In this document: positions 1 to 64,000 of the stretch, piece by piece | How positions within the stretch are numbered: position 1 is the first letter of the stretch | How the letters are laid out: every line of letters starts with the position of its first letter | Translations under genes and position numbers: made by a program | Notes under the pieces: generated by a model | What the model was told of the DNA's origin: nothing | Database searches by the model: none | Seen by the model: only the letters and a program-made list of their open reading frames with translations | Origin: an uncultured Candidatus Saccharibacteria bacterium | GTDB taxonomy: Bacteria; Patescibacteriota; Saccharimonadia; Saccharimonadales; Saccharimonadaceae | Reading direction: 5' to 3' | Length of the DNA: 64,000 nt | Assembly: GCA_937898545.1 (NCBI GenBank) | Contig: CALEJV010000003.1 | Location: forward strand, 253,193-317,192

Positions 1-1485
1 AGCAATGACGATCGTTGTATCAACCAAAAAGTCCGGGTTAGCCGTGGCCAAACCGTTGCGAAGGGCGACACGCTCATCGAGGGCGCGTCCATTGCCGATG
101 GTGAGCTCGCCCTCGGTAAGGACTTGCTGGTAGCCTTTATGCCGTGGGGCGGCTACAACATGGACGACGCAGTAATTTTGAGCCGCCGCTTGGTAGAGGA
201 TGATACCCTTACCAGCATTAATATCAAGGACTACACCGTCGAGGTGCGTGAGACAAAACTTGGCCCAGAGATCGTGACGCGCGATATTCCCAATGTGAGT
301 GAGGATAGCCTTCGCCACTTGGATGAGAGCGGTATTGTGCAGATTGGCTCTGAGGTCAAGGCGGGCGATGTTTTGGTCGGCAAGATTACACCAAAGGGTG
401 AGCAAGAGCTCAGCAGTGAGGAGCGCTTGCTGCGTGCAATCTTTGGTGAAAAGGCCAAGGATGTGCGCGACACCAGCCAGCGCATGAACAATGCTGGTGG
501 CGGTAAAGTTGTTGGCGTCAAGGTATTTAGCCGCGAGAATGGCCACGAGCTCAAGACGGGCGTATTGATGCAGATTCAGATCTTTGTCGCGCAATTGCGC
601 AAGATTGGTGTTGGTGACAAGATGGCTGGCCGCCACGGTAACAAGGGTGTGTGTGCCCGCGTTATGGCGGTAGAGGATATGCCATACCTAGCTGATGGTA
701 CTCCTGTTGATGTCATCCTTAACCCGCTTGGTGTGCCAAGCCGTATGAACCTTGGCCAGCTCTTTGAGACGCACCTCGGCATGGCTGCACGAGCACTCGG
801 CTACAAGGTTGCCACGCCGCCGTTCAACGGTGTGCCAGCCGATACCATCAAGGATGAGCTTGAAAAGGCTGGCATTGCGCGCGACGGCAAGAGCCAACTC
901 TACGATGGCCTGAGCGGTGAGCCATTCGAGGAGCGTACAACAGTCGGCGTGATGCATATGATCAAACTCCACCACATGGTGAGCGACAAGATCCACGCCC
1001 GCAGCACTGGCCCGTACACTATGGTGACTCAGCAGCCACTCGGTGGTAAGGCTCAAAATGGTGGCCAGCGCCTCGGAGAGATGGAGGTTTGGGCACTCGA
1101 AGCTTACGGTGCTGCGACCACTCTACAGGAGATGCTGACAATTAAATCAGACGACGTGTATGGCCGAGCCAAAGCCTACGAGGCAATCATCAAGGACGAG
1201 CCAATTGCCGGGCCAAAGCTACCTGAGAGCTTTAACGTGCTTGTCAAGGAGCTGCAAGGTTTGGGTCTGCGTGTTGACCTGCTGGATGAGTCTGACGAGT
1301 CGGTTGATGCCGAGCATGTCATTGCTGCTGCAGGCCCTGCTGACAAAACCGTCCCATCTGACGAGAGCGATGACGAAGCAACCTATCTTGATGAATCCGA
1401 CGGCATTGGCACGATCGCTGATGACAGCGGCATGTCCGTCCAAGATATTGACACAGTAGAAAACCTAAGCGAGGAGGAAGCCTAA
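1..1485 (+). CDS. rpoB: RNA polymerase beta subunit, 3' part (gene begins before the window)
   Basis: Frame open from base 1 ([10 protein letters not shown]...[16 protein letters not shown]). Contains [24 protein letters not shown] and [12 protein letters not shown]. Ends in an acidic tail of about 65 aa. Confidence 0.99.
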
Positions 1486-1486
1486 G

Positions 1487-4400
1487 ATGTCCCACGTGGT
1501 AACAGATCACGATATCGCCAATTTTGATGCGGTACGCTTGGCCGTCGCCAGCCCCGAGGATATCCTCAAGTGGAGCTACGGCGAAGTCACCAAGCCGGAG
1601 ACGATTAACTATCGAACCCAGAAGCCTGAGCGCGATGGCCTGTTTTGTGAGCGAATTTTTGGCCCAGTCAAAGATATCAACCCACACGACAGCAAGCTCA
1701 AGGGTGTGCGCAGCCGCGAAGCTGCAGTAGACAAGAATGGCGAGCTTGTCACCAAGTCGATCGTGCGCCGCGAGCGGATGGGGCACATTAGCTTGGCCAC
1801 CCCTGTTGCGCATATTTGGTTTATGCGCGGCACGCCCAGTGCAATGAGCCTCTTGCTAGGTATTACGGTGCGCAATCTCGAGAAGATCGCCTACTTTGCT
1901 ACCTATGTCATCCTCGACGTCGACGCTGAAACACGCGACGCTTATTTGACTGACCTTGAGGCTGAGACTGAGGCGGCACGGGCTGCCATCAAGATTCGCT
2001 TTCAGCGTGAAGCTGAAGCTGATGGGGCAGACGTGAAGGCTCTTGCTGAGCAGCAAACACGCGAGTACGAAGAGCTTGAGGCAACCTACAGCCAAAAGAA
2101 AGCCCAGCTCGAGAGTCTGCAAAAGTGCGCCCTCCTAAGCGATACCGACTATCGCAACTTACCCGAAGAGTATGAAGAGCTCGTGAAGGTTGGTATGGGT
2201 GGTGATGCCCTCAAGGCGCTCCTTGATGATATCGACCTCGACGCGCTTATCGCCGATCTGCAAGAAGAAGCCGAAGGCGCGCGTGGTCAACGCGAGAAGA
2301 AGCTCCTTAAGCGCCTTAAGGTGCTGGAGGGTATGCAAGCGGCAGGTATTAAACCATCGAGCCTGTGTATGACGGTTTTGCCAGTCATTCCACCAGATTT
2401 GCGGCCAATGGTAGCCTTGAGTGGTGGACGCTTTGCGACGAGTGATCTCAACGACCTCTACCGCCGCGTCATCAACCGTAATAACCGTCTCAAGAAGCTC
2501 ATCGAGCTCAACGCACCAGAGGTAATTCAACGCAACGAGAAGCGTATGCTGCAAGAAGCGGTCGATAGCCTGATTGATAACTCGGCTGCTCGTGGTGGCC
2601 GTGCTGTCAACGCAACTGGTGGCCGCCGCCGCCTTAAGAGCATTAGCGATATGCTTAAGGGTAAGCAAGGGCGCTTCCGCCAGAACTTGCTGGGTAAGCG
2701 CGTCGACTACTCGGGCCGTTCGGTCATCGTGGTGGGCCCGAAGCTCAAGATTCACCAGTGTGGTTTGCCAAAGCAGATGGCAATTGAGCTCTTCAAACCA
2801 TTTGTCATCAGCTGGCTTATCAAGGGCGATTACGCTCACAACATCCGTAGTGCAACGCGCCTAATTGAGGCAGGTGAAGCGGTTGTGTGGGATGCATTGG
2901 ATGAGGTAATCAAGGGCAAGTATGTCCTGCTTAACCGTGCGCCATCACTACACCGCTTGAGTATCCAAGCCTTCCAGCCAAAGCTGGTTGAGGGTAAGGC
3001 GATCCAGCTTCACCCGCTCGTCGCTAACGGCTTTAATGCCGACTACGATGGCGACCAGATGGCTGTCCACTTGCCGCTCAGCGCCGAAGCACAGGCCGAA
3101 GCACGCGAGCTGATGAGTGCCGTCAATAACCTGCTTAAGCCTGCCGACGGGAGTCCTGTCCTCAGTATCGACCAGGACGTGGTGCTCGGTAACTACTACC
3201 TCACATATGAGAAGCCTTCGGCTCAGACTGATACTGTCGCTGTCTTTGCCGACAGCCGGGCTGCTGAGCTAGCCTACGACATGGGCAAGCTCCACCTGCA
3301 GAGCCCGATTCGCATCCGGGCTAAGGGTGAAATCCGGACGACTACCTTGGGGCGTGTCTTCTTTAACGAGATCCTGCCAGAGGACTTCCCTTACAACAAC
3401 AACGTCCAGACCAAGAAAGAGCTTAAGCGGGTACTTGGTCAGATCTTCGAGCGTTATGGCGCTGCTGAGACTGCTATCACTGCTGACCGCATGAAGGGCT
3501 TGGCCTTCCGCTTTGCCACCACTGCTGCGGTGTCGACTGGTATGGAAGACTATCTCAGCTTCGACGAAATTGCTGACTTCGTGGCTGAGGGTGACGCACG
3601 CTCTGCTGCGATCTCGGAGCAGCTCGACCAAGGGCTCATTACCGAGGATGAGCGCTACACATTGACCGTCAACAACTGGCGCACCGTCGACCGCAAGGTA
3701 GAGGATTTCCTGCGCAGCCAGTTGGCCCACATGGACACCTCTGTCGCAACGATGGTGAACTCTGGTGCTCGTGGTAGCGTCAACAATATTAAGCTAGCGA
3801 GTGCGATGATCGGTATCCAGGTGGATGCTGCCAACCGCGAGATTGAGCTGCCAGTGCGTAGCAACTTCAAGCGAGGGTTGTCGAGCCTGGAAGCTTTCGT
3901 GGCAACGCGTGGTGCTCGCAAGGGGCTTATCGATACCGCCCTCAAGACGGCCGACTCTGGCTATCTCACGCGTCGCTTGGTCGATGTCTCGCAGGATGTC
4001 TTTACTGTTGAGGATGAAGAGGGCGATGACGATGGCTTCACTATCTATCGCAATGAGTCTGAGGAGACGATGATCGAGTTTGGCAACCGCTTGTTTGGCC
4101 GCTACACCGCCGAGGCAGTGCCAGGCCACCTCGACCGCGACCAGCTCATTACACGTGAGATTGCCAACGCTATCGAGGCAGATCAGTCGATCGACCAAGT
4201 ACGTATCCAGTCTGTCCTCTCTACTAAGAACTTGCACGGTATTCCACGTAAGAGTTACGGGATCGATATGGCAACTGGCCAACTCGTCGATGGTTCGCAG
4301 CCAGTTGGGGTTATTGCCGCGCAGTCGGTCGGTGAGCCAGGTACACAGCTGACGCTTAATACCTTCCACAGCTCTGGTGTTGGTGGGTCAGACATCACCC

Positions 4401-5359
4401 AGGGTCTGCCGCGTGTCGAGGAGCTCTTTGAGGCACGTAACCCGAAAGGTCAGGCCTACGTCACAGAAGTCGCTGGTTTGGTCGATATCTGGGAAGATGG
4501 CAAGAAGTACGTTGTACAGGTCACGCCACAAGCAGGTAAGGTAGAGCGTATGCCGCTCGATGGCCGCATGGTGATGGTACAATCGGGCAGCAAGGTCAAG
4601 GTTGGCGACGTCATCGCGTCATTCGACGATGGCACACAGCCACTCACTGCACCGTTTGATGGAGTGGTTGAGTCCACCGGTGATTCGCTTGTCCTCACAG
4701 GCAACGCGACAGCACCAGTCCGCTACGAAATCCCTGGCACGATGTATCTTGTCGTTAAGCCAGGCGATATGGTCGAGCCAGGCGATCGCCTGACACTTGG
4801 TTCGCTCAACCTGCACGACCTCATGCGCCTCAAGGGCACAGAGGCAACCCAGCGCTACATCATCAACGAAGTACTTCGTATCTATGCTGCGCAGGGCCAG
4901 GATGTGGCTGGCAAGCACCTTGAGATCATCGTCCGGCAGATGTTTAGCCGGGTGCAGATTGATGATCCAGGCGACAGCACCTTCGTCATGGGCGACATCA
5001 TCTCCAAGGCATCAGTGGTTGATGCCAACAAGGAGCTTGTTGCCCAGGGCAAAACACCAGCCCAGTATGCACAGCTGCTGCTTGGTATCACCAAGGTGAG
5101 TATCTGGAGTGATAGCTGGCTGTCTGCTGCGTCGTTCCAAGACACAACTCGCGTGCTGATCAACGCTGCCACCAGTGGCCGCGCCGACCACCTCAAGGGT
5201 CTTAAGGAGAACGTCATCATCGGCAACAAAGTGCCGGTTGGTACGGGTGCGCATCCACTGCCGCTTGAGAAAAATGACTCTCCGGAGGATGAGTTTGTCG
5301 CCGAAGCCCAGGCCGAAGAGGCTGAGCCAGAAGTGACAATTGCTACTGATGAGCTGTAG
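1487..5359 (+). CDS. rpoC: RNA polymerase beta' subunit
   Basis: GKQGRFRQNLLGKRVDYSGRSVI, catalytic NADYDGDQM, bridge helix GARKGLIDTALKTADSGYLTRRL, trigger loop GEPGTQLT, SAASFQDT. Confidence 0.99.
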   Translation: MSHVVTDHDIANFDAVRLAVASPEDILKWSYGEVTKPETINYRTQKPERDGLFCERIFGPVKDINPHDSKLKGVRSREAAVDKNGELVTKSIVRRERMGHISLATPVAHIWFMRGTPSAMSLLLGITVRNLEKIAYFATYVILDVDAETRDAYLTDLEAETEAARAAIKIRFQREAEADGADVKALAEQQTREYEELEATYSQKKAQLESLQKCALLSDTDYRNLPEEYEELVKVGMGGDALKALLDDIDLDALIADLQEEAEGARGQREKKLLKRLKVLEGMQAAGIKPSSLCMTVLPVIPPDLRPMVALSGGRFATSDLNDLYRRVINRNNRLKKLIELNAPEVIQRNEKRMLQEAVDSLIDNSAARGGRAVNATGGRRRLKSISDMLKGKQGRFRQNLLGKRVDYSGRSVIVVGPKLKIHQCGLPKQMAIELFKPFVISWLIKGDYAHNIRSATRLIEAGEAVVWDALDEVIKGKYVLLNRAPSLHRLSIQAFQPKLVEGKAIQLHPLVANGFNADYDGDQMAVHLPLSAEAQAEARELMSAVNNLLKPADGSPVLSIDQDVVLGNYYLTYEKPSAQTDTVAVFADSRAAELAYDMGKLHLQSPIRIRAKGEIRTTTLGRVFFNEILPEDFPYNNNVQTKKELKRVLGQIFERYGAAETAITADRMKGLAFRFATTAAVSTGMEDYLSFDEIADFVAEGDARSAAISEQLDQGLITEDERYTLTVNNWRTVDRKVEDFLRSQLAHMDTSVATMVNSGARGSVNNIKLASAMIGIQVDAANREIELPVRSNFKRGLSSLEAFVATRGARKGLIDTALKTADSGYLTRRLVDVSQDVFTVEDEEGDDDGFTIYRNESEETMIEFGNRLFGRYTAEAVPGHLDRDQLITREIANAIEADQSIDQVRIQSVLSTKNLHGIPRKSYGIDMATGQLVDGSQPVGVIAAQSVGEPGTQLTLNTFHSSGVGGSDITQGLPRVEELFEARNPKGQAYVTEVAGLVDIWEDGKKYVVQVTPQAGKVERMPLDGRMVMVQSGSKVKVGDVIASFDDGTQPLTAPFDGVVESTGDSLVLTGNATAPVRYEIPGTMYLVVKPGDMVEPGDRLTLGSLNLHDLMRLKGTEATQRYIINEVLRIYAAQGQDVAGKHLEIIVRQMFSRVQIDDPGDSTFVMGDIISKASVVDANKELVAQGKTPAQYAQLLLGITKVSIWSDSWLSAASFQDTTRVLINAATSGRADHLKGLKENVIIGNKVPVGTGAHPLPLEKNDSPEDEFVAEAQAEEAEPEVTIATDEL

Positions 5360-5378
5360 GGAGTAGCTAGTCTAGAGC

Positions 5379-5412
5379 AGAAGAGCCCCACTTGAGAGAG
5401 TGGGGCTCTTCT
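5379..5412. terminator. Bidirectional intrinsic terminator between rpoC and the convergent oxidoreductase
   Basis: Perfect 14-bp stem AGAAGAGCCCCACT / AGTGGGGCTCTTCT with a 6-nt loop. Confidence 0.8.
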
Positions 5413-5455
5413 TGTATAGCAGTAATGCTCTGATGCTAACTATGATTAAAAGTAA

Positions 5456-6766
5456 TTACATACGGTCACTAACGTGTGCCAGTACGCGGGTTGCTGCCTG
5501 GGCTCCGCTTACTGCAGCACCCTCGAGGTGGGGCGCTTTCATATAGTCTCCGGCAAGAAAGACACCTGATGGGAGTCCATCTTCAAATCGTGCAGCAGTT
5601 GTTCGTGTAACGCTGCCGACATCAAATACTGGAATTGCAGTATCCCATCGCACGACGTCTACCACCTCACCACGACGCGCAGCGTCAGCTACGGGTGGCA
5701 AGTTCATTCTAGTCAGCTGGTTGACAAGTTCTCGCTGGAGATGCTGCTGTTCTAGGCTACCTTGCGCCCGCCAATAGAATCGAATATATGCATGCTTACT
5801 CTTTGCCTGAATTACCTTAATTGCGACAAGTGGTGTGACATACTCACTTGAAATGACGATCGTTCGATTGCCAACGCCAAGGTCATCAGAAACGGATGTT
5901 TTAATTATGCCGACTGTGACTGAACTATAGTCAATTGCTTTCAGACTTTTGCTGCAATGCAGACCGCCGTCTGTCAGGATACGAATTGCATTTCGTGCAG
6001 GTGATGCGACAACAACAGATTTAGCGCTAAATGTACCTTGTGATGTATCGACCCGATAGAGGTGGTGGCTTTCAGCACGGACTGCATCAACCTGTGCATT
6101 TAATACATGAGGTACCTTATCGCCGATTGCGGATGGCAGACTACTCATTCCGAAAGGTAGACGATAGAAATGCCGGTCTTCCATGACGCCCTTAATAATT
6201 GGAGGTACCAATCCGCGTGATGTATGTGCACAATCCCAGAAGAATAGTGCGCGCACCATTGGTTCGAGCACATTTTGGTAGGCCTCTTTCCCAAACGCCT
6301 TTTCTCCCCATGTTACAACGGTTTCATTATCAAATCGTTTTAATTCGCGCGTAATAGCTGGTGTTGTCAGCCGCTTCGCATCAAAGAGCATAGAAACGAC
6401 TCCGCGTAGTGCGCGTAACTTGCCAGCGCGAGATAACGACGGCGAGGCTTTGAGTGCGCTCAACGGCCAAATTGGGCCAAGCGGCTTCGTAGGACGATAG
6501 AGCCATGTCTCTTGGCTGTCCTTCTGAGAGGAAGCATCCATACCGCAATCTTTGACGAGTTTGTGGGCAGTCTCATAAAAACCAGCAAGAAATGATGCAC
6601 CGGTTTCGATAGTGACATCTTCATCATAGAAAGACCGTATGCGTCCGCCAAGACGGTCATTCTTTTCGAGTACTTTGACGTGTAACCCACTATCTGTGAG
6701 ATGTGCTGCGCAGGTTAATCCTGCCATGCCTCCGCCAATGATGATGCAGTCGTAGGGTGTGTTCAT
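5456..6766 (-). CDS. FAD-dependent oxidoreductase (amine oxidase / protoporphyrinogen oxidase-like)
   Basis: N-terminal Rossmann IIIGGGMAGL...VLEKNDRLGGR, ETGASF, and C-terminal FLAGDY...LEGAAVSG. Confidence 0.85.
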   Translation of the reverse strand: MNTPYDCIIIGGGMAGLTCAAHLTDSGLHVKVLEKNDRLGGRIRSFYDEDVTIETGASFLAGFYETAHKLVKDCGMDASSQKDSQETWLYRPTKPLGPIWPLSALKASPSLSRAGKLRALRGVVSMLFDAKRLTTPAITRELKRFDNETVVTWGEKAFGKEAYQNVLEPMVRALFFWDCAHTSRGLVPPIIKGVMEDRHFYRLPFGMSSLPSAIGDKVPHVLNAQVDAVRAESHHLYRVDTSQGTFSAKSVVVASPARNAIRILTDGGLHCSKSLKAIDYSSVTVGIIKTSVSDDLGVGNRTIVISSEYVTPLVAIKVIQAKSKHAYIRFYWRAQGSLEQQHLQRELVNQLTRMNLPPVADAARRGEVVDVVRWDTAIPVFDVGSVTRTTAARFEDGLPSGVFLAGDYMKAPHLEGAAVSGAQAATRVLAHVSDRM

Positions 6767-6835
6767 ATATTTATGATATCACTAAGTTTAAATAAGTTAG
6801 TGTAGTATCAGCTATATGTGCGATCAACACACTAA

Positions 6836-7807
6836 CTACTGATACTTCGGCATCTCTACCGTCACTACTTCGCCTTTGCTGAGATCGCGGCATTTGTCGC
6901 CTTCGTAGACTTGCCGTAAGTCGACTTTCTTGGCGTTGCGGAGCTGGACTTTATAGACATCACATGTGAGCATATCGTTTTGGCGGATCTGGAAGAATAC
7001 CCAGCGCCCATCGCTTGATTGATAAAACAACGCTGTCCCTTGCGAATTAAAGAGGTGCGACTCGGGTTGTACACCACCCAGCGGTATCTCTGCTAAGCGA
7101 TAGCCTGCAAGTTTACTCTCGCGCACCGTCATCATGCCGACAATGCCGACGTTATAACTCGAACTTGCAGCAGGCGAGTAGGCATTGTAGAGAGGAGCTT
7201 GCTGCTTGGCGAGGTCTTTGTAATCGGCAGCATCAAGGCATTTAAACTCAACGAAGCGAGTTTCCTTGTTTTTCGGGTCATTTGGGTCAAGTGGGGTATT
7301 GCTAATCTGGCACGTTACGTCGCCATTGCTACGCGTAAAGTCTGCGAGGTACGGGCCGTCTTTATCGCCATCTTGCACGACATAGCGCGTGAATTGATCA
7401 TAGTCGAGCATGTGCTCTAGAGCGGTAACGTTGCGCTTGGCCTCAGCCTTGGGCAGGGTAGCGGCAGCACTCTTAGTTTTGCTTGGGTCGGTAGCAATAG
7501 AATAAAAGCGAGAACCTTCGGCCTTGACCGGTGTTGACAGTGATGACTTAACGGCTTCTGTGCCCTTAAAGTACTTCTTGGCACGCTCGAGCGTCTTGGC
7601 GGCGGTGAGCTGCTCCCGTGGGCCAGTTTTTGCCTCGGTGTGCTGTTCGGTGTTCTTGACTTTGTGTGGCCGAGTTGCGATATAAATAATCCCTGCCGCA
7701 ATAGCAACAACCGCCAAACCAGCCAAAGCAAAGCGGATGGCCAACCCACGCGGTGTTAGGCGTGAGCGTCGATATTGAGGTGAGGAGGATGATCCACTGA
7801 ATAGCAT
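6836..7807 (-). CDS. Membrane-anchored extracellular hypothetical protein
   Basis: Basic N-terminus, one hydrophobic helix (FALAGLAVVAIAAGIIYIA), then a soluble domain with 4 Cys. Start moved to the ATG at 7807 because TATAAT lies 6 nt upstream. Confidence 0.75.
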   Translation of the reverse strand: MLFSGSSSSPQYRRSRLTPRGLAIRFALAGLAVVAIAAGIIYIATRPHKVKNTEQHTEAKTGPREQLTAAKTLERAKKYFKGTEAVKSSLSTPVKAEGSRFYSIATDPSKTKSAAATLPKAEAKRNVTALEHMLDYDQFTRYVVQDGDKDGPYLADFTRSNGDVTCQISNTPLDPNDPKNKETRFVEFKCLDAADYKDLAKQQAPLYNAYSPAASSSYNVGIVGMMTVRESKLAGYRLAEIPLGGVQPESHLFNSQGTALFYQSSDGRWVFFQIRQNDMLTCDVYKVQLRNAKKVDLRQVYEGDKCRDLSKGEVVTVEMPKYQ

Positions 7808-7885
7808 AGTGTTATTATACACTGCCAGCTAGGTTGGCAGCAATGGCTCTTGCCTAAACGCAAGGTACTTCGTATAATGCAAAGC

Positions 7886-8410
7886 ATGAGCGCTATGAAA
7901 AATCGGTTAATGCAGAAAAAACACGCTGGCTATACTGTGGTAGAGTTGCTGGTTGTGATCGTTATTATTGCCATCCTTGCTACATTGACACTCGTCTCGT
8001 ACCAACGTATCCAAGCCGGTGCACAGGGGCGAACCCGCGTGGCCGACCTCACAGCAATGCGCCAAGCGCTTGATCGCTACTATACCAAAAATGGTACATA
8101 CCCGGTTGCTCAGACTGCTGGTAGTACCACCCCCACCTACCAGCGTCGCGATAGTGCCACATTTTTGCGCCAATTAGTGCCGACCTACATTACCACGCTT
8201 CCCAGCGTCACCCAGGGTAGTACCACTGATGCAACTAGCAACACCTACCTATATGTCACCAATGCTCAGCAAACCGAATATAAGCTGCTCTATGTCAACA
8301 CAAGCGGCTTACCACCAGGTGAGTATGATGCTGTGCCTCAAGCAATGCGCACCACCGCGCCAGACCGCTACGGGGTATGGTCAAAAAACGGCGAACGGCT
8401 CCCTGGCTAG
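7886..8410 (+). CDS. Type IV pilin / type II secretion pseudopilin (GspG-like)
   Basis: Class III signal peptide KKHAG|YTVVELLVVIVIIAILATL with Glu+5, followed by R..DL..M..AL..YY...GTYP. TATAAT lies 7 nt upstream. Confidence 0.9.
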   Translation: MSAMKNRLMQKKHAGYTVVELLVVIVIIAILATLTLVSYQRIQAGAQGRTRVADLTAMRQALDRYYTKNGTYPVAQTAGSTTPTYQRRDSATFLRQLVPTYITTLPSVTQGSTTDATSNTYLYVTNAQQTEYKLLYVNTSGLPPGEYDAVPQAMRTTAPDRYGVWSKNGERLPG

Positions 8411-8536
8411 CAGGAGTAGATGGATTCATCAGGGGTGATAATTACTCTACCGCCCACATCCAATCCATGCTATAATCAATCGTTGAGAGTTGTATTACTC
8501 ATGCTAAAAAACACGTAAGGAGAGAAGGAGCCCCCT

Positions 8537-10630
8537 ATGGCAACCCCCAAGGATGTCCCTCTGCAGGACTTTCGCAACATTGGTATTATTGCCCATATCG
8601 ACGCCGGCAAGACGACGACGACAGAAGGTATTTTGTACCGCACCGGTATCAACCACAAGATTGGCGAAGTGAAAGGCGATGATGGTGGTGCTACCACCGA
8701 CTGGATGACCCAAGAAAAAGAGCGTGGTATTACTATTACCTCTGCAGCGGTGACCTGCTTCTGGAAGGGCCACAAGATTAACATCATTGACACCCCTGGG
8801 CACATCGACTTTACCGCTGAGGTGGAGCGCAGTCTGCGGGTGCTCGACGGCGCAGTGACCGTCTTTGATGGCAAGATGGGGGTAGAAGCCCAGAGTGAGA
8901 CCGTGTGGCGCCAGGCCAACAAATACGGTGTGCCACGTATCTGCTTCGTGAACAAGATCAATCAGACTGGTGGTGACTTCTACAAGTCGATCGAGTCAAT
9001 CCATAATCGCCTCAGCAAGCAGGCCTTCCCAATCCACCTGCCTATTGGCTTTGAGAAGGATGTCTGTGGTGTGGTTGATCTTATCGACATGAAGGCCTAC
9101 ACCTATGATGACTACACCGATCACGAGCTTAAGGTGGGCGAGATCCCAGCTGATATGCTCAACAAGGCAAAGCGGGCTCGCAGCCTGCTCGTTGAGAACG
9201 CTGTTGAGGCCGATGACGACCTGATGATGAAGTTCCTCGATGAGGGTGAGGATGCCATTACTATTGACGAGCTCAAGGCAGCGCTGCGCCAACGTGTCTT
9301 GGCTGGTGACTTCTTCTTGGTGACAGGTGGCGATGGCCGCGGTGTGATCGTCGAGAAGGTGCTTGACCTGATGGTTGATTACCTGCCAAGCCCGCTTGAT
9401 GTTGGTGAAATCTGGGGTAAGAACCCCAAGACTGGCGACGAAGTGAGCCGCCAGCCCGATGACAAGCAACCAATGACCGCACTAGCCTTCAAGCTGGCTG
9501 CCGACCCATTTGTTGGTAAGTTAATCTTCATCCGTGTCTACAGTGGTCGCTTGACTGCCGGTAGCTATGTCCTCAACACAACGACGGGCGAGAAGGAGCG
9601 TGTGGGGCGCATTGTCCGGATGCACGCCGACAAGCGCGAAGAGATCGACAGCGTGGGCGCTGGTGACATTGCTGCTGTGGTGGGCCTGAAGGGCACCTTC
9701 ACGGGGCATACCTTATGCGATCAAGCGCATCCAATTGCTCTTGAGGCGATTAGCTTCCCCGAGCCACCGGTATCGATCGCGGTGGAGCCCAAGACCAAGG
9801 CCGACCAAGAGAAGATGGGTATTGCCTTGCAGCGCCTGGCTGAGGAAGACCCAACCTTCCGCGTCTACACCGACGAAGAAACAGGCCAGACTATCATGAG
9901 CGGTATGGGTGAGCTTCACCTAGAGATTTTGATCGACCGCATGAAGCGCGAGTTTAACGTTGAGGCCAATGTTGGTGAGCCGCAAGTGGCCTACCGCGAG
10001 ACCATCAAGGGCACGGCTGAAGCGCAGGGTAAGCATGCCAAGCAGTCTGGTGGCCGTGGCCAATACGGTGATGTTTGGGTGCGCTTTGAGCCGAATGAGC
10101 CAGGCAAAGGCTATGAATTCTTCGACGAAATCAAGGGTGGTGTGGTGCCACAAGAGTACCGCCCAGCTGTACAAAAGGGTATTAAGGAGACGCTCGATGG
10201 CGGTGTGATCGCTGGCTACCCAGTGGTCGACGTCAAGGCAACCTTGTACGATGGAAGCTACCACGATGTCGACTCAAGCGAGCTCGCCTTCAATCTGGCT
10301 GCTCACCTGGCTGCCCGCGAAGGTATCAAGAAGGCTAACCCAGTCTTGCTTGAGCCAGTGATGAAGGTTGAGGTGACAACACCTGAGGAGTTCATGGGTG
10401 ATATCATTGGCGACCTCAATAGCCGCCGGGGCCGCATTGAGGCAATGGAAGACTTGATGGGCGGCGCGAAGCTCGTCAAGGCTATTGTGCCACTGGCAAA
10501 CATGTTTGGCTACACCAGCGACATCCGCTCGATGTCGCAGGGCCGAGCTGCTAGCACGATGGAACTTGCCCATTATGAGGAAGTTCCACCAAACGTCGCG
10601 CAGGAGATTATCGAGAAGCGCAGTAAGTAA
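8537..10630 (+). CDS. fusA: Elongation factor G
   Basis: [32 protein letters not shown] and QSGGRGQYG; SD AAGGAG upstream. Confidence 0.99.
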
Positions 10631-10650
10631 GCCTTCTTGTATTATCTCTA

Positions 10651-10679
10651 TAAAACACCTCTGTTACAGGGGTGTTTTA
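10651..10679. terminator. Bidirectional terminator between fusA and hsp20
   Basis: TAAAACACCTCTG-TTA-CAGGGGTGTTTTA hairpin. Confidence 0.75.
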
Positions 10680-10767
10680 TTATCTTGTCTCAGTGCGAGG
10701 AATGGTGAGTAGTATGCAAAAGCCAGCATATATGCTGGCTTTTGTTGGTGCAAGGCTATGGCTCGTA

Positions 10768-11208
10768 CTACTTTTTCGTTTTCTTGTCGTGCTTGGCTAT
10801 TTTCTTGACGGCAATTTTTTGCGGCGCAGGTAGTGGCTTGAGTGGTACCGTTACCCTCAAGATGCCGTCCTCCAGATGGGCCTTAATCTGCTTGGCATCG
10901 CTACCATCCGGTACCTGTACACGACGGCAGAAGCTTGTGCTGCTCTCACGAACGACGTAGTTGCGCTGTTTGTCCTCGGTTTTTTCGTGCCGTTCGCCGC
11001 GGATGACGAGCGCACCATTGTCAAGGCTTACATCGAGGTCGTCCTCAGCAAAGTTCGGCACATGTGCTTCAACAACCAGTGTATTATCCACTGTGTAGAC
11101 GTCAGTCGCGACAGCTTGGCTGAGTGTCGTAGTAAAGGGGTTATCAAACAGCTGCCGCTGCAATGCGCGCAATTCCTCAAATGGATTGTATTTTGTAAGA
11201 CTACTCAT
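10768..11208 (-). CDS. Small heat-shock protein (Hsp20 / alpha-crystallin family)
   Basis: DVYTVDNTLVVEAHVP, LVIRGER, F.RRVQVP and AHLEDGILRVTVP. The ATG at 11208 has an AGGAGG SD; the longer 313-aa ORF call is an upstream extension. Confidence 0.92.
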   Translation of the reverse strand: MSSLTKYNPFEELRALQRQLFDNPFTTTLSQAVATDVYTVDNTLVVEAHVPNFAEDDLDVSLDNGALVIRGERHEKTEDKQRNYVVRESSTSFCRRVQVPDGSDAKQIKAHLEDGILRVTVPLKPLPAPQKIAVKKIAKHDKKTKK

Positions 11209-11311
11209 AGGGTGCCTCCTTATGTGTTGCTTTTGTATTCTTATCATAGCGCGGTAAATAGAACAATACAAGTACTTGCATCCGTCTATCAAAGCGCTTA
11301 TACTTATATGC

Positions 11312-12130
11312 ATGGCGCAATCGACTCGTCGGCAACGCAGACTGACACGGCTTACATGGCTGGGCTTCGCTGCTATGGTAGTAATTTTGTTAGGGTATAT
11401 GTATTGGGATGTCGAGCTGAGCCCAGCAGCCTCTACCACCAAGACTGCCGGTAGCGGTCTGGAAAAAACACTCGTGCTGGGCACCGATCCTGGCTTTAAG
11501 CCGTTTGAATATAAGCAGGGGCAGGAGATTGTTGGCTTTGATATTGACCTTGTGCGGGAGATTGCTAAGGACACAAACCGTTCGTTACAAATTGAGGAGA
11601 TCGCCTTTGATGGTCTTTTGCCCGCGCTACAGGCTGGGCGGATCGACCTCATTGCAGCTGGTATGACTGTCACGCCAGATCGGCGTAAGAATGCTGAGTT
11701 CTCGCACATGTACTATACTGCAGCGCAAAAGATAATTGTGCCAAAGACTGGCTCAACAATTGCCACCAGTGATGACCTCATTGGCAGGCGAATCGGTGTG
11801 CAGCTTGGCACCACAGCCGATACACTGGCACACAAGATTCGTGGGGCGCACGTGGTACAACTCCAATCGACAGCTAGTGTCGTGCAAGAGCTCAGCAGTC
11901 GGCGGATCGACGCTGCCATTATGGATGATGGGCCAGCTCAGCAATACCTCGCCACGAACCCGCAGCTCGTTGCCTTGCCACGCAACCTCTCACGCGAAGA
12001 CTACGCCATTGCTATCAAAAAAGGTAATAGCAAACTACTCGCTGAAGTAAACGCTAGCATTGCCGCAATGAAGCGTGATGGCCGCTACGATAAGCTCATC
12101 AAGAAACACTTTGGAGTGGCCCAGCCATGA
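11312..12130 (+). CDS. Polar amino-acid ABC transporter substrate-binding protein
   Basis: N-terminal TM anchor, then LVLGTDPGFKPFEY, GFDIDL, FDGLLPALQAGRID, GVQLGTT and YAIAIKKGN. Confidence 0.93.
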   Translation: MAQSTRRQRRLTRLTWLGFAAMVVILLGYMYWDVELSPAASTTKTAGSGLEKTLVLGTDPGFKPFEYKQGQEIVGFDIDLVREIAKDTNRSLQIEEIAFDGLLPALQAGRIDLIAAGMTVTPDRRKNAEFSHMYYTAAQKIIVPKTGSTIATSDDLIGRRIGVQLGTTADTLAHKIRGAHVVQLQSTASVVQELSSRRIDAAIMDDGPAQQYLATNPQLVALPRNLSREDYAIAIKKGNSKLLAEVNASIAAMKRDGRYDKLIKKHFGVAQP

Positions 12131-12828
12131 ATGTGTGGGATATCCTTTTTGGCGACAAGCGCTATCTCTTCTTGTGGCGCGGCCTAGAAGTGACCATCCT
12201 CCTGACCGTCTTTTCGACGATCATTGGGCTTGTGATTGGCCTGGTTGTCGCTCTTATGCAGCAGTCTGCCTGGCAGCCATTTCGCACCTCCAAACTACAT
12301 CGCTTCCAGCGCTGGCGGCCATGGGTGAGCTTAGCCAATGCTTATACCACGGTCATTCGTGGCACACCCGCTTTGGTGCAGCTACTCATTATGTATTACG
12401 TGGTATTTGGCTCTTACCGTGGGGTGCCCAAGCTGTGGATTGCAAGCCTCGCCTTTGGTATCAACAGTGGTGCGTACATTGCTGAGATTATTCGCGGCGG
12501 GATCGAAAGTATCGACAACGGACAAGTCGAAGCGGCGCGCTCGCTTGGCTTGAGTCGCTGGCAAACCATGCGTTATATCATTCTGCCTCAAGCGCTCAAG
12601 CAGTCATTGCCGTCACTGATCAGCGAGGGGATTTCGCTCCTCAAGGAGACATCAGTCGTTGGTTGGATTGGTATGAACGATCTGATGCGTGGTGCTGATA
12701 ATATCCGCTTCCAAACGGCCACCGCCTTTGAATCGCTCTTTGCCGCTGCAATGATTTACCTCGCCCTCACCACGCTATTTACGTGGGTGATGAATCGAGT
12801 AGAGAGGAGGCTTAAAGCGCATGATTAA
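12127..12828 (+). CDS. Polar amino-acid ABC transporter permease
   Basis: GL.VTI.LT, IRGTPALVQL, AYIAEIIRGGI and GQVEAARSLG (EAA loop). Confidence 0.95.
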   Translation: MNVWDILFGDKRYLFLWRGLEVTILLTVFSTIIGLVIGLVVALMQQSAWQPFRTSKLHRFQRWRPWVSLANAYTTVIRGTPALVQLLIMYYVVFGSYRGVPKLWIASLAFGINSGAYIAEIIRGGIESIDNGQVEAARSLGLSRWQTMRYIILPQALKQSLPSLISEGISLLKETSVVGWIGMNDLMRGADNIRFQTATAFESLFAAAMIYLALTTLFTWVMNRVERRLKAHD

Positions 12829-13549
12829 TATCAAGCAACTCCGCAAGCACTACGGCAACAATTATGTTTTGCGCGGCATTAACCTGACAATCAAGCGGGG
12901 AGAGGTTGTGGTTCTCTTGGGCTCGAGTGGTGGTGGCAAAAGCACGCTGCTTCGCTGTATTAATATGATCGAGACACCGACGAGCGGGGAAGTGTGGGTG
13001 GACGGCATTGAGATGACCAACCCAGCGACCGATCTTAACAAAGCCCGGACTGAGCTTGGCATGGTTTTCCAACAGTTTAACCTCTTTCCGCACATGACCG
13101 TGCTTGAAAATATCATGCTTGCACCACTCAAGGTACGCAAACTATCAAGAGCCAAAGCTAAGCGTCAGGCGCTTCAAATGCTCGATCTGGTTGGCCTTCG
13201 CGCCAAAGCCCAAGAATACCCAAGTCATCTCTCGGGTGGGCAAAAGCAGCGGGTAGCGATTGCTCGTGCCTTGGCAATGCAGCCAAAAGTCTTGCTCTTT
13301 GATGAGCCAACGAGTGCACTCGACCCTGAGATGGTTGATGAGGTACTAGCGGTTATTAAGCACCTTGCCGAAACAGGGATCACAATGATCGTCGTCACAC
13401 ACGAGATGTCATTTGCGCGCGATGTCGCATCGCGGATTGTCTTCCTTGACGGGGGTAAGATTATTGAAGATGGTACACCAGTGCAGGTCATTACTCACTC
13501 CGCACAGCCAAAAGTTCGCACCTTCTTTGCCGCACTCAGTAATAATTGA
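12821..13549 (+). CDS. Polar amino-acid ABC transporter ATP-binding protein (GlnQ-like)
   Basis: Walker A GSSGGGKST, VFQQFNLFPH, LSGGQKQRVAIARAL, LLFDEPTSALDPE and VTHE. Confidence 0.96.
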   Translation: MINIKQLRKHYGNNYVLRGINLTIKRGEVVVLLGSSGGGKSTLLRCINMIETPTSGEVWVDGIEMTNPATDLNKARTELGMVFQQFNLFPHMTVLENIMLAPLKVRKLSRAKAKRQALQMLDLVGLRAKAQEYPSHLSGGQKQRVAIARALAMQPKVLLFDEPTSALDPEMVDEVLAVIKHLAETGITMIVVTHEMSFARDVASRIVFLDGGKIIEDGTPVQVITHSAQPKVRTFFAALSNN

Positions 13550-13589
13550 TACATCCCTCTATGCTATAATGCGCCTAAGGAGGAATAGT

Positions 13590-14354
13590 ATGTCAGATAC
13601 AATACAGCGATTCAAAACACTCTTTGCTGGGAGCGGTGTCGACTACGTAGAATGCGAAGTCGTTAATGCAACGCAGCACTATCTACAGCTACGTGAGCAA
13701 GGCAAATGCGAGGGATTCACGCCAGTGATTGTAACGCTCGATGACCTCATCCTGGATGAGATAACAGAAGGCTTAGAGAACGCTGGCGTCCAGACAGTCC
13801 CCGAGCTTGTGCGGCGCACCATGGAAGCATCGCAGGCAGTTGATGTACCAGCCTTCTTTGCTCACGTTGCACAAGAGCTGCCAGCTGAAACAGCGAAAAA
13901 GGCTCAGCGCGCTTCTACTGTGGATGACTATTTTGCGTCGGGCTTCTTGGCGTCACCTGATGACGATGACCCTATTACAGTTGACTTCATCAGCCCATTC
14001 CAGGCAGATAGCGACAATCCGGTTATTATTATCAAACTACCAACCACAGTGCCGTATGAGGCATTAGCCTACCTCTGTATGGGTGGCTGGAATGATTGTC
14101 CCAAGCCAGCCATCCAGGTGGCGGTATCGCGCTATTGGTATGAGAAGTACGGTGCTGTGCCTGCCGCTATCAGCCATGATACTGTTGAGTATTACGTCGA
14201 GCGTCCACCGCAGACCGATGCTGATGCTAAGGCAGTTGCCGTTGAGCTCTTCTATTTTTCATATGGCGACGCAGTCTATCAAGGGTCGGAGACCTTTGAA
14301 GCTTTGGCAAACCAGGTATATAGCAGTCGACAGTGGTATGTTTGGTGGGACTAG
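13590..14354 (+). CDS. DUF4253-domain protein
   Basis: GGWNDCP, WYEKYGAVP..I..D.VE..V..PP, A.E.F.F..D and W..WWD match my recollection of DUF4253. SD AAGGAGG precedes the ATG at 13590. Confidence 0.8.
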   Translation: MSDTIQRFKTLFAGSGVDYVECEVVNATQHYLQLREQGKCEGFTPVIVTLDDLILDEITEGLENAGVQTVPELVRRTMEASQAVDVPAFFAHVAQELPAETAKKAQRASTVDDYFASGFLASPDDDDPITVDFISPFQADSDNPVIIIKLPTTVPYEALAYLCMGGWNDCPKPAIQVAVSRYWYEKYGAVPAAISHDTVEYYVERPPQTDADAKAVAVELFYFSYGDAVYQGSETFEALANQVYSSRQWYVWWD

Positions 14355-14381
14355 CTACTTTACTTTTTTGCCACCGCACCC

Positions 14382-14448
14382 TATAATAAATCCTAACGCG
14401 CGACGCGTTTTGTCGTAGTGTCTCTACTCCGGCAAGTAGCTCGCGTCG
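14382..14448 (+). promoter_or_regulatory. tuf promoter (-10 TATAAT) and structured 5' leader
   Basis: TATAAT at 14382-14387. CGACGCG (14401-14407) pairs with CGCGTCG (14442-14448) and encloses a CTACT/AGTAG hairpin. Confidence 0.55.
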
Positions 14449-14485
14449 TACCAAATATTAACATAAGTAAGGAGTACTTACCTAC

Positions 14486-15670
14486 ATGGCAGATTTCGAT
14501 CGAAGTAAGCCACACATTAACGTTGGTACTATGGGTCACGTCGACCACGGTAAAACAACGTTAACGGCTGCCATCACTCACGTGTTGGCAAAGCGTCTTC
14601 CAAGCGATGTAAACAAGCCTCGCAACTACGAAGACATCGACAACGCTCCTGAGGAGAAGCAACGCGGTATTACCATCGCCAGCTCCCACCAGGAATACGA
14701 GTCGGAGAAGCGCCACTACGCGCACGTTGACATGCCAGGTCACGCCGACTATGTCAAGAACATGATTACTGGTGCCGCTCAGATTGACGGTGCTGTGCTA
14801 GTGGTTGCCGCCAACGACGGTCCATTGCCACAGACACGCGAGCACGTGCTGCTTGCTCACCAGGTTGGTGTGCCAAAGATCGTCGTCTTCCTCAACAAGA
14901 TGGACTTGGCCGACCCAGAGTTGGTTGAGCTAGTTGAGATGGACGTCCGCGAGCTGCTCACCAAGAACGGCTACGATGGCGACAACGCACCAATCATCAA
15001 GGGTTCTGCCACCAAGGCGCTCGAGGGCGACACCGAGGCAGAAGACGCCGTGATGGAGCTGGTGGCTGCTATGGACGACTACTTCGAGTTGCCTCAGCGC
15101 GACCTCGACAAGCCATTCTTGATGCCAATCGAGGATGTCTTCTCGATCAAGGGTCGTGGTACAGTTGCAACTGGCCGTATCGAGCAGGGTGTCATCAAGA
15201 TCAACGACCCAGTAGAGATTGTTGGTCTTAAGCCAACTCAGACCTCTGTCGTGACTGGTGTTGAAGCCTTCAAGAAGAGCCTCGACCAAGGTCAGGCAGG
15301 TGACAACGCTGGTCTGTTGCTGCGCGGTATCGAGCGCACCCAGATCGAGCGCGGTCAGGTGATTGTCGCTCCAGGCACACTCACCCCACACACCGAGTTT
15401 GAGGCGGAAGTCTACATCCTTAAGAAGGAAGAGGGTGGCCGCCACACACCATTTAGCAAGGGCTACAAGCCACAGTTCTACTTCCGCACAACGGACGTGA
15501 CTGGTGAGATTGAGCTCCCTGCCGACAAGGAAATGGTGATGCCAGGCGACCAAGTAACCTTCAAGGTGACCTTGAACGCCCCAATCGCTATGGACAAGGG
15601 TCAAGACTTCGCTATCCGCGAAGGTGGCCGTACAGTCGGTGCCGGTGTTGTGACTAACATCGTCAAGTAG
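14486..15670 (+). CDS. tuf: Elongation factor Tu
   Basis: [41 protein letters not shown]. Confidence 0.99.
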
Positions 15671-15694
15671 TTTGCATAGTACTCGCAAACTCAC

Positions 15695-15724
15695 AAAAAT
15701 ACCTCCCACAGGGGAGGTATTTTT
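15695..15724 (+). terminator. Intrinsic terminator after tuf
   Basis: AAAAATACCTCCC-ACA-GGGGAGGTATTTTT followed by a T-run. Confidence 0.85.
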
Positions 15725-15756
15725 GTTTTTTATACAAAAGATGATATGATACCGTC

Positions 15757-17181
15757 ATGAACTATACTATCACGAAGCATACCACCACGCAGGGTTTGCC
15801 TATCTGGCTGGTCGACACTCCTGACGCAACAACGATTCAAACTACCATTGCCGTACGGGCAGGGTATGAGTACGCTGGTGACGCTCGCATCTACGAAGCA
15901 CCACGTATCGTCCAGCACATCTTGACCCAAACCATGAATGATAACCACATTGGCGCGTCGGCGTGTATCTACCAAGATCGGCTGCAGCATTTTGTGGCTT
16001 ATTCACTTCAGGCAGAGAGCGCACCGCAGTTTGCTACAAAGCTAGGTCACATGATACATAGCCTCTACCAAACACGTATTACGCGCAACGCCTTCCAGAC
16101 TGCTAAAAAGCGCACGCTTGCCGAGCTTACCAAAGAAGAGCATGATATTGATGCTGCACTGATGAGCGACAACCAGTACCAGATGTTTGGACGACCAAAG
16201 CTCGCACAGCGCACTCAATCAGCAACTGATATATCACTAAGAGATGCGCAGCGATTTTACGGGATGTTTTATACACTAGCTAACAGTGACATTGTTATCA
16301 CTGCTAATATGCACGCGCCTGATTGGGATGAGACGGTAATTCTGCAGGCGATTGAGCAAGCCTGTGATGGTGCCGCGGTCGGGCAGCGATTTCCGCTCTA
16401 TCAAATGAGCTATCTTAAGACAATGACTCAACAAGATCGCTATGGGACAATTATCGTGCCGCAACTCTCAGCAAAACGTTTTCAGTTTAATGGCGTGTTG
16501 CATACGATCGGCTTTCACGGGTTTCGTCTCAACTTTGCGCAAGATCCACTGATGGAGATGAGCGCTCGGATGCTTGCAGAATGTATATTGGTACTGTTTA
16601 CCATGCCCAATCGATTAGGTGACTCTTTCAAAGACCACCCCTTATATCAAGCACGGTGTGCTGCAAAATACTGCACGATATTTAGTAAGAATGATATGGC
16701 TGTCCGCGAAACTGGCCAGTCATATCGCTTTATCATTCATTACATCGTCGAAGACAGTGATATGCCGCTGTTTGAGGAAAAGCTATGGCAAGGGCTGCAA
16801 AAGCTTGCAAATGAAGGAGTGCCACCCGAGGTATTTGAGATTGCTCAGCAAGCAGTATCATGGCGGATCGACAATGAGACAAAGGCAGAGCGCTTTCATC
16901 AGTGGGTGACTCGACAAATTATTAAACGGTTTAAGGACGAAGACCCGGTAGTGAGCTATGATGACATCGTTCGTGCATGCCGGGAAATACGACCAGAGAC
17001 TGTGACACTTGCTGCAAAAACCGCATTGCTTAAGAACTGGGTATTTAACACTCACATGACGATCGAGAATGACTGCCAATCTATCGCACGGACAATCTAC
17101 GATGCTATGGAGTCAGCATTAATTACGCTTGATGATATCCCAGGCAGGCTATCAGCAGAGGAGTTTGAGCAGGTAGCGTAA
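15757..17181 (+). CDS. M16 (insulinase-like) peptidase homologue, predicted inactive
   Basis: M16-like start (TTQGLPIWLV...IAVRAGYEYA), YTLANSDIVITAN and I..IRPETV..AA. The HxxEH position reads RIVQH. Confidence 0.65.
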   Translation: MNYTITKHTTTQGLPIWLVDTPDATTIQTTIAVRAGYEYAGDARIYEAPRIVQHILTQTMNDNHIGASACIYQDRLQHFVAYSLQAESAPQFATKLGHMIHSLYQTRITRNAFQTAKKRTLAELTKEEHDIDAALMSDNQYQMFGRPKLAQRTQSATDISLRDAQRFYGMFYTLANSDIVITANMHAPDWDETVILQAIEQACDGAAVGQRFPLYQMSYLKTMTQQDRYGTIIVPQLSAKRFQFNGVLHTIGFHGFRLNFAQDPLMEMSARMLAECILVLFTMPNRLGDSFKDHPLYQARCAAKYCTIFSKNDMAVRETGQSYRFIIHYIVEDSDMPLFEEKLWQGLQKLANEGVPPEVFEIAQQAVSWRIDNETKAERFHQWVTRQIIKRFKDEDPVVSYDDIVRACREIRPETVTLAAKTALLKNWVFNTHMTIENDCQSIARTIYDAMESALITLDDIPGRLSAEEFEQVA

Positions 17182-17197
17182 ATAAAGGATAAATAAA

Positions 17198-17236
17198 AAT
17201 CAAAAAGAGTGATAGTTGTTATCACTCTTTTTGATT
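17198..17236. terminator. Bidirectional terminator between the M16 homologue and inverted rpsJ
   Basis: Perfect 17-bp stem AATCAAAAAGAGTGATA / TATCACTCTTTTTGATT. Confidence 0.9.
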
Positions 17237-17254
17237 AACCAGCGTATAGCGGTG

Positions 17255-17575
17255 CTACATCCGGATCTCGACATCCACGCCAGCTGGCAAGCTGAGATTG
17301 TGGAGGTTGTCGATCGTCTTGGGTGTGGCGTTGGTGATATCAATCAAGCGCTTGTGGACGCGCATCTCGAATGTCTCACCGCCAGTCTTGTATACGTGTG
17401 GGCTTTTTACTACCGTGTAGCTGCTGCGCCGCGTTGGTAGTGGCACAGGACCTGCGACGTTTGCGCCAGTGCGCAGAGCGGTGTCGATAATTTGCTTGGC
17501 TGATTGGTCGATCACCTTGTGGTCGTATGCCTTGAGGCGAATCCGAATCTTGAGCCCTTGGTTGTTTTGAGCCAT
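17255..17575 (-). CDS. rpsJ: 30S ribosomal protein S10 (NusE)
   Basis: [34 protein letters not shown] and [18 protein letters not shown] upstream; own TG-N-TATAAT promoter. Confidence 0.98.
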
Positions 17576-17830
17576 TGCTCCTCCTTTTATGTGCAACTCT
17601 GTAACTTTAGCAAGATCGAAACAAGCTAAATTATCAGAGTAAATTAATAATACATCTAGCATTATATCATGAGAATAGTCTGTATCCGAACATCAGCTAC
17701 AAAAGCACGAATCTCTCGCATATTTTTGAGCTTAAAGCCGGATTGACAACTGACCCTTTCGCTTCTGAGGCAATTCGTGTATACTGTACTAGATATAGCG
17801 TTTAGTAGTTAGTGGCAAAAGGGACAATAT

Positions 17831-19306
17831 ATGAACTGGAAGATTATTCTTCGATCGCTCAAAAATAAAGACATGCAAAAACGCCTTGGTATCGTGCTAG
17901 GGCTCATCGTCGCCTATCGTTTCTTGGCGCACGTGCCAGTGCCGTTGGCCGAACCAAGCCGACTCAAGGATATTATCCAGAACGTCGTATCGGCGAGTGA
18001 CTTTGGTGGCTTCTTAAACATCCTGACTGGTGGAGCATTGGCCCAACTGTCTATCGTTTTGATCGGCCTTGGGCCGTTTATTAACGCCAGCATTATTACC
18101 CAGCTCCTTACCAAAGCCATCCCAAGCCTTGAGGAGATGCACAAAGATGGTGAGTCAGGCCGACGCAAGATCAATCAGTGGACGCGTATCGCTAGTGTGC
18201 CGCTGGCGATTGCTCAATCGATCGGTATCATCTACTTTTTGCGCCAATCAGTCTTGGCTGGGAGCACAACCGGTACAGTAGCTGGTTCGCTCCATGAGTG
18301 GATTGTTGCCGTAACGGCACTGACTGCTGGGTCGCTACTCTTGATGTGGCTTGGCGAGCTGATGACAGAGCAGGGCGTTGGTAATGGTATTAGCCTACTC
18401 ATCTTCGCTAGTGTGATTAGCCAGCTGCCAACCACCTTTGGGTCGATCTACTCATCGCTCTTTAATACTCAGAATGGTTCGCTCAGCGTCTTTGGCTGGT
18501 TCTCACTACCCGTTAACCCGACAACCTTCTGGACAGTAGTTATCCTCGGGACAATCGGCCTCATCCTACTTTATCTCCTCGTTAAGATTAACGAAGCACA
18601 GCGCATTGTCACGATCAATTATGCCAAGCGGGTTGGCGGCAATAGCTCGTATGGTGGCATTAAGAGTATCTTGCCTATCAAGCTCATCGCTGCGGGTGTG
18701 GTACCAGTTATTTTTGCAGTGGCATTCCTCAGCTTGCCAGCTTTTGTGGGGCAGCTATTACATGCGACACCTGGTGCAAATCAGCAATTAGCAAATAACC
18801 TTATCCAGTGGTTCCAGGCACCGACCGCTCAAACATACGCCACCGGTGGCTTGACAGTGCTTATTTACCCATCGATCTACTTCTTACTCGTCATTGCCTT
18901 TACCTACTTCTATACTGGTATCGTCTTTAATGCGAGTGAGATTACGGAGAGTCTTGAAAACCAAGGCGGCTTCATTGAAGGGATTCGCCCTGGCCCAACC
19001 ACTGAAAAATATCTGTCACGCACCGTCAATCGGCTTAACCTGTTTGGGTCGCTTGCCCTGGGGATCATCGCCATCATTCCGTTTGCGATCGACTACGTCT
19101 TTGCGCAGCTTGGCATTAATGCTAATAACATGGCAATCGGTGGTACGAGCCTGCTCATTGTCGTCACAGTTGGCCTCGAGACACTCCGTCAGATTAACTC
19201 ACGAGCGCTGATGGTAACATATGACGACTTCTCAGTCGATGACCTTGATACTAAGCCAAAGAAGCGCGGCTTACTCGGCCGGCGGCGTACTGCCGCAAAG
19301 GCATAA
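17831..19306 (+). CDS. secY: Preprotein translocase subunit SecY
   Basis: LGPFINASII.QLL, GVGNGISL.IF, AGVVPVIFA, GFIEGIRPG..T.KYL and GGTSLLIVV.V.LET. Confidence 0.98.
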   Translation: MNWKIILRSLKNKDMQKRLGIVLGLIVAYRFLAHVPVPLAEPSRLKDIIQNVVSASDFGGFLNILTGGALAQLSIVLIGLGPFINASIITQLLTKAIPSLEEMHKDGESGRRKINQWTRIASVPLAIAQSIGIIYFLRQSVLAGSTTGTVAGSLHEWIVAVTALTAGSLLLMWLGELMTEQGVGNGISLLIFASVISQLPTTFGSIYSSLFNTQNGSLSVFGWFSLPVNPTTFWTVVILGTIGLILLYLLVKINEAQRIVTINYAKRVGGNSSYGGIKSILPIKLIAAGVVPVIFAVAFLSLPAFVGQLLHATPGANQQLANNLIQWFQAPTAQTYATGGLTVLIYPSIYFLLVIAFTYFYTGIVFNASEITESLENQGGFIEGIRPGPTTEKYLSRTVNRLNLFGSLALGIIAIIPFAIDYVFAQLGINANNMAIGGTSLLIVVTVGLETLRQINSRALMVTYDDFSVDDLDTKPKKRGLLGRRRTAAKA

Positions 19307-19329
19307 AGGCTATCACTAGTATATCTCAC

Positions 19330-19365
19330 AAAAATACCGCCACCTCTGTCTGTGACGGTATTTTT
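19330..19365 (+). terminator. Intrinsic terminator after secY
   Basis: AAAAATACCG...CGGTATTTTT hairpin. Confidence 0.7.
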
Positions 19366-19702
19366 GATATGGTATTCTATAATAATTCGTTCATGAGCCT
19401 TTAGAACGTGCGCTATGAGTGGCATAGTGTTCTATCATTGCAATTCAATATAGAAGGGGGAGGATGCAGAACCGTAGCGGGATAGAGGCTGTTGAATAAT
19501 GGTGAGCTTTTAAGCCTATACGTCGTGAAAGCCTAGGGGGTGCTATGTTTAGAAGTTGCTTATCGCAAAAGCTACCTCTCTTACGGCTCCATTCTGACAT
19601 AAGAATAGTGCCATCCATAATCTCACAATAATTAATGCAAAAAGCTGGCTACTCCTCTTTACTCCTACAGAGAAATAGCGTATAATACGAAGCTGTATAT
19701 CT

Positions 19703-19927
19703 ATGGCAAGTTCGAAAGAAGTTATCAAATTGCGCGGCAAGGTAGTGGAAGCACTGCCTAATACGCAATTTAAGGTAGAATTAGAGAACGGCCTAAGCAT
19801 TATCGCTCACATCAGCGGCAAGATGCGCAAGCATCACATCCGTTTGGTCCCAGGCGATACCGTGGAAGTCGAGTTAACCCCGTACGATCTCACGAAGGGC
19901 AGAATCGTCTTCCGCGCACGCGTTTAA
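19703..19927 (+). CDS. infA: Translation initiation factor IF-1
   Basis: [26 protein letters not shown]...IR...GD.V.VE.TPYD.TKGRI. Confidence 0.98.
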
Positions 19928-20004
19928 TAACGTAGAGCGGCGGCCTGATATCACCGCTGTTCTCAGTAACGGCAGGTTTTTCCTGTAGGGAGATTTGTAC
20001 GCTC

Positions 20005-20121
20005 ATGAAAGTTCGTGCGAGTGTCAAAAAGATCAGCCCCGATGATCAGCTGGTCCGGCGCAAAGGCCGACTCCGTGTCATCAACAAGAAAAAACCTAAG
20101 AATAAGCAAAGGCAGGGTTAA
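20005..20121 (+). CDS. rpmJ: 50S ribosomal protein L36, zinc-free type (missed by the ORF track)
   Basis: Hand-translated [38 protein letters not shown] (38 aa); syntenic between infA and rpsM. Confidence 0.97.
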
Positions 20122-20123
20122 GC

Positions 20124-20510
20124 ATGGCTCGAATTGCTGGGGTAGTTATCCCATCAGACAAGCAAGTGCACATTGCTCTTACCTACATCCATGGTATTGG
20201 GCGCACGCTTGCTCGAGACATCCTTGCGGCGGCAAAGATTGAGCCGACCACTCGGGTGAAAGATCTCACCGAGGCTGAGGAGCAGAAACTTCGCGACATT
20301 ATCGACAAAGATTATGTCACTGAAGGCGATCTGCAACGCCTGGTGACCAACAATATCAAACGCCTTAAAGACATTGGTGCATACCGCGGCTTGAGGCACA
20401 AAAATGGCTTGCCAACACGCGGTCAGCGCACTCGAACGAACGCACGAACTCGCAAGGGTAAGGCGATCGCCGTCGGCGGGGCACAGCCAAAGGCAGCAAG
20501 CAAGACGTAG
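20124..20510 (+). CDS. rpsM: 30S ribosomal protein S13
   Basis: [16 protein letters not shown] and [23 protein letters not shown]. Confidence 0.99.
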
Positions 20511-20525
20511 GAGAAAGGACGAGAT

Positions 20526-20915
20526 ATGGCACAAGCAAAATCTACCAAGAAAAAGCAGCGCCGATCAGTCCCATCTGGTCAGCTGCATGTACAGGCAACC
20601 TTTAACAACACTATTGTCACATTTGCAGATAGCAAGGGCAACGTCTTGACCGCTGCCAGCGCTGGTGCATGTGGCTTCCGTGGGAGCAAGAAAGGTACAG
20701 CCTATGCAGCACAGATTGCTGCAGAAAAAGCCGCAGAAGCTGCCAAGAGTAGCTATGGCGTCCGCACCGTTGATGTATTCGTCAAGGGTGTTGGGCTGGG
20801 CCGAGATGCGGCAATTCGCGCAATGAGCAACTTCGACATTGCCGTCAATAGCATCAAAGATGTAACGGGTGTGCCACACGGTGGCGTTCGCCCACGAAAG
20901 GCAAGGAGGGCGTAA
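20526..20915 (+). CDS. rpsK: 30S ribosomal protein S11
   Basis: ATFNNTIVT, GF.GSKKGT.YAAQ and DVT.VPHGG.RP.K.RR. Confidence 0.99.
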   Translation: MAQAKSTKKKQRRSVPSGQLHVQATFNNTIVTFADSKGNVLTAASAGACGFRGSKKGTAYAAQIAAEKAAEAAKSSYGVRTVDVFVKGVGLGRDAAIRAMSNFDIAVNSIKDVTGVPHGGVRPRKARRA

Positions 20916-21533
20916 ATGGCACGAGATAGAAGCCCAATCGTGAAGCAGAGCCGCCGCGAAGGCGTGGCGCTTCACCCTAAGGCACACAAGATTTTGGCAC
21001 GCAAAAGCGGTATTCCGGGCGAGCACGCTCATGGCCGTCAGAGCAAACCAAGCATGTACGCAACCCAGCTACGTGAAAAGCAGAAAGTGCGCCGCATGTA
21101 TGGTCTACTAGAGAAGCAGTTTGCTAAGCTTATGAACGAAGCAACTCGCAAACCAGGCCTAAGCGGTGAAAACCTGCTCCGTTTTCTCGAGCTCCGGCTC
21201 GACAACGCTGTGTACCGTGCTGGCTTTGCAACGAGCCGTCGCCAGGCCCGCCAGCTGGTGAGCCACGGTCACTTTGAGCTTAATGGTCGCCGCGTCGATA
21301 TTCCATCAATCCGCCTCAAGGCAGGGGATGTCATTACCGTTCGGCCAAAGAGTGCAAAGTCTGGCTACTTTACTGCAATTGACGACATCTACGGCAACAC
21401 CTCCCAACCACCTCTGAGTTGGCTCAAGAGCGATATCAAAAAACTCAAGATCGAAGTATCGGGCGAGCCAAAGCGCGAAGAAGCTGAGGCTGGTATCAAC
21501 GAGCAACTGATTGTTGAGTACTACTCACGCTAA
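20916..21533 (+). CDS. rpsD: 30S ribosomal protein S4
   Basis: QLREKQK, LE.RLDN.VYR.GFA.SRRQARQLVSHGH and EQLIVEYYSR. Confidence 0.99.
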   Translation: MARDRSPIVKQSRREGVALHPKAHKILARKSGIPGEHAHGRQSKPSMYATQLREKQKVRRMYGLLEKQFAKLMNEATRKPGLSGENLLRFLELRLDNAVYRAGFATSRRQARQLVSHGHFELNGRRVDIPSIRLKAGDVITVRPKSAKSGYFTAIDDIYGNTSQPPLSWLKSDIKKLKIEVSGEPKREEAEAGINEQLIVEYYSR

Positions 21534-21556
21534 CAAGGGTAAGGAGAATTTTGTAC

Positions 21557-22480
21557 ATGTCTAAATTAATTCACGATCCAGCGTTGGCACGCATCGATGA
21601 CAATGGGCCGCACAGCAGCACGTTTGTCATTGAGCCACTGCACGCCAGCTACGGCAACACGCTGGGCAACAGCTTGCGCCGGGTGCTGCTGAGCAGTATC
21701 CGCGGCGGAGCCTTTACGGCTTTCCGAATGCAGGGTGCGACACATGAGTTTACCACCGTGCCTGGTGTCAAAGAAGATGTTGTTGACATCATGCTTAATC
21801 TCAAGGGCGTTGACTTGGTTGTGCACAGCGATGAGCCAGTCGAGCTGCGGCTTGAGAAGCAAGGCGCTGGTGCAGTAATCGCTGGGGATATTGCAGCCAA
21901 TGCTGAGGTTGAGGTTGTCAACCCTGAGCACGTTATCTGCACAATTGACGACCCACAGGCTAATGTCGTTATTGATCTGGTGGCCGAGGCTGGTCGGGGG
22001 TACTACCCGATCGAAGAGTCGAGTGCTAACCGGCTACACAGCGACATGATCGCCATGGACGCGCAATTTAGCCCCGTGACGCGTGTGCGCTTCAAGGTAG
22101 ATCCAACTCGTGTTGGTCAAGAAACCAATCTGGAGCGGCTTGAGATGACCGTCGAGACTGATGGTAGCTTGACACCACGCGATGCCTTCGAGCAAGCTGC
22201 GGCAATTTTGGTCAATCAATATACTGCTCTTGCTGGTAGTACAACTGTTGTATCGGCACCAGCGCTTGGCACTCAAACTGCCGAGGAAGACAACGAGCTG
22301 AACACCTCGATCGAAGACCTTGGCCTCAGCGCCCGCACCGCAAACGCGCTCATCAACAATGAGATTCGCACTGTTCATGACCTCGTCACTTTGACGGAGC
22401 AGGACCTGCGCGAGCTCAAAGGCTTTGGCAGCAAAGCCCTCGACGAAGTAAAAGATAAACTAGCAGAATTGGAGCTCTAA
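21557..22480 (+). CDS. rpoA: RNA polymerase alpha subunit
   Basis: EPL...YGNTLGNSLRRVLLSSI, HEF..VPGVKEDV and alpha-CTD IEDLGLSART.N.L. SD AAGGAG upstream; an alternative TTG start lies at 21551. Confidence 0.98.
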   Translation: MSKLIHDPALARIDDNGPHSSTFVIEPLHASYGNTLGNSLRRVLLSSIRGGAFTAFRMQGATHEFTTVPGVKEDVVDIMLNLKGVDLVVHSDEPVELRLEKQGAGAVIAGDIAANAEVEVVNPEHVICTIDDPQANVVIDLVAEAGRGYYPIEESSANRLHSDMIAMDAQFSPVTRVRFKVDPTRVGQETNLERLEMTVETDGSLTPRDAFEQAAAILVNQYTALAGSTTVVSAPALGTQTAEEDNELNTSIEDLGLSARTANALINNEIRTVHDLVTLTEQDLRELKGFGSKALDEVKDKLAELEL

Positions 22481-22885
22481 ATGCATCGACACGGATACAA
22501 AGGGCGCAAGCTCGGCCGCGAACGCGATCAACGTCGAGCCCTGCTCAAAGGCCTAGCAACCAGCTTGGTTGTTGAGGAGCGCATCGAAACAACGCTACCA
22601 AAGGCCAAAGAGTTGGTGCGCTACATCGAAAAGCTCATTACTAAAGCTAAGAAGGGTGACCTCGCTCATCGCCGCGCTGTCATTGCTGGGCTCAGCACAC
22701 AAGCTGCAGCAATCAAGCTGGTTGACCAGATTGCCCCGCAACTCGGTCATCGGCCAAGTGGTCACGTGCGTGTGTATCGGACACGCCTGCGCCGTGGTGA
22801 TGGCGCGCAGATGGCAATGATTGAGTTTGTTGACGAGCTCAAGCCAATGCCTAAGCCCGAGGCAACCACAAAGGAGGCGAAGTAG
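22481..22885 (+). CDS. rplQ: 50S ribosomal protein L17
   Basis: MHRHG...RKLGR...RRALL..L, IETT.PKAKE and RRGDGA.MA.IE.V. Confidence 0.99.
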   Translation: MHRHGYKGRKLGRERDQRRALLKGLATSLVVEERIETTLPKAKELVRYIEKLITKAKKGDLAHRRAVIAGLSTQAAAIKLVDQIAPQLGHRPSGHVRVYRTRLRRGDGAQMAMIEFVDELKPMPKPEATTKEAK

Positions 22886-22887
22886 TT

Positions 22888-23325
22888 ATGGCTCACAAAA
22901 CATTTTCGCAAAAGCCAGCCGATGTTAGCCGGCGCTGGATTTTGATCGACGCGAGCCAAGCACCACTTGGCCGCACCGCAACAACCATTGCACAGTACTT
23001 GGTTGGCAAATATAAGCCAACTTACACGCCGCACGTCGATGGAGGCGACTACGTTGTCGTCATCAACGCAGCTAAGGCTGTTGTGACTGGCAAGAAAGAG
23101 ACGGACAAGATCTACTACCATCACAGTGGTTTCCCTGGTGGTATCAAAGACGCTCAGCTCAAGGAAGTGCGCGAAAACGCACCAGAGCGCATCATTACTG
23201 CTGCTGTGAAGGGTATGCTACCCAAAAACAAGCTTGCAGCAGATCGCCTAGCTCGTCTCCGCGTCTTTGCTGGCGAAGAGCACGCCCACACCGCACAGCA
23301 ACCAGAGAAAGTAGAGGTACAATAA
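22888..23325 (+). CDS. rplM: 50S ribosomal protein L13
   Basis: W.LIDA....LGR.A, GKYKPTYTPHVDGGDYVVVINA, HHSGFPGG and AVKGMLPKN. Confidence 0.99.
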   Translation: MAHKTFSQKPADVSRRWILIDASQAPLGRTATTIAQYLVGKYKPTYTPHVDGGDYVVVINAAKAVVTGKKETDKIYYHHSGFPGGIKDAQLKEVRENAPERIITAAVKGMLPKNKLAADRLARLRVFAGEEHAHTAQQPEKVEVQ

Positions 23326-23724
23326 ATGGCACAAGCAACATACGACTATGGCCTTGGCCGGCGCAAAAGCGCTACTGCCCGCGCTCGACTGGTCAAAGGT
23401 AAGGGAAATATAACGATCAATGGCAAGTCGGCGCTTGACTACCTGTCAGGCAACAAGACATTGCTAGCTGAAGTAACCGACCCACTAGCCTTGGTTGGCA
23501 AGCAAAAAGAGTTTGATGTTACCGTCCTGGTGAAGGGTGGTGGCCTCAGCGGTCAGGTTGATGCTATCAAGATGGCGATCGCTAAAGCGATTACCGTTGG
23601 TGCACCAGACCTGCGCGGCACACTCAAGAAGGCCGAATTCTTGCGCCGCGACCCACGCGAAAAAGAGCGCAAAAAATACGGCTTGCGCAGCGCCCGCAAA
23701 CGCGAGCAGTACTCGAAGCGTTAA
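23326..23724 (+). CDS. rpsI: 30S ribosomal protein S9
   Basis: GRRKSA.AR, GGG.SGQ..AI and RDPREKERKKYG...AR...Q.SKR. Confidence 0.99.
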   Translation: MAQATYDYGLGRRKSATARARLVKGKGNITINGKSALDYLSGNKTLLAEVTDPLALVGKQKEFDVTVLVKGGGLSGQVDAIKMAIAKAITVGAPDLRGTLKKAEFLRRDPREKERKKYGLRSARKREQYSKR

Positions 23725-23912
23725 GCATTTTGCCTGCTTCATAACATACCCTGTCAGCATGGCAGGGTATGTTGCTATAGTAAAATATTACTAAGGGTGG
23801 TGAGATAGAGTAGCTTCTAAACACTAGAAGTGTTACTACAGGTCCCTTATATGCATTATGTCACCATTCTTTTGCAGCCAGCCTACCAAAAATGATACAA
23901 TACAACACTAGT

Positions 23913-24704
23913 ATGTACGACAAACTCCACGAACTATTTGGCCTGGCGTATCCACTACACACCCAGGTATTTGGCGATTGGCACGATATATCTCGACCAG
24001 TTATTGTCCTTATACACGGTATCGGGGTGAATCATAATATTTGGCAAGGCGTACTGAATCAGCTTGGCGATCAACCAGTCTTGGCAGTCGATTTGCTAGG
24101 CTTTGGCCAATCGCGCAAGCCTGCCTGGCCCAATTATACCCTGACTGATCATGCACGTGCCCTGCGCAAAACGATTCGCCATGCTGCGCCGCTGCGCCAG
24201 GTGATCTTGTGTGGGCACTCACTTGGTACACTAGTCGCAATCGAATACACCAAGTTGTTTCCTCGCCGCGTCCAGCAGCTCGTACTGTGCTCACCACCGA
24301 TCTATCTACCAAGTGATATTGCTAAGCGCCCACTACGCGAGGCGCTGCTCAAGACAATTGGCAAAGGATTTCTTAAGGCGATCAACGCGTCACCAAAGCT
24401 CATCGGCGCAGTTAATCAGTACAAACGGACGCAGAAGAATTTTCATGTCAGCCGCGAAGGGTTTTCGCCTTATACTAAGACGGCACGCAATAGTATTTTG
24501 CTCCAGACCTCGCTCGATGATGCCTGTAATCTACCACCACTACCGATAACGATTCTCTATGGTACACTCGATGCGGTGATGGTGCCAAAGCATTTTAAGA
24601 CAATCCAGCGCCAGCGTCGCAATGTCGTAATCGAGACGGCGATTGCCGGCCACGAGATTCGCACCCGCTATGCTAAGCTTATTGCTAAGCATCTCAAACA
24701 ATAA
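23913..24704 (+). CDS. Alpha/beta-fold hydrolase
   Basis: VLIHGIG, VDLLGFGQS, nucleophile elbow GHSLG, YG..D..V and C-terminal AGHE. The start could be 23892 or 23913. Confidence 0.88.
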   Translation: MYDKLHELFGLAYPLHTQVFGDWHDISRPVIVLIHGIGVNHNIWQGVLNQLGDQPVLAVDLLGFGQSRKPAWPNYTLTDHARALRKTIRHAAPLRQVILCGHSLGTLVAIEYTKLFPRRVQQLVLCSPPIYLPSDIAKRPLREALLKTIGKGFLKAINASPKLIGAVNQYKRTQKNFHVSREGFSPYTKTARNSILLQTSLDDACNLPPLPITILYGTLDAVMVPKHFKTIQRQRRNVVIETAIAGHEIRTRYAKLIAKHLKQ

Positions 24705-24765
24705 GCCAACTATTTTTGCATGCTTGGCATGCTGGTACTGCGCACTCCTACGTCTCTCTCGATAT

Positions 24766-24798
24766 AATAAAAGCTCTCTGTAACAAGAGAGCTTTATT
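24766..24798. terminator. Bidirectional terminator between the hydrolase and GH32
   Basis: ATAAAAGCTCTCT...AGAGAGCTTTATT hairpin between convergent genes. Confidence 0.7.
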
Positions 24799-24830
24799 GT
24801 CTATTAGAGAAGAATTCTTCTTGTGCTGAG

Positions 24831-26483
24831 TTATCGCGTTCTATTTTGGAAGTTGCATAGCGTCGCCGATACGCTATTGTCAGTGCTCGACTCCACCACA
24901 ACCTGCATGTTTGGGTCACTCGAGAGCTTCATCAGCGAATAGATCTGCCCATCTGGCATAGCAATCTCAAGGCTCCCTTTGTCGGCAACGAGATAGACGA
25001 AGTAGCGCTGGCGATTTTGCCAATTATTATATACTGCATACGCCTTCTCGTACTTATTTTTCGCTTCACCAGTGATCTTCGAGCTATTCCGTTTCACCTC
25101 ATAGGTGCCAGTCTCGGTGTTGAGGTCAACGCTCACACGACTATCCTTTTGGTTGATAAAGACCCGAACGTGGCCTTTATCGTTAGCTGTATTGTTTGTA
25201 AAGTGAAGGCTAATCTCTTGCGAAGCTTTGCGATTAACTTTGAGCAACTCTTTGTGATAGCCATCAGGTGCCGTCTTGGATGTTCGGGTTGATCGCTTGG
25301 TGCGGAGGCCGCTGGTGCGCGCATTGTTATTAATCAAGCGCGACCGCACGACATACTTTCCATCCTTTTGGGTTATCGAGAGGGAATGGGTTGAGCTCAT
25401 CGAGCCGATATGTTTTGCTGCTTGACCGTCATCCTTCAGAATCTGTCCTTGTGAGTACTCCCAGTTACCCATCCAGCCAATACTCTTAACGCGTGTTGGG
25501 CTTTCTTGGTAGTAATTAGCGCCGTAGTAATCCGTTCCGTAGTCAAGCCGCTCTGGTTGCTGCTCGGCGACAAAGGTACCATTGGCTTCAAGATGGCCAA
25601 TCATGTAGTAGCTGCCTGTTGTCGAACCATATTGATAGCCATTAGCACCAAAGAGCAGCGCGTGCTTGGTAGTCTTTGTTTGTGGATCATAAAAGCTCTT
25701 GAGGTTAGGGCACTCAATAAGGCCAAGATCTTTGCCATCAAGCGTGCTACCGTTGAGCATGGTCGCACCCTGGTATTCCCACTTTTTTCCGTCAGTGCTT
25801 GAGTAGATACCAACCTTATCACCCTCAGCCAGATACATCATCAGCTTCTTGGTAGATTCATTGTACCAGACGTGTGGGTCGCGGAAGTTCTGCTCTTTGG
25901 ACTGCGCCTTCATCACTGGCTGGCTATGGTTATATGGGTGGTAGGTGCGGCCATCATCGAGTGAATATGCGGTATATTGGTGTTGGCCAGTCTCGGTATA
26001 GCTCGTGAAATAAGCAACTACTGCCGTCTTGGGTAAGTCACGGAAAAATCCATTACTATTCTGATACACCGAACCCGAAGCAACTGCCGACCAACCATTG
26101 ACAAACTTGGGAATCGCCACACCAAGATCCTCAAAGTGCTCCCAATCCTTGGTGCGAATATGATACCACTCAGTGCCATCGTTGCCCGACTTATAGTTTT
26201 TATTGAGCAGGTAGTAAAGATGGTAGTAGTCATCCGTTCCTTTGAATATTGTCTGGATGTCATTCATGAAGCCTTTTGGCGTATTGTAGTGGTTTGACTG
26301 CTGGAATCCGTCGGTATTGGTATTGGTGTTGGTAGCAATGTTTGATAGATTGCTATTGCTGGAGTTGTGAGCAGATCGTGCGTGAATATAACTCGACCCC
26401 ACGCTCAGCAGCGCAAAGCCCGCTACCAGCGCAACGAGGGTATATTTAGTGCTGTTTTTCTTCGTTTTGATGGTTTTTAGCAT
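24831..26483 (-). CDS. Secreted glycoside hydrolase family 32 (levanase / beta-fructofuranosidase)
   Basis: Signal peptide, GFMNDIQ (nucleophile), SGS, FRDP, LIECPNL (acid/base), DYG.DYY and GWMGNW.Y. GAGGAG SD upstream. Confidence 0.93.
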   Translation of the reverse strand: MLKTIKTKKNSTKYTLVALVAGFALLSVGSSYIHARSAHNSSNSNLSNIATNTNTNTDGFQQSNHYNTPKGFMNDIQTIFKGTDDYYHLYYLLNKNYKSGNDGTEWYHIRTKDWEHFEDLGVAIPKFVNGWSAVASGSVYQNSNGFFRDLPKTAVVAYFTSYTETGQHQYTAYSLDDGRTYHPYNHSQPVMKAQSKEQNFRDPHVWYNESTKKLMMYLAEGDKVGIYSSTDGKKWEYQGATMLNGSTLDGKDLGLIECPNLKSFYDPQTKTTKHALLFGANGYQYGSTTGSYYMIGHLEANGTFVAEQQPERLDYGTDYYGANYYQESPTRVKSIGWMGNWEYSQGQILKDDGQAAKHIGSMSSTHSLSITQKDGKYVVRSRLINNNARTSGLRTKRSTRTSKTAPDGYHKELLKVNRKASQEISLHFTNNTANDKGHVRVFINQKDSRVSVDLNTETGTYEVKRNSSKITGEAKNKYEKAYAVYNNWQNRQRYFVYLVADKGSLEIAMPDGQIYSLMKLSSDPNMQVVVESSTDNSVSATLCNFQNRTR

Positions 26484-26727
26484 AGTGCTCCTCAGACTTT
26501 TCTTGACATTAGCAAATCAATAAACGGTAAATTATCGTTGTCGTTTGTGTTGTTCTCCCGTCGTCTTTCTTAACTCCTCTCGTCTCGATTGCCCGAAACG
26601 AATCCTTACTATCTAGCTAACCAGAAACGCTACTCTATGTCAATGATATCGTTTCGTATAGTACCTCATATACTGCGTGTTCTGACCTCTTATTCAAACT
26701 CGCCACCGAAAATGCTATACTACATAT

Positions 26728-27762
26728 ATGTCCAAAGAAGTTATCCTCACCGGAATTCGTAGCAATGAAGAGCCAACGCTTGGCAATTATCTTGGTGCCT
26801 TTGTACCCATGGTGCAACTGCAGCAGCACTATGCTGGGCGCTACCAGCTCAATATGTTTGTGCCCGACCTGCATAGCTTTACCACACCGATCGATCACAC
26901 GACGCTCTATGAGAATACACTAACCAACCTCAAGTATTTCATTGCAGCAGGGCTCGACATCACCGATGAGCATACGTTTCTCTACCGGCAGAGCTTCATC
27001 CCAGCACACAGTGAACTAACCTGGATTTTGGACTGCTTCACTGGTTTTGGTGAGATGAGCCGGATGACGCAGTTTAAAGAAAAGTCAGCTGATAACAGTA
27101 GTAATGTTACTGTTGGGCTCTTTAACTACCCTGTCCTCATGGCGGCTGATATCCTCCTCTATAATGCTCGATGGGTGCCAGTCGGTGAGGATCAGTTCCA
27201 GCACTTGGAGATTACCCGAGATATTGCACTGCGCATGAATCGTAAATTTGGCGAGCTCTTTACTATTCCAGAGCCAACTGCCAAGCAAACCGCCTTCATC
27301 CAGCGCGACACCGGCCTACGCATCCGCAGCCTGACAAACCCAGAAAAGAAGATGAGTAAGAGTTCTAACGACCAAAAGTCCAAGATCAACCTCGCCGATA
27401 CCCCCGCCCAAGCGCGCAAAAAGATCATGGCTGCCACGACAGATTCGCTTGGCGTTATCAACTTCGACTGGCAGCGTCAGCCGGGTATTACCAATCTACT
27501 TCAACTGCTTGCAATCTTAACCGACCGCCCGCAAGCTGAGGTAAATGCCGAGTGGGTAGGGCAGACCCAATATGGTCCACTCAAGCGTGCAGTAGCTGAG
27601 GCGGTGGCTACCTTCCTCACTGATTTTCAAACACGGCTTGCGGACATTTCCGACGAGACACTGCTTGCTACTCTCGAGCGCTCTGAGCGAGCGATGAATG
27701 AGGTCGCCAACACCACGCTCCTCCGCGTACAAAAGGCGGTTGGCCTGCGGAGTACATCATGA
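26728..27762 (+). CDS. trpS: Tryptophan--tRNA ligase
   Basis: LTGI....PTLGNYLGA, F.PDLH, YPVLMAADIL, VPVGEDQ.QHLE and KMSKS. Confidence 0.98.
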   Translation: MSKEVILTGIRSNEEPTLGNYLGAFVPMVQLQQHYAGRYQLNMFVPDLHSFTTPIDHTTLYENTLTNLKYFIAAGLDITDEHTFLYRQSFIPAHSELTWILDCFTGFGEMSRMTQFKEKSADNSSNVTVGLFNYPVLMAADILLYNARWVPVGEDQFQHLEITRDIALRMNRKFGELFTIPEPTAKQTAFIQRDTGLRIRSLTNPEKKMSKSSNDQKSKINLADTPAQARKKIMAATTDSLGVINFDWQRQPGITNLLQLLAILTDRPQAEVNAEWVGQTQYGPLKRAVAEAVATFLTDFQTRLADISDETLLATLERSERAMNEVANTTLLRVQKAVGLRSTS

Positions 27763-27787
27763 GTAGAGCGCGAGATGGAGTCATTAT

Positions 27788-28966
27788 ATGAAAATCACAT
27801 CAAGCGACCTCCTTGCTATCTTACGCCAGTTTCGTCAAGCAACTGACGATAATGTCCCGCGTCACATCGACCAAATCGCCAGTAGCCACCCGCAGCCCAT
27901 CAACCAGCTGGTGCGCTTTCGCTTCGACCGCCGGCAGTACTTTTTGCTGATCGACGACACAGCGGAGGATCATGCATCCTACATTATGCAGCAGATCTAC
28001 ACCGCAAAGAGTGATGCAACGGGGGAAATTCTCCCCAACCCACTCAGCGACATCACGACCTACGGCCTACCATTCAAGGGTAAGGATGTCTATCTTTTTC
28101 AGCAGCGGCGTACCACCCAGCGCCTTGATAGCCTGCTTGCAACGCGCTACCCCGAGACTAGTCGCTCCACTTGGCAAAAACACATCAAAGCTGGCCACGT
28201 CGCCGTCAACGATAGAGTCGTCTGTCAGCCACGCCAACTGGTAGCAGAGATCGACAGTATCGCCATCAACCTACCTGACGCGGTCGACTATAGCGACAAA
28301 ACCCTCCCTATCCTCTATATCGATGATGATGTAATTGTTATCAATAAGCCAGCCGGTGTCCTGACCCACAGCAAGGGCGCACTCAATGATGAGTTTACGG
28401 TAGCAGACTTCTTCCGGCGCTATACTTCGGTTGGGCTGGAGACAAATCGGCCAGGGATTGTTCATCGGCTCGACCGCGACACCAGCGGAGTGATGATTGG
28501 TGCACGTACGCCTGAGGCCTTCCAGCGGCTTAAGAAGCAATTTGCCGAGCGCCACGCTAAGAAGACATATCTAGCAGTTGTGGCAGGGCAACCCCGTCAG
28601 CAGCAAGCCAAGATCGATGTCCCGCTGGGGCGTAACCCGGCCGCGCCAAGCACCTTTCGAGCCGATCCACGTGGCAAATCTGCCCAAACAATCTACAAAA
28701 TACTCGCCTCACAGCCCAGTATGAGCCTGCTCGCTCTGCGCCCCCGCACTGGCCGGACACATCAGCTGCGCGTCCATCTGGCATATATTGGCACACCGAT
28801 TGTTGGTGATCGCATTTATGGATCGGCAGGGGAGCGTCTCCTTCTGCACGCCTACCAGCTCGAAATCACGACTCGTGCGGGCCTACGTCAGACCTTTGTT
28901 GCACCGCCGCCGGCAGCCTTTACAGCACTCTTTCCTGAGGGAGCCGATGCCATCGCTCGTCTATAA
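27788..28966 (+). CDS. RluA/RluD-family pseudouridine synthase with an extra N-terminal domain
   Basis: S4-like domain (RLD..L......SRS..QK.IK.G.V.VN), INKPAG, HRLDRDTSG, TGRTHQLRVH and GD.IYG. Confidence 0.93.
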   Translation: MKITSSDLLAILRQFRQATDDNVPRHIDQIASSHPQPINQLVRFRFDRRQYFLLIDDTAEDHASYIMQQIYTAKSDATGEILPNPLSDITTYGLPFKGKDVYLFQQRRTTQRLDSLLATRYPETSRSTWQKHIKAGHVAVNDRVVCQPRQLVAEIDSIAINLPDAVDYSDKTLPILYIDDDVIVINKPAGVLTHSKGALNDEFTVADFFRRYTSVGLETNRPGIVHRLDRDTSGVMIGARTPEAFQRLKKQFAERHAKKTYLAVVAGQPRQQQAKIDVPLGRNPAAPSTFRADPRGKSAQTIYKILASQPSMSLLALRPRTGRTHQLRVHLAYIGTPIVGDRIYGSAGERLLLHAYQLEITTRAGLRQTFVAPPPAAFTALFPEGADAIARL

Positions 28967-29774
28967 CCCTCGCACCGAGCAGCGTCTTGCCCAGCTTGCG
29001 CAGCAGCCACCACAGTCATTGCTTCTTGTTGGTGCGCCTGGACTTGGGCTTATGACCGCAGCACGGCAGGTTGCGAGCCACACCGCACTTATCCTCCGGC
29101 CTCATACCAGCCAGGGCCATGACGACCAGCAACGCGGGACAATTCGCGTTGATGACATCCGCTCGCTTCACACACTTACTCAGGGCAAGGCAACGGCTCG
29201 GCAATTTGTCATTATTGATGATGCCGACCGGATGACACCTGCCGCCCAAAATGCCTTCCTTAAGCTCCTCGAAGAGCCGCCTCACGCGCTTCATCTCATC
29301 CTCACTAGTCATCAGCCCCAACGCTTGCTGGCAACAATTCGCTCACGCGTCCAGACCGTCCGTATCATCCCACCTCAGCCAGACCAAACGGCCACTCAGC
29401 TTGATCAACTTAGCATTATTGACCCGACGCGCCGCGCCCAGCTGCAGTTTATTGCTCAGCAGCAACCTGCGACAATCGCACGCTTGGCTGCCAATAGCGA
29501 GGAATTCCGCGCCATTGCCCTGGCAATGACCGACGCGCGCCACTATATCACTGGTGCTACCCGCCAACGCATCGTAATTGGGCAGCGCTATAGCCACGAT
29601 CGAGCTCGTGCATTGCTCTTGCTTGAGTGTGTGTTGCACATTGCATGGCATACACTTCGGACGCAACCATCGCGGCAGCTGCTTACCCAGGCAGAACATA
29701 TCGCACGCGCACACGAGCGCATTACTGCTAATGCCAGCGTGCGGATTCAGCTGCTGGCATGTGGTATACTATAA
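28947..29774 (+). CDS. holB: DNA polymerase III delta-prime-like subunit
   Basis: Degenerate Walker A GAPGLG, I.VDDIR, IIDDADRM...AQNA.LK.LEEPP and TIRSR. ATG at 28947 after GAGGGAG. Confidence 0.85.
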   Translation: MPSLVYNPRTEQRLAQLAQQPPQSLLLVGAPGLGLMTAARQVASHTALILRPHTSQGHDDQQRGTIRVDDIRSLHTLTQGKATARQFVIIDDADRMTPAAQNAFLKLLEEPPHALHLILTSHQPQRLLATIRSRVQTVRIIPPQPDQTATQLDQLSIIDPTRRAQLQFIAQQQPATIARLAANSEEFRAIALAMTDARHYITGATRQRIVIGQRYSHDRARALLLLECVLHIAWHTLRTQPSRQLLTQAEHIARAHERITANASVRIQLLACGIL

Positions 29775-29776
29775 CT

Positions 29777-30670
29777 ATGTATGGATTATTATTGGTAGCC
29801 TGCGCTGGTGCCTTTGCCTTATGGCAGCAGCAATCAGTTGCCGAGACCACCTCACAATTACCAATGCGCCTCTCGGGCAAGCTTGATCGCCTGTGGGAGG
29901 TAGCTCAGGAATCACTCCGTGATCGTCGTTATCTCCGCGCCGAGAAGGCACTGCTCACGATCCTGCGGGTGGATGAGCGTAATGCAACCGCCTATAACCG
30001 CCTCGGTATTTTATACGCCAAGCAGAAGGCATTTGATGATGCGATCGAGTGCTTTGAGATCGCTCAGAGTCTGGAGCCAAGTGCATCAAGCCTACACAAC
30101 GTTGGCCTCATCTATTATGAAACCAAGCGCTACGACAAAGCTGCTCTCGCCTTTGAACAAGCACTGGCAATGGAGGACAAGCTGGCTGCGCGGCATATTG
30201 CCTATGCCAAGGTGCAGGAAAAGCTCGGCCATAGTAAGAAAATGCTAGAATCACTCGAGCGAGCTGCCAAGCTAGAGCCTGGCACTCAAACATATCAGCT
30301 CCTGGCCGAAGGCTACGAACGAGCTGGCGACCACAAAAAAGCTCAGCGCATCCGCGCCAAGATGCAGCCCCAGCCTACCTCTGCGCAATCACCGCAGCAC
30401 CACCGAGCACAACCAGAACCTCGCCAGCACCCCCAGCAACGCATTACTGTGCCGTCTCAGCAGGTAGAGCAACAACCTTCAACGGCGTATTACCATCCAC
30501 CGGCTGCATTGCCCGCTCCAGCAGCGTCACCAACGTATACCCAAGCACCTCCGCAGCCGCAGCCAAATGCCGCCTACAATCGACAGTCATCCACTGTTCA
30601 TCCGCCAGCACGAGCTCCAATGCCCGCTAACCGCATCCAGCGCAGCGCACCACGCCGCATTACGATGTAG
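29777..30670 (+). CDS. Membrane-anchored TPR protein with Pro/Gln-rich tail
   Basis: N-terminal hydrophobic helix, TPR-like repeats (AYNRLGILY, SLHNVGLIYY) and a C-terminal ~95-aa P/Q/A/S low-complexity region. Confidence 0.85.
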   Translation: MYGLLLVACAGAFALWQQQSVAETTSQLPMRLSGKLDRLWEVAQESLRDRRYLRAEKALLTILRVDERNATAYNRLGILYAKQKAFDDAIECFEIAQSLEPSASSLHNVGLIYYETKRYDKAALAFEQALAMEDKLAARHIAYAKVQEKLGHSKKMLESLERAAKLEPGTQTYQLLAEGYERAGDHKKAQRIRAKMQPQPTSAQSPQHHRAQPEPRQHPQQRITVPSQQVEQQPSTAYYHPPAALPAPAASPTYTQAPPQPQPNAAYNRQSSTVHPPARAPMPANRIQRSAPRRITM

Positions 30671-30956
30671 CGTCAAACGGTAAAAGGTATAATAAGGGCT
30701 AAATACAATCAATAAGGTAGCAATATGTATGCTGCCTTATTTACATTCTCAGGGCAAGGTTTCTCGCTGCGTAAGCCCTTTTGCTATTGATATATCACTA
30801 TACTCACTACACATACACACAATGACCACGCTTTCAGCATTGTTCTTACGACAGCCAATACAAAGAGTGGAATAAGCTCCTACCAATTTACAGCTACTGC
30901 ATAACCGCAAGAACAAAAAAGACCTCCTCCTTAAGAAAGTCTTCGCTATATACGTA

Positions 30957-31033
30957 TGGAGCCGCTTTACGGATTCGAACCGTAGACCTACTGTTTACAA
31001 AACAGTTGCTCTGACCAGCTGAGCTAAAGCGGC
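30957..31033 (-). tRNA. tRNA-Thr(UGU)
   Basis: GCCGCTT acceptor, anticodon arm ACTGT-TTTGTAA-ACAGT, GTTCGAATC T-loop and encoded CCA. Confidence 0.97.
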
Positions 31034-31038
31034 AGAAA

Positions 31039-31123
31039 TGGTACCGGAGGTAGGACTCGAACCTACGAAGCTAAAAAGCGGGAGATTTACAGTCTCCTGT
31101 CATTGCCACTAGACGACTCCGGC
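31039..31123 (-). tRNA. tRNA-Tyr(GUA)
   Basis: Anticodon arm GGAGA-CTGTAAA-TCTCC, long variable arm, GTTCGAG T-loop and encoded CCA. Confidence 0.97.
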
Positions 31124-31263
31124 AAATAAAATGAACTAACTGTGAATCAGTATAGCAAATTTTTTGCCAATGTCAAAGTGCGAAAAACACAAATCACACA
31201 ATCTCTTACAATTATGCAACGTACCTCTGTTAATAAAAGGACTTTTGCGATATACTGCACTCT

Positions 31264-32001
31264 ATGACAAAAAAGCATTTCGATCATATTCTCATTGCCG
31301 CTACGCTCGATAGGCCGCCACAGGCTCGTCACGTACGCGAAGATTACCAGCCAACCGAGTGGCCAATATCAGAGGAAGAGCTCCACAGGCACCCTCTTAT
31401 ACCACTTTTTCCGTCTCTTGTTGTGCGAAAGGATAGCGAGGTAGACACTAAACGGCGCGACAAAATAGCCAACCATGTCGAGCAACTTGCCCGTGACCTC
31501 ACACCATTTACTGTGCAATGGGGTCGCGAGGTAGAGATGAGCAGGTCTGCAAAAAGCCCTCTCCATGCCAAAGAAATCACTCATGGCCGTGATAAAATCC
31601 TCGCCATCCGCAACGCACTTGGCAGTCTAGCTATGGAGCTAGAAATACTCCACAATGCGCCCAGCTCACTGCTATATGCTCAGTATAAGCCAGGTAACTC
31701 ACTAATGTCGTCGACCATAAGAGAAAAACAAATCGACTTTATTAGCATATTTACTACTCGCTCCTACGATAAATCGAGTCCTCTCGGCGGTAGGCCTCGG
31801 TCAATCACCCGGTGCGACTATCCACTTGGTCTATACTGTACTCCACGATCATCAATTGAGCCTTATAGAGACAATCATCCAATAACTGCAGCAGCAGCTT
31901 ATGGCTTAGCCGAAGTTACACCTCCGCAGCGAGGCCGTCACCAAGTACCAGCCCCAACAGGTCGTGTCTATCGGCTACCACGTCACCGCCAACCAGTCTA
32001 A
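31264..32001 (+). CDS. Hypothetical protein inserted between tRNA-Tyr and tRNA-Thr
   Basis: 245-aa ORF with TATACT 7 nt upstream of the ATG; no motif recognised. Confidence 0.6.
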   Translation: MTKKHFDHILIAATLDRPPQARHVREDYQPTEWPISEEELHRHPLIPLFPSLVVRKDSEVDTKRRDKIANHVEQLARDLTPFTVQWGREVEMSRSAKSPLHAKEITHGRDKILAIRNALGSLAMELEILHNAPSSLLYAQYKPGNSLMSSTIREKQIDFISIFTTRSYDKSSPLGGRPRSITRCDYPLGLYCTPRSSIEPYRDNHPITAAAAYGLAEVTPPQRGRHQVPAPTGRVYRLPRHRQPV

Positions 32002-32139
32002 GTTCGTTTCTGATAGTGTGCAGCAAGGAAGGGGGCTTCTCGCCATATATTTCAGCGAGCGAAAAACATCCTCACTACCCTCACTATCGGTCAATAACAA
32101 AGATCACCCCAACAATGGGGTGATCAACAAATTCAGCCA

Positions 32140-32215
32140 TGGAGCCACGATCGGGGCTTGAACCCGAGACCTCATCCTTACCATGGATGCGCTCTACCAA
32201 CTGAGCTATCGCGGC
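32140..32215 (-). tRNA. tRNA-Thr(GGU)
   Basis: Anticodon arm CATCC-ATGGTAA-GGATG and encoded CCA. Hairpin GATCACCCC/GGGGTGATC lies just downstream (32102-32125). Confidence 0.97.
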
Positions 32216-32586
32216 ATTACTTGGTATTCTACCATACGAGGTACGTACCAGCAAGCCTTACTGCTTTGGTTCTTGATGCGCTCGTTTTGCCAGCACACTC
32301 ACCCTTTCTCTCCGCTGCTTCGTCTATAGAGCGTGCGAGGTTCTACCAGTGGTCAGCCTACCTCATATAACATCTATAACTAGGCTTTTTTGCGCTATAC
32401 TCAATGTCGTAATCGGGGAGGTTATAGTACATGTATACATAATTCTCCTAGAATCCATTGACAAATAGGGGCATTCGTGGCTACAATACATACTGTCTAT
32501 CGTTATAGTAATCTCTTGTCGATAGAGTGTTTGTACGATAAAGTTTCGTGTTAGAATAAGAGTAACCATTAAATAAAGAGGAGTCT

Positions 32587-34338
32587 ATGGCAATGGCTGG
32601 TTTTATGCAGTGTATGGAAGTAATCGACAGGTATCGGTGGTGGGTCGGAGGGGTGATATTCCTCATGATCGTCCTGAGTTGGTGGCTTCGCGTGGTAAGT
32701 GCTCGCAAGAATAAAACCTACACTGCAACACTCCGCAAAAAATACGCGGTCTTGGTTGTTGCTGAGGATGAAGATCCTGAAGTATTCGAGAGCTGCCTCG
32801 CTAGCATCAAAGAGCATAGCAAGCCGACCCAGCTGCTTGTCTCGATCAACGATACGTCACACGCTCACCAGTCTCTCAGAGCGATCGCTAAAGAATACGC
32901 AACAACGGTGGTCGAGCAGCCTGAGATGATGAGCTATGATGCGCAGCTTGCCTCACTGATCGAAAAGGTGCGGCGTGTAAGTCTTGTGGTTGTCACAACT
33001 CCGCGTGCGCACTGGACACCATCGACCATCAACCTTCTCTTGCCCTTTGCCGAGCCAACTATTGGGCTCGTTAGTGGCCGCCAACAATACACTGGTGGAG
33101 CGACGCTCTCTCAGCGAATCGGCAGTTGGCTGCTCGATATGCAGCAGCGTGTTATTTTGCCCATGCAGAGCCGCCACGGCCAAGCCTATGCCATCACAAG
33201 CGACACCTTTGCCATCCGGCTTGAGCTACTCAAGCAATTTACTCAGAGCGATGCAACAGCGCAGCCATGTGCCGCCCATCATCCATCAAGCATTGCCCTG
33301 TCTCTGTCTGCACACTACCACGCAGCCTACCAGCACAGTGCTCTCACGCAGATCAACCATCCAGCAGAACTCTACCGGATTGCAAGCAGCTACACCCAAC
33401 TGAGCCGTGCTGCCTATTGGCAACTCTGGCATCAGCACGCACGTATCCGGCAGGCAGGGCCACTTGTCTGGCTCACACACATTGGCTTTTGCTTTGCGAG
33501 TTTGCTTTATCTTGGGGCGCTGATCGTACTCTGCAGCACGCTCGTCAACAACCTATACAGCACTCTGACTGGAACAGCGACTACCGCAACGCTCTGGAGT
33601 AGTGTAACGATCCTTGGGCTCGTGCTTGGTTGGCTTGTGTGGCAAGTGGTACGTAACATTCCACACCTTAAGCATCACCCACGCGACCTATGGCTCCTGC
33701 CACTCTATCTCCCGATCACTGGTAGCCTCGCGCTCACGAGCAAACTATGGGCACTCATTACGCTCTCTCGCCATCACGCACCCGCTCCATCGAGCGCACT
33801 TCGTCAATATGCAACTGGTCTCGCGGCAATTGTCCTGCTGCTCATTACAGTGCCACTCGCATATGTCGTGGCAATGATCCCAGCTCAGCAACCACAAGAA
33901 GCTCCGCACCGCCCTGCACAAACTGCTCCACGGCCGCAGCAGCAACGTGATAATCGCGGCAAGACAGACAAGAAGCAGGCTAATCGTCCAGCAACCACCT
34001 CTGGTCAATCGCAACACACTCCAGCTCATTCTGAGAAGAAGAACCAGACTACCACACCAGAGCAAAAGCCAATTATACTAACCGCCCAAGATGGCGACTC
34101 CCAGTCGCTTGTGGCACGGCGCTTCATCAAGAGTCATCATCAAGCTCAGCAGCTTAATCCTGCGCAGGCTGCATATGCCGAGAATCGCTTGGTAGCCTTA
34201 ATGGGGCAGCGTGATGACATTGACAGCGGCGAGACCTTTACGGTGAGTAATTCGCAGCTTGCTACGGTTGTTGCCGAGGCCCAAGCGCTCAGTGCTGACG
34301 AACAGGCTAACTGGGCAGCCTATACTGCTACCGAATAG
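32587..34338 (+). CDS. Glycosyltransferase family 2-like membrane protein (catalytic motifs degenerate) fused to an extracellular domain
   Basis: GT2 landmarks (EDPEVFESCLASI, LLPFAEP.IG.VSGRQ), several TM helices, a P/Q/T-rich linker and a C-terminal AQ.GDS...AR...AQ..YAEN.L...W..Y domain. Confidence 0.7.
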   Translation: MAMAGFMQCMEVIDRYRWWVGGVIFLMIVLSWWLRVVSARKNKTYTATLRKKYAVLVVAEDEDPEVFESCLASIKEHSKPTQLLVSINDTSHAHQSLRAIAKEYATTVVEQPEMMSYDAQLASLIEKVRRVSLVVVTTPRAHWTPSTINLLLPFAEPTIGLVSGRQQYTGGATLSQRIGSWLLDMQQRVILPMQSRHGQAYAITSDTFAIRLELLKQFTQSDATAQPCAAHHPSSIALSLSAHYHAAYQHSALTQINHPAELYRIASSYTQLSRAAYWQLWHQHARIRQAGPLVWLTHIGFCFASLLYLGALIVLCSTLVNNLYSTLTGTATTATLWSSVTILGLVLGWLVWQVVRNIPHLKHHPRDLWLLPLYLPITGSLALTSKLWALITLSRHHAPAPSSALRQYATGLAAIVLLLITVPLAYVVAMIPAQQPQEAPHRPAQTAPRPQQQRDNRGKTDKKQANRPATTSGQSQHTPAHSEKKNQTTTPEQKPIILTAQDGDSQSLVARRFIKSHHQAQQLNPAQAAYAENRLVALMGQRDDIDSGETFTVSNSQLATVVAEAQALSADEQANWAAYTATE

Positions 34339-34421
34339 CAAATCCTCATCGCCACTAGCATTACACCGTGGGCTATGCTATAATCAACCAAGATGTTTTA
34401 TAAAATCTAACGAGTAAAGAA

Positions 34422-34631
34422 ATGGCAAAGAAGAACAATACAAAGCGAAAGATTATTGCTCTTGTGAGCAATCTCACCAAACACCGTACCTACGTAACAC
34501 GTAAGAACACGATGAACACTCCAGATAAGCTTGTTCTGCGCAAGTATGACCCAATCGCTCGCCGGCACGCTACCTACACTGAGACGAAGAAATCGCTCGG
34601 CCGTAACGAAGTCAAGCCGCGCAAAGGCTAG
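34422..34631 (+). CDS. rpmG: 50S ribosomal protein L33, zinc-free, with C-terminal extension
   Basis: I.L.S......Y.T.KN..NTPDKL.LRKYDP..R.H..Y.E.K. Confidence 0.95.
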
Positions 34632-34811
34632 TCTTACCGCAATAACAATCAAAAACAGCATTCACTCACGAATGCTGTTTTTTGCGGTAGCGATCAATTG
34701 CGAGAGTTAGTATAGCGCAAGCGACAGGCTTTAAGCAGTATTACTTCTTACTGTATTTTTAAAAGATAGAAGAGGGGAGGGTATGGAAACCATCAATCTC
34801 AGCACCTAAGG

Positions 34812-35558
34812 CTATCTATGGCGATAACCCTGGCGGACAGTGGTATGGCGCTCAGCCTGCGCAGCGGCAAGTTGCTCGGCGAATACATCAAATGTCGCTG
34901 CCATCCATAGACCATCAGAGACCATCCGGTCAAGCAGCGCCATCGTCGGTGTTGCCATAGCAGCATAGACATAGAGGACACCACTCGAGATCTCAATACT
35001 AAGATCATCGAAATGCGATGCTATCACTGTTGCTACGTCTGGTGTGAGGTAGCGCTCTATCTCAACCGCTCGCCCAAGCTCACCATACACCGTGTATTTC
35101 TGCATAAATTCTTCTGGCTGCGGCCCAAACATCCCGAGCCGGAGTGGCTGCAGTTTGTAGCTGGGGTAGCTAGCTATCTTGCCTTGCCGACCGATGAACA
35201 TATACGGCACGTCGCGACGTGTGTACATATCTACTGCAGCAATTAGCCACTGTTGGGGCGAAGGCTTGGGGCTATTGGCAATCCGCACCATATCTCGCCG
35301 CGACACGAGCGTGACATTATAGCCGCGAATATTACCCACGCTATAGTGCCGATCGCGATGAGTGGTCGACATAGTGTAGCCGCGGATTGGGTGGTAGTCA
35401 TCGTCTCGCGGGTTGATTGTCCCAAAATAAACTAAACCAGCTTGCTCGGCAAACTGCTGCACCGTCTTGCGCGCTACTGAACGCTCTGCAAAAGCCGCTG
35501 GCGAAACCTGCCGCACAGCACGCTTAACGCGGTGGGTAATGGCATCATGAGCTGACAT
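34812..35558 (-). CDS. Hypothetical protein
   Basis: 248-aa ORF with TG-A-TATACT 6 nt upstream of the ATG. Confidence 0.7.
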   Translation of the reverse strand: MSAHDAITHRVKRAVRQVSPAAFAERSVARKTVQQFAEQAGLVYFGTINPRDDDYHPIRGYTMSTTHRDRHYSVGNIRGYNVTLVSRRDMVRIANSPKPSPQQWLIAAVDMYTRRDVPYMFIGRQGKIASYPSYKLQPLRLGMFGPQPEEFMQKYTVYGELGRAVEIERYLTPDVATVIASHFDDLSIEISSGVLYVYAAMATPTMALLDRMVSDGLWMAATFDVFAEQLAAAQAERHTTVRQGYRHR

Positions 35559-35620
35559 AACTCCAGTATATCACTCCTTTAGGCAAAAAATACCTCCGTC
35601 AGGGAGGTTGGATACTATTG

Positions 35621-35695
35621 TGGCAGGGGCATGAGGAATCGAACCTCAATCTACGGTTTTGGAGACCGTTATACTAGCCGTTGTACTATGCCCCT
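35621..35695 (-). tRNA. tRNA-Trp(CCA)
   Basis: AGGGGCA acceptor, anticodon arm ACGGT-CTCCAAA-ACCGT and encoded CCA. Confidence 0.97.
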
Positions 35696-35820
35696 CTGTA
35701 CTGTCTCCAGTATATCAAATCTATAGCCAAACCGGAAGAACTTTATATGGTAAAGCGAATATTGATTTGGTTTATGCTAAAAATCCCTCGCACCACGCGG
35801 AGTCTGCTATAATAAAATAC

Positions 35821-36483
35821 ATGCAACCAACGCCTCCAGTTCGGCCCTTTGCAATACTCATGGTTGGCTTGCCCGGTAGCGGCAAGACATTTTTTGCCGC
35901 TCAGTTTGCCAAGGCCTTTGGCTCACCCTTTATTGATATTAACGAGCTCTCGGGCTACTGCCAAGACGATGCAGCCGCGGCAGTAGTAGGGAAGACATTT
36001 TTGCAAGAGATTGCTAAAACCAAGCAACCCTTTTTATACGAAGGCGATAGCAACACCCGGGCTCGCCGAAGCGAGTTCGTCCGCTGGGCACGGAGTGAAG
36101 GCTATCGACCAGTGATCATTTGGGTCCAAACAGATGTAACGACAGCCCGTAGCCGAAGTGTCAAGAACCAGCGACTCTCACGCGAGGCGTTTGATTACTA
36201 TGTGCGGCGCTTTAGCGAGCCAAACGCGGGCGAACTCTATTTTGTCATCAGTGGCAAGCACCCGTATTCATCACAGTCCCGGGCTGCCCTGACCTTCTTA
36301 AAGCAAATCGGTCAACAGACTGAAGACGAAGCTCTGCCGAGCAAAGCACCAGCCACAACTCCACCAGTAGCAAAGCAGCGCACTCAAGTGCCACCACCAA
36401 CACCAGCCAGCCACTCAATGCGCGCTATGTCGAGCACCCCACGGCGAGGACAAATTCGCTCGACACGCTACATTGTACAATAA
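35821..36483 (+). CDS. P-loop kinase-like / AAA_33-type ATP-binding protein
   Basis: LMVGLPGSGKT and D.N..RARR; start at the ATG 7 nt after TG-C-TATAAT. Confidence 0.8.
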   Translation: MQPTPPVRPFAILMVGLPGSGKTFFAAQFAKAFGSPFIDINELSGYCQDDAAAAVVGKTFLQEIAKTKQPFLYEGDSNTRARRSEFVRWARSEGYRPVIIWVQTDVTTARSRSVKNQRLSREAFDYYVRRFSEPNAGELYFVISGKHPYSSQSRAALTFLKQIGQQTEDEALPSKAPATTPPVAKQRTQVPPPTPASHSMRAMSSTPRRGQIRSTRYIVQ

Positions 36484-36520
36484 AATAACATCTTGGCTAA
36501 AAGGAGGGAGGCTTTTATCT

Positions 36521-37219
36521 ATGTCTTCTACGCTCCACGACGATGAGTTTGGCGATATCGCTATTAAGCGCAGCGCCAAGGCGCGTTCCATCACAATACG
36601 ACTCGCGCCAAATGGCCAGCTCTATGCCAGCGCCCCACGGCACGCACCACTCTTTCTCGTTCGCCACAGCATTGTCACCAACCGCCAAGCACTCCGCCAG
36701 CTCCTGCACCAGCACGCGGTACATATTTATCAAGATGGAGAGACAATTGGTAAACATCACTCAATCGCTATCATCCGCACACAAATGGTCAATCGGCCCA
36801 CTGTGCGCATCGCAAGGCAAAAGCTGCTCGTCTCTCTCCCGCCAGAGCACACCATAGACGAGCCAGCCGTTCAGTGCGCTATCCGACGAGAAGTTGCAAC
36901 CATCTTGCGCCGCGAGGCCAAAACCTACTTGCCACAGCGCCTCCACGAGCTTGCTGCACACACTAACTCAACCTACCAGCGTATTCGCTTCAGCCATGCA
37001 AGTACTCGATGGGGAAGCTGCAGCAGCACAGGCACAATTAGCCTTAATATTGCGCTCATGAAACTCCCCGATGAGCTAATTGATTATGTTTTGATCCACG
37101 AGCTCTGCCACACTCACCACATGAATCACTCGTCAGCCTTTTGGGGACTGGTAGAGCGGCATGATCCTCACTACCGATCACACCGGCAGCGGCTTAAGCA
37201 CGAAACACCAATGATATAG
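36521..37219 (+). CDS. YgjP/DUF45-family zinc metallohydrolase
   Basis: RWGSCS..G.I.LN..L...P..LIDYVLIHELCH..HMNHS..FW. Confidence 0.9.
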   Translation: MSSTLHDDEFGDIAIKRSAKARSITIRLAPNGQLYASAPRHAPLFLVRHSIVTNRQALRQLLHQHAVHIYQDGETIGKHHSIAIIRTQMVNRPTVRIARQKLLVSLPPEHTIDEPAVQCAIRREVATILRREAKTYLPQRLHELAAHTNSTYQRIRFSHASTRWGSCSSTGTISLNIALMKLPDELIDYVLIHELCHTHHMNHSSAFWGLVERHDPHYRSHRQRLKHETPMI

Positions 37220-37280
37220 CATAAGCAAATATCACACAAAACGCTTGTGCCTACCGTCATACTCCAGGTATACTAGAAGC

Positions 37281-38915
37281 GTGTCGCCATACGCTACCAA
37301 TAGCCAAACTAGTACTGTTGTACGAGTCAGCAGTGTTGTCTTTCCGCTCCTACTTTTCGCGTATAGCAAACTCCTCGGTCTTGATGCAATGCAGCGCATT
37401 CCTGGGGCAGGCAAATGGTCTTTCTATGCAGCGGCCAGCGCTTGGCTTGCTCTTGGTCTCTACACCTGTTTCCGCTCATCACAGACGAACAAGCAGCGAG
37501 CGTGGCAGCTCGTCTTGTATCATGGGCTGGCTTCGAGCTACCTCCTGAGCATCTCTGGCGTAGCAGTGCCGTTTACCTGTGCGTGGTCGTTGTTTATGTT
37601 GGCGGCGTTTGCTTATGCTGGCTTTTCTGGGTGGCTGCTCAGTGCACTTGTGCTTTTTATTACAGCAGCACTTGATGCATTTTGGCTGACGCCACAAAGT
37701 ATTGTTGATATTACCACAACAACGTTGGTGGCCTTTATGCTTGGTGTGGTCATTGTTGCCCTCGCATATCGCCACAATCTCTACCGCTCGGCACTGCATA
37801 CCAGTCGCGAGGCAATGACCTTGCAGCACGATCGGCTTCTAACGATTATCAACAATCTCGCGACCGCTATTATTGCAACCGACCAGCAGGGTATTATCCA
37901 ACTCTACAACGCTGCAACACTCGATTTGCTTGACACCAACACAAGCCCACATAGCAAGCCAATCGATACCATCCTTCCACTGCGCGATAGTGCCAAGCAA
38001 CCAGTCTATCTAACCCAGCTACTTCACGCTGCAACTGTTACGCAAACACGCGATGATGTGTGGATGGAAGTATCGGGCGAGATGCTCCGTCTTAGTATCA
38101 TATTTTCTCCAATACGTGCGCTCAATACAATGGGCGATTCAAGCGATGGCTACGTCCTCATCCTACGCGACATTACGAAAGAAAAGTCGCTTGAAGAAGA
38201 GCGCGATGAGTTTATTAGTGTGGTAAGCCATGAGCTTCGCACTCCCTTGACGGCAGCCGAGGGAGCACTGAGCAATATTCAGCTCATGCTCCACCGGCGC
38301 GATATGCCACAGCGCACGCTCAAAGATCATCTTGATGCAGCCCACGAGCAAGTCGTCTTCTTGGCCAAGATGGTCAATGACCTCAGCACTCTTGCACAAG
38401 CAGAGCGTGGCGCCGCCGACATGCCAGAGCTACTTAATGTCCGTGCGCTCATGGATGACCTCTACCATCAGTATCGTTCCCAGGCTGCCAAAAAGCAGCT
38501 TACTCTCACGCTCGAGACATCACCGCGGCTGGGCCATGTCGTCGCAAGCTCATTATATGTACGTGAACTTATCCAAAATCTCCTCTCTAATGCCCTCAAA
38601 TACACCAAAGAAGGAGAGGTCCACCTCAGTGCGCGCAAGAAGGGTAATCGCATTATCATCGCTGTGCGCGACACGGGCATTGGCATTAGCAAGAGCGACC
38701 AAGCACACATCCTCGAACGCTTCTGGCGCAGCGAAGACTACCGCACTCGCGAAACTGGCGGAACTGGCCTTGGTCTCTACATTGCTGCCAAGCTCGCACG
38801 CAAGCTCGGTACGCGCATCGAGTTTACCAGTCAGCTTAATCATGGCTCAACCTTCTTCTTTGCACTGCCAGCTGCGCAGCAGACGACGCACGACAAACAT
38901 ACGAGCTCGCAGTAA
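37281..38915 (+). CDS. Membrane sensor histidine kinase (PAS-HisKA-HATPase)
   Basis: About 6 TM helices, PAS-like domain, H-box VSHELRTPL, N-box NLLSNALKY, VRDTGIG, IFERF-like F-box and GTGLGL. GTG start 6 nt after TATACT. Confidence 0.95.
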   Translation: MSPYATNSQTSTVVRVSSVVFPLLLFAYSKLLGLDAMQRIPGAGKWSFYAAASAWLALGLYTCFRSSQTNKQRAWQLVLYHGLASSYLLSISGVAVPFTCAWSLFMLAAFAYAGFSGWLLSALVLFITAALDAFWLTPQSIVDITTTTLVAFMLGVVIVALAYRHNLYRSALHTSREAMTLQHDRLLTIINNLATAIIATDQQGIIQLYNAATLDLLDTNTSPHSKPIDTILPLRDSAKQPVYLTQLLHAATVTQTRDDVWMEVSGEMLRLSIIFSPIRALNTMGDSSDGYVLILRDITKEKSLEEERDEFISVVSHELRTPLTAAEGALSNIQLMLHRRDMPQRTLKDHLDAAHEQVVFLAKMVNDLSTLAQAERGAADMPELLNVRALMDDLYHQYRSQAAKKQLTLTLETSPRLGHVVASSLYVRELIQNLLSNALKYTKEGEVHLSARKKGNRIIIAVRDTGIGISKSDQAHILERFWRSEDYRTRETGGTGLGLYIAAKLARKLGTRIEFTSQLNHGSTFFFALPAAQQTTHDKHTSSQ

Positions 38916-39001
38916 ATGCCCCCTTGGAGAATAAACAGGTATGTATACCCAAATCTGTCATGAGCAGTAGCAGAAGTACAATGCAAAACCACGGTTCACC
39001 C

Positions 39002-39031
39002 TTGACAACCCTCGCTATAGCGCGCTACACT
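39002..39031 (+). promoter_or_regulatory. Sigma70 promoter of secE-nusG
   Basis: TTGACA and TACACT at near-canonical spacing. Confidence 0.65.
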
Positions 39032-39080
39032 AGGGCTTGACAGCCTGCAAAGACAGGCTATTAAATTTGGGGAGTATGCT

Positions 39081-39440
39081 GTGGCGAAACCAAGCAAAAA
39101 ATCATCAACCAACCGCGTGACGCGCATCACCGCGCAAGACACCACGCCCACCAAAACCAAAACGTCAAAAGAAAAGACAACCTCTGTGGCATCAGCCAAA
39201 ACCGAGGCCAAAAAACCAAAAGTAACTAAGCCAAAGCGTCAGCGCCGTGGCCCATTCTCAGCGATTCGCAATTACTTTGCTGGGGCCTGGTATGAGCTCC
39301 GTATGGTGCGCTGGCCCGATCGCGCAACGACATGGAAAATGTCTGGTGCACTACTTGGCTTTATTGCAGTATTTAGTGCGACGCTTTTGCTGCTCGATGC
39401 TGCATTTAAATATCTATTTCAAATTATCCTGGGGAGGTAG
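39081..39440 (+). CDS. secE: Preprotein translocase subunit SecE
   Basis: Basic N-terminal tail, EL..V.WP.R and a single TM helix; directly upstream of nusG. Confidence 0.93.
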   Translation: MAKPSKKSSTNRVTRITAQDTTPTKTKTSKEKTTSVASAKTEAKKPKVTKPKRQRRGPFSAIRNYFAGAWYELRMVRWPDRATTWKMSGALLGFIAVFSATLLLLDAAFKYLFQIILGR

Positions 39441-39443
39441 ACA

Positions 39444-39989
39444 ATGACAAAAAAACGCTACGACAGCACACGGCAATGGTATGCTATCCACACCTACAGT
39501 GGCTATGAAGAGAAGGTAGCCGATAGCATCCGCCAGCGCATTCAGGCCGTTGATATGGCCGACAAAATCTTCGATGCAATCGTCCCCAAGGAGAAGCAGA
39601 TCCAAATCAAAAATGGCAAGCGCAAAGTCGTTGAAGTTAAGATTTTCCAAGGCTATGTCTTGGTCGAGATGAAGCTCACCGACGAGACATGGTACATTGT
39701 ACGCAATACGCCTGGTGTGACGGGCTTTGTGGGGAGCGGTACCGAGCCGACCCCTGTAAGCGAGGCTGAGATTAAGAAGATCAAGAAGCGCATGGGTGTG
39801 GAAGATCCCAAGCATCAGATTGACTTTAGCGAAGGGGAAGTGGTCAGTATCATTGATGGGCCATTCAAAGACTTTGATGGCACCGTGAGTGAGATCGATA
39901 CTACCAAGGGCAAGCTCAAGGTGATGGTGAGCATGTTTGGCCGTGACACGCCAGTTGAGCTTGATGCTCTGCAGGTCAAGAAGGTATAA
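39444..39989 (+). CDS. nusG: Transcription factor NusG
   Basis: WY.IHTYSG.E.KV, GYVLVEM, VRNTPGVTGFVG and KOW IIDGPF.DF.G.V....MFGR.TPVEL. Confidence 0.99.
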   Translation: MTKKRYDSTRQWYAIHTYSGYEEKVADSIRQRIQAVDMADKIFDAIVPKEKQIQIKNGKRKVVEVKIFQGYVLVEMKLTDETWYIVRNTPGVTGFVGSGTEPTPVSEAEIKKIKKRMGVEDPKHQIDFSEGEVVSIIDGPFKDFDGTVSEIDTTKGKLKVMVSMFGRDTPVELDALQVKKV

Positions 39990-40082
39990 GCCTTGCACGC
40001 GGTTTGCATTTGCATGAGCGATCCACTATAATAGCAACGTTACGCACTCAATACCAGTAGTAATTGAGTAAAAGGAAATATA

Positions 40083-40508
40083 ATGGCAAAAAAAGTTATC
40101 GGCAACCTGAAGCTTCGTATTCCAGCTGGCCGTGCCACCGCCGGGCCACCCGTTGGTAGCACACTTGGTCAGTGGGGCTTGAATATGATGGACTTCATCA
40201 ACCCATTCAACGACGCCACCAAGGCAGATATGGGCAAGGACGTCATCGTCCATATCCAAGTGTTTGAGGACCGCACCTTTGCATGGCGCAGCCTCGGCCA
40301 GCCCGTTGATGATATGATCCGTACTGCGATCGGTATCAAGAAGGGCAGTAGCAAGCCACACAGCGACAAGGTTGGGACGATCACCCGAGCACAGCTTGAA
40401 GAGATCGCTCAGGCAAAAATGGAGCAACTCAACGCTATCAGTCTCGAAGGAGCTATCAAGACGGTGGCAGGTACTGCTCGCAGCATGGGCGTGGAAGTCA
40501 CTGACTAA
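40083..40508 (+). CDS. rplK: 50S ribosomal protein L11
   Basis: IPAG.AT.GPPVG..LGQ.G.N.M.F and GTARSMG.EV. Confidence 0.99.
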   Translation: MAKKVIGNLKLRIPAGRATAGPPVGSTLGQWGLNMMDFINPFNDATKADMGKDVIVHIQVFEDRTFAWRSLGQPVDDMIRTAIGIKKGSSKPHSDKVGTITRAQLEEIAQAKMEQLNAISLEGAIKTVAGTARSMGVEVTD

Positions 40509-40525
40509 TCCGCTCGGCGCACATC

Positions 40526-40554
40526 AAAATACCTCTGCTAGCAGAGGTATTTTT
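40526..40554 (+). terminator. Intrinsic terminator after rplK
   Basis: AAAATACCTCTGC...GCAGAGGTATTTT hairpin. Confidence 0.8.
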
Positions 40555-40562
40555 GGTATAAA

Positions 40563-40592
40563 TTGACATATTTTGCAATAGTAGTTTACAAT
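40563..40592 (+). promoter_or_regulatory. Sigma70 promoter giving a leaderless transcript
   Basis: TTGACA (40563-68), 18-nt spacer, TACAAT (40587-92), then 6 nt to the ATG at 40599. Confidence 0.75.
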
Positions 40593-40598
40593 AACAGT

Positions 40599-41138
40599 AT
40601 GCGTAAACTCCTCCTCGACAAAATCTCTATACCAATCCTTATTCTTGGCGTGTTCGTCGTTGCGGCGATTGGCTGGTGGCTATATTATATGACGATCGGC
40701 AGCTTCACAACGACGATCTTCTATGGGCGCTTCGATCACGATGCAATTCGCCATATGGATGTGAGCTATCAGTCGGGGTATGCGATAGACGGCTGGGATG
40801 GCGATAATGGTATGGTTATTGGCACCATCACCGACAAAGCGACGCGCGATCGCTTGCTGAGCATGCAGCCCTTTACTGATTGCCCACACGGTTGCTCGGG
40901 GTGGTATCATTACGGAGACAACCTCCCTCACCCTGAGTCGGTATTTCGAGACACCGCTATCCTTGGTAATCACACTATTCCACCAGAGAAGTTTCGTGAT
41001 CAAGCTCGAGCAGCCATCGGTAGCGACAACCACTGCGTGGCACGCTATTCGTCGAGCCATCGCACCAACGATGTATTTTGCTTCTCACCAAGTAGCGGGG
41101 CGTTTGTCTATGAGTTTGCTGAGTTGAATGGAATGTAG
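40599..41138 (+). CDS. Membrane-anchored Cys-containing surface protein (paralogue of 63546->64000)
   Basis: N-terminal TM helix, then PFTDCPHGCSGW and CVARY motifs. Confidence 0.75.
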   Translation: MRKLLLDKISIPILILGVFVVAAIGWWLYYMTIGSFTTTIFYGRFDHDAIRHMDVSYQSGYAIDGWDGDNGMVIGTITDKATRDRLLSMQPFTDCPHGCSGWYHYGDNLPHPESVFRDTAILGNHTIPPEKFRDQARAAIGSDNHCVARYSSSHRTNDVFCFSPSSGAFVYEFAELNGM

Positions 41139-41241
41139 ATAAATAGCATGCTAGTGTCGGTAAGAACGAGAGAAATACTGCGATATTTAAGGATATAACC
41201 ACCTTCAAATTAAGAAGATATGTAGCACAAGAGGAACGATC

Positions 41242-41751
41242 ATGAGCGCATCATCCACCCGCGTCCAGCAACCACAAAATATGCCAGTGCGTCGCACCAA
41301 GCAGATGGTACGGCTATGGCTAATCTTTGTTATTGTTGCGCTGATATCAGAGGCGATATCATATATAGTCAATTACTCTACGACTCACTACACACGAATA
41401 GATCCAGTTTGGGCAGCTACCGTAATTTTCAGTATAGATGCAGCTTGCTTTGCGGCTGGCATGCTATGGCTTGGCCGTGGTCGTAGGCCTATTTCGCGCA
41501 TCATCTATGGCTCAGCAGCGTTCTTAATGGGCGCATTTGCCTTCCAGGCTGGACATGGATTCATTCCCACCTCAATAACTATAGCACTGAGCTTCCTTGC
41601 CGCGACGCTTGCTACCATTCCTCGCTTTCACGTGCGGCATTACAAGCAGGTAGAGATAGCGATGAGTGTGTTGATTATCGTTGGCGCACTTGGGCTAGCA
41701 TGGGCGTTTCGTATTGTTAGTATGTATCATCCACCTCTGCAGATTCATTGA
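41242..41751 (+). CDS. Integral membrane hypothetical protein
   Basis: About 5 hydrophobic helices; GAGGA SD upstream. Confidence 0.7.
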   Translation: MSASSTRVQQPQNMPVRRTKQMVRLWLIFVIVALISEAISYIVNYSTTHYTRIDPVWAATVIFSIDAACFAAGMLWLGRGRRPISRIIYGSAAFLMGAFAFQAGHGFIPTSITIALSFLAATLATIPRFHVRHYKQVEIAMSVLIIVGALGLAWAFRIVSMYHPPLQIH

Positions 41752-41926
41752 AAAATGGCAACGTATCGACCTAAGGGAAGAGCTGTGACCTATAAGCCTG
41801 CAGAAGTACTTTCACACTTATAGAATAAATATTATCAAGACACACCATACCTCTTAACCTACACGAACCGTTCCAAGCGTTGAGAGTTAAGTAATTAGAA
41901 ATTAGATTGAGTATTGCTCGACAATG

Positions 41927-43483
41927 TCAACGCCTTCTTCGTCGTAGCCACAGGACACCGACCACCAGCACCATTAGCATGATGAACAGCCCGATTGCGA
42001 AACTGGTCACCATTCCCCAGTCGGTGGCACGGTGCACGACGTCGGCAAGAAGGCTGCGCCCGGCACCGGGGGCACTAGCCGTCGTACGCAGTCCCTGTCC
42101 TGAGCGCACGCTGCTGACAAGTTCCTGTGCACCCACCGGCCACTGATGACGCACCACGTGCTCGCTCGCACTACCGAACCCCACGCCGGAGACAGCCACG
42201 CCGAGCACCACGCCGATCTGCCTCATCGCAGCGGACAGCCCAGAGGCCGCACCTGCCTCATCACCCTCGAAGGAGGCGACCGCCAGCTCGTTGACCACGG
42301 TCCCGGCAGCGCCAACCGCGATGCCCGCCAGGATCAGGCCCGGCAGGAGCACTACCCAGGTCGATGAGCCGTACAACAGTACCCATGACATCAGCGCCGC
42401 GCACCCGACGACAAGGATCCCCAGCAGCCTGGCCGACGGCGTCCAGCGCCCATTACCGCCACGAAACAGCCACGCCCCCGCGATGGCACAGAGACTGAAC
42501 GGGAGGAAGCAGAGTCCGACCTGCAGGGGTGAAAACAGGTAGATATTCTGCGCATACAGCGACAGCCAGGGCATCTGCCCCACCAGACCAGCCTGGACGG
42601 CAAAGCCGGTCAGGATACTCACCACATAGAGCCGGTCAGTCAGCAGGCGTCCCGGAACCATAGGTGCGTCCGAGCGCCGCTCGACGGCCATGAACAGCCC
42701 CATCGCGGCCAGTCCGACGGCAACGCCACCGAGCGTGCGCGCGCTAGTCCACCCCCAGGCCGGCCCCTCCAGCAGGACTACTGTCACTGCTCCAACAGCA
42801 AGAATTGCCAGCAATGTCCCAAGCCAATCTACTCCTGAGTTATTACGGTCTGTACTTCGGTCCTTCACGTACCACGACGCCAGCCAAGATGCTACCCCCA
42901 CAGGAACGTTGATCCAAAAGATAGAGCGCCACCCAGCGACTAAGACCAAACCACCGCCTGCCAGTGGCCCCACTGCGATGGCCAACCCTGAGATGAGCCC
43001 GTAAATCCCAGTAGCTCGTGCCCGCTCGCGTCCAGCGGGGTAGTGATCAGAAATCATTGGCACGCCGACGCCCAAGAAGATCGCCCCACCGACCGCCTGA
43101 ATAGCCCGGAAAGCGTTGAGTACAGCCATCGAAGGGGCTAATGCGCACACGGCTGACCCCACCGTGAACAGGACCAGCCCCCATCGGAACAATCGCAGCC
43201 GCCCCAGATTTCTGCTTAGAGTCGCTGCAGACATCAGCAACGCTCCCAACGGTAGTGTGTAGGCGTTAACCACCCATTGCAGCTCACTCTGCGACGCGCC
43301 AAGACTCTGCCCGATATCACCCAGTGCCACCGACACCACCGTGATATCCAGGACGTTCATGAAACTCACCGTGCAGACGAGCACAAGCGCCAGAACGCGA
43401 CTATTTATTAGCCCTGCTACTTTGCGACTACTCGACTCGATTACAGCTCCCATATTCTGTCGATTCACTCTTTGTTCCTCCAC
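41927..43483 (-). CDS. DHA2 (EmrB/QacA-like) 14-TM MFS efflux transporter
   Basis: LDITVV.VAL..I...L, LQWVVNAY.L, G..R.F..GL.LF...S..CA, R..Q..GG, GP..GG.L, WR.IFWINVP.G and DW.G. Confidence 0.95.
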   Translation of the reverse strand: MEEQRVNRQNMGAVIESSSRKVAGLINSRVLALVLVCTVSFMNVLDITVVSVALGDIGQSLGASQSELQWVVNAYTLPLGALLMSAATLSRNLGRLRLFRWGLVLFTVGSAVCALAPSMAVLNAFRAIQAVGGAIFLGVGVPMISDHYPAGRERARATGIYGLISGLAIAVGPLAGGGLVLVAGWRSIFWINVPVGVASWLASWYVKDRSTDRNNSGVDWLGTLLAILAVGAVTVVLLEGPAWGWTSARTLGGVAVGLAAMGLFMAVERRSDAPMVPGRLLTDRLYVVSILTGFAVQAGLVGQMPWLSLYAQNIYLFSPLQVGLCFLPFSLCAIAGAWLFRGGNGRWTPSARLLGILVVGCAALMSWVLLYGSSTWVVLLPGLILAGIAVGAAGTVVNELAVASFEGDEAGAASGLSAAMRQIGVVLGVAVSGVGFGSASEHVVRHQWPVGAQELVSSVRSGQGLRTTASAPGAGRSLLADVVHRATDWGMVTSFAIGLFIMLMVLVVGVLWLRRRRR

Positions 43484-44100
43484 ATCTAGCCGACCGTCAA
43501 CTGATTAGGCCCTGTAGGCCTACCTGAATAATCTTCCCATCCAGTACCACGATCTGTCGATCCACTCCTCGACAGCGTTGAAGTCGGTCGTTAGTAATTC
43601 CTGTATTATATAGATAAAGGTCGTTTCTCGGCCATATTTCTATATAATCATAGAAGATATACCATGTAAAGGCTGTGAGATTGGGATATTGATGCAATCA
43701 TTCCTACATACCATATATTTCTATACTAACCAATAGACATAGCAGCAGCAGTACGAACACAACGTCGGCAGCAATCTCGAGCAATTATTGACAGCATGAG
43801 CCTCAAGATGCGGCGGCTACGGAAGCTGACAAGTAACAGTTGAACACCTTTGCGTGGGAAGTGGTTTTGACCGATAATCTTGTGGCGAGGCTAACATAAA
43901 TGAAAGTGGGTGGCGTCGCATTCACGATAGGGTAGTTGGCTTGCTAAGATGCTACTTTGCTCTACTAATTACACCATAAACTATTCGATGGTATCTCCGA
44001 CTGAGGTAGCAACTATCGGCCACTCAACACTGATCGGCAAAAACGTTATTCCTCGCAATGGTAAGTAGTGCGACAGCTAATAGCAGCCTGGAAGCCTCTC

Positions 44101-44146
44101 GAGACGACGAAGTCACATTGAGCCAACCAAGTGACATCGTCGTCTC
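44101..44146. repeat. Long imperfect inverted repeat
   Basis: GAGACGACGAAGTCAC(A)TTG-AGCCAAC-CAAGTGACATCGTCGTCTC: 16-bp arms with one mismatch, extended by a 3-bp inner stem. Confidence 0.85.
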
Positions 44147-44221
44147 GGTACCAGATGGGTCAGGCTTGCACGGTCTGCCAGATGATGGCCTTCCTGTCCC
44201 AAAACCCAGCAAAAAACAAGC

Positions 44222-44258
44222 AAAAACCCACGTCATGGGGCTTCCATGACGTGGGTTT
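44222..44258 (-). terminator. Terminator downstream of tRNA-Pro
   Basis: AAACCCACGTCATGG / CCATGACGTGGGTTT stem with an A-run on the plus strand (U-tract on the minus strand). Confidence 0.85.
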
Positions 44259-44272
44259 GAGTGTTGACTCAA

Positions 44273-44348
44273 TGGTCGGGGTGACAAGACTTGAACTTGC
44301 GACCTCACGGCCCCCAGCCGTACGCGCTACCAGCTGCGCCACACCCCG
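44273..44348 (-). tRNA. tRNA-Pro(GGG)
   Basis: CGGGGTG acceptor, anticodon arm TACGG-CTGGGGG-CCGTG and encoded CCA. Confidence 0.96.
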
Positions 44349-44483
44349 ACAACGCCTCTCATTATAGCACAATTGGTGACGCGTGCTCAAAAATAGCTAC
44401 TCTGTTATTTTCGCATTGTACAGGTTTATTATCTCATGCTGCAGGACCCATATATGCTATACTAGAAAAGTTAATGAGTAATC

Positions 44484-44512
44484 GTGGGAGGCACCCAAGC
44501 CGCTTGCACCAC
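44484..44512 (+). promoter_or_regulatory. L1-binding autoregulatory operator upstream of rplA
   Basis: GUGG-GAG-GCA...UGC-A-CCAC immediately before the SD, matching the known L1-binding asymmetric loop. Own promoter TG-C-TATACT at 44455-44463. Confidence 0.7.
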
Positions 44513-44524
44513 AGAAAGGATACT

Positions 44525-45505
44525 ATGGCAAAAAAAGCCGATCTGCTTGAAAAAGCAGCAGAGCTGAAACTCGATGTTTCAGAAAAAAATACCATTGCAG
44601 AGATTGAGGCGGCCATCGCTGCAGCAAACGACAAGGATGTCATTGCCCAGCGCGAAGCCACCGTTGCAAAGGCTGGTAAGCGTAGCCAAAAGGCTCTCGA
44701 CGAGGCCGAAGCGAAGGCTGAGAAAGAAGCCCGCAAAGAGGCTGGCGATACAACGCCTCAGGGTGATGTCGATGCAGCTATCAAGAAAGGACCCGCACCG
44801 AAGGTTCGCCCGCTAATTGAGCGCCGCGGCAAGGCCTATCGAAAACTAGCTGAGAAGGTTGAAAAAGATAAGGTGTACTCACTAGACGAAGCACTCCAGC
44901 TTGCGACTGAGACCAATCCTGCTAAGTTTGATGCGAGTGTTGAGCTGCACGTCCGTCTTGGTGTTGATCCACGCCAGGCTGATCAAAATATCCGCTCGAC
45001 AGTTGTCTTGCCACACGGCACAGGCAAGACTGTTCGCGTTGCCGTCTTTGCACCAGAAGCTGAGGTTGCAACTGCTACCAAAGCAGGGGCAGACATTGCT
45101 GGCGAAGAGGCTATCATCAAGCTGCTCGACAAGGGTACGCTAGACTTTGACGTTTTGATCGCCACCCCGCAGTACATGCCAAAGCTTGGTAAATACGCCC
45201 GTCTGCTTGGACCAAAGGGTCTGATGCCTAACCCAAAGAGCGGTACTGTAACAACTGACATTGCAACTGCCGTCACTGAGGCAAAAGCTGGTAAGGTGGA
45301 GTACCGCGTAGACAAGCAAGCCGCGATTCACCTCAGTATCGGCAAGGTAAGCTTTGGTACAGAGAAGCTCCGCGCTAACGCCGATGCCTTCTTCGCTAGC
45401 TTGCAAGCTCAAAAGCCAAGCTCGCTCAAGGGTGTATATGTCAAATCCATCGCAGCTGCAACGACGATGGGACCTGGCATCAAGGTTGAGCACAAACTCG
45501 ACTAG
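44525..45505 (+). CDS. rplA: 50S ribosomal protein L1 with ~95-aa N-terminal extension
   Basis: KFDASVELH.RLG.DPR.ADQ.IR..V.LPHGTGK, LG.YAR.LGPKGLMPNPK.GT and TTMGPGI. SD AGAAAGGA before the ATG at 44525. Confidence 0.97.
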   Translation: MAKKADLLEKAAELKLDVSEKNTIAEIEAAIAAANDKDVIAQREATVAKAGKRSQKALDEAEAKAEKEARKEAGDTTPQGDVDAAIKKGPAPKVRPLIERRGKAYRKLAEKVEKDKVYSLDEALQLATETNPAKFDASVELHVRLGVDPRQADQNIRSTVVLPHGTGKTVRVAVFAPEAEVATATKAGADIAGEEAIIKLLDKGTLDFDVLIATPQYMPKLGKYARLLGPKGLMPNPKSGTVTTDIATAVTEAKAGKVEYRVDKQAAIHLSIGKVSFGTEKLRANADAFFASLQAQKPSSLKGVYVKSIAAATTMGPGIKVEHKLD

Positions 45506-45645
45506 TAGAGTGTAACACTCGCCATAATACTGCCAGTCAGGGAAGCTGGCAGTATTATTTATGTGCCTACCTATGCATGATATGATGGAATGAGTGGTGA
45601 TACTCTCATACTATTCATTCATCATCACAGCAACGGAGGTGCTAT

Positions 45646-46155
45646 ATGAAAAAATATGTCTACTCGCTCGTTGGTAGTGTTGGTTATTTTGAGCGATTTT
45701 TGCAACCGCAGACACCGGAGCAGGTTGCACAAAAGGTGAGCCAGGCTATTGCCGACCCAACTGTCCTTGATGGCAACCGCTGCTTTAGTATCTGCGTGTG
45801 GGCCTTGCCAGATGGTATTGACCATCCAAAGAATGTACCAAAGGATAGCTTGGCTGATGGTTACTATATGCAATGTGCTGGGTCGAATACCGGCATGACT
45901 ATAGAAGTGCGCGTACCAGATCCAGACAATCATACAGCCCAGTATCCATATATCCACTATGTGATTACCCGAAAGCCAGTGGCTGATAAAGAGCGATTCG
46001 TTCCACTCACCTGGCAGCGCGATAACGAACCATTTACGATACGCATTCATCCAGAAGAGGTATTTACTGGAGAACAAGCTGGGCAGATCTTTGCAGATTA
46101 TATTACAAAGGGCAGTATACCGTCTGAATCTGTTTTACGAAAGATTGATATATAG
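45646..46155 (+). CDS. Hypothetical protein
   Basis: 169-aa ORF with GGAGGT SD; YMQCAGS...MTIEVR...HYV and EVFT.E.A..F..Y...G.IP pattern. Confidence 0.75.
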   Translation: MKKYVYSLVGSVGYFERFLQPQTPEQVAQKVSQAIADPTVLDGNRCFSICVWALPDGIDHPKNVPKDSLADGYYMQCAGSNTGMTIEVRVPDPDNHTAQYPYIHYVITRKPVADKERFVPLTWQRDNEPFTIRIHPEEVFTGEQAGQIFADYITKGSIPSESVLRKIDI

Positions 46156-46195
46156 GGAATGGGGTATTTTGCAATGAATATAAGAGGTTATGTGA

Positions 46196-46873
46196 ATGAC
46201 TCAGCATCAAGGTAACTACATCGTCATTGAGGGGATTGATGGGACGGGAAAATCCACACAAGTGGAACTCCTCGCCAAACATTATCGAGCTCAAGGCCAT
46301 TCAGTGACGGTTGTCGAGGAGCCAAGTAGTGATGACCTAGCCCAAACCACACCAATTGCCCACTATCTCCGCACTGTTATCAAAAATGGCAATCTCCGTC
46401 GCGACCCAGAGATTAATCTCGCACTACTTAGCACTGCACGGCGCGAGCTATGGCAGCAGATTATTCAACCAGCGCTGGAGCGGGGCGAAACTGTCCTAGC
46501 GTCCCGTAATTATTTTTCGACACTCGCATATCAGGGGCATGGCGAAGGCCTGAGTCAAGAACATATTCGGCACATTACCGGCTTATTTACTAGTCAGCGT
46601 TACCTTACGCCAAATCATCTCATCATCCTCACACTCAACGATGAGAAGGAGCGTATGCATAGCATCCAGCAGAGAGGTACGCCTACCACAGCTCCCGACA
46701 CTTTCGAAACACAAGGGAAAGACTTCCAGCAACGCGTCCACACAGGCTATCGTATGCTTGCAAAAGACTACCAGATGCCTATAATCCAGTGCATCAGCGA
46801 TACTGGCGAACGTAAGTCTCCGCACGAGATACAGCGCGAGATCCTTTCGATTGTTAATGCAAATTACAAGTAA
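46196..46873 (+). CDS. tmk: Thymidylate kinase
   Basis: IVIEGIDGTGKSTQ, EP, L..R...STLAYQG.G and D.FE....DFQQRV..GY. Confidence 0.93.
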   Translation: MTQHQGNYIVIEGIDGTGKSTQVELLAKHYRAQGHSVTVVEEPSSDDLAQTTPIAHYLRTVIKNGNLRRDPEINLALLSTARRELWQQIIQPALERGETVLASRNYFSTLAYQGHGEGLSQEHIRHITGLFTSQRYLTPNHLIILTLNDEKERMHSIQQRGTPTTAPDTFETQGKDFQQRVHTGYRMLAKDYQMPIIQCISDTGERKSPHEIQREILSIVNANYK

Positions 46874-47058
46874 AATACCCATGGGGCTATTTTACACAGT
46901 AAAACCTTAGTGGAGATCATCATACACACCTCTACACTTGCATAGCGCAAAACTCTCTGATATCGCGGCATTTACCCACTGTCTATAACAGTATAGACAT
47001 GCTCTTCAGAGGTCAACACTTGTGATTTTTTAATATCTTTGCTACAGTTGTATGCACT

Positions 47059-49182
47059 GTGTCGAATCCAACAAAAGAGCGTAGAGCTAACCCAGTAAAT
47101 AACACCTTAGCGCACGAGACAAATGCGGGCTTTGATAAAGATCGATACGATTTATACGAAAAAGCGCTCAATCTCACTAACACACCAGAGTCTAAAACAA
47201 AGCGAATCGTATCGGGCTTGAGCCTCATGCGAGACTTTGCTGGAGAGCTATTTGCAAAGTACAGCAATCACAGCGCCTATACTGCATACTTATTGTATAC
47301 AGCAGGCAATCGTGATGAACTACTCAAAACGGAGAACCTTGCCAGCCTCCGCCACAAGATGCTCGAAGATCATAAAAAACAGTGGGAAGTAGATGCATAT
47401 AAAAAGTTTAACCAAATTGTTTCGATGCTGCAGGATACCAGTCAGCTGTCAAGCGCCTGGAGTAAATTTCTTAATACACAGAAGATGTCATCTGACCCAG
47501 ACGCTCAGAACAAAGAGTCTCTATACACAGCCATTACGAAAGCTCGAAAGCTCGAAAAATCAAAAGGAAGGATAAAGCCTTCCTCTGCAGAGAGTCAGTA
47601 TCTTACAGATGAACAGAAGCAAAGTCAGCTTCTTGAGACTGCAACACACGACCGCATGCAAGCAGAGAACCTCATGCAAGAGCTGTGGCAGCAGCCAATG
47701 AATATGCTCAATCTTGATGACCTTTTGGATGCAGGGGATAGTGTTGGGCTTTCGACTATTTTTATGGAGGCTGTTAACACGCTCAATAAACTTAACAACA
47801 CTCGCTATGATACATCGGAAGCGTATGAACTAGCCTACAAGAGCGAGGCATTGCTTGCACCACTGTGCGAAATTATTGGCTTTGATGGGCTTGCAATGGC
47901 GCTCCGAAGCAAGGTGATATGCCTCCAACTGCGCAATACCGGCCAAGGGCATTTTGTGGATCTCGCTGAGCGCATCCTGTCGGAGTTTGGTGTGCTGGGT
48001 ACTACCGATACTGACAACCCAGATCACGTCATCACTGCCGAAGAACGCAACCAAAACTATTGCAATATTACAGAAAAAATTCTGGCACACATGATTGGCA
48101 AAACAGACAAAAGCGGAGGCGACAGCAAGCTTGTCCTTGGCCAGGAGTCGAACCACAATATTGTGGTGGGGAACGGCAACTGTAGCTATGAGTGGCATAC
48201 TGAGCTCCGAGCGGTATGGCGGCTCAAGTCTGTTGGCTCTCTCGCGCGTAAGCTTGCAGAAGCAGCAAAAAAAGCAGAGAAACAAAAGAGAGAAGAATAT
48301 CAAAAAATCCGCGCCTCTATCTCACCAGACATACTGCAAGCGTATGATGACAAGATGAATAGTGTAAAAGTTAAAGAGAAAGAACGTCAGGATGGGCGAG
48401 AATTCATACCATACGAAGACTTGCAAGCATATGACGAGAACACGATACAGATTTTGGACGATTTAAAGACTCAATGCATCGACGAACTCTGTGAGCAATT
48501 TAATGATATAACACCACAAACACTGCGCTCATTATCTCCACCAGAAAAAGACAGCTCACTCGAAGTGCCGTTCGATATCGATGGCATCACGTTCATTACA
48601 GAGGATCGCGATGAACTACTTGATGTGTTCTTGGATATGATCAACAATAACGATATTGTTACGCCACCACAAGATAAAGCTACGCAAAATAACAAGACTT
48701 CAACCAACGAGGATGATGACTATACTATTACCCCATATGCTGCACCAGGCCGAGACAAGATACTCAAGGTAGAGGGAGACACTCAATTCATTAAGGATAT
48801 TAAGGCTGCATTTGAAGCTCGTTATCCGGGTACTCGTGCTGAAGAGTATATTGATTTTAAGGAAGACAACAAGAAAGGTTTTCGCGTTGCTAAGATGACA
48901 GGCCTGTACGAGGATCAAGCCTCAGGTATTTTGCCCTTTGAAGTCCAGATTCTCACCAAGGAGGACCGCAAAGCAGCACGCCATGGTGTTGCGGCGCATA
49001 TCTTATATAAACTAGGTAAGCAGCTTGGCTACCAGTTCCAGCCAACAGAAGAGCAGCTCACGCGCATGAGTGAGCTCAACAGGCGTAAGCAGGATTTTGG
49101 CAAAACAACATTGCACCAGCCAAGCCGAAGCCGCATTAACAATACGAACCGCAAAATCGACGCGATGCTTGCCCAAGCATAG
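47059..49182 (+). CDS. Highly divergent RelA/SpoT homologue (RSH)
   Basis: APLCEIIGFDGLA..L (cf. APLA.RLG....K.ELE), RLKS..S...KL, DIDG, and FEVQI.T......A.HGVAAH..YK synthetase signature. Confidence 0.8.
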   Translation: MSNPTKERRANPVNNTLAHETNAGFDKDRYDLYEKALNLTNTPESKTKRIVSGLSLMRDFAGELFAKYSNHSAYTAYLLYTAGNRDELLKTENLASLRHKMLEDHKKQWEVDAYKKFNQIVSMLQDTSQLSSAWSKFLNTQKMSSDPDAQNKESLYTAITKARKLEKSKGRIKPSSAESQYLTDEQKQSQLLETATHDRMQAENLMQELWQQPMNMLNLDDLLDAGDSVGLSTIFMEAVNTLNKLNNTRYDTSEAYELAYKSEALLAPLCEIIGFDGLAMALRSKVICLQLRNTGQGHFVDLAERILSEFGVLGTTDTDNPDHVITAEERNQNYCNITEKILAHMIGKTDKSGGDSKLVLGQESNHNIVVGNGNCSYEWHTELRAVWRLKSVGSLARKLAEAAKKAEKQKREEYQKIRASISPDILQAYDDKMNSVKVKEKERQDGREFIPYEDLQAYDENTIQILDDLKTQCIDELCEQFNDITPQTLRSLSPPEKDSSLEVPFDIDGITFITEDRDELLDVFLDMINNNDIVTPPQDKATQNNKTSTNEDDDYTITPYAAPGRDKILKVEGDTQFIKDIKAAFEARYPGTRAEEYIDFKEDNKKGFRVAKMTGLYEDQASGILPFEVQILTKEDRKAARHGVAAHILYKLGKQLGYQFQPTEEQLTRMSELNRRKQDFGKTTLHQPSRSRINNTNRKIDAMLAQA

Positions 49183-49284
49183 CTACACAGTTAAGCTGCT
49201 TCGTCACTCTGTTTACACGCTGACACAAATAGTTTTCCACGCCTTGCATCCACCTACCATCATCTGCTATAATCTTCTCCAGAC

Positions 49285-49350
49285 ATTGCCAAAGACCGTA
49301 GCGGGCTGTTATGCACGACAAAGCAGCCGATAAGTATGCTACCGAGGGAA
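49285..49350 (+). ncRNA. Ribosomal protein L10 leader (cis-regulatory RNA)
   Basis: AAAGACCGUAG...CUACCGAGG motif downstream of TTGCAT-N18-TATAAT and upstream of rplJ. Confidence 0.75.
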
Positions 49351-49403
49351 TTTCGGATACGCCGTGGCTCTTACGCCAGCGTTTTAGTACGAAACTCGAG
49401 ACT

Positions 49404-49434
49404 CGTCTTTGCAATAGTGCAGAGGCGTTTTTTT
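49404..49434 (+). terminator. Attenuator terminator within the rplJ leader
   Basis: CGTCTTTGCA-ATAG-TGCAGAGGCG stem (with G-U pairs) followed by T7. Confidence 0.75.
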
Positions 49435-49546
49435 GCGGCATATGTCGGACATTAACAATGCGGTCGGATACAACAACAAACCAGTAATACTGCACTCCTT
49501 CTCGGTGTGTATAGGTATTACAACTCCAAAGAAAGGATTTTATCTT

Positions 49547-50074
49547 ATGGCAATTTCCAAAGATAAAAAACAAGCTTTGGTGGCTGAAATGAGCGAGCTT
49601 CTCGCAGAGGCAAAGGGCACTGCCGTTGCGACCTACCAAGGGACAAGTGTGGCAGATCTGCAGGCGTTGCGCCGCGAAGCTCGCGAAGCTGGTGTTGTCA
49701 TTAAGGTGGTGAAGAACCGTCTCGTGCGTGTTGCTTTTGCGCAGCATGACACCTACAAAGATACCGACACTTCGGCCCTGGCTGGGCAATTGCTTTATGC
49801 AATCTCGCCAGATGACGAGGTGATGGCAGCGAAGGTGTTGCACGAGTTTGCTAAGACACATCCAACACTTCAGTTGGTTGCTGGCTTTAGTGGTGAAGGT
49901 GAAGCTCTTAACACAGCCGATGTCACTGCACTGGCTGGCTTGCCAAGCAAGAATCAGCTGGTAGCCGAAGTGGTGGCACAGCTGCTCTCACCAGTACACG
50001 ACACTACCAACGCACTTTCGGGTAACCTTCATGCGTTGCTCGATGGCATCGAAGACGCCAAAGCAGCTGCGTAA
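49547..50074 (+). CDS. rplJ: 50S ribosomal protein L10
   Basis: K...V.E..E.L, Y.G.SV..L..LR, VVKN.L and LP.K.QL.A. SD GAAAGGA before the ATG at 49547. Confidence 0.97.
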   Translation: MAISKDKKQALVAEMSELLAEAKGTAVATYQGTSVADLQALRREAREAGVVIKVVKNRLVRVAFAQHDTYKDTDTSALAGQLLYAISPDDEVMAAKVLHEFAKTHPTLQLVAGFSGEGEALNTADVTALAGLPSKNQLVAEVVAQLLSPVHDTTNALSGNLHALLDGIEDAKAAA

Positions 50075-50161
50075 CCAAGCGCAGCATTGTACTAACGTTT
50101 GCACTAGGCAGACAATAACTCGTGCGATAATTCTACCGCACATTATCGAAAGGAATCCATC

Positions 50162-50536
50162 ATGGCAGATGTGAAAAAACTGGCCGAAGAACTGGTTGCT
50201 TTGACCGTTCTGGAAGTCAACGAACTCAAAAATGTCCTCAAGGACGAATATGGCATTGAGCCAGCCGCTGCTGCAGTTGCTGTCGCTGGTCCAGCCGCCG
50301 ACGCTGGTGCTGCTGAAGACGAGCAGACCGAATTCACCGTCACTCTCAAAGAAGTTGGTGGCCAAAAGGTTGCCGTCATCAAGGCTGTTAAGGAGCTCAC
50401 TGGCCTTGGCCTGGGTGAGGCAAAAGCTTTGGTCGACAACGCACCAAGCCCAATCAAAGAAAAGGTCAGCAAAGACGACGCTGAAGCTGCCAAGAAGACC
50501 TTGGAAGAGGCTGGCGCTACCGTCGAACTGGCGTAA
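50162..50536 (+). CDS. rplL: 50S ribosomal protein L7/L12
   Basis: LTVLE..EL, EQTEF.V.L, KV.VIK.V.ELTGLGL.EAK and EAGATVEL. Confidence 0.99.
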
Positions 50537-50752
50537 TCACCCTACCGACCGCATTGATACCATTAGCACACCCGCTTGGGTGTGTTTTCGGTTAGGGTTC
50601 AGAATGGAATCAGTACGAAAGAGTTAGAACTGAAAACGTAGTGCGAGGTAGCTAAATTTACGAAAATTTGACAAGTCCTCCGTGTATTGATATATATATA
50701 TTAACCTTTTGCGACCGCAAAGGGTTTGCACTTCCGAGGAAGGGAGAATGTC

Positions 50753-51121
50753 ATGAGCGTCATGACTATCGCTACCGTCATTCTAGTAGTTGTCGGTCCA
50801 TTGCCGTGGTATTTTCTGCTAGTCATTGCTAGTAGGGAGTTGCGACTGAAGGCGCTAGATAAAAACAGAGCGATTATACGCCTCTGCCAGGCAGTCTTTT
50901 CTGGCTACATAATTGAGATGGTAGGTCTCATCGCTACTGTGTGCTATAACTTGCATATTAGTATCGCTGGGACGATCTGTTGGTCGATCGTTGGACTACT
51001 GGGAATTACTCTCTCTCATGTAGCAATATTCTGCAACGTTCACATCGACCAGTTGCTCAAGAAAACCGTCTGCAGCTATGATAAGCTCCGCGGTTTCCCG
51101 TCAGAGATTAGTAGCCGATAA
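50753..51121 (+). CDS. Small integral membrane hypothetical protein
   Basis: Three hydrophobic helices, an upstream TTGACA promoter and a GGAG SD. Confidence 0.6.
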   Translation: MSVMTIATVILVVVGPLPWYFLLVIASRELRLKALDKNRAIIRLCQAVFSGYIIEMVGLIATVCYNLHISIAGTICWSIVGLLGITLSHVAIFCNVHIDQLLKKTVCSYDKLRGFPSEISSR

Positions 51122-51252
51122 CGAAAGGAGGTGCCCACGCACGGCAATCTGTTGAGCCCACTGCTCCGGATTGCTGTGCGTCACTCCATGTGCGTAGCGC
51201 TCTAAGCATCGTACCATTTTTACAACGAACTATTGGCTACCCCTGTTATTGC

Positions 51253-51261
51253 TGTGGATAA
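51253..51261. promoter_or_regulatory. DnaA box upstream of the hypothetical-dnaX-dnaB region
   Basis: TGTGGATAA (= TTATCCACA on the minus strand), 12 nt before the TTGACA at 51274. Confidence 0.6.
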
Positions 51262-51346
51262 CCACCAAGCGCCTTGACAAGGCCCCACCCCATCGCTATA
51301 TAATGGGTTGATAACTAAGAAAACAGACAAGGAATTGCGAGAAAAT

Positions 51347-51862
51347 ATGTCTGAATTACCAGAGAAACAGGTGAAGCGATTACGATCGCTGATTCAAGAG
51401 GCAGAAACAAACCTGGCCGCTGCAAAGGAATTATTGATGAGTATTATTGGTGACGATGGCGAAGTTGTCGTACCAAGCAATAGTCGCGAAGAAGTATCAG
51501 GTAAGATAGTCGAAGGAATCTTTGACGGACAGGTGATGGTCGATGCCGACGGTAAGAATTATCCCGTGCCAGCCAATTACGCCAGTAAGTCTAAGCTTGT
51601 TGAGGGCGACAAACTCAAGCTGACAATTGCCGACGATGGCGGCTTTATCTACAAACAAATCAAGCGAGTGGAGCGCAAGCAGATTATCGGCACGCTCACC
51701 CAACACGATGGCGCGTACTACGTGGAAGCACAGGGGAGAGAATACCGAATCCTGCTGGCAAGTGTGACATTCTTCCGGATTGAGATTGGTCATCAGGTCA
51801 CTGTCATCATCCCTGAGGACAAACCCGATGCAACGTGGGCAGCGGTGGAAGCACCGTTATAA
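51347..51862 (+). CDS. Conserved hypothetical protein (N-terminal coiled coil plus beta-rich domains)
   Basis: Coding-like ORF; VEG.FDGQ.M...DGK.YPVP.NYASKSKLVEGD.LKL motif. Confidence 0.8.
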   Translation: MSELPEKQVKRLRSLIQEAETNLAAAKELLMSIIGDDGEVVVPSNSREEVSGKIVEGIFDGQVMVDADGKNYPVPANYASKSKLVEGDKLKLTIADDGGFIYKQIKRVERKQIIGTLTQHDGAYYVEAQGREYRILLASVTFFRIEIGHQVTVIIPEDKPDATWAAVEAPL

Positions 51863-52008
51863 GATTACTGCTATCAACAGCTTATATAACAGGGAACCGG
51901 GAACCCTCTTGCTCGCGCTTGGAGCTTTTTGATTCTATTGATTTATTTGCAATTACTCCTTCTGTATTTCGATCGCATCTCCATCCATTCTGCGGTATAA
52001 TATAGCAA

Positions 52009-53517
52009 ATGAGCAGAGCACTATATCGGACGTATCGGAGTCGGTCGCTTGATGAGATTGTGGGGCAGTCGCATATCACGCGGATTTTGCAGCGGGCAAT
52101 TGCTCGTGGGCGTATTGCTCATGCCTATCTCCTAACAGGGCCACGTGGAGTGGGTAAGACATCGATCGCGCGTATCTTGGCGCACGAGATCAACGGCCTG
52201 CCATACACCGATGAGTCAACTCATCTTGATATTATCGAGATCGATGCAGCGAGCAATAACTCTGTGGAGGATATCCGTGATTTGCGCGATAAGGTGCAAA
52301 TTGCACCAACCAGCAGCCCAAAAAAGATCTACATTATCGATGAGGTTCATATGCTCAGCAAGTCGGCCTTTAATGCCTTGCTCAAGACACTAGAAGAGCC
52401 ACCCGAGCACGTCGTCTTCATTCTTGCGACGACCGACGCCGACAAGCTCCCCGCAACGATCTTGAGCCGAGTACAACGCTTCAATTTTCGAGCAATTAGT
52501 CCGCGTGATGCAGCCAAGCATTTGGCATTTATTGCTAAGCAAGAGAAAATTGCCATTACGCCCGATGCGCTCGAGCTGATTGCCGAGCAAGGGAAGGGAA
52601 GCTTTCGAGATAGCATTAGTTTGCTCGACCAACTGCGCTCACTAAGCGATGAGACAATCGACCGCGCGATGGTCGCAGAGGTGCTGGGCCTTGCGCAGGA
52701 TGAGCTAGTAGAGGGGCTGCTGGCTGCTTATGCTGCGGCAGATATTGGCCGCGCTGCCCAACTGATTGATGAGGCTGAGGCAGCTGGCACACCGGCTGAA
52801 CTTCTTGCCGAGCAGCTGCTTGGTATCGCGCGCCAGCGCGTTGTAGAGGACGCAGCACTGTTGCCATTACTCGATAAACTACTGGCCGTACCGCGAGCCG
52901 GTTGGCCGCGCATTGCGCTGCTTACCGCTCTTGCAAGCCGGGCAGCGCCACCAGTCGCAGCGCCTGCGCCTCACCGTCAGCCATCACCTGTTACCGTCAG
53001 TGAGCCAGTTGCGCCATATACCCACTCACCAGCTGCATCATCATCGCAAGCATCTCCTGCAGCTCCTCCTTCAGACCCTCCTCGTCAGGAGACGGATGGT
53101 ACGGCAGCATCATCGGCTGGTCAGTCTGGTACTCCAAGTGCTTCCGCTACTGATCATACACCAGCCAAGCAACCAAGTGTTTCTGCTGCAAACGATGAAA
53201 CACCCGCAGCAAGCCCAGACCCAGTCGACTTCCCATGGGAGCAATTTCTTGATGCAGTAGGGGCAGTCGGCGCGCGCACGTACCTCACCAAGGCAGGTCA
53301 CGCGTTTGACGGCCAGACGCTAACGATCTACGCTGGCAAAAAATTCGCCAAAATGCAGATCGATCGCGCCCTCCCCACACTCAGCGCAGCACTGCACCGC
53401 CTTGGCATTACTGCAGAGATTGCCATCTTAGCTACCAGTAAGCCGCCCAAAGATCGCCAAAAAGCCGCCATTCTTGCTATGATGGGGGGAGGAGAAGAAA
53501 TTACTATCGATGGCTGA
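52009..53517 (+). CDS. dnaX: DNA polymerase III subunit gamma/tau
   Basis: ALYR.YR, GPRGVGKTS, EIDAASN, IIDEVHMLS..AFNALLKTLEEPP and TI.SR; Pro/Ser/Ala linker. Confidence 0.98.
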   Translation: MSRALYRTYRSRSLDEIVGQSHITRILQRAIARGRIAHAYLLTGPRGVGKTSIARILAHEINGLPYTDESTHLDIIEIDAASNNSVEDIRDLRDKVQIAPTSSPKKIYIIDEVHMLSKSAFNALLKTLEEPPEHVVFILATTDADKLPATILSRVQRFNFRAISPRDAAKHLAFIAKQEKIAITPDALELIAEQGKGSFRDSISLLDQLRSLSDETIDRAMVAEVLGLAQDELVEGLLAAYAAADIGRAAQLIDEAEAAGTPAELLAEQLLGIARQRVVEDAALLPLLDKLLAVPRAGWPRIALLTALASRAAPPVAAPAPHRQPSPVTVSEPVAPYTHSPAASSSQASPAAPPSDPPRQETDGTAASSAGQSGTPSASATDHTPAKQPSVSAANDETPAASPDPVDFPWEQFLDAVGAVGARTYLTKAGHAFDGQTLTIYAGKKFAKMQIDRALPTLSAALHRLGITAEIAILATSKPPKDRQKAAILAMMGGGEEITIDG

Positions 53518-54862
53518 CCAATCACCCCCACCAAAAGGCAAAGTACCACCGCAAAGTCTCGATGCTGAGATGAGTTTGCTTGGTGCGGTACTTATCGACG
53601 AAGAAGTTTTGGCCGATGCTAGCGAGCATGTCGGTGCAGAAGACTTTTATGACAAGCGCCACGCGACGATCTTTGGGGCAATGATGCGCCTCTACGAGCG
53701 GCACAAGCCAGTCGACCTCCTCACACTAACCGACGAACTGCAAAAGAAAGACCAACTTGCCGAGGTAGGTGGCTCCGCCTACCTGACCGAGCTAACCAAC
53801 TACGTCCCCACCGCAGCCCACGCCAGCAGCTATGCTGAGATTGTCGCCCAAAAGGCGGTGCGGCGGCGCCTCATCAAAGCCAGTGCCGATATTAGCCAGC
53901 TTGGCTTTGACGAAAATACCACCACCCAAGAGCTGCTCGAAAAGGCCGAGGCAGAGCTCTTTAGTGTGTCTGACCAGTCACTCAAACAAGACCTCGTGAG
54001 CCTGGAGAGTATTCTCACCGATAGCTTCGACCGCATTGAGGAGCTGCACCGTAACAAAGGACAGCTGCGTGGCATTCGCACGGGCTACCGCGACCTCGAC
54101 ACGATGACGGCTGGCCTGCAGCGCTCCGACCTTATTATCATTGCAGCTCGCCCCGCCATGGGTAAGACGACACTGGTGACGAACCTCGCCTACAATGTCG
54201 CAACGATCGAAAAAAAGCCCGTCCTCTTCTTTTCACTTGAGATGAGTAAGGAGCAGCTCACCGACCGCATGCTGGCCGATGCCAGTGGTGTGGATAGCTG
54301 GAATATCCGCACTGGTAACCTCAGTGATGATGACTGGGCTAAGCTCTCCGAGGCAATGGGTGAGATGGCCGAAGCGCCAATCTTCATCGATGACACGCCA
54401 GGTCTGAGCGTCCTCGAGATGCGTACCAAGGCACGGCGCGCCATGCACGACCAGCAGCTTGGGCTGGTGATCGTCGACTACTTGCAGCTGATGCAGGCCA
54501 ATGGCAATCACAATGGCAATCGCGTCCAAGAGGTGAGCGAGATATCGCGCGGGCTCAAGCTGATTGCCCGCGAGCTCAATGTACCGGTCATTGCCCTAAG
54601 CCAGCTAAGCCGCTCGGTGGAGTCACGCACCCCGCCGGTGCCACAATTGGCCGACCTGCGTGAATCGGGCTCGATCGAGCAAGACGCCGATATTGTCTCC
54701 TTCATCTACCGGCCAGGCTACTACGAGCCAGATAACCCCGAGTTTCAAAACATCACCGACCTCATCATCGCCAAGCACCGCAACGGCCCAGTGGGCAAAA
54801 TCCAACTCTACTTCCACCCTGAGCGGCTGCGCTTCATGAGCCTCGACAAGCGGCATGATTGA
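53510..54862 (+). CDS. dnaB: Replicative DNA helicase
   Basis: PPQS.DAE..LLG, AARPAMGKT, FSLEM, VDYLQL, ALSQLSR, DLRESGSIEQDAD and IAKHRNGP. Confidence 0.99.
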   Translation: MADQSPPPKGKVPPQSLDAEMSLLGAVLIDEEVLADASEHVGAEDFYDKRHATIFGAMMRLYERHKPVDLLTLTDELQKKDQLAEVGGSAYLTELTNYVPTAAHASSYAEIVAQKAVRRRLIKASADISQLGFDENTTTQELLEKAEAELFSVSDQSLKQDLVSLESILTDSFDRIEELHRNKGQLRGIRTGYRDLDTMTAGLQRSDLIIIAARPAMGKTTLVTNLAYNVATIEKKPVLFFSLEMSKEQLTDRMLADASGVDSWNIRTGNLSDDDWAKLSEAMGEMAEAPIFIDDTPGLSVLEMRTKARRAMHDQQLGLVIVDYLQLMQANGNHNGNRVQEVSEISRGLKLIARELNVPVIALSQLSRSVESRTPPVPQLADLRESGSIEQDADIVSFIYRPGYYEPDNPEFQNITDLIIAKHRNGPVGKIQLYFHPERLRFMSLDKRHD

Positions 54863-55051
54863 TGCTATGCTATAGCTATTAAGCATAGGAGAACCACAGC
54901 AATGGTAGCCCGCACGGCATCACCACGCGCGCAACACACCAAAGAACCGTCTTCACCCTCACCGTCCTGCTCACCACTGGTTCGCTGTGCGATGATTTGT
55001 GGAGCACTTGGCCTCCTTGGCACTGCAGGGTGGCTGATATATCTTGGTTGG
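54821..55051 (+). repeat. Direct repeat copy 1 (dnaB tail + promoter/SD + 5' end of membrane gene)
   Basis: Aligns with copy 2 at a 728-bp offset. Confidence 0.9.
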
Positions 55052-55438
55052 ATGTTTGCAGTTTTTCTCTTTACACCGTATTTTTTATTACATACTAGCT
55101 TGATAACTCTTTTCTGGTGGCTTAGTGTTACGCTTATTATCGAAGCAATTGCAATTATTCGCATATACATCAGCCAGGGTAACCAACGCTATCGCGAAGA
55201 GGGATTTTGGCTCGCCTTGGCACTGTTCTTTCCATTACTGATAGTGAGTGAAGCGGTCTATAATGCTCTGTCTGCGCAGCAAATTCATGTGTTTTCGTCA
55301 AGCCCACAGTTGTGTTTCTTCGGTATTATGGTAACTACCCTAAGTGCTGTGTGTATGTGGTATTCGATGGGATACTCAGCACTAATACACAGCAAAGCTG
55401 CGCGAAAAAGACTTCTAGGTTTAGACCTACCACATTAG
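54902..55438 (+). CDS. 4-TM membrane protein A1
   Basis: SD AGGAG; hydrophobic helices; N-terminal ~50 aa nearly identical to A2. Confidence 0.8.
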   Translation: MVARTASPRAQHTKEPSSPSPSCSPLVRCAMICGALGLLGTAGWLIYLGWMFAVFLFTPYFLLHTSLITLFWWLSVTLIIEAIAIIRIYISQGNQRYREEGFWLALALFFPLLIVSEAVYNALSAQQIHVFSSSPQLCFFGIMVTTLSAVCMWYSMGYSALIHSKAARKRLLGLDLPH

Positions 55439-55470
55439 TGATTATTGCATAACATAGTGAGAAGAATACT

Positions 55471-55590
55471 ATGGCAGCTCAGACACAAACCATCCCAGCG
55501 CAAGCAGCCCAGCTAAAACATCCTCCATTGGGGCAGCGCAGAATCATCGAGTACCTACGCTTTATGAGTCTCGACAGACGGCATGATTAA
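55471..55590 (+). pseudogene. 39-aa chimeric remnant: gene-B-like N-terminus fused to a copy of the DnaB C-terminus
   Basis: MAAQTQTIPAQAAQLKHPPLGQRRIIEYLRFMSLDRRHD*. QRRIIE matches the 56309 gene; LRFMSLD.RHD* matches the end of DnaB. Confidence 0.8.
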
Positions 55591-55790
55591 TGCTATGCTA
55601 TAGTTATTACACATAGGAGAACCATTGCAATGACAGGCCACACGACATCACCACGCACACAAACCACTAAAGAACCGTCTTCACCCTCACCATCCTGCCC
55701 ACTACTAGTCCGCTGTGCGATAGTTTGTGGAGCGCTTGGCCTCCTTGGCACTGCTGGGTGGCTCATCTATCTTGGCTGGGCAGTAGCAGT
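55549..55790 (+). repeat. Direct repeat copy 2
   Basis: Aligns with 54821-55051, e.g. the identical block AAAGAACCGTCTTCACCCTCACC. Confidence 0.9.
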
Positions 55791-56172
55791 CTCTGCTATT
55801 GGGCCGTTTGCATTCTTGATTTGGATAGAATACATTGTCGTAGGCTTGTTTTGGATACTCGGGATTGCCCTTATTATTGAGGCAATTGCGCTGATCCATA
55901 CTTACACCCGTCGCTCGGGGCAGCGCTACCACGAGGAAGGGTTTGGGCTCGGCGTTACGCTGCTCTATCCACTGCTCGCAGGTGTCGAGATGGGATACAA
56001 TGCGCTCATACATAGTCAATCACAGCAGAATATCATGGCATTTGCCAATCCTCTAGCGGTACTGATGGGTATTATCATGATCACACTCGGCGCAATATAC
56101 CTGTGGTATCAGTTGGGACAATCGGCATCGATGAGACAAGCGAATAATGACAAGGCTATATCGCTCACATAA
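55630..56172 (+). CDS. 4-TM membrane protein A2 (paralogue of A1)
   Basis: Shares KEPSSPSPSC.LVRCA..CGALGLLGTAGWLIYLGW and QRY.EEGF.L with A1. Confidence 0.8.
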   Translation: MTGHTTSPRTQTTKEPSSPSPSCPLLVRCAIVCGALGLLGTAGWLIYLGWAVAVSAIGPFAFLIWIEYIVVGLFWILGIALIIEAIALIHTYTRRSGQRYHEEGFGLGVTLLYPLLAGVEMGYNALIHSQSQQNIMAFANPLAVLMGIIMITLGAIYLWYQLGQSASMRQANNDKAISLT

Positions 56173-56308
56173 CGCCTCTGTTTGTGGTCTCGCTATGATA
56201 CTACTATCTACATTACGTTTAGTCCTCGAGAGGCAGAGGAAATGTATCCTTTGTGCAACCTTGCTATAATACAATCACAAGCAGCCTAGCGCAATAAAGG
56301 AGGCATCT

Positions 56309-64000: not shown

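What the first reader, a model, noticed from the sequence alone, without database searches (positions are those of the whole stretch)
1643..4270. RNA polymerase beta' has lost all eight zinc-ligand cysteines
Seen in sequence: the N-terminal zinc-binding region reads FGPVKDINPHDSKLKGVRSREAAVDKNGELVT. It aligns without gaps to E. coli [32 protein letters not shown], with C70, C72, C85 and C88 replaced by P, D, V and N. The second site reads DVFTVEDEEG (C814 to E) and QSVLSTKNLHGIPRKSYG (C888, C895, C898 to T, P, S). Established: both sites are near-universal in bacterial beta'; the first contacts promoter DNA, sigma and antiterminators, and the second is needed for folding and assembly. Inference: this is a zinc-free RNAP that must stabilise these folds another way, and responses to switch/ZBD-region drugs such as fidaxomicin may differ.
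Basis: partly seen in the sequence, partly recalled or inferred. Interest (0 to 1): 0.88.

Follow-up and report, generated by a model that had tools for sequence, protein, structure and literature searches.

The report
Zinc-site-free RNA polymerase beta' in Saccharimonadales
The largest RNA polymerase subunit of this human-associated Saccharibacteria (TM7) bacterium has really lost all eight cysteines of its two normally near-universal zinc sites, a change that arose once in its whole order and is kept by selection, so the enzyme probably works without structural zinc.

Summary
rpoC (window 1487-5359, 1290 aa, single copy) reads P66, D68, V81 and N84 in place of E. coli C70, C72, C85 and C88. 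It reads E845, T913, P920 and S923 in place of C814, C888, C895 and C898. More than 100 near-identical copies in independent contigs rule out an assembly error.

The zinc-binding domain (ZBD) lacks cysteines in every genome checked from the same order (named Saccharimonas, Nanosynbacter or Saccharimonadales). Twenty genomes from other orders of the same class, and 61 loci from other phyla, keep theirs. A tree built without the trait columns puts all Cys-less sequences in one clade (100% support, one change).

The replaced ZBD is under strong purifying selection (pN/pS 0.08) and keeps the DNA-contacting lysines. No alternative set of metal ligands is conserved.

Conserved non-ligand cysteines stay, and proteome cysteine content is normal. 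L36, L31, RecR and DnaX also lack their zinc modules, whereas UvrA, RadA, DnaJ and PriA keep theirs.

A zinc-free beta' is the best reading, but it is inferred and not measured. AlphaFold was unsure of the ZBD fold. The fidaxomicin inference is not supported, because the sensitizer lysine is present. I found no published description.

The parts
1..1485 (+). 3' part of rpoB (beta subunit). Its stop lies one base before the rpoC start.
   Evidence: open frame with typical beta C-terminal motifs. The rpoB-rpoC order is the same in related contigs.
1487..5359 (+). rpoC, RNA polymerase beta' subunit, 1290 aa, single copy
1658..1753 (+). ZBD equivalent (residues 58-89) without cysteines. The ex-ligand codons are P66 (1682-1684), D68 (1688-1690), V81 (1727-1729) and N84 (1736-1738). 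The DNA-contacting lysines K70 and K83 are retained.
1754..1771 (+). KSIVRR (residues 90-95), the fidaxomicin-contact edge of the ZBD. The sensitizer Lys (K90), S91 and R95 are kept. The C. difficile K86 equivalent is I92.
3995..4024 (+). First element of the second zinc site (residues 837-846). E845 (4019-4021) stands in place of E. coli C814.
4208..4261 (+). Second element of the second zinc site (residues 908-925). T913 (4223-4225), P920 (4244-4246) and S923 (4253-4255) stand in place of C888, C895 and C898.
20005..20121 (+). rpmJ, ribosomal protein L36 in its cysteine-free form ([15 protein letters not shown]...VINKKKPKN). It shows the same order-versus-other-orders split as beta'.
52006..53514 (+). 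Open frame (stop to stop) holding dnaX (clamp-loader tau/gamma) with the Cys4 zinc module deleted
   Evidence: The frame lies at C3:305198-306706.

Best explanation
This is the functional, only rpoC of a Saccharimonadales (Candidatus Saccharibacteria, TM7) bacterium. In it, both Cys4 structural zinc sites of beta' were removed by substitution in place. The change happened once, in the ancestor of the order, and has been inherited vertically since.

Shown:
- All eight ligand cysteines are absent.
- The ZBD loss is shared by every member of the order examined and by none outside it.
- The former ZBD keeps its length, its basic nucleic-acid-contacting residues (K70, K72, R75, R77, K83) and most other residues under strong purifying selection.
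- At the second site the last two ligands are gone throughout the order, and the first two survive only as scattered relics.

Inferred:
- The core enzyme binds no structural zinc.
- The two zinc knuckles of the ZBD (CxC and CxxC) were replaced by sequences with a high intrinsic tendency to form turns: N-P-H-D (an Asx-Pro turn) and D-K-N-G (a type I' turn).
- A Pro66/Val81 hydrophobic contact and an Asp68/Asn84 polar contact may take the place of the metal.
- The small domain therefore still presents its basic face to spacer DNA and to nascent RNA at the exit channel.
- The second site has become a metal-free packing element.

The selective reason is not settled. The loss sits within a wider but incomplete removal of Cys-zinc modules from abundant information-processing proteins (L36, L31, RecR, DnaX). 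That fits constitutive zinc sparing or protection of thiol-zinc sites from oxidants.
For: - Identity and residues.
- Not an artefact: single copy; more than 100 proteins 99-100% identical over residues 1-400, on independent contigs.
- Spread across the order: 17 sequences, 64-91% identity, with N65 P66 H67 D68 K70 K72 G73 R75 R77 E78 A80 D82 K83 G85 E86 invariant; 19 loci named Saccharibacteria, Saccharimonas, Nanosynbacter or Saccharimonadales with 0 Cys in the ZBD; 29 genomes.
- Absent elsewhere: 20 genomes from about 19 other families of the same class keep 8 of 8 Cys; 61 loci, 59 from other lineages and 2 further Saccharibacteria, keep 4 of 4 ZBD Cys; among 119 representatives of 50%-identity clusters, the ZBD is Cys-less only in this clade.
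- Single origin. A maximum-likelihood tree built with the trait columns removed places the 14 Cys-less rows in one clade (SH-aLRT 100), needs one change, and gives a sister clade with intact cysteines.
- Selection. ZBD codons have pN/pS 0.083 with pS 0.79 (saturated), against 0.18 for residues 40-197.
- Specific to ligands, not a general loss of cysteine: the conserved non-ligand C54 and C425 are kept; proteome Cys 0.97%.
- No replacement ligand set. Position 67 is H, Y, N or F, position 84 is N, E, K, Q or S, and positions 66 and 81 are P (S in one locus) and V/I, which cannot coordinate a metal. At the second site the ex-ligand positions vary freely.
- Experimental precedent: an E. coli core enzyme with all four ZBD Cys changed to Ser can be reconstituted and transcribes lacUV5. 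ZBD K74 and K87 contact spacer DNA (bioRxiv 10.1101/2020.01.02.893370). Their equivalents K70 and K83 are invariant here.
- Wider context: L36 is Cys-free in 14 of 14 order genomes and has Cys in 15 of 15 others. L31 is Cys-free in 12 of 12 order genomes against 1 of 17 others. RecR and DnaX lack their zinc modules.
- The AlphaFold2 model gives pLDDT of about 70-87 around the second site, so a metal-free fold there is plausible.
Against: - No metal content was measured and none can be with these tools.
- AlphaFold2 gave low confidence for the ZBD: pLDDT 60, 49 and 58 for residues 61-90 in the 1000-residue model, and a poor model for the isolated N-terminus. Retention of the fold is therefore not shown. 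No control model of a Cys-containing relative could be run.
- Conserved acidic residues (D68, E78, D82, E86) could in principle bind a cation.
- The zinc-sparing rationale is weak. ZIP-family transporters occur in 11 of 15 order genomes and 10 of 20 others, so there is no order-specific loss of uptake. Several Cys4 proteins remain: UvrA, RadA, DnaJ, PriA, Fur-family proteins and prepilin peptidase.
- One fast-evolving Cys-less beta' lineage still has a Cys-containing L36, so the losses in different proteins did not all happen together.
- Only 20 of about 95 other-order genomes were read residue by residue. No survey of all bacteria was done.
Confidence: 0.78

Rival explanations
1. The ZBD equivalent no longer folds as a ribbon. 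It is now a flexible, basic loop that still touches DNA and RNA electrostatically. The domain's structure was given up, not re-stabilised.
For: AlphaFold2 places little regular structure in residues 61-90 and gives pLDDT 49-60 there, while the flanks score 82-95. The basic residues are retained.
Against: Many non-basic residues are invariant across 64%-identical orthologues (P66, D68, G73, E78, A80, D82, G85, E86) and pN/pS is 0.08. That is more constraint than a floppy charged loop needs. Length is strictly preserved. Low pLDDT may simply reflect an alignment dominated by Cys-containing homologues.
Confidence: 0.13
2. A metal is still bound at one or both sites through non-cysteine ligands (His, Asp, Glu or Asn), so the enzyme is not metal-free.
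For: H67, D68, D82, N84 and E86 lie near the former ligand positions in the window's protein. D68 and D82 are conserved across the order.
Against: Two of the four ex-ligand positions are Pro and Val/Ile. H67 is Y, N or F in relatives, N84 is E, K, Q or S, and D68 is S in one deep lineage. At the second site no ex-ligand position except S923 is conserved, and even that is Ala in one representative (P0122). No set of three or four plausible ligands is shared by the clade.
Confidence: 0.07
3. It is an assembly or binning artefact, a pseudogene, or a redundant second copy.
For: None found.
Against: The frame is intact at 1290 aa with all catalytic motifs. The gene is single-copy. There are hundreds of independent assemblies. 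Selection is purifying. The gene sits in the conserved rpoB-rpoC-rpsL-rpsG-fusA context in relatives.
Confidence: 0.01

Closest known systems
Canonical bacterial RNA polymerase beta' with two Cys4 zinc sites (E. coli ZBD C70/C72/C85/C88; second site C814/C888/C895/C898)
   Same: It is an orthologue. It has the same domain order, the same segment lengths at both sites, the catalytic Asp triad, and the ZBD basic residues that contact spacer DNA and RNA.
   Different: All eight ligand cysteines are replaced. The ZBD knuckles read NPHD and VDKNG. From my own knowledge (King et al. 2004 J Mol Biol; Markov et al. 1999 Genes Dev), these sites matter for termination and antitermination and for assembly in E. 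coli.
E. coli beta' '4CS' mutant (four ZBD Cys to Ser), bioRxiv 10.1101/2020.01.02.893370
   Same: The ZBD is cysteine-free in an enzyme that still assembles and transcribes.
   Different: The laboratory mutant is impaired on promoters with weak -35 elements. The natural version has co-evolved, conserved replacement residues and has also lost the second site.
Zinc-independent (C-) forms of zinc-ribbon ribosomal proteins (L31, L36, S14, L33)
   Same: Cys ligands are lost from a small zinc-ribbon-type module while function is retained. The same genome carries only C- forms of L36, L31, S14 and L33.
   Different: In model bacteria the C- forms are Zur-regulated paralogues held beside a C+ copy (PMC5007448, PMC6094098). 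Here beta' is a single gene changed in place and inherited vertically. No C- form of beta' turned up in four searches of the held open-access papers and bioRxiv preprints aimed at a beta' without zinc ligands; three related searches also showed none.
DksA variants with four, two or no zinc-finger cysteines (for example zinc-free DksA2), PMC4850274
   Same: This is a component of the transcription machinery whose Cys4 zinc finger is dispensable in some lineages. Cysteine and zinc content sets its redox sensitivity.
   Different: DksA is an accessory factor with paralogues. Here the change is in the catalytic core subunit itself.

Membership tests
Bacterial RNA polymerase beta' subunit (RpoC orthologue) | Rpb1 domains 1-5 in order, with full-length similarity to solved beta' subunits | tested here: met
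   (PF04997, PF00623, PF04983, PF05000, PF04998). (E=0 to 7L7B, 6WVJ, E. coli and M. tuberculosis beta').
Bacterial RNA polymerase beta' subunit (RpoC orthologue) | Catalytic NADFDGD motif with three Asp | tested here: met
   NADYDGD. The three Asp are present. Phe is replaced by Tyr.
Bacterial RNA polymerase beta' subunit (RpoC orthologue) | Single gene directly downstream of rpoB | tested here: met
   Relatives show the same order.
Zinc-binding beta' (canonical form) | N-terminal ZBD with four Cys ligands (CxC...CxxC) | tested here: not met
   P66, D68, V81, N84.
Zinc-binding beta' (canonical form) | Second site with four Cys ligands (C...C-x6-C-x2-C) | tested here: not met
   E845, T913, P920, S923.
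Zinc-binding beta' (canonical form) | Two zinc ions per core enzyme | not testable with these tools
   This needs ICP-MS or a structure.
Zur-regulated C-/C+ paralogue pairs (zinc-sparing response) | A Cys-free copy coexisting with a Cys-containing copy in one genome | tested here: not met
   one rpoC only; one L36 only.
Zur-regulated C-/C+ paralogue pairs (zinc-sparing response) | Regulation by Zur and zinc availability | not tested
   Two Fur-family genes exist. Their specificity and any binding sites near rpoC were not examined.

The most novel reading that the evidence does not exclude
Saccharimonadales carry the first recognised cellular multisubunit RNA polymerase with no structural zinc. 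Both beta' zinc centres were eliminated once, in the ancestor of the order. They were replaced in place by metal-independent turn motifs. This was part of a stepwise removal of Cys4-zinc modules from abundant information-processing proteins (L36, L31, RecR, DnaX). The result would be an expression machinery that is constitutively zinc-sparing, resistant to thiol oxidation, or both.
Probability: 0.55. Interest if true: 0.8.

Novelty: new variant of a known kind. Interest (0 to 1): 0.72.

Why it matters
Both beta' zinc sites are treated as fixed features of bacterial RNA polymerase. From my own knowledge of the E. coli work, the first takes part in promoter-spacer contacts, the RNA exit channel, termination, antitermination and contacts with factors. 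The second is held to be needed for folding and assembly.

A whole order manages without either set of ligands, and that order includes MAGs labelled Candidatus Nanosynbacter, the genus of the cultivable oral epibiont N. lyticus. This is a natural experiment on what the zinc is for. It gives ready-made, evolution-tested sequences for building metal-free versions of these modules.

It also bears on how ultra-small epibionts economise on metals or resist oxidants. It is relevant to how ZBD-contacting drugs and factors would act on them.

Tried and rejected
1. AlphaFold2 on the isolated N-terminus (residues 12-178, 47-row alignment) gave a poor model (mean pLDDT 61), so it was not used. The 1000-residue model is good overall (82) but unsure at the ZBD.

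I did not try another route. Independent assemblies serve instead.

3. General cysteine avoidance is rejected. Proteome Cys is 0.97% and the conserved non-ligand Cys are kept.

4. Loss of zinc importers at the same node is rejected. ZIP is present in most order genomes and ZnuA is rare in both groups.

5. Loss of the ZBD client Rho as an explanation is rejected. Rho is absent from all 35 class genomes, whether Cys-less or not.

6. S14 form as a co-marker is uninformative. The long C- form also occurs in about 7 of 20 other-order genomes.

7. Searching for L36 in the metagenome contigs of the deep lineages through the genome search failed because the records are not held. One was reached by walking along the contig. 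The other has no L36 after secY.

8. The Lane and Darst 2010 papers are not held.

9. Regex searches for NusA, NusG and Rho motifs were unreliable.

10. The taxonomy of the four representatives that lost only the second site could not be obtained.

Full report
**What is there.** The window opens with the 3' part of rpoB (1-1485). One base later comes a 1290-codon frame (1487-5359, + strand). This frame has the five Rpb1 domains of the largest RNA polymerase subunit. It matches solved bacterial beta' subunits at E=0. It is the only rpoC in the 1.05-Mb, 95%-complete genome. The finding's coordinates (1643-4270) lie inside this gene.

- The three quoted strings are present at residues 58-89, 837-846 and 908-925.
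- The HMMER alignment to C. difficile beta' (PDB 7L7B) has no gaps across these stretches.
- It puts P66, D68, V81 and N84 opposite the four ZBD cysteines. It puts E845, T913, P920 and S923 opposite the four cysteines of the second site.
- Six of the eight codons (CCA, GAC, GTA, AAT, GAG, CCA) differ from TGY by two or more bases; ACT (T913) and AGT (S923) differ by one.
- The protein has only four cysteines in total.

**It is not an artefact.** The large protein database holds more than 100 proteins that are 99-100% identical over the searched first 400 residues, most of them full length, on many independent contigs up to 1.1 Mb long.

**Where the loss sits.**
- In 17 genomes of the same order (64-91% identical proteins), the ZBD reads NPHD.K.KGVRSREAAVDKNGE[LI]VT. 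Most positions are invariant.
- Nineteen species-representative loci with the same motif carry the names Candidatus Saccharibacteria, Saccharimonas, Nanosynbacter or Saccharimonadales.
- Twenty genomes from about 19 other families of the same class keep all eight cysteines.
- So do 59 loci from other lineages (Clostridia, Bacteroidota, Gemmatimonadota, other Patescibacteria and more) and two further 'Saccharibacteria' loci.
- Among 119 representatives of 50%-identity clusters drawn from 1.8 billion proteins, the ZBD is Cys-less only in P0001, P0122-P0125 and one fragment. All of these carry the derived INP motif.
- A maximum-likelihood tree built with the ZBD and second-site columns removed puts all 14 Cys-less rows in one clade with 100% SH-aLRT support. 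It needs a single change. The sister clade (families f30, f31 and f35) has intact cysteines.
- The loss is therefore a shared derived character of one order, not of the whole class.

**The two sites differ in what followed.**
- At the ZBD the replacement residues are themselves conserved. Position 66 is P in 28 of 29, position 68 is D in 29 of 29, position 81 is V or I, and position 84 is N or K.
- At the second site the last two ligands are gone everywhere in the order. Position 923 is Ser in all 17 sequences of the order alignment (Ala in one representative, P0122). Position 920 varies among P, S, A and G.
- The first two ligands of the second site survive as relics in some families (EEDC and SVLSC in L022, L024 and L028) and vary freely in others.
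- This is the pattern expected when a metal site has been abandoned.

**Selection.** Across 29 genomes of the order, synonymous sites are saturated (pS 0.79). The ZBD codons have pN 0.066, giving pN/pS 0.083. Residues 40-197 as a whole give 0.18. The segment is functional.

E. coli ZBD K74 and K87 contact the non-template strand of the promoter spacer. An E. coli core enzyme with all four ZBD Cys changed to Ser can be reconstituted and is active on lacUV5 (bioRxiv 10.1101/2020.01.02.893370). The equivalents K70 and K83 are invariant here, as are K72, R75 and R77.

**Is another metal site likely?** Two ex-ligand positions are Pro (Ser in one locus) and Val/Ile. H67 is Y, N or F in relatives, N84 is E, K, Q or S, and D68 is S in one deep lineage. 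No set of three or four plausible ligands is shared by the clade. I rate an alternative metal site as unlikely (0.07), but only a measurement can exclude it.

**Structure prediction.**
- The isolated N-terminus gave a poor model.
- A model of residues 1-1000 with a 59-row alignment is good overall (mean pLDDT 82).
- It gives 70-87 around the second site but only 49-60 for residues 61-90.
- A metal-free fold at the second site is therefore plausible.
- The fold of the ZBD equivalent is unresolved.
- The idea that NPHD and DKNG act as self-sufficient turns, with Pro66/Val81 and Asp68/Asn84 contacts, is my inference from sequence.

**This is not a general loss of cysteine.** Of the 11 cysteine columns present in every one of the 20 other-order genomes, all eight ligand columns are replaced. 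The non-ligand C425 is kept, and so is C54 (Cys in 19 of the 20). The third non-ligand column (HPLVC) is lost only in the window's own family. Cysteine makes up 0.97% of the proteome.

**Wider context in the genome.**
- All zinc-ribbon ribosomal proteins that I could find are Cys-free forms.
- L36 is Cys-free (SPDD...N) in 14 of 14 order genomes and Cys-containing in 15 of 15 genomes of other orders. This is the same split as for beta'.
- L31 is the long Cys-free type in 12 of 12 order genomes and in 1 of 17 others.
- The long S14 form is found in the order but also in about a third of the others.
- UvrA, RadA, DnaJ, PriA, two Fur-family proteins and the prepilin peptidase keep CxxC...CxxC motifs.
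- ZIP transporters are present in most order genomes. ZnuA is rare in both groups. Rho is absent from the whole class.
- One fast-evolving Cys-less beta' lineage still has a Cys-containing L36. The losses were therefore stepwise and not one event.
- Zinc sparing or protection from oxidants are reasonable motives, but neither is shown.

**Fidaxomicin.** In C. difficile the drug contacts beta' K84 (the 'sensitizer'), S85, K86 and R89 at the C-terminal edge of the ZBD (bioRxiv 10.1101/2022.01.17.476619). The window has K90, S91, I92 and R95 at these positions. Sequence alone does not predict an altered response. If anything, the positive sensitizer residue predicts sensitivity.

**Comparison with what is known.** The closest things are:
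- the canonical zinc-binding beta';
- the E. coli 4CS mutant;
- the C-/C+ ribosomal protein pairs of the Zur regulon (PMC5007448, PMC6094098);
- DksA variants with fewer or no zinc-finger cysteines (PMC4850274).

This case works like a C- form, but it is a single vertically inherited gene in the catalytic core, not a regulated paralogue.

Four searches of the held full-text library aimed at this trait found no description of a beta' without zinc ligands, and none appeared in three related searches. Subscription journals are mostly not held, and Lane and Darst 2010 could not be read.

**Earlier notes of this scan.** One search shows that the same trait was reported in at least eight other Saccharibacteria genomes. 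I treat those notes as leads, not as support. My data agree on the trait and on the losses in RecR, DnaX and ribosomal proteins. My data disagree with notes that extend the trait to the whole class.

**Verdict.** A zinc-free beta' is the best-supported reading (0.78) but has not been measured. It is a new variant of a known kind and of clear interest to people who study transcription.

Noticed in passing
window 20005-20121 (+): Ribosomal protein L36 is the Cys-free form (KKISPDDQ...VINKKKPKN). It is Cys-free in 14 of 14 order genomes and Cys-containing in 15 of 15 other-order genomes. From memory it resembles the YkgO-type paralogue, which would suggest displacement by a paralogue and not change in place.
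   Followed up: yes
window 34422-34631 (+): Ribosomal protein L33 is in a Cys-free form. L31 (type B), S14 (long form), S18 and L28 elsewhere in the genome are also Cys-free. L32 was not found.
   Followed up: partly
window 52006-53514 (+); G000:C3:9668-10405: DnaX lacks the Cys4 zinc module (an apparent deletion of 14 residues relative to E. coli). RecR keeps only one of its four zinc-finger cysteines. I did not test whether these losses are specific to the order.
   Followed up: partly
window 3011-3055 and 4331-4381 (within rpoC): The same beta' reads NADYDGD (Phe to Tyr), HPLVA (Cys to Ala, only in this family) and a trigger loop TQLTLNTFH. Leu in place of the usual Met is invariant in the order, while other orders read TQLTM.TFH.
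   Followed up: partly
L233:15051-15164 (contig that also carries P0124): A fast-evolving lineage with a Cys-less beta' (P0124) still has a Cys-containing L36 (KKMCQRCQ...IICPNVKH). The zinc-site losses in beta' and L36 were therefore not simultaneous, or L36 was re-acquired.
   Followed up: partly
P0177, P0185, P0189, P0234 (cluster representatives): Four unrelated beta' proteins keep the four ZBD cysteines but have lost all four cysteines of the second site. Their taxonomy is unknown.
   Followed up: partly
G061 (other order, family f38): L219, L069, L177: This genome has a Cys-free type-B L31 but a fully Cys-containing beta' and L36. It is an independent L31 switch.
   Followed up: no
35 genomes of the class: No Rho RNA-binding domain was found in any of them, while the control genomes gave hits. 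The class appears to lack Rho.
   Followed up: no
L233:10369-10873: Only about 500 nt lie between rplN (L14) and rpsH (S8). L24, L5 and S14 normally sit there, so genes are either uncalled or missing in that lineage.
   Followed up: no
G000 whole genome: The window's own genome gave no ZIP or ZnuA hit, although close relatives in the same genus have ZIP. The genome is 95% complete, so absence is not certain.
   Followed up: no

Follow-up and report, generated by a model that had tools for sequence, protein, structure and literature searches.

The rpoC gene of the window (the whole stretch of 64,000 nucleotides analysed here) encodes a bacterial RNA polymerase beta' subunit in which two of the three trigger-loop residues that contact the incoming NTP, Met932 and Arg933 in the E. 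coli numbering used below for homologous positions, are replaced by Leu and Asn. We consider it probable, at roughly 0.65, that this Asn is a tolerated and mildly tuning variant at a site which has been released from the requirement for Arg in this lineage. All cellular RNA polymerases have the trigger loop as their mobile catalytic element, and whether its Arg and His act as positional or chemical catalysts has been debated for more than a decade on the basis of laboratory mutants of two or three model enzymes. Met-Arg is the pair present in almost all bacteria investigated; in model bacteria Met932 stacks on the incoming base and Arg933 helps to position the triphosphate of the NTP. The features on which the analysis turns are the following.

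1..1485, forward strand: 3' part of rpoB (beta subunit, C-terminal 494 aa), with 1 nt between its end and the start of rpoC
1487..5359, forward strand: rpoC, RNA polymerase beta' subunit, 1290 aa (P0001), from the ORF, the profile and homology to solved chains
3011..3055, forward strand: catalytic loop FNADYDGDQMAVHLP, with the Asp triad and the N458-equivalent Asn intact and Phe461 changed to Tyr
4331..4381, forward strand: N-terminal arm of the trigger loop (trigger helix 1), GEPGTQLTLNTFHSSGV, from translation and alignment to PDB beta' chains
4346..4348, forward strand: Gln954, position of E. coli Q929 and yeast Q1078, invariant
4355..4357, forward strand: Leu957 (CTT), position of E. coli beta' M932 and yeast Rpb1 L1081
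4358..4360, forward strand: Asn958 (AAT), position of E. coli beta' R933, Taq R1239 and yeast Rpb1 N1082, the variable site
4367..4369, forward strand: His961 (CAC), position of E. coli H936 and yeast H1085, invariant

The initial annotation had reported Leu-Asn in a bacterial rpoC, and this is confirmed by translation, ORF, profile and alignment alike: GEPGTQLTLNTFHSSGV is the exact translation of 4331-4381 on the forward strand, in frame within the rpoC ORF, and the protein matches the full-length profile TIGR02386 at 1399.4 bits (cut-off 963.5) as well as more than 60 solved beta' chains at E = 0, with the trigger loop aligning residue for residue to 'gepgtqltmrtfh' of solved bacterial chains. 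The NTP-contact trio, Met932, Arg933 and His936 in E. coli (PMC4227799), is here Leu, Asn and His, so that only the His is kept; the catalytic loop reads NADYDGD, retaining the three Mg-binding Asp residues and the Asn, with Tyr for Phe. The gene is present in a single copy, directly downstream of rpoB, in a Saccharibacteria genome of 1.05 Mb. A chance match is no concern for a motif that stands where its homologues have it in a complete housekeeping gene. Sequencing or assembly error is excluded as well: more than 100 independent assemblies have a near-identical gene, over 120 clusters of proteins, drawn from independent contigs, match the window's beta' at 100% identity over residues 860-1010, and some 28 species-representative genomes encode a beta' at least 99.2% identical to it, all with Asn at the 933 position. 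The replacement of Met and Arg makes the protein a variant RpoC and is no ground for excluding it from the family; judged by its sequence, the gene most likely encodes the functional housekeeping beta' of a Saccharimonas-like genus of the Saccharimonadales.

How far the variant extends was followed in 89 genomes of the window's family, approximately one per genus, in which the 933 position is occupied by Arg (42), Asn (22), Asp (16) or Lys (9), about a quarter of the sampled genera thus carrying Leu-Asn, as does a genome labelled Ca. Saccharimonas aalborgensis. The Leu at 932 is by comparison fixed across the Saccharimonadales, without a single change in its column on the family tree: a sample of the order gave QLTLRTFH (44), QLTLKTFH (28), QLTLNTFH (3) and QLTLDTFH (3), and the canonical Met-Arg pair was seen once, as TQLTMRTKH, among 30 inspected sequences of the order failing the xTFH pattern. 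Beyond the order, pattern scans found Asn933 in at least eight bacterial lineages, sporadically in Rickettsiales, Chlamydiia, Bradymonadales, Fimbriimonadia, Clostridia, one Mycoplasmatales genome and other CPR lineages. The variant is therefore spread over diverse phyla but not common, being carried by no more than a few hundred of 185,579 species, and the initial annotation overstated its case in so far as the variant, rare overall, is not unique, given the order-wide Leu, the quarter of family genera and the other lineages with Asn933.

The 933 site has changed repeatedly. A tree of the 89 beta' sequences requires at least 24 changes at this position, and at least nine changes involving Asn933 are needed on well-supported branches. 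The window's gene falls into a group of six with 99% support (Asn 3, Arg 2, Lys 1), itself nested in a clade of 40 sequences (Arg 29, Lys 8, Asn 3). Within this genus the codons at the site are CGT for Arg, AAG for Lys and AAT or AAC for Asn, and, more generally, single-base steps along AGR-AAR-AAY-GAY connect Arg, Lys, Asn and Asp. By this phylogeny the Asn of the window's genus is derived from Arg, probably by way of Lys. The column, set in a stretch that is otherwise invariant, ranks at the 81st percentile for change per site: the 19 columns before it (P939 to L957 of the window's protein) account for 11 changes in total, and neither the nine columns immediately preceding it nor the His936 column shows any. 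Read from this distribution of changes, the pattern at 933 is one of site-specific release and not of general decay. No residue in beta' consistently tracks Asn as against Arg or Lys in the seven independent contrasts available, which cover beta' only; the best candidate, Ser at the 937 position, follows in 4.4 of the 7, a sign test being not significant. The Asp933 forms usually have Lys at 935 as well, this Lys occurring with Asp933 (7) or Asn933 (1) and in none of the 54 sequences with Arg or Lys, in a test that is underpowered.

The resemblance to Pol II was correctly noted, the two NTP-proximal residues being Leu-Asn as in Rpb1. Kaplan 2012 (PMC3325174) equates E. coli R933 with yeast N1082, and the homology of N1082 with bacterial R933/R1239 is accepted (PMC3325174, PMC2874521); Asn is also common at this position among archaea. 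Such identity of the LNTFH string, together with two MAG contigs (L046 and L220) that resemble polymerases of eukaryotic or viral type placed in bacterial bins, could suggest an archaeal, eukaryotic or viral source for the whole gene or its trigger loop, or else a chimeric or contaminated contig, an explanation which we regard as extremely improbable. The archaeal models score far below their cut-offs (TIGR02389 for A'', 111 against 420.65 bits; TIGR02390 for A', 272 against 1042.55 bits), the loop outside the two residues is typically bacterial (TQL..., SSGVGGSDITQGLPRVEELFEAR), rpoC follows rpoB after 1 nt, the tree places the gene among Arg and Lys sisters of its own genus, and one or two point mutations suffice for the change. 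Transfer and contamination are refuted by the profile scores, the loop alignment and the tree. Because the beta' is typically bacterial and nested among Saccharimonadales with Arg, Lys or Asp, the change is convergent and not transferred, as had been proposed, and the comparison of sequences supports a likeness to Pol II and archaea that is limited to two residues.

An origin by drift has more to be weighed, namely that the whole polymerase is degenerating in a reduced-genome epibiont of small population size, in which a slightly deleterious Asn became fixed. The genomes measure 0.6-1.1 Mb, the other carriers of Asn933 are likewise reduced-genome symbionts, the catalytic loop has NADYDGD in place of NADFDGD, and beta' has lost zinc-site Cys residues. 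In the window's protein the positions of the first zinc site (E. coli C70/C72/C85/C88) are without Cys, with VKDINPHDSKLKGVRSREAAVDKNGELV instead, and 'EDEEGDDDG' and 'STKNLHGIPRKSYG' occupy the second (E. coli C814/C888/C895/C898); the four N-terminal Cys are missing from all Saccharimonadales sequences read, and the window's beta' has no Cys at the second-site position checked. Nevertheless we think this origin unlikely, for the nine residues before 933 and His936 are unchanged in 89 genera, and the site tolerates only Arg, Lys, Asn and Asp even though other residues lie one base away, which points to filtering and not to free drift. Taq R1239N is nearly wild type, and the Asn allele therefore need not be deleterious. 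The Tyr of NADYDGD had itself been suspected of being coupled to Asn933, since the Arg clade of the genus has NADFDGD; this was rejected, as the Tyr co-occurs with Arg (34), Lys (8), Asn (10) and Asp (7) and is a clade trait unrelated to the state at 933. In the same protein a charged segment of approximately 65 aa (residues 146-210), searched alone, matched no solved structure. The opposite proposition, of diversifying selection, would make a basic residue at 933 a liability to a tagetitoxin-like inhibitor, which traps the folded trigger loop, or to another factor targeting the loop, with Asn and Asp as resistance alleles. Pol III carries Lys at the 933-equivalent position and Pol II, which is insensitive to tagetitoxin (TGT), carries Asn. 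A published study of TGT reports that it also inhibits eukaryotic Pol III. The 24 changes among 89 genera at one site of a motif that is frozen elsewhere would fit this proposition, as would the recurrence of Asn933 in host-dependent or predatory Rickettsiales, Chlamydiia, Bradymonadales and CPR. Yet Lys, which is probably still sensitive, appears in the flips as much as Asn and Asp do, the states are stable across groups of species (the near-identical species representatives all having Asn), and we know of no inhibitor, producer or exposure for these obligate epibionts, so that selection of this kind appears to us improbable. Streptolydigin resistance was also considered as a driver and dismissed, as M932, R933 and H936 take no part in the binding of streptolydigin (PMC3957892).

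A tolerated and mildly tuning Asn, the reading we prefer, would be explained as follows. Met932 has been replaced for good by Leu in the Saccharimonadales, and the neighbouring Arg would no longer be required, such that 933 may drift or be tuned among Arg, Lys, Asn and Asp as its surroundings, including Gln929 and His936, remain invariant; in the window's lineage Arg has given way to Asn within the genus, probably through Lys. The equivalents of Gln1078, Asn1082, Asn479 and Arg446 of Pol II are all present at the homologous positions, Gln1078 and Asn1082 as Q954 and N958, Asn479 as the Asn in NADYDGD and Arg446 as the Arg in VDYSGRSV, and they may form the same hydrogen bonds. By analogy with the contact between Q1078, N1082 and the ribose 3'-OH in Pol II (PMC2874521), the Asn form would most likely contact the substrate as Pol II does, with Asn hydrogen-bonded to Gln and to the ribose 3'-OH, and the phosphates would be held by His936 and basic residues of the beta subunit.

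The initial annotation had further anticipated altered elongation, proofreading or dependence on Gre factors. The first expectation is weakened by the Taq enzymes: M1238L shows wild-type speed and the same Kd for non-cognate NTP, and R1239N "only slightly affected catalysis", R1239A costing 50-100 fold (PMC2874521). An effect on proofreading is plausible by extension from E. coli R933N, which inhibits intrinsic RNA cleavage (preprint 10.1101/2024.06.20.599782). As to the third, GreA exceeds the cut-off in 20 of 21 genomes (the window's own and 19 of the 20 relatives searched) whatever the state of the trigger loop, so that no change in Gre dependence is visible in gene content; loss of Gre factors or a changed reliance on them has consequently been set aside. 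Extrapolating from these published mutants of other bacterial enzymes, we would expect near-normal nucleotide addition and somewhat lower intrinsic transcript cleavage, with cleavage provided by GreA. The effects of trigger-loop substitutions vary with enzyme context through widespread epistasis (PMC10002619), and R933A, for example, has a 4-fold effect in E. coli as against 50-fold in Thermus (PMC3325174); what holds for the mutants of Taq and E. coli may thus not carry over to the Saccharimonadales enzyme. In the literature searched we found no test of the double change to Leu and Asn in any bacterial enzyme, nor a report of the variant, a search on the trigger loop with Saccharibacteria returning nothing and one with Candidate Phyla Radiation insertion domains only.

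An Asp adjacent to the triphosphate can hardly be regarded as neutral, a hint that the mechanism at this place may have changed by more than a tolerated substitution. We tentatively raise, as a possible but doubtful account, that the Saccharimonadales have rewired the hold of the closed trigger loop on the NTP so as to make Arg dispensable, with 933 being recurrently, and possibly diversifyingly, selected among Arg, Lys, Asn and Asp. On this account the Asp933/Lys935 forms (TQLTLDTKH, TQLSLDSKHR) would be a trigger-loop architecture not recognised before, with the positive charge shifted along the helix, the forms with Asn would represent the natural counterpart, in bacteria, of the Pol II active site, and the order, if the account is true, would offer a ready-made natural allelic series for the role of the trigger-loop Arg.

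The occurrence of Leu-Asn in this one gene is of modest importance, being a real but not unique variant with a likely small biochemical effect. Of wider interest is that one bacterial order has run the natural experiment, with Leu for Met and an Arg site that switched at least 24 times in one family, and the textbook invariance of M932/R933 in bacteria needs to be qualified. These observations support the published near-silent effect of the Arg-to-Asn change on catalysis, and the Arg, Lys and Asn enzymes of the same genus constitute closely related pairs in which rate, fidelity, cleavage and inhibitor sensitivity can be compared, the beta' of the window's lineage and that of the genus's Arg clade sharing about 80-85% identity. 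Genetic manipulation by natural transformation has been reported in a cultured Saccharibacterium grown with its actinobacterial host.

Compared with the canonical beta' (E. coli M932/R933/H936; Thermus M1238/R1239/H1242), the window's protein shares the gene, the domain order, the position in the rpoB-rpoC operon, the Asp triad, the bridge helix and the equivalents of Gln929 and His936, and its loop is without the SI3 insertion, as in Firmicutes and Thermus, but it differs in having Leu for Met and Asn for Arg next to the substrate, in lacking all the zinc-ligand Cys checked, and in the change of Phe461 to Tyr. The other loops of the Saccharimonadales (TQLTL[R/K/D]TFH, TQLTLDTKH, TQLSLDSKH, TQLTLRSYH) have in common with it Leu932 and the invariant Gln929 and His936, and depart from it at 933 and sometimes also at 934/935. 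M1238L and R1239N, engineered in T. aquaticus, and R933N, engineered in E. coli beta', each reproduce one of the two substitutions at the equivalent position; these, however, are laboratory single mutants in unrelated backgrounds, whereas in the window's lineage both changes are natural and have been kept across many species. Finally, yeast Pol II Rpb1 (Q1078, L1081, N1082, H1085) and archaeal A'' (TQMTLNTFH) present the same Leu-Asn-Thr-Phe-His string and the same Gln partner, although the window's protein, loop included, is otherwise bacterial, with TQL and not TQM, and SSGVGG and not FAGVAS.

The Leu-Asn trigger-loop motif that the initial annotation had reported at window 4331-4381 is real: GEPGTQLTLNTFHSSGV is the exact translation of that interval on the + strand, it lies in an in-frame ORF and it is kept in independent assemblies. 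The ORF, rpoC, starts one base past the end of an upstream gene for the beta subunit, present here as its C-terminal 494 residues, and its product scores 1399 bits on the NCBIfam model TIGR02386 (rpoC; cut-off 963.5) and far below the cut-offs of the archaeal A' and A'' models, while it matches over 60 bacterial beta' chains of solved structure at E = 0. Because 'gepgtqltlntfh' of the window aligns exactly on 'gepgtqltmrtfh' of these solved chains, the residues can be equated with those of E. coli beta', the numbering of which is used below for positions 932 to 937.

1487-5359, + strand: rpoC (beta' subunit), ORF of 1290 residues with the motif in frame
4355-4357, + strand: Leu957, at the E. 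coli M932 position
4358-4360, + strand: Asn958, at the E. coli R933 position
4367-4369, + strand: His961, at the E. coli H936 position

Gene transfer and contamination are excluded by the bacterial rpoC score, the alignment to solved chains and the nesting of the protein in the beta' tree. The assembly (1.05 Mb, 8 contigs, 95% complete) holds a single rpoC, residues 860-1010 of which recur identically in over 120 protein clusters drawn from independent contigs, and about 28 species-representative genomes encode a beta' at least 99.2% identical to that of the window. An identical or almost identical gene occurs in records labelled Candidatus Saccharibacteria, Saccharimonas or Nanosynbacter, and the nearest species-level name listed belongs to a genome labelled Ca. 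Saccharimonas aalborgensis (beta' 84.7% identical, also TQLTLNTFH); on the strength of these labels, the organism is assigned to a Saccharimonas-like genus of the Saccharimonadales (TM7, CPR/Patescibacteria).

Other parts of the polymerase are also unusual. Both beta' zinc sites (window 1643-1760 and ~3970-4270) are devoid of cysteines, the first reading VKDINPHDSKLKGVRSREAAVDKNGELV and the positions of the second EDEEGDDDG and STKNLHGIPRKSYG; loss of the first is common to every Saccharimonadales beta' read and is thus an order-wide trait. The catalytic loop (window 3011-3055) is NADYDGD instead of NADFDGD, a trait of a large clade in the family that co-occurs with all four residues found at 933 (Arg, Lys, Asn, Asp) and is thus not tied to the trigger-loop state; in the Arg clade of the genus the Tyr has reverted to Phe. 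In the C-terminal part of rpoB (window 1180-1260) a conserved beta motif, which reads AQFGGQRFGEME in E. coli, is altered at two normally fixed Phe positions. Finally, two stretches of beta' of about 60 residues are without counterpart in the best-matching solved chain, 7l7b_D; the first, searched alone against solved structures, gave no match.

~1922-2120, + strand: first stretch, rpoC residues ~146-210, near the N-terminus, highly charged and Ala/Glu-rich
~4545-4725, + strand: second stretch, rpoC residues ~1020-1080, after the trigger loop

The motif was read in relatives by pattern searches displaying the matched codons. Within the genus, seven genomes carry Leu-Asn, five Leu-Arg and one Leu-Lys. 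Among 141 genomes sampled across the families of the order we found QLTLRTFH (44), QLTLKTFH (28), QLTLNTFH and QLTLDTFH (3 each) and QMTLRTFH (1); for 59 genomes lacking a pattern match the gene was located by protein search in 30 and read in 29, yielding TQLSLDSKH (~17), TQLTLRSYH (4), TQLTLDVFH and TQLTLDTKH (3 each), and TQLTLNVFH, TQLTLKNFH and TQLTMRTKH once each. In a family sample of 101 genomes, about one per genus, position 932 was Leu in all 89 that could be read and position 933 was Arg in 42, Asn in 22, Asp in 16 and Lys in 9. The survey of genus, order and family thus shows that Leu932 is a trait of the whole order and that 933 has become a four-state site, at which the Asn of the window is the second commonest state of its own family. 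In the phylum sample, most of the matches listed had the canonical Met-Arg and some had Leu-Arg. Another Patescibacteria family (f33; for example G037, G065 and G090) has TQMTMQTFH in about 20 genomes, where Gln takes the place of Arg933 and Gln929 is followed by Met, as in archaea and eukaryotes; here too the 'catalytic' Arg has been replaced in nature.

The direction of change was read from a maximum-likelihood tree combining genus representatives and four outgroups with the unbiased family sample, 89 full-length beta' sequences in all; a separate tree built from the Asn-scan sequences is biased towards Asn and was therefore excluded from this inference. The tree requires 24 state changes at 933, the minimum possible being 3, with at least 9 for Asn when only well-supported branches are counted. 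The window beta' belongs to a group of six with 99% support (N 3, R 2, K 1), itself nested in a mainly Arg clade of 40 with 96% support (R 29, K 8, N 3), so its Asn is derived from Arg inside the genus. A single-base path joins the four states, AGR (Arg), AAR (Lys), AAY (Asn) and GAY (Asp), and the genus holds CGT, AAG and AAT/AAC, so that the passage to Asn was likely via Lys.

Parsimony counts per column on this tree set the site apart from its surroundings. The 19 columns upstream (residues P939 to L957 of the window beta') total 11 changes, and GEPGTQLTL, the nine residues directly before 933, has none; Thr934 has 2, Phe935 5, His936 none and 937 has 25. The count at 933 lies at the 81st percentile over the whole protein, and the residues are limited to R, K, N and D, with Ser, Thr, His, Tyr, Glu and Gln only one base from the codons used. 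A general decay of the polymerase in a small-population epibiont, to which the order-wide loss of the zinc cysteines and the NADYDGD loop could belong, is countered by the absence of change around 933 and by this restricted residue set. The repeated switching of one site inside a frozen motif could reflect diversifying selection against a basic residue, R1239 being a determinant of tagetitoxin action (PMC3814378); however, no inhibitor is known in these habitats, and Lys also takes part in the switching. Streptolydigin can be dismissed as a driver, since it contacts none of these residues (PMC3957892). The column counts indicate a release of constraint at this one site, which is filtered and not free.

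No partner site in beta' consistently tracked Asn versus Arg/Lys, in a comparison of only 7 phylogenetically independent pairs; the best candidate, Ser at 937, agreed in 4.4 of 7 and was not significant. Lys935 was seen with Asp933 (7) or Asn933 (1) and in 0 of 54 sequences with Arg or Lys933, an underpowered comparison, which suggests charge compensation by Lys935 in the Asp933 forms. Such loops, TQLSLDSKH(R/T) or TQLTLDTKH, occur in many Saccharimonadales families (genomes of other families than that of the window: L132, L135-L148 and L150; also L133, L149 and L151); with Asp for Arg933, Lys for Phe935 and often Arg at 937, they look like a relocation of positive charge and are more radical natural trigger loops than the Leu-Asn form.

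Outside this group, three exact-pattern scans covered one genome per species in 185,579 species. Q-x-T-L-N-T-F-H returned many archaea with TQMTLNTFH (Woesearchaeota, Nanoarchaeota, Thermococcus). Saccharibacteria were the majority among the at least 118 TQLTLNTFH matches listed, which also included five Rickettsiales genomes, several Peribacteria, one Berkelbacteria, one Mycoplasmatales, two genomes labelled Cytophagales, and SR1/Absconditabacterales with in-frame TGA as their code predicts. The complete TQLTMNTFH scan gave 119 matches, about 27 of them bacterial (Rickettsiales, Midichloriaceae, Deianiraeaceae, Bradymonadales, Chlamydiia, Fimbriimonadia, Clostridia, Peribacteria, SR1 and Paceibacterota). 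Most of the matches come from haloarchaea, about 90 species (Natrinema, Natronococcus, Halolamina and others; loci L270-L349), in which Asn is paired with bacterial-type 'QL' and Met932; the archaeal motif therefore varies too. Judged by sequence context, the bacterial Asn933 matches are genuine beta' genes except two: the loops of L046, on a contig in a Phycisphaerales MAG (TQMTLNTFHLAGVAAKSNMTRGVPRL), and L220, on a contig in a Legionellales MAG (TTQLTLNTFHNAGVASRANVTTGLPRI), are eukaryotic or giant-virus-like, and both polymerase contigs are probably binning contaminants. To the question raised by the initial annotation, whether LNTFH is common across diverse phyla, the answer is divided: it recurs in diverse lineages, yet Asn at the Arg933 position, though recurrent, is rare across bacteria overall, being concentrated in lineages that have small genomes, depend on a host or are predatory.

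The single substitutions are already known from mutagenesis. In the full text of open-access papers and preprints we found no report linking the trigger loop with Saccharibacteria, and for CPR only work on insertion domains; no discussion of natural variation at 933 was seen in trigger-loop alignment literature such as the large alignment of 1403 bacterial sequences (PMC10002619). Both the natural occurrence of these substitutions in bacteria and the four-state behaviour of 933 in one order appear undescribed so far, and the Leu-Asn form is itself less surprising than the wider pattern, above all the loops with Asp933 and Lys935.

As to function, the trigger-helix side chains contacting the NTP in E. 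coli are M932, R933 and H936 (PMC4227799). Thermus R1239 and H1242 touch the triphosphate and their alanine substitutions cost 50-100 fold (PMC2874521); in E. coli the effects are only 4-fold for R933A and 6-fold for H936A (PMC3325174). The Taq mutant M1238L "was as fast as WT RNAP" and had a wild-type Kd for a non-cognate NTP, and Taq R1239N had only a slight effect on catalysis (PMC2874521); this near-neutrality of Met-to-Leu and Arg-to-Asn explains how evolution could move from state to state, and the window polymerase would be competent, with near-normal nucleotide addition expected. E. coli R933N "inhibits RNA cleavage" and R933A stimulates it (bioRxiv 10.1101/2024.06.20.599782); intrinsic cleavage is probably weaker in the window polymerase. 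GreA is encoded in its genome and in 19 of 20 relatives searched, regardless of the 933 state, so that factor-assisted cleavage is available, and the gene content of these genomes gave no sign of altered Gre dependence. In yeast Pol II, N1082, the homologue of the bacterial Arg, contacts the substrate 3'-OH together with Q1078 (PMC3325174, PMC2874521). The partners of the Pol II contact network are all present in the window beta', namely Gln954, the Asn of NADYDGD and the Arg of YSGRS, and its closed trigger loop most likely holds the substrate in roughly the Pol II fashion.

Follow-up and report, generated by a model that had tools for sequence, protein, structure and literature searches.

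The window, that is, the whole stretch of 64,000 nucleotides that was analyzed, comes from a Saccharibacteria genome and holds an insert of about 2.5 kb between rplK and rplA, one border of which coincides exactly with the 3' end of tRNA-Pro(GGG). The main gene of the insert is predicted to encode an efflux pump of the MFS type. The features of the locus and the evidence from which each was called are the following:

41242-41751, plus strand: ORF169, coding for an orphan membrane protein and convergent with the MFS gene (ORF and genome comparison)
41752-41926, no strand: AT-rich (GC 0.39) distal end of the insert, from the MFS stop to ORF169 (genome comparison)
41924-43539, minus strand: core segment homologous to the Rothia copy, probably actinobacterium-derived DNA (blastn)
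41927-43483, minus strand: MFS efflux gene, predicted DHA2-type 14-TMS drug:H+ antiporter (profiles, fold, motifs)
42778-42859, minus strand: AT-shifted patch in the MFS gene, TM6-TM7 loop and start of TM7 (sequence comparison)
43470-43539, minus strand: stub of the gene that lay upstream in the donor, with the final ~25 codons of an AMP-ligase-like ORF (Rothia homology)
43715-43821, no strand: decayed remnant of the VbhA gene region of a fuller island (71% identity to L272 4563-4670)
44085-44225, plus strand: tail of a large serine recombinase gene, a remnant within ORF 44058-44249 (tblastn)
44224-44258, minus strand: terminator hairpin with a 15-bp stem, immediately after tRNA-Pro
44273-44348, minus strand: tRNA-Pro(GGG), whose 3' end is the insert junction

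The extent of the insert is given by the empty site of a sister species (G007), where 116 bp stand in place of window positions 41754-44270; a preliminary description had put the islet at 41760-44260, close to these limits. The distal end (41752-41926) is missing in G007 and in two other genomes (G009, G024). Beyond it, ORF169 has no match in Pfam or NCBIfam and is native to the subclade, being found at empty sites also. At the other border, the terminator hairpin is shared with a neighboring Saccharibacteria lineage (L001/L002) and differs in G007, so it is assigned to the insert. An Rfam scan of 40400-44700 returned nothing besides the tRNA. The rplK-rplA interval of the Saccharibacteria chromosome is variable. 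That the insert is an artifact, with actinobacterial reads fused into a Saccharibacteria contig during assembly or binning, is so improbable as to be practically negligible. Two assemblies (G001 and G026) do break within the MFS gene, but identical junctions with rplK, ORF169, tRNA-Pro and rplA are present in the 379-kb contig of the window genome, in G015 and in G012, and they come back in six or more independently made metagenome assemblies, one of them with a 364-kb scaffold. Moreover, the gene has an intermediate GC3, and its identity reaches only 90% with the closest copy from actinobacteria.

The composition of the pump gene is atypical for its genome (1.05 Mb, GC 0.521, sd 0.042 over gene-sized windows). 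With a GC of 0.617, the ORF at 41927-43483 lies at z = 2.3, in the top 0.7% of such windows, and its GC3 is 0.68, the genome GC3 being 0.587 +/- 0.088. The 500-bp bin at 42001-42500 (GC 0.676) is the maximum within the 64-kb window, and the insert flanks are AT-richer (GC 0.39 at 41754-41926 and 0.46 at 43484-44272). The hand counts of GC on which the preliminary description had relied are exact, namely 44/60 at 42421-42480, 43/60 at 42661-42720, 34/60 at 2401-2460, a line that does belong to rpoC (TIGR02386, 1399 bits), and 23/60 in the flank at 41821-41880. It was also right that the gene lies 3' of tRNA-Pro(GGG) and that its surroundings are AT-rich. The same description took these surroundings to be non-coding, which needs correction: the spacer is the wreck of a recombinase/VbhA module together with the stub of a gene that adjoined the pump in the putative donor.

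The former content of the spacer can be read from fuller copies of the insert. G001 and L272-L277 have 2.4 kb where the window has 43676-44083, and these encode a large serine recombinase, VbhA (the Pfam match was found in L272) and a 144-aa coiled-coil ORF. Only a tail of about 47 codons of the recombinase is left in the window, at 44085-44225, where residues 305-351 of the L272 protein match at 81% in tblastn, and the remainder is deleted. Most copies of the recombinase are truncated at the N-terminus; the L272 copy has 397 aa and lacks a Resolvase domain, and a full-length form of 622 aa occurs in P0274, on a short contig. Compared with phage genomes, the recombinase matched serine integrases of mycobacteriophages and of Firmicutes phages at no more than 22-25%, which says little about where it came from. 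Neither a repeat search of 41500-44500 nor a search with the tRNA 3'-end motif found credible att-type direct repeats at the insert borders, and recombinase-mediated entry is for this reason not demonstrated.

The pump gene itself has an intact reading frame. From the first GTG it would encode 518 aa, and translation probably begins at the GTG at 43468 (513 aa), with GGAGGA 8 nt before it and the same start called in other assemblies. A sigma-70 promoter scan found no consensus upstream of the gene, and a good promoter for the tRNA only. The protein matches Pfam MFS_1 (PF07690; 3.8e-41, 141.6 bits vs a cutoff of 33.4). The best-scoring curated model is TIGR00711 (DHA2/EmrB; 2.5e-56), whose score of 191.4 bits is below the cutoff of 230.2, so by that yardstick the protein is a divergent DHA2 member. 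The NCBIfam models for named pumps (QepA, LfrA, TcmA, Lmr(A), Tcr3/OtrB/Tet, FexA/B, QacA/B and EmrB) all score far under their cutoffs, the highest among the named resistance-pump models being TcmA with 135 bits vs a cutoff of 999. From these profile scores, annotation as any specific antibiotic-resistance gene appears unwarranted and should not be made. In the AF2 model (pLDDT 88.8), 14 long helices are seen, among them the extra central pair and, at the C-terminus, TM14. A fold search of the PDB with this model gave 366 matches at E<=0.001, and the best 50 of the 366 are MFS-fold transporters; the 14-TMS proteins EfpA, EmrB, QacA, an Rv1410 homologue and NorC match best, with TM scores of 0.73-0.80 for EfpA, EmrB and QacA, and the 12-TMS MdfA and NorA rank lower. 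The closest solved relatives are EfpA, EmrB, NorC and QacA. Invariant in 34 aligned homologues are D41, which we take to be the membrane-embedded acidic residue of TM1; R121, presumably the motif B arginine of TM4, with Q124 and G127; and G167, P168, G171 and G172, presumably the antiporter motif C (G-P-x-x-G-G) of TM5. Judged from sequence and model, the product is a predicted DHA2 efflux-type pump with 14 helices; profiles, solved relatives and fold matches agree with the drug-efflux MFS proposed earlier.

The relatives of the gene point to Actinomycetota. The core segment, compared by blastn, is 90.2% identical to Rothia over 1618 nt and 78.8% identical to Actinomycetaceae sp. (window 41943-43394), and protein identities are 91% (Rothia), 82% (Actinomycetaceae sp.), 75% (A. 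timonensis) and 55% (A. oris group). A careful ML protein tree gives the nesting (A. oris group, (A. timonensis, (Actinomycetaceae sp., (Saccharibacteria + Rothia)))). The nodes around the window clade are starred, save the join with Actinomycetaceae sp. (94/85); A. timonensis joins in an 8-row clade and the A. oris group in a 14-row clade, each with support of 100/100. MFS homologues of CPR type are 25-31% identical to the window protein (about 29%) and sit in the other half of the tree, and a quick tree is concordant. The preliminary description had held that a vertically inherited CPR clade made up of the closest homologues would speak against an actinobacterial donor; the CPR genes lie on the far side of the tree, and the donor that it proposed is upheld by the nesting. 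An origin of the gene in oral Actinomycetota is strongly supported by these comparisons. The identity of the carriers was read from their sequences: an A. oris genome contains a 98% match to P0009, the carrier of WP_017177637 is A. timonensis, contig P0002 has a GC of 0.70 and a YchF 87% identical to that of A. massiliensis, and the context of the Rothia copy includes a Na/H exchanger 88% identical to that of R. aeria. Gene neighborhoods differ among carriers, with a PIN/PhdYeFM toxin-antitoxin in A. timonensis and a TetR/RibD_C block in Rothia. No AMP-ligase adjoins the pump in the A. oris and A. timonensis neighborhoods, and the 161-aa ORF downstream in A. timonensis has no homology to Rothia u160 or window ORF169b. 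Around the copy on contig P0015 (locus L093, A. oris-group clade) lie genes for a transposase, a PPTase and a thioesterase, which is little informative at 55% identity.

Which actinobacterium gave the gene is a separate matter. The preliminary description proposed the host as donor, and the nearest copy, in Rothia, lends this no support. It may have come from a non-host donor, as DNA of a plaque neighbor such as Rothia taken up by competence, in which case the islet would be silent on the identity of the host; we regard this as a serious, though tentative, possibility. The nearest copies outside Saccharibacteria are indeed those of Rothia (91% at the amino acid and 90% at the nucleotide level), seen in six independent assemblies. 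Natural competence of Saccharibacteria is described in one paper (PMC10633639), and Rothia is not mentioned in the available parts of two papers on host cultivation (PMC7651992, PMC9040727). However, the deeper relatives (82%, 75% and 55%) all belong to Actinomycetaceae, the family of known oral hosts, and a second gene of Actinomyces/Schaalia/Rothia type lies at a distance of 1.3 kb. Moreover, the gene is an accessory insert in Rothia too, being missing from R. aeria, so an unsampled member of Actinomycetaceae may have donated the gene both to Rothia and to Saccharibacteria.

The direction of transfer can be argued from the ends of the shared segment. In Rothia, the bases that correspond to the stub are the end of an ORF of 125-266 aa upstream of the MFS gene; over 79 aa, its tail shares 44% identity with the ORF that precedes the gene in Actinomycetaceae sp., and the Rothia ORF has a weak Pfam match to AMP-dom_DIP2-like. 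Saccharibacteria keep about 70-86 nt of this AMP-ligase-like ORF and Rothia at least 390 nt. The stub at 43470-43539 is now closed by a stop (reading ...LDGKIIQVGLQGLIS and then the stop), and in a protein-level search of the spacer for further parts of the AMP-ligase gene, homology ended after about 25 codons. Downstream, the Saccharibacteria segment lacks the last 21 codons relative to Rothia. Because the Saccharibacteria segment is shorter than that of Rothia at both ends and keeps a stub of the donor gene, the direction of transfer is shown to be from Actinobacteria to Saccharibacteria. GC3 declines along the proposed path (0.91, 0.78, 0.72, 0.68), the genome mean being 0.587.

The opposite course, in which an ancient MFS gene native to Saccharibacteria was exported to Rothia and Actinomycetaceae, is highly improbable and already disfavored. 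It draws on the nucleotide tree, where the Saccharibacteria copies are paraphyletic to Rothia (89/90), but this signal comes largely from one divergent patch. The patch (42778-42859) holds 35 differences from both L272 and Rothia inside one 150-nt bin and is common to the window, G015 and L001/L002; without it, Rothia and two Saccharibacteria groups form a trichotomy. AU tests on the monophyly of the Saccharibacteria copies (p-AU 0.08 and 0.13) neither show nor reject it. The tree thus cannot order Rothia and the Saccharibacteria groups, and direction is argued from the end truncations instead. An export is further opposed by the three successive outgroups, all Actinomycetaceae; by the GC of the gene, far over that of the genome; by the truncation of both ends relative to Rothia and the upstream ORF common to Rothia and Actinomycetaceae sp.; and by the lack of the gene in 32 of the genus's 37 species and throughout the other genera of the order. 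Taken together, a gain from oral Actinomycetota by a lineage of oral Saccharibacteria of an intact gene for a predicted EfpA/QacA-like DHA2 pump is considered likely. The preliminary description had called the acquisition recent, which finds no support: at a dS of 0.16-0.24, the separation from the nearest copy in actinobacteria is of roughly the same age as the divergence of the carrier species.

A check across strains, also proposed at the outset, finds the gene in 5 of the 37 species of the genus (once truncated) and in none of the 24 other genera of the order. Such a distribution might be expected of a decaying passenger of a mobile element that brings no benefit to the epibiont and is being lost, and the gene is missing in five of the ten species of the subclade, the G012 copy has lost window 42348-43502, the recombinase module is eroded and the promoter scan found no consensus. 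This alternative is nevertheless quite improbable, since the window, G015, L001, L002 and L272-L277 all have an intact frame, the conserved pump motifs are all retained, and dN/dS is low (0.16-0.22 overall; 0.158-0.173 among Saccharibacteria copies, at dS 0.03-0.19), from which it follows that the gene is maintained by purifying selection. The gene has also been imported again. The G015 copy is a re-import, with 98% identity in the MFS gene vs 88-92% in the flanks. In L001/L002, a 3.1 kb piece (window 41256-44272) is 96.6% identical to the window, vs 67-73% in the flanks outside it and 79% for RpoC. The comparison of these genomes shows that the piece was passed on to another Saccharibacteria lineage, together with ORF169. 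It adjoins tRNA-Pro(TGG) there, and the shared sequence starts directly after ...CACCCCGACCA of the two tRNA-Pro genes, GGG and TGG.

A broader reading would be a standing channel between phyla, through which high-GC serine-recombinase elements of actinobacterial type enter oral Saccharibacteria at the 3' ends of tRNA-Pro genes. It seems unlikely, as does the part of it in which such elements would bring cargo from the host phylum and then spread among Saccharibacteria genera. Three observations point to it: the Actinomyces/Rothia-type gene near the MFS gene; another high-GC block in the genome, with an intact serine recombinase, a replication-relaxation protein and a TrwB-like coupling protein; and the named relatives of the recombinase, which are mostly from Actinomycetota. 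If the channel exists, island cargo could reveal host history, and the recombinases might serve as genetic tools for CPR bacteria.

For the MFS gene, the favored reading remains a gain from oral Actinomycetota, and its course may be pictured as follows. The home of the gene family is Actinomycetaceae, where, as in Rothia, the pump can stand directly behind an AMP-ligase-like gene. A fragment of about 1.6 kb, with the pump gene and the last ~25 codons of its neighbor, would have entered the rplK-rplA interval, and the insert would also have brought the large serine recombinase, the VbhA antitoxin gene and the coiled-coil ORF. The DNA may have come in by natural competence, by way of the recombinase element, or both. 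The recombinase module has been worn down to remnants in the window genome, leaving a mosaic of decay. As a candidate function, the pump might use proton antiport to expel a toxic compound of amphipathic nature; given that the pump was ancestrally linked to an adenylating enzyme, a metabolite of Actinomycetaceae is a possible substrate. The host-made antimicrobial suggested in the preliminary description would be a speculative candidate. A benefit that is only conditional could account for the patchy presence of the gene.

Oral Saccharibacteria attach to Actinomycetota and live there. Two genome studies stress a lack of evidence for transfer from host to epibiont (PMC7427843, PMC8406219). The MFS locus is a clean counter-example, as DNA of the host phylum has entered 1-Mb genomes in a direction fixed by the stub of a neighbor gene, and was then kept under selection, lost in sister species and handed between Saccharibacteria lineages. 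The transfer is otherwise ordinary, well documented in a group where transfers are reported as hard to find. It also offers a candidate trait of the epibiont-host interface, tolerance to an actinobacterial or other toxic compound, which is testable since cultivable Saccharibacteria can be engineered by natural transformation.

Among known systems, EfpA of M. tuberculosis and M. smegmatis (PDB 8ufd, 8x6x, 8ufe, 9bii) is the closest solved sequence (E 1.7e-40, residues 29-431). Both are actinobacterial-type pumps of the DHA2/QacA family with 14 helices (TM 0.73-0.79). However, identity is only 25-26%, and EfpA is a core, essential mycobacterial gene, whereas the gene described here is a mobile accessory one, known from sequence and model. 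The 14-TMS fold (TM 0.80 for QacA), D41, the motif B arginine and GP..GG are shared with QacA, EmrB and NorC, but identity to these is 19-21% and the MFS protein has no adaptor partner of EmrAB type. WP_017177637.1 of A. timonensis and its relatives in oral Actinomycetaceae and Rothia form one orthologous group with the window protein (full-length identities of 75%, 82% and 91%), although the genomic context differs from those in A. timonensis and Rothia. Like tRNA-linked genomic islands and serine-recombinase integrative elements, the insert borders on the final bases of a tRNA gene, is missing from the corresponding site of a relative, has an atypical composition and, in fuller copies, a recombinase beside the junction, and the same cargo is found in another lineage at a second tRNA-Pro isoacceptor. 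Unlike in these, no flanking direct repeats were found, and the recombinase is a remnant in the window. Since the piece moved into L001/L002 contains the native ORF169, recombination of a larger fragment fits better than clean excision and integration. Horizontal transfer has been reported for an arginine deiminase system in mammal-associated Saccharibacteria (PMC8764695) and for multidrug ABC transporters in groundwater Patescibacteria (PMC12455944). The present case resembles these in that a streamlined epibiont gains an accessory function across phyla, with cargo typical in being for transport or defense. It differs in that the probable donor lineage belongs to the phylum of the host and in that the direction of transfer is documented by a stub of the donor gene.

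The sole long ORF of the stretch flagged beside tRNA-Pro(GGG) encodes a 518-aa protein, hereafter the pump, and is placed between rplK and rplA, so that the usual secE-nusG-rplK-rplA array is interrupted:

40083-40508, rplK
41927-43483, minus strand, pump
44273-44348, minus strand (same strand as the pump), tRNA-Pro(GGG), with its own promoter-like site and a 15-bp-stem terminator
up to 45505, rplA

The GC counts of the preliminary description (44/60 and 43/60 in the gene, 34/60 in a comparison line at 2401-2460, which does fall within rpoC, and 23/60 in the flank) were reproduced exactly, and the bin 42001-42500 reaches 0.676, the maximum of the entire 64-kb window. The pump ORF has a GC of 0.617 and a GC3 of 0.68 (genome mean GC3, 0.587); relative to gene-sized windows of the genome (1.05 Mb, 8 contigs, GC 0.521) its GC z is 2.3, and only 0.7% of windows are equally GC-rich. 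Translation probably starts at the GTG at 43468, which follows GGAGGA by 8 nt and gives the 513-aa form picked by gene callers in other assemblies. Pfam MFS_1 matches the protein at 3.8e-41, and the top NCBIfam model is TIGR00711 (DHA2/EmrB family; 2.5e-56, under its curated cutoff); against the NCBIfam models of named resistance pumps (TcmA, LfrA, QepA, Lmr, Tet, Fex, Qac), it scores far under every cutoff. The closest solved relative by sequence is mycobacterial EfpA (1.7e-40), ahead of EmrB, NorC and QacA, and these same 14-helix pumps are the top fold matches (TM 0.73-0.80, 12-helix pumps behind) of an AlphaFold model built with 34 homologues (pLDDT 88.8, pTM 0.88, 14 long helices). Invariant in the family alignment are D41 (TM1), R121/Q124/G127 and G167-P168..G171-G172, which we equate, in that order, with the acidic residue for proton coupling in DHA-type pumps, their motif B and their antiporter motif C.

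The gene had been placed amid AT-rich non-coding DNA; the AT-richness stands, but the non-coding label does not. In the sister species G007, homology to the window's flanks extends to 41753 and resumes at 44271, and the 116 bp in between are unrelated, which makes this an empty site. The same site contains 721 bp of other filler in G009 and yet different content in G024, and G012 lacks window 42348-43502, the first 376 pump codons. In G001 and six metagenome assemblies (L272-L277), window 43676-44083 is replaced by 2.4 kb containing:

144-aa coiled-coil ORF
VbhA antitoxin gene
large serine recombinase gene, abutting the tRNA

This recombinase is without its Resolvase domain (397 aa) or split in two; a full-length form of 622 aa with all three domains, P0274, comes from a short contig and matches 78% of the query at 98% identity, and the named relatives (40-46%) are mostly Actinomycetota (Leucobacter, Mycetocola, Brevibacterium, Propionibacterium, Gordonia). 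The window keeps two pieces of the module:

43715-43821, VbhA-region trace, 71% identical
44085-44225, recombinase tail, 81%

Thus the DNA around the pump is a wrecked mobile module plus a donor-gene stub. No att-like direct repeats were found at the insert.

Among 60 related genomes compared, a close copy of the pump is confined to five species, all of the same genus:

window's own genome
G015, 98%
G001 and G026, 97-98%, split across contig ends
G012, 141-codon remnant only

The remaining 32 species of the genus, like all 24 further genera of the order, hold at most MFS genes 22-34% identical to it, and the window's genome also has a copy of this native type on a different contig. In a large protein collection, the relatives outside the genus were clusters P0001 (1361 members), P0002 and P0003, which are 91%, 82% and 75% identical to the pump, then a group at 50-56% and, at about 41%, MAG proteins with Mycobacteriaceae and Propionibacteriaceae labels; Streptomyces and others (33-38%) came from a genome-collection scan. 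Carriers of the 50-56% group resemble Actinomyces oris (P0009 matches a gene of A. oris CCUG 34288 at 98% identity), and P0003 includes WP_017177637.1 of Actinomyces timonensis, which has a normal chromosomal neighbourhood on a 1.43-Mb contig. P0002 contigs have a GC of 0.65-0.72, with the gene adjoining ispH, xseA and ychF; the carrier's YchF shares 87% identity with the A. massiliensis protein, which makes the carrier an Actinomycetaceae. P0001 is mixed: members of 513 aa are Saccharibacteria in an rplK-rplA context, and those of 529 aa lie on a Rothia chromosome in six independent assemblies. The Na/H exchanger of the Rothia carrier is 88% identical to that of R. aeria and its neighbours are syntenic with R. 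aeria; the pump sits in an accessory block of about 4.1 kb, also containing TetR and a RibD_C gene, that was absent from the R. aeria reference in the synteny comparison. Short-read assemblies of G001 (C14/C2) and G026 (C7/C26) both break within the MFS gene, likely because copies about 90% identical from Rothia or Actinomycetaceae in the same samples tangle the assembly graph, and MAG surveys could therefore undercount the gene.

In a careful maximum-likelihood tree of 45 proteins, the sequences nest as (A. oris group, (A. timonensis, (Actinomycetaceae sp., (two Saccharibacteria groups + Rothia)))), with 99-100% support for the enclosing nodes except the join of Actinomycetaceae sp. (94/85). 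Homologues from the CPR order and the window's native MFS occupy the opposite half, and a quick tree was concordant, so the pump does not belong to a vertically inherited CPR clade. Within the innermost group, a nucleotide tree joined Rothia with the window group (89/90), but Saccharibacteria monophyly was not rejected (p-AU 0.08), and removal of one aberrant patch left a trichotomy (p-AU 0.13); the order of Rothia and the two Saccharibacteria groups is beyond the reach of the gene tree. The patch, about 80 nt at 42778-42859 on the minus strand (TM6-TM7 loop and start of TM7), has clustered G/C-to-A/T changes, with 35 differences from both the L272 and Rothia copies in one 150-nt bin, and is common to the window, G015 and two MAGs of a neighbouring Saccharibacteria lineage (L001, L002). 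It distorts the gene tree, and could come from gene conversion by an unsampled lower-GC allele or from local relaxed constraint.

The direction of transfer is better read from the ends of the homology, which spans 41924 to 43539 between the window and Rothia (90.2%). Its last 70-86 nt at the upstream end are, in Rothia, the 3' end of a 125-266-aa ORF whose tail reads ...GRIKDMMIVRGKNYFPNDIE...SGKIVRTGLEDLIS and resembles what we take to be the C-terminal domain of an adenylate-forming enzyme; Pfam AMP-dom_DIP2-like matches it weakly, and it is 44% identical over 79 aa to the ORF directly before the pump in Actinomycetaceae sp. Saccharibacteria retain only about 25 codons of this ORF, closed by a stop (...LDGKIIQVGLQGLIS*), and downstream their pump ORF stops at the homology border, where that of Rothia is 21 codons longer. 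The longer copy cannot derive from one that is truncated at either end relative to it, so transfer ran from Actinomycetota into Saccharibacteria. GC3 declines along the same path, from 0.91 (A. timonensis type) through 0.78 (Actinomycetaceae sp.) and 0.72 (Rothia and L272-type Saccharibacteria) to 0.68 (window). The source is either a Rothia-like donor or an Actinomycetaceae donor common to Rothia and Saccharibacteria. In Rothia, the ORF upstream of the pump (L278 5238-5989, L280 5237-5989, L282 985-1785) is itself a chimera, in which a native N-terminal part of about 117 aa (53% identical to R. aeria) is fused to about 130 aa of AMP-ligase-like C-terminal domain; frameshift-split in some assemblies, it marks the left junction of the Rothia insert.

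The proposal of an actinobacterial donor is thus borne out by nesting and end truncations, but that of a recent acquisition is not. dS between the pump and the Rothia copy is 0.16-0.24, and the window and L272 type differ by a dS of 0.185 with flanks about 6% apart, so entry dates to about the time when the carrier species radiated. The deeper relatives of the pump are Actinomycetaceae, the host family, and the term Rothia has a count of 0 in the available text of two host-cultivation papers (PMC7651992, PMC9040727); the donor may be either host or neighbour. Saccharibacteria are naturally competent (PMC10633639), which offers a route for DNA of both. Concerning use, the frame is intact in at least 10 independent copies, motifs are conserved in the family alignment, and dN/dS is 0.158-0.173 among Saccharibacteria copies (0.13-0.22 over all pairs). 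Against use, the pump is truncated in one species and absent from half of a 10-species subclade; a promoter scan found no consensus promoter for it. The conclusion drawn from these sequence data is a predicted role as a conditionally useful accessory pump.

Later movement among Saccharibacteria is also visible. L001 and L002 hold window 41256-44272 at 96.6% (pump alone, 98-99%), whereas their flanks are merely 67-73% identical to the window's genome and the RpoC of L002's genome is 79% identical, compared with 84-85% within the genus. This hop is younger (dS 0.034). There the segment is joined to another tRNA gene, tRNA-Pro(TGG), syntenic with the window genome's own tRNA-Pro(TGG) on a different contig, and shared sequence starts directly after the common 3' end ...CACCCCGACCA. 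Since the moved piece includes the native neighbour ORF169 (41242-41751, plus strand), recombination of a larger fragment via the tRNA end fits better than clean excision of an element. A 155-bp stretch (L001 5232-5386 vs the window genome's C5:166680-166834), 97% identical in surroundings of about 70%, borders the variable region downstream of tRNA-Pro(TGG) on its far side, and in the window's genome an ABC ATPase and an M50 peptidase-like ORF lie in that region. The stretch is possibly a further shared border of mobile DNA. G015, whose pump is 98% identical to the window's with flanks at 88-92%, shows a re-import. The tRNA-Pro and its 3' cargo are inverted in the carrier subclade relative to G019, G014 and G021 of the same genus, where small unrelated ORFs occupy 4-5 kb of the rplK-rplA interval; elsewhere in the genus (L269, L270, L271), tRNA-Pro(GGG) directly follows rplK on the same strand (compare window 40509-44348). 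With such varied content, the interval is a general hot spot, and the ribosomal-protein array is split by an accessory region genus-wide.

Shortly after rplA, a 169-aa ORF (45646-46155, plus strand) without a Pfam match is confined to the same 10-species subclade (10/61 genomes); beyond the subclade, every relative, at 39-48%, comes from Actinomyces, Schaalia or Rothia (NCBI name 'NTP pyrophosphohydrolase'), and the Rothia homologue (43%) has the MFS block on one side and tRNA-Pro(CGG) on the other. The ORF probably entered in a second, earlier transfer out of the same donor phylum. Elsewhere in the window's genome, at the end of a contig, lies a high-GC block (GC 0.63-0.70; C6:20684-26609, L296 3685-9610) that contains:

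intact 688-aa large serine recombinase, 39% identical to the remnant beside the MFS
Replic_Relax protein
TrwB-like coupling ATPase

The block resembles an actinomycete-type integrative conjugative element that lies within a Saccharibacteria contig or is joined to one. Another large serine recombinase (664 aa, GC 0.63) lies at C8:43550-45544 (L297 3551-5545), a third recombinase-like stretch in a high-GC patch at C3:128446-129247, and additional high-GC patches at C5:1-1220 and 5600-7800.

Horizontal transfer into Saccharibacteria and other Patescibacteria, transporters included, is known (PMC8764695, PMC12455944). McLean et al. reported no strong sign of Actinomyces genes transferred into TM7x (PMC7427843), and according to Jaffe et al. 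evidence for transfer between profiled pairs is lacking (PMC8406219). The pump locus is a clear positive case of such transfer, yet one that concerns a single accessory transporter.

What the first reader, a model, noticed from the sequence alone, without database searches (positions are those of the whole stretch)
44525..44815. Ribosomal protein L1 with a ~95-aa N-terminal appendage
Seen in sequence: MAKKADLLEKAAELKLDVSEKNTIAEIEAAIAAAN... then a charged helical linker (KRSQKALDEAEAKAEKEARK) before the L1 core; 326 aa against the usual ~230. Inference: the first ~35 aa resemble a helix-extended-helix (Rho-N/SAP-like) nucleic-acid-binding module, which could add a new function at the L1 stalk (E-site tRNA handling, RNAP coupling). 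CPR ribosomes are known to lack some proteins, and some lineages lack L1 altogether.
Basis: partly seen in the sequence, partly recalled or inferred. Interest (0 to 1): 0.55.

Follow-up and report, generated by a model that had tools for sequence, protein, structure and literature searches.

The report
Saccharibacteria L1 with HeH-capped N-terminal extension
The ribosomal protein uL1 of this oral Saccharibacteria genome really carries a conserved, translated 100-residue N-terminal tail; the tail itself was already described in 2022, and what this work adds is its three-part anatomy, while its function is still unknown.

Summary
The gene rplA runs from 44525 to 45505 on the + strand and encodes 326 aa. 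The canonical uL1 core starts at residue about 101, so residues 1-100 are an extension.

The start codon is secure. It follows a Shine-Dalgarno sequence, no other start codon lies before residue 117, and it is conserved in about 60 relatives.

The extension has three parts:
- A helix-extended-helix (HeH) cap, residues 1-35. The AF2 model has pLDDT 84. The best structural match is the Rho N-terminal subdomain at Z 5.4, which is weak. hhalign against Rho_N gives P 1e-4. There is no Pfam hit. The cap was found only in the window's own order.
- A basic motif, AKAGKRSxKA, followed by a charged helix, residues 46-72. It is present in 53 of the 54 class-level uL1 sequences aligned.
- A basic tail that leads into the core.

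Within the family, the cap and the motif change at the protein level as slowly as the core does.

The extension itself is already published (Tsurumaki et al. 2022, PMC9297842: an amino-terminal uL1 region in Saccharibacteria with no Pfam match, in a lineage that lacks bL9). This scan's first readers also noted the same feature on about 43 other genomes.

Function is inferred, not shown. The likeliest role is extra anchoring at a bL9-less L1 stalk, with the slightly acidic cap serving as a tethered accessory module. A role in RNAP or DNA coupling is untested, and the cap's charge argues against it.

Interest is modest.

The parts
44455..44463 (+). Extended -10-like box TGCTATACT upstream of rplA. 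It is TGCTATAAT in most relatives.
   Evidence: Read. The column block is conserved in alignment A3. The consensus scan did not pick it up because there is no -35 match.
44484..44512 (+). Structured rplA leader, GUGGGAG-[hairpin]-CG..UUGCACCAC, a likely L1-binding mimic of the 23S H77/H78 site
   Evidence: Conserved in 57 rplA upstream regions across the phylum. Three hairpin pairs keep pairing through double changes in 7, 15 and 20 sequences. The genome's own 23S L1-stalk site carries the same words, UUGGGAG...ACCAAC.
44515..44520 (+). Shine-Dalgarno sequence AAAGGA
   Evidence: AAAGGA or AAGGAG lies 5-12 nt before the ATG in about 60 relatives.
44525..45505 (+). rplA (uL1), 326 aa plus stop codon
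44525..44629 (+). Module A, residues 1-35: helix-extended-helix (HeH) cap
   Evidence: AF2 models. VIA-align top match is the Rho N-terminal subdomain. hhalign against Rho_N gives P 1.2e-4. pN is 0.175, against 0.182 for the core. Profile hits in 53 of 201 class genomes, all in the window's own order, always one per genome and always in the L1 frame.
44630..44659 (+). Variable acidic linker, residues 36-45 (9-36 aa in relatives)
   Evidence: Alignment A1. pN 0.547. Mean net charge -3. pLDDT below 50.
44660..44740 (+). Module B, residues 46-72: basic head AKAGKRSxKA followed by a charged helix
   Evidence: K49, K52 and K56 are invariant and G51, S54 and E60 nearly invariant across 54 class-level sequences. 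The 12-residue head never has gaps and carries a net charge of +4. pN 0.172. Helix 53-73 is modelled at pLDDT about 60-66.
44741..44824 (+). Module C, residues 73-100: an acidic GDTTPQ patch, then a basic tail KKGPxPxxRPxxERRGK that runs into the core
   Evidence: disordered, pLDDT 50-57; pN 0.272; tail 86-100 has net charge +4.
44825..45502 (+). Canonical uL1 core, residues 101-326
   Evidence: TIGR01169 at E 2.6e-91. PDB uL1 matches. pLDDT 88-97.
45526..45556 (+). Terminator-like hairpin followed by a T-rich tail after rplA
   Evidence: Read (arms AATACTGCCAG and CTGGCAGTATT). The scan reports its core at 45536-45550.

Best explanation
Shown: this is the genome's single, genuine uL1 gene. 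It is transcribed and translated from its own leader and SD. It carries a conserved 100-residue N-terminal extension made of three parts: an HeH-fold cap (residues 1-35, restricted to the window's own order), a variable acidic tether, and a basic motif AKAGKRSxKA with a charged helix (residues 46-72). A basic tail then runs into the core N-terminal arm. The basic motif is present in 53 of the 54 class-level sequences aligned.

Inferred: the two basic segments (residues 46-57 and 86-100) lie on ribosomal RNA or on neighbouring proteins at or below the L1 stalk. They would give uL1 extra anchoring in a ribosome that has no bL9, the protein that normally sits at the stalk base. The slightly acidic HeH cap hangs on the flexible tether as an accessory docking module, more probably for a protein or a structured partner than as a general nucleic-acid clamp. 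Lineages can lose the cap without losing the rest of the extension.
For: Gene identity and boundaries.

Start codon: the SD and a conserved leader precede it, upstream stop codons occur in relatives, and there is no internal start before residue 117.

Selection: non-synonymous divergence among 24 same-family genes is 0.175 in the cap and 0.172 in the basic motif, against 0.182 in the core and 0.547 in the linker.

Anatomy and invariant residues.

Fold.

Distribution: the extension was found by protein search in 39 of 44 same-family genomes and always lies in L1 frames of 316-392 aa. The HeH profile hits 53 of 201 class genomes, all in the window's own order, one hit per genome.

Charge pattern: cap -1, linker -3, motif head +4, tail +4.

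bL9: not found in the window's genome or in any of the 24 same-class genomes sampled, while 242 of 401 phylum genomes have it. The literature states that Saccharibacteria lack bL9 and that bL9 contacts the stalk base (PMC9297842).

Stalk rRNA: H76-H78 is canonical here, so the extension is not replacing lost stalk RNA.
Against: No structure, cross-link or binding datum places the extension on the ribosome. The AF2 confidence for residues 46-100 is only 42-66.

The link with bL9 loss is confounded, because it rests on a single clade. Other classes of the phylum have lysine- and glutamate-rich uL1 extensions and still encode bL9: G500, G304, G462, G377, G475, G211, G306 and G285.

The HeH assignment rests on a predicted 45-residue model, a Z of 5.4 tied with unrelated helical hits, and a 55% hhalign probability. 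Foldseek and Pfam found nothing.
Confidence: 0.5

Rival explanations
1. The HeH cap is a nucleic-acid-binding module, as SAP and LEM domains are. It would give the L1 stalk a new contact with E-site tRNA or mRNA, or tether ribosomes to DNA or RNA polymerase.
For: The fold resembles Rho_N and SAP. K3, K4, K21 and T23, at the helix N-termini, are nearly invariant. Related N-terminal modules occur on non-L1 proteins, and three of those (P0225, P0264, P0265) match the C-terminal HeH part of the PHROG 'endonuclease VII' family at E 7e-7 to 4e-9. No Rho_N domain was found in this genome, and it is rare in the phylum at 7 of 151 genomes, so a different coupling device is conceivable.
Against: The cap has a net negative charge: -2 in this genome, mean -1 over 40 sequences. 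It sits on an acidic tether. It was not found in genera g3 and g17 of the same family or in any other order of the class, while the rest of the extension persists. In Rho the HeH subdomain is not the RNA-binding surface (my own knowledge of Rho structure, not tested here).
Confidence: 0.15
2. The extension acts mainly off the ribosome. It would tune the binding of free uL1 to its own mRNA leader (autoregulation) or act as an assembly or solubility chaperone segment for uL1.
For: rplA has its own conserved leader that mimics the 23S L1 site directly in front of the SD. The extension is attached to the N-terminal arm of domain I, the RNA-binding domain (for the boundaries; the role of domain I is from my own knowledge of L1-RNA structures).
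Against: The same leader is present across the phylum in front of uL1 genes with quite different extensions (rows L062-L068). The leader therefore does not co-vary with the Saccharibacteria-type modules.
Confidence: 0.1
3. The extension is a tolerated, mostly disordered, charged tail with no specific function, like many low-complexity extensions of CPR ribosomal proteins.
For: Residues 36-51 and 74-100 are predicted to be disordered. Other classes carry simple lysine- and glutamate-rich tails at the same place.
Against: The cap and the basic motif change at the protein level as slowly as the uL1 core while synonymous sites are saturated. K49, K52 and K56 are invariant in the 54 class-level sequences aligned.
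Confidence: 0.05
4. The start codon is miscalled and translation begins near the core, so the 'extension' is untranslated leader.
For: None was found.
Against: There is no ATG, GTG or TTG between codon 1 and codon 117. The SD lies directly before codon 1 in about 60 genomes. The region is conserved at the amino-acid level with saturated synonymous change.
Confidence: 0.01

Closest known systems
CPR-specific amino-terminal region of uL1 (Tsurumaki, Saito, Tomita and Kanai 2022, RNA 28:1041; PMC9297842)
   Same: This is the same feature. That paper describes a 40-130 aa region at the amino terminus of uL1, present in Saccharibacteria among other groups, with no Pfam match, in lineages that lack bL9.
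   Different: In the passages I read, the paper gives no fold and no sub-structure for it. Shown here are the HeH-like cap, the AKAGKRSxKA motif shared by 53 of 54 class-level sequences, the restriction of the cap to one order, and constraint equal to that of the core.
Canonical bacterial uL1 (TIGR01169; for example Thermus thermophilus 1AD2 and 2HW8, and E. coli uL1 in 70S structures)
   Same: Residues 101-326 form a full two-domain uL1 (E 2.6e-91; PDB matches at 2e-71). The L1-stalk rRNA is also canonical.
   Different: All solved bacterial uL1 chains start where residue about 100 of this protein lies. None has the extension.
HeH modules: Rho N-terminal subdomain (Pfam Rho_N, PDB 1A62), SAP domains (2DO1, 1ZRJ, 2KW9), and the C-terminal domain of T4 endonuclease VII (1E7D)
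   Same: All have two helices joined by an extended segment of about 10 residues and a hydrophobic pattern of the type L..A..LgL......I.eI..aI. They give the best or near-best structural matches and an in-register profile match to Rho_N.
   Different: No Pfam Rho_N or SAP hit passes threshold. The loop is shorter. The net charge is negative. The module sits on a ribosomal protein.
Organellar uL1 with N-terminal additions (spinach chloroplast 4V61 chain BD, 352 aa; mammalian uL1m 7QI4, 325 aa)
   Same: These are uL1 proteins of similar total length with extra N-terminal sequence ahead of the core.
   Different: Their additions are unrelated in sequence. The matches begin only at query residue about 60, in low-complexity sequence. 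Their additions also include targeting peptides (my own knowledge).

Membership tests
uL1 (TIGR01169 rplA_bact / Pfam PF00687) | Full-length match above the curated cut-off | tested here: met
   TIGR01169 scores 305.1 bits against a cut-off of 216.3 and covers positions 2-225 of 227. PF00687 scores 200.8 bits against 32.2.
uL1 (TIGR01169 rplA_bact / Pfam PF00687) | Single-copy ribosomal gene with a cognate 23S L1-stalk site in the genome | tested here: met
   There is one L1 locus in the genome. H76-H78 of the genome's own 23S aligns to the bacterial model without indels.
CPR-specific uL1 amino-terminal region (PMC9297842) | 40-130 extra residues at the amino terminus of uL1, in Saccharibacteria, with no Pfam match | tested here: met
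   The extension is 100 residues. The closest named relatives are 'Candidatus Saccharimonas sp.'. There is no Pfam or NCBIfam hit at E <= 0.09.
CPR-specific uL1 amino-terminal region (PMC9297842) | Occurs in lineages that lack bL9 | tested here: met
   PF01281 was not found in the window's genome or in any of 24 same-class genomes, while 242 of 401 phylum genomes have it.
Rho_N (Pfam PF07498) | Sequence match to the family model at or above 24.9 bits | tested here: not met
   No hit at E <= 1 for the protein or for any of 40 homologous caps. The genome-wide six-frame search also gave none.
Rho_N (Pfam PF07498) | Profile-level and fold-level similarity to the Rho HeH subdomain | tested here: inconclusive
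   hhalign gives probability 55% and P 1.2e-4 over 34 columns in register. VIA-align gives Z 5.4, rmsd 2.8 A over 41 residues against 1a62_A residues 8-48. That is the top rank, but it is tied with unrelated helical chains.
SAP (Pfam PF02037) | Sequence match to the family model; SAP-type fold | tested here: inconclusive
   One of 40 caps reaches E 0.12. SAP structures 2do1, 1zrj and 2kw9 score Z 4.0-4.8.
Helix-extended-helix fold (general) | Two helices joined by an extended linker of about 10 residues, packed through conserved hydrophobic positions | tested here: met
   This is a prediction only. The model has H2-13, an extended stretch 14-23 and H24-44 with pLDDT 84-92. The conserved positions are L7, L8, A11, L14, L16, I24, I27 and I31.
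L1 autoregulatory mRNA site (mimic of 23S H77/H78) | A conserved GGGAG ... ACCAC helix with an internal hairpin directly upstream of the regulated gene; binding of L1 | tested here: inconclusive
   The sequence and pairing pattern are present, with compensatory changes in 3 pairs, and match the genome's own 23S site. No Rfam family matched at E <= 1. Binding cannot be tested here.

The most novel reading that the evidence does not exclude
In one order of Saccharibacteria the L1 stalk carries a tethered HeH module that recruits a specific partner to the E-site side of the ribosome. The partner could be DNA or the nucleoid, RNA polymerase, a tRNA-handling or hibernation factor, or a host-derived molecule. 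At the same time the AKAGKRSxKA motif, seen across the class sequences aligned here, takes over the stalk-base position of the missing bL9. This would be a lineage-specific rewiring of a universal moving part of the ribosome.
Probability: 0.2. Interest if true: 0.6.

Novelty: already known. Interest (0 to 1): 0.3.

Why it matters
The L1 stalk is the moving arm that removes spent tRNA from the ribosome, and its protein is almost invariant in length across bacteria. A conserved 100-residue addition, under constraint as strong as that on the core, in organisms that have lost the neighbouring protein bL9, suggests that the reduced ribosomes of Saccharibacteria have rebuilt this corner.

The existence of the addition is published. 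The value added here is a testable dissection:
- which 12 residues to look for on rRNA (46-57);
- which part is an optional cap (1-35);
- which lineages are natural deletion variants of the cap (genera g3 and g17 of the same family).

Cultivable oral Saccharibacteria make a ribosome structure feasible.

Tried and rejected
- Pfam, NCBIfam and PHROGs scans of the extension and of 40 homologous caps gave no family.
- Foldseek of the cap model against the PDB gave nothing below E 3.8.
- An HMM of the cap against PDB sequences gave only chance-level hits, E >= 0.27.
- The ESM Atlas search by features gave no usable hit.
- Rfam gave no known leader family around rplA.
- I tested the idea that the basic motif is a duplicate of the core N-terminal arm (GKRS.KA..EAE against GKAYRKLAEKVE). 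hhalign gave P 0.16, so the idea is not supported.
- I tested the idea that the extension compensates for lost L1-stalk rRNA. It is rejected, because H76-H78 is intact.
- I tested the idea that long uL1 tracks bL9 loss across the phylum. It is not supported in general, because several families with 290-335-aa uL1 keep bL9.
- A search of the genome for a second copy of the extension found none at E <= 10.
- dN/dS proper could not be estimated because synonymous sites are saturated (pS about 0.74), so only pN is compared.
- Most of the 370 profile hits in the 1.84-billion-protein library are truncated or chimeric uL1 fragments from short contigs, not independent families.

Full report
**What is there.** NCBIfam TIGR01169 (bacterial rplA) aligns positions 2-225 of its 227 to residues 101-324 (E 2.6e-91, 305 bits against a cut-off of 216). 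Pfam Ribosomal_L1 covers residues 129-317. Every solved bacterial uL1 chain (220-242 aa) aligns from its residue 2-6 to query residues 100-105. Residues 1-100 are therefore an N-terminal extension. It is the only L1 gene in a 1.05-Mb genome that is 95% complete. The closest named relatives are 'Candidatus Saccharimonas sp.', and earlier notes of this scan place the genome among oral Nanosynbacter-type Saccharibacteria.

**Is the extension translated?**
- The ATG lies 5 nt after AAAGGA.
- No ATG, GTG or TTG lies between codon 1 and codon 117.
- I extracted rplA from about 60 other genomes of the family, order, class and phylum. In all of them the matching ATG follows AAAGGA or AAGGAG by 5-12 nt, behind a conserved ...UUGCACCAC... 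leader. In several there is a stop codon 1-6 codons upstream in frame.
- Among 24 same-family genes, synonymous sites are saturated (pS about 0.74).
- Non-synonymous divergence in those genes is 0.175 for residues 1-35, 0.547 for 36-45, 0.172 for 46-72, 0.272 for 73-100 and 0.182 for the core.

Two segments of the extension are thus as constrained at the protein level as uL1 itself. A miscalled start is excluded for practical purposes.

**Anatomy (alignment A1, 54 sequences).**
- Module A, residues 1-35 (consensus MAKKAELLEeAkkLgLdVtEKNTIAEIEAAI).
- A variable acidic linker of 9-36 residues, mean net charge -3.
- Module B, residues 46-72. It begins with a 12-residue head, AKAGKRSxKA.., that is never gapped and carries a net charge of +4. 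K49, K52 and K56 are invariant, and G51, S54 and E60 nearly so. A charged helix follows.
- Module C, residues 73-100: an acidic GDTTPQ patch, then a basic tail KKGPxPxxRPxxERRGK (+4) that runs into the core N-terminal arm.

AlphaFold2 on the alignment gives helices 2-13 and 24-45 (pLDDT about 80-84), helix 53-73 (about 60-66), disorder for 74-100, and a confident core. The cap alone, modelled with 40 homologues, has mean pLDDT 84.

**What is the cap?** The predicted topology is helix, an extended stretch of 10 residues, then helix.
- Against 48,161 PDB representatives, the top match is the N-terminal HeH subdomain of Rho (1a62_A residues 8-48, Z 5.4, rmsd 2.8 A, 41 residues aligned).
- SAP domains score Z 4.0-4.8, and the C-terminal domain of T4 endonuclease VII scores Z 4.6. 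These values are tied with unrelated helical chains and are suggestive only.
- Foldseek found nothing significant.
- No Pfam Rho_N, SAP or other model matched.
- A planned profile-profile comparison with 11 Rho_N domains taken from genomes of the same phylum aligned 34 columns in register (P 1.2e-4, probability 55%). Control comparisons between unrelated pieces of the same protein gave P 0.15-0.47.
- A profile of the cap searched against 1.84 billion representative proteins gave 370 hits. Most are uL1 fragments from short contigs.
- Several hits are other proteins that begin with the same module: P0215, P0234 and P0253; P0247 and P0270; P0269.
- Others are actinobacterial-looking proteins with repeated copies (P0225, P0264, P0265). 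The copies in these three match the HeH part of the PHROG 'endonuclease VII' family at E 7e-7 to 4e-9. P0264 and P0265 also give weak, sub-threshold Pfam Rho_N matches (E 0.0025 and 0.049).

I read the cap as a member of the broad HeH class but not as a member of the Pfam Rho_N or SAP families.

**Distribution.**
- The whole extension was found by protein search in 39 of 44 same-family genomes and in many families of the same order, always inside an L1 open frame of 316-392 aa.
- The cap profile hits 53 of 201 genomes sampled from the class, all within the window's own order (36 of 44 in its family).
- The cap profile found nothing in genera g3 (0 of 6) and g17 (0 of 2), or in any other order.
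- Each positive genome has exactly one hit, and it lies in rplA.
- Cap-less relatives still carry module B (rows L041-L048, L053-L056, L059 and L060).
- One distant family (row L061) has a different HeH-looking N-terminus and lacks a clear module B.
- Outside the class, several families have uL1 frames of 290-335 aa whose extensions are plain lysine- and glutamate-rich tails (rows L062-L069).

Module B is therefore the old, widely kept part of the extension, and the cap is a later, dispensable addition.

**Context.**
- The bL9 N-terminal domain was not found in the window's genome or in any of 24 same-class genomes, while 242 of 401 phylum genomes have it.
- This agrees with the literature.
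- The association of extension with bL9 loss is not general. Genomes G500, G304, G462, G377, G475, G211, G306 and G285 have extended uL1 and also have bL9.
- The genome's own 23S rRNA aligns across H76-H78 without indels, so no stalk RNA is missing.
- No Rho_N domain was found in the genome, and it is rare in the phylum at 7 of 151 genomes.
- rplK lies about 4 kb upstream, at 40083-40508. It is separated from rplA by other ORFs, the actinobacterial-type MFS gene that this scan has already reported, and tRNA-Pro.
- In 5 of 30 relatives rplK lies within 1.5 kb upstream of rplA.

**Prior knowledge.** Tsurumaki et al. [quoted passage not shown] They add that it matches no Pfam domain and that bL9 loss often goes with a unique uL1 sequence. 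The existence of the extension is therefore already known. In the held library I found no ribosome structure from Saccharibacteria or Patescibacteria, and no other paper that mentions both Saccharibacteria and the L1 stalk. First readers of this scan noted the same HeH-like uL1 extension on about 43 other genomes. Those notes are not independent evidence.

**Mechanism (inferred).** The extension hangs from the N-terminal arm of domain I, the RNA-binding domain of uL1 (family knowledge). Two short, strongly basic, length-invariant segments (residues 46-57 and 86-100) alternate with acidic or variable segments. This pattern is typical of ribosomal-protein extensions that lie on rRNA. The likeliest role is additional anchoring of uL1 at or below the stalk, in a ribosome whose stalk base lacks bL9.

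The cap is slightly acidic (mean -1), sits on an acidic, variable tether, and is lost in some lineages. That fits an accessory docking module better than a general nucleic-acid clamp. I put about 0.5 on this composite. I put about 0.15 on a nucleic-acid or RNAP-coupling role for the cap, about 0.1 on an off-ribosome role (autoregulation or assembly), about 0.05 on no specific function, and about 0.01 on a miscalled start. The remaining probability covers roles I cannot name.

**Data caveat.** One genome in the phylum sample (G347) is flagged as unpublished. It contributes only to the tallies, and no specific claim rests on it.

**Verdict.** The feature itself is published and its function is open. 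The new elements are the module map, the HeH assignment and the natural cap-less variants.

Noticed in passing
window 44455-44524 (and upstream of rplA in loci L003-L068): rplA has its own extended -10-like box and a conserved structured leader, GUGGGAG-[hairpin]-CG..UUGCACCAC, that ends 2 nt before the SD. Three hairpin pairs show compensatory changes in 7, 15 and 20 of 57 sequences. The conserved words equal those of the genome's own 23S H77/H78 L1 site. This is probably an L1 autoregulatory site placed before rplA rather than rplK. No Rfam family matched it.
   Followed up: partly
window 40083-44524: rplK (40083-40508) and rplA are about 4 kb apart. Between them lie two small ORFs, a high-GC MFS transporter gene (41927-43483, - strand) and tRNA-Pro(GGG) (44273-44348, - strand). 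The MFS islet is already reported elsewhere in this scan (e1-5256833). Only 5 of 30 related loci have rplK within 1.5 kb upstream of rplA.
   Followed up: partly
L089 (G000:C7:31064-34178): The 23S rRNA gene is 3115 nt, against a model of 2925 positions, so about 190 extra nucleotides lie somewhere outside the L1-stalk region, which is canonical. I did not look for where the extra sequence lies, or whether it is an insertion or an intron.
   Followed up: no
whole genome G000 and phylum sample: No Rho_N domain was found in the window's genome, and full-length Rho-like frames were found in only 7 of 151 sampled genomes of the phylum (5 of them in one family, f56). Rho-dependent termination seems rare in this phylum.
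   Followed up: partly
proteins P0215, P0234, P0253; P0247, P0270; P0269 (metagenomic): These are non-ribosomal proteins of 170-250 aa that begin with a module very like the uL1 cap (for example MA.K.ELL.QAKELGLDVTE.NTVAEI.AAL). An acidic linker and unrelated C-terminal domains with no Pfam or PHROG assignment follow. Their origin (phage or Saccharibacteria) and function are unknown, and they may point to the source of the cap.
   Followed up: partly
L061 (G001:C2, same class, family f18): This uL1 has a different HeH-looking N-terminus (...KRGELNEFAATLGLNPDEYARIDDLRSAV...) and lacks the AKAGKRS motif. It may be an independent acquisition of an HeH cap on uL1.
   Followed up: no
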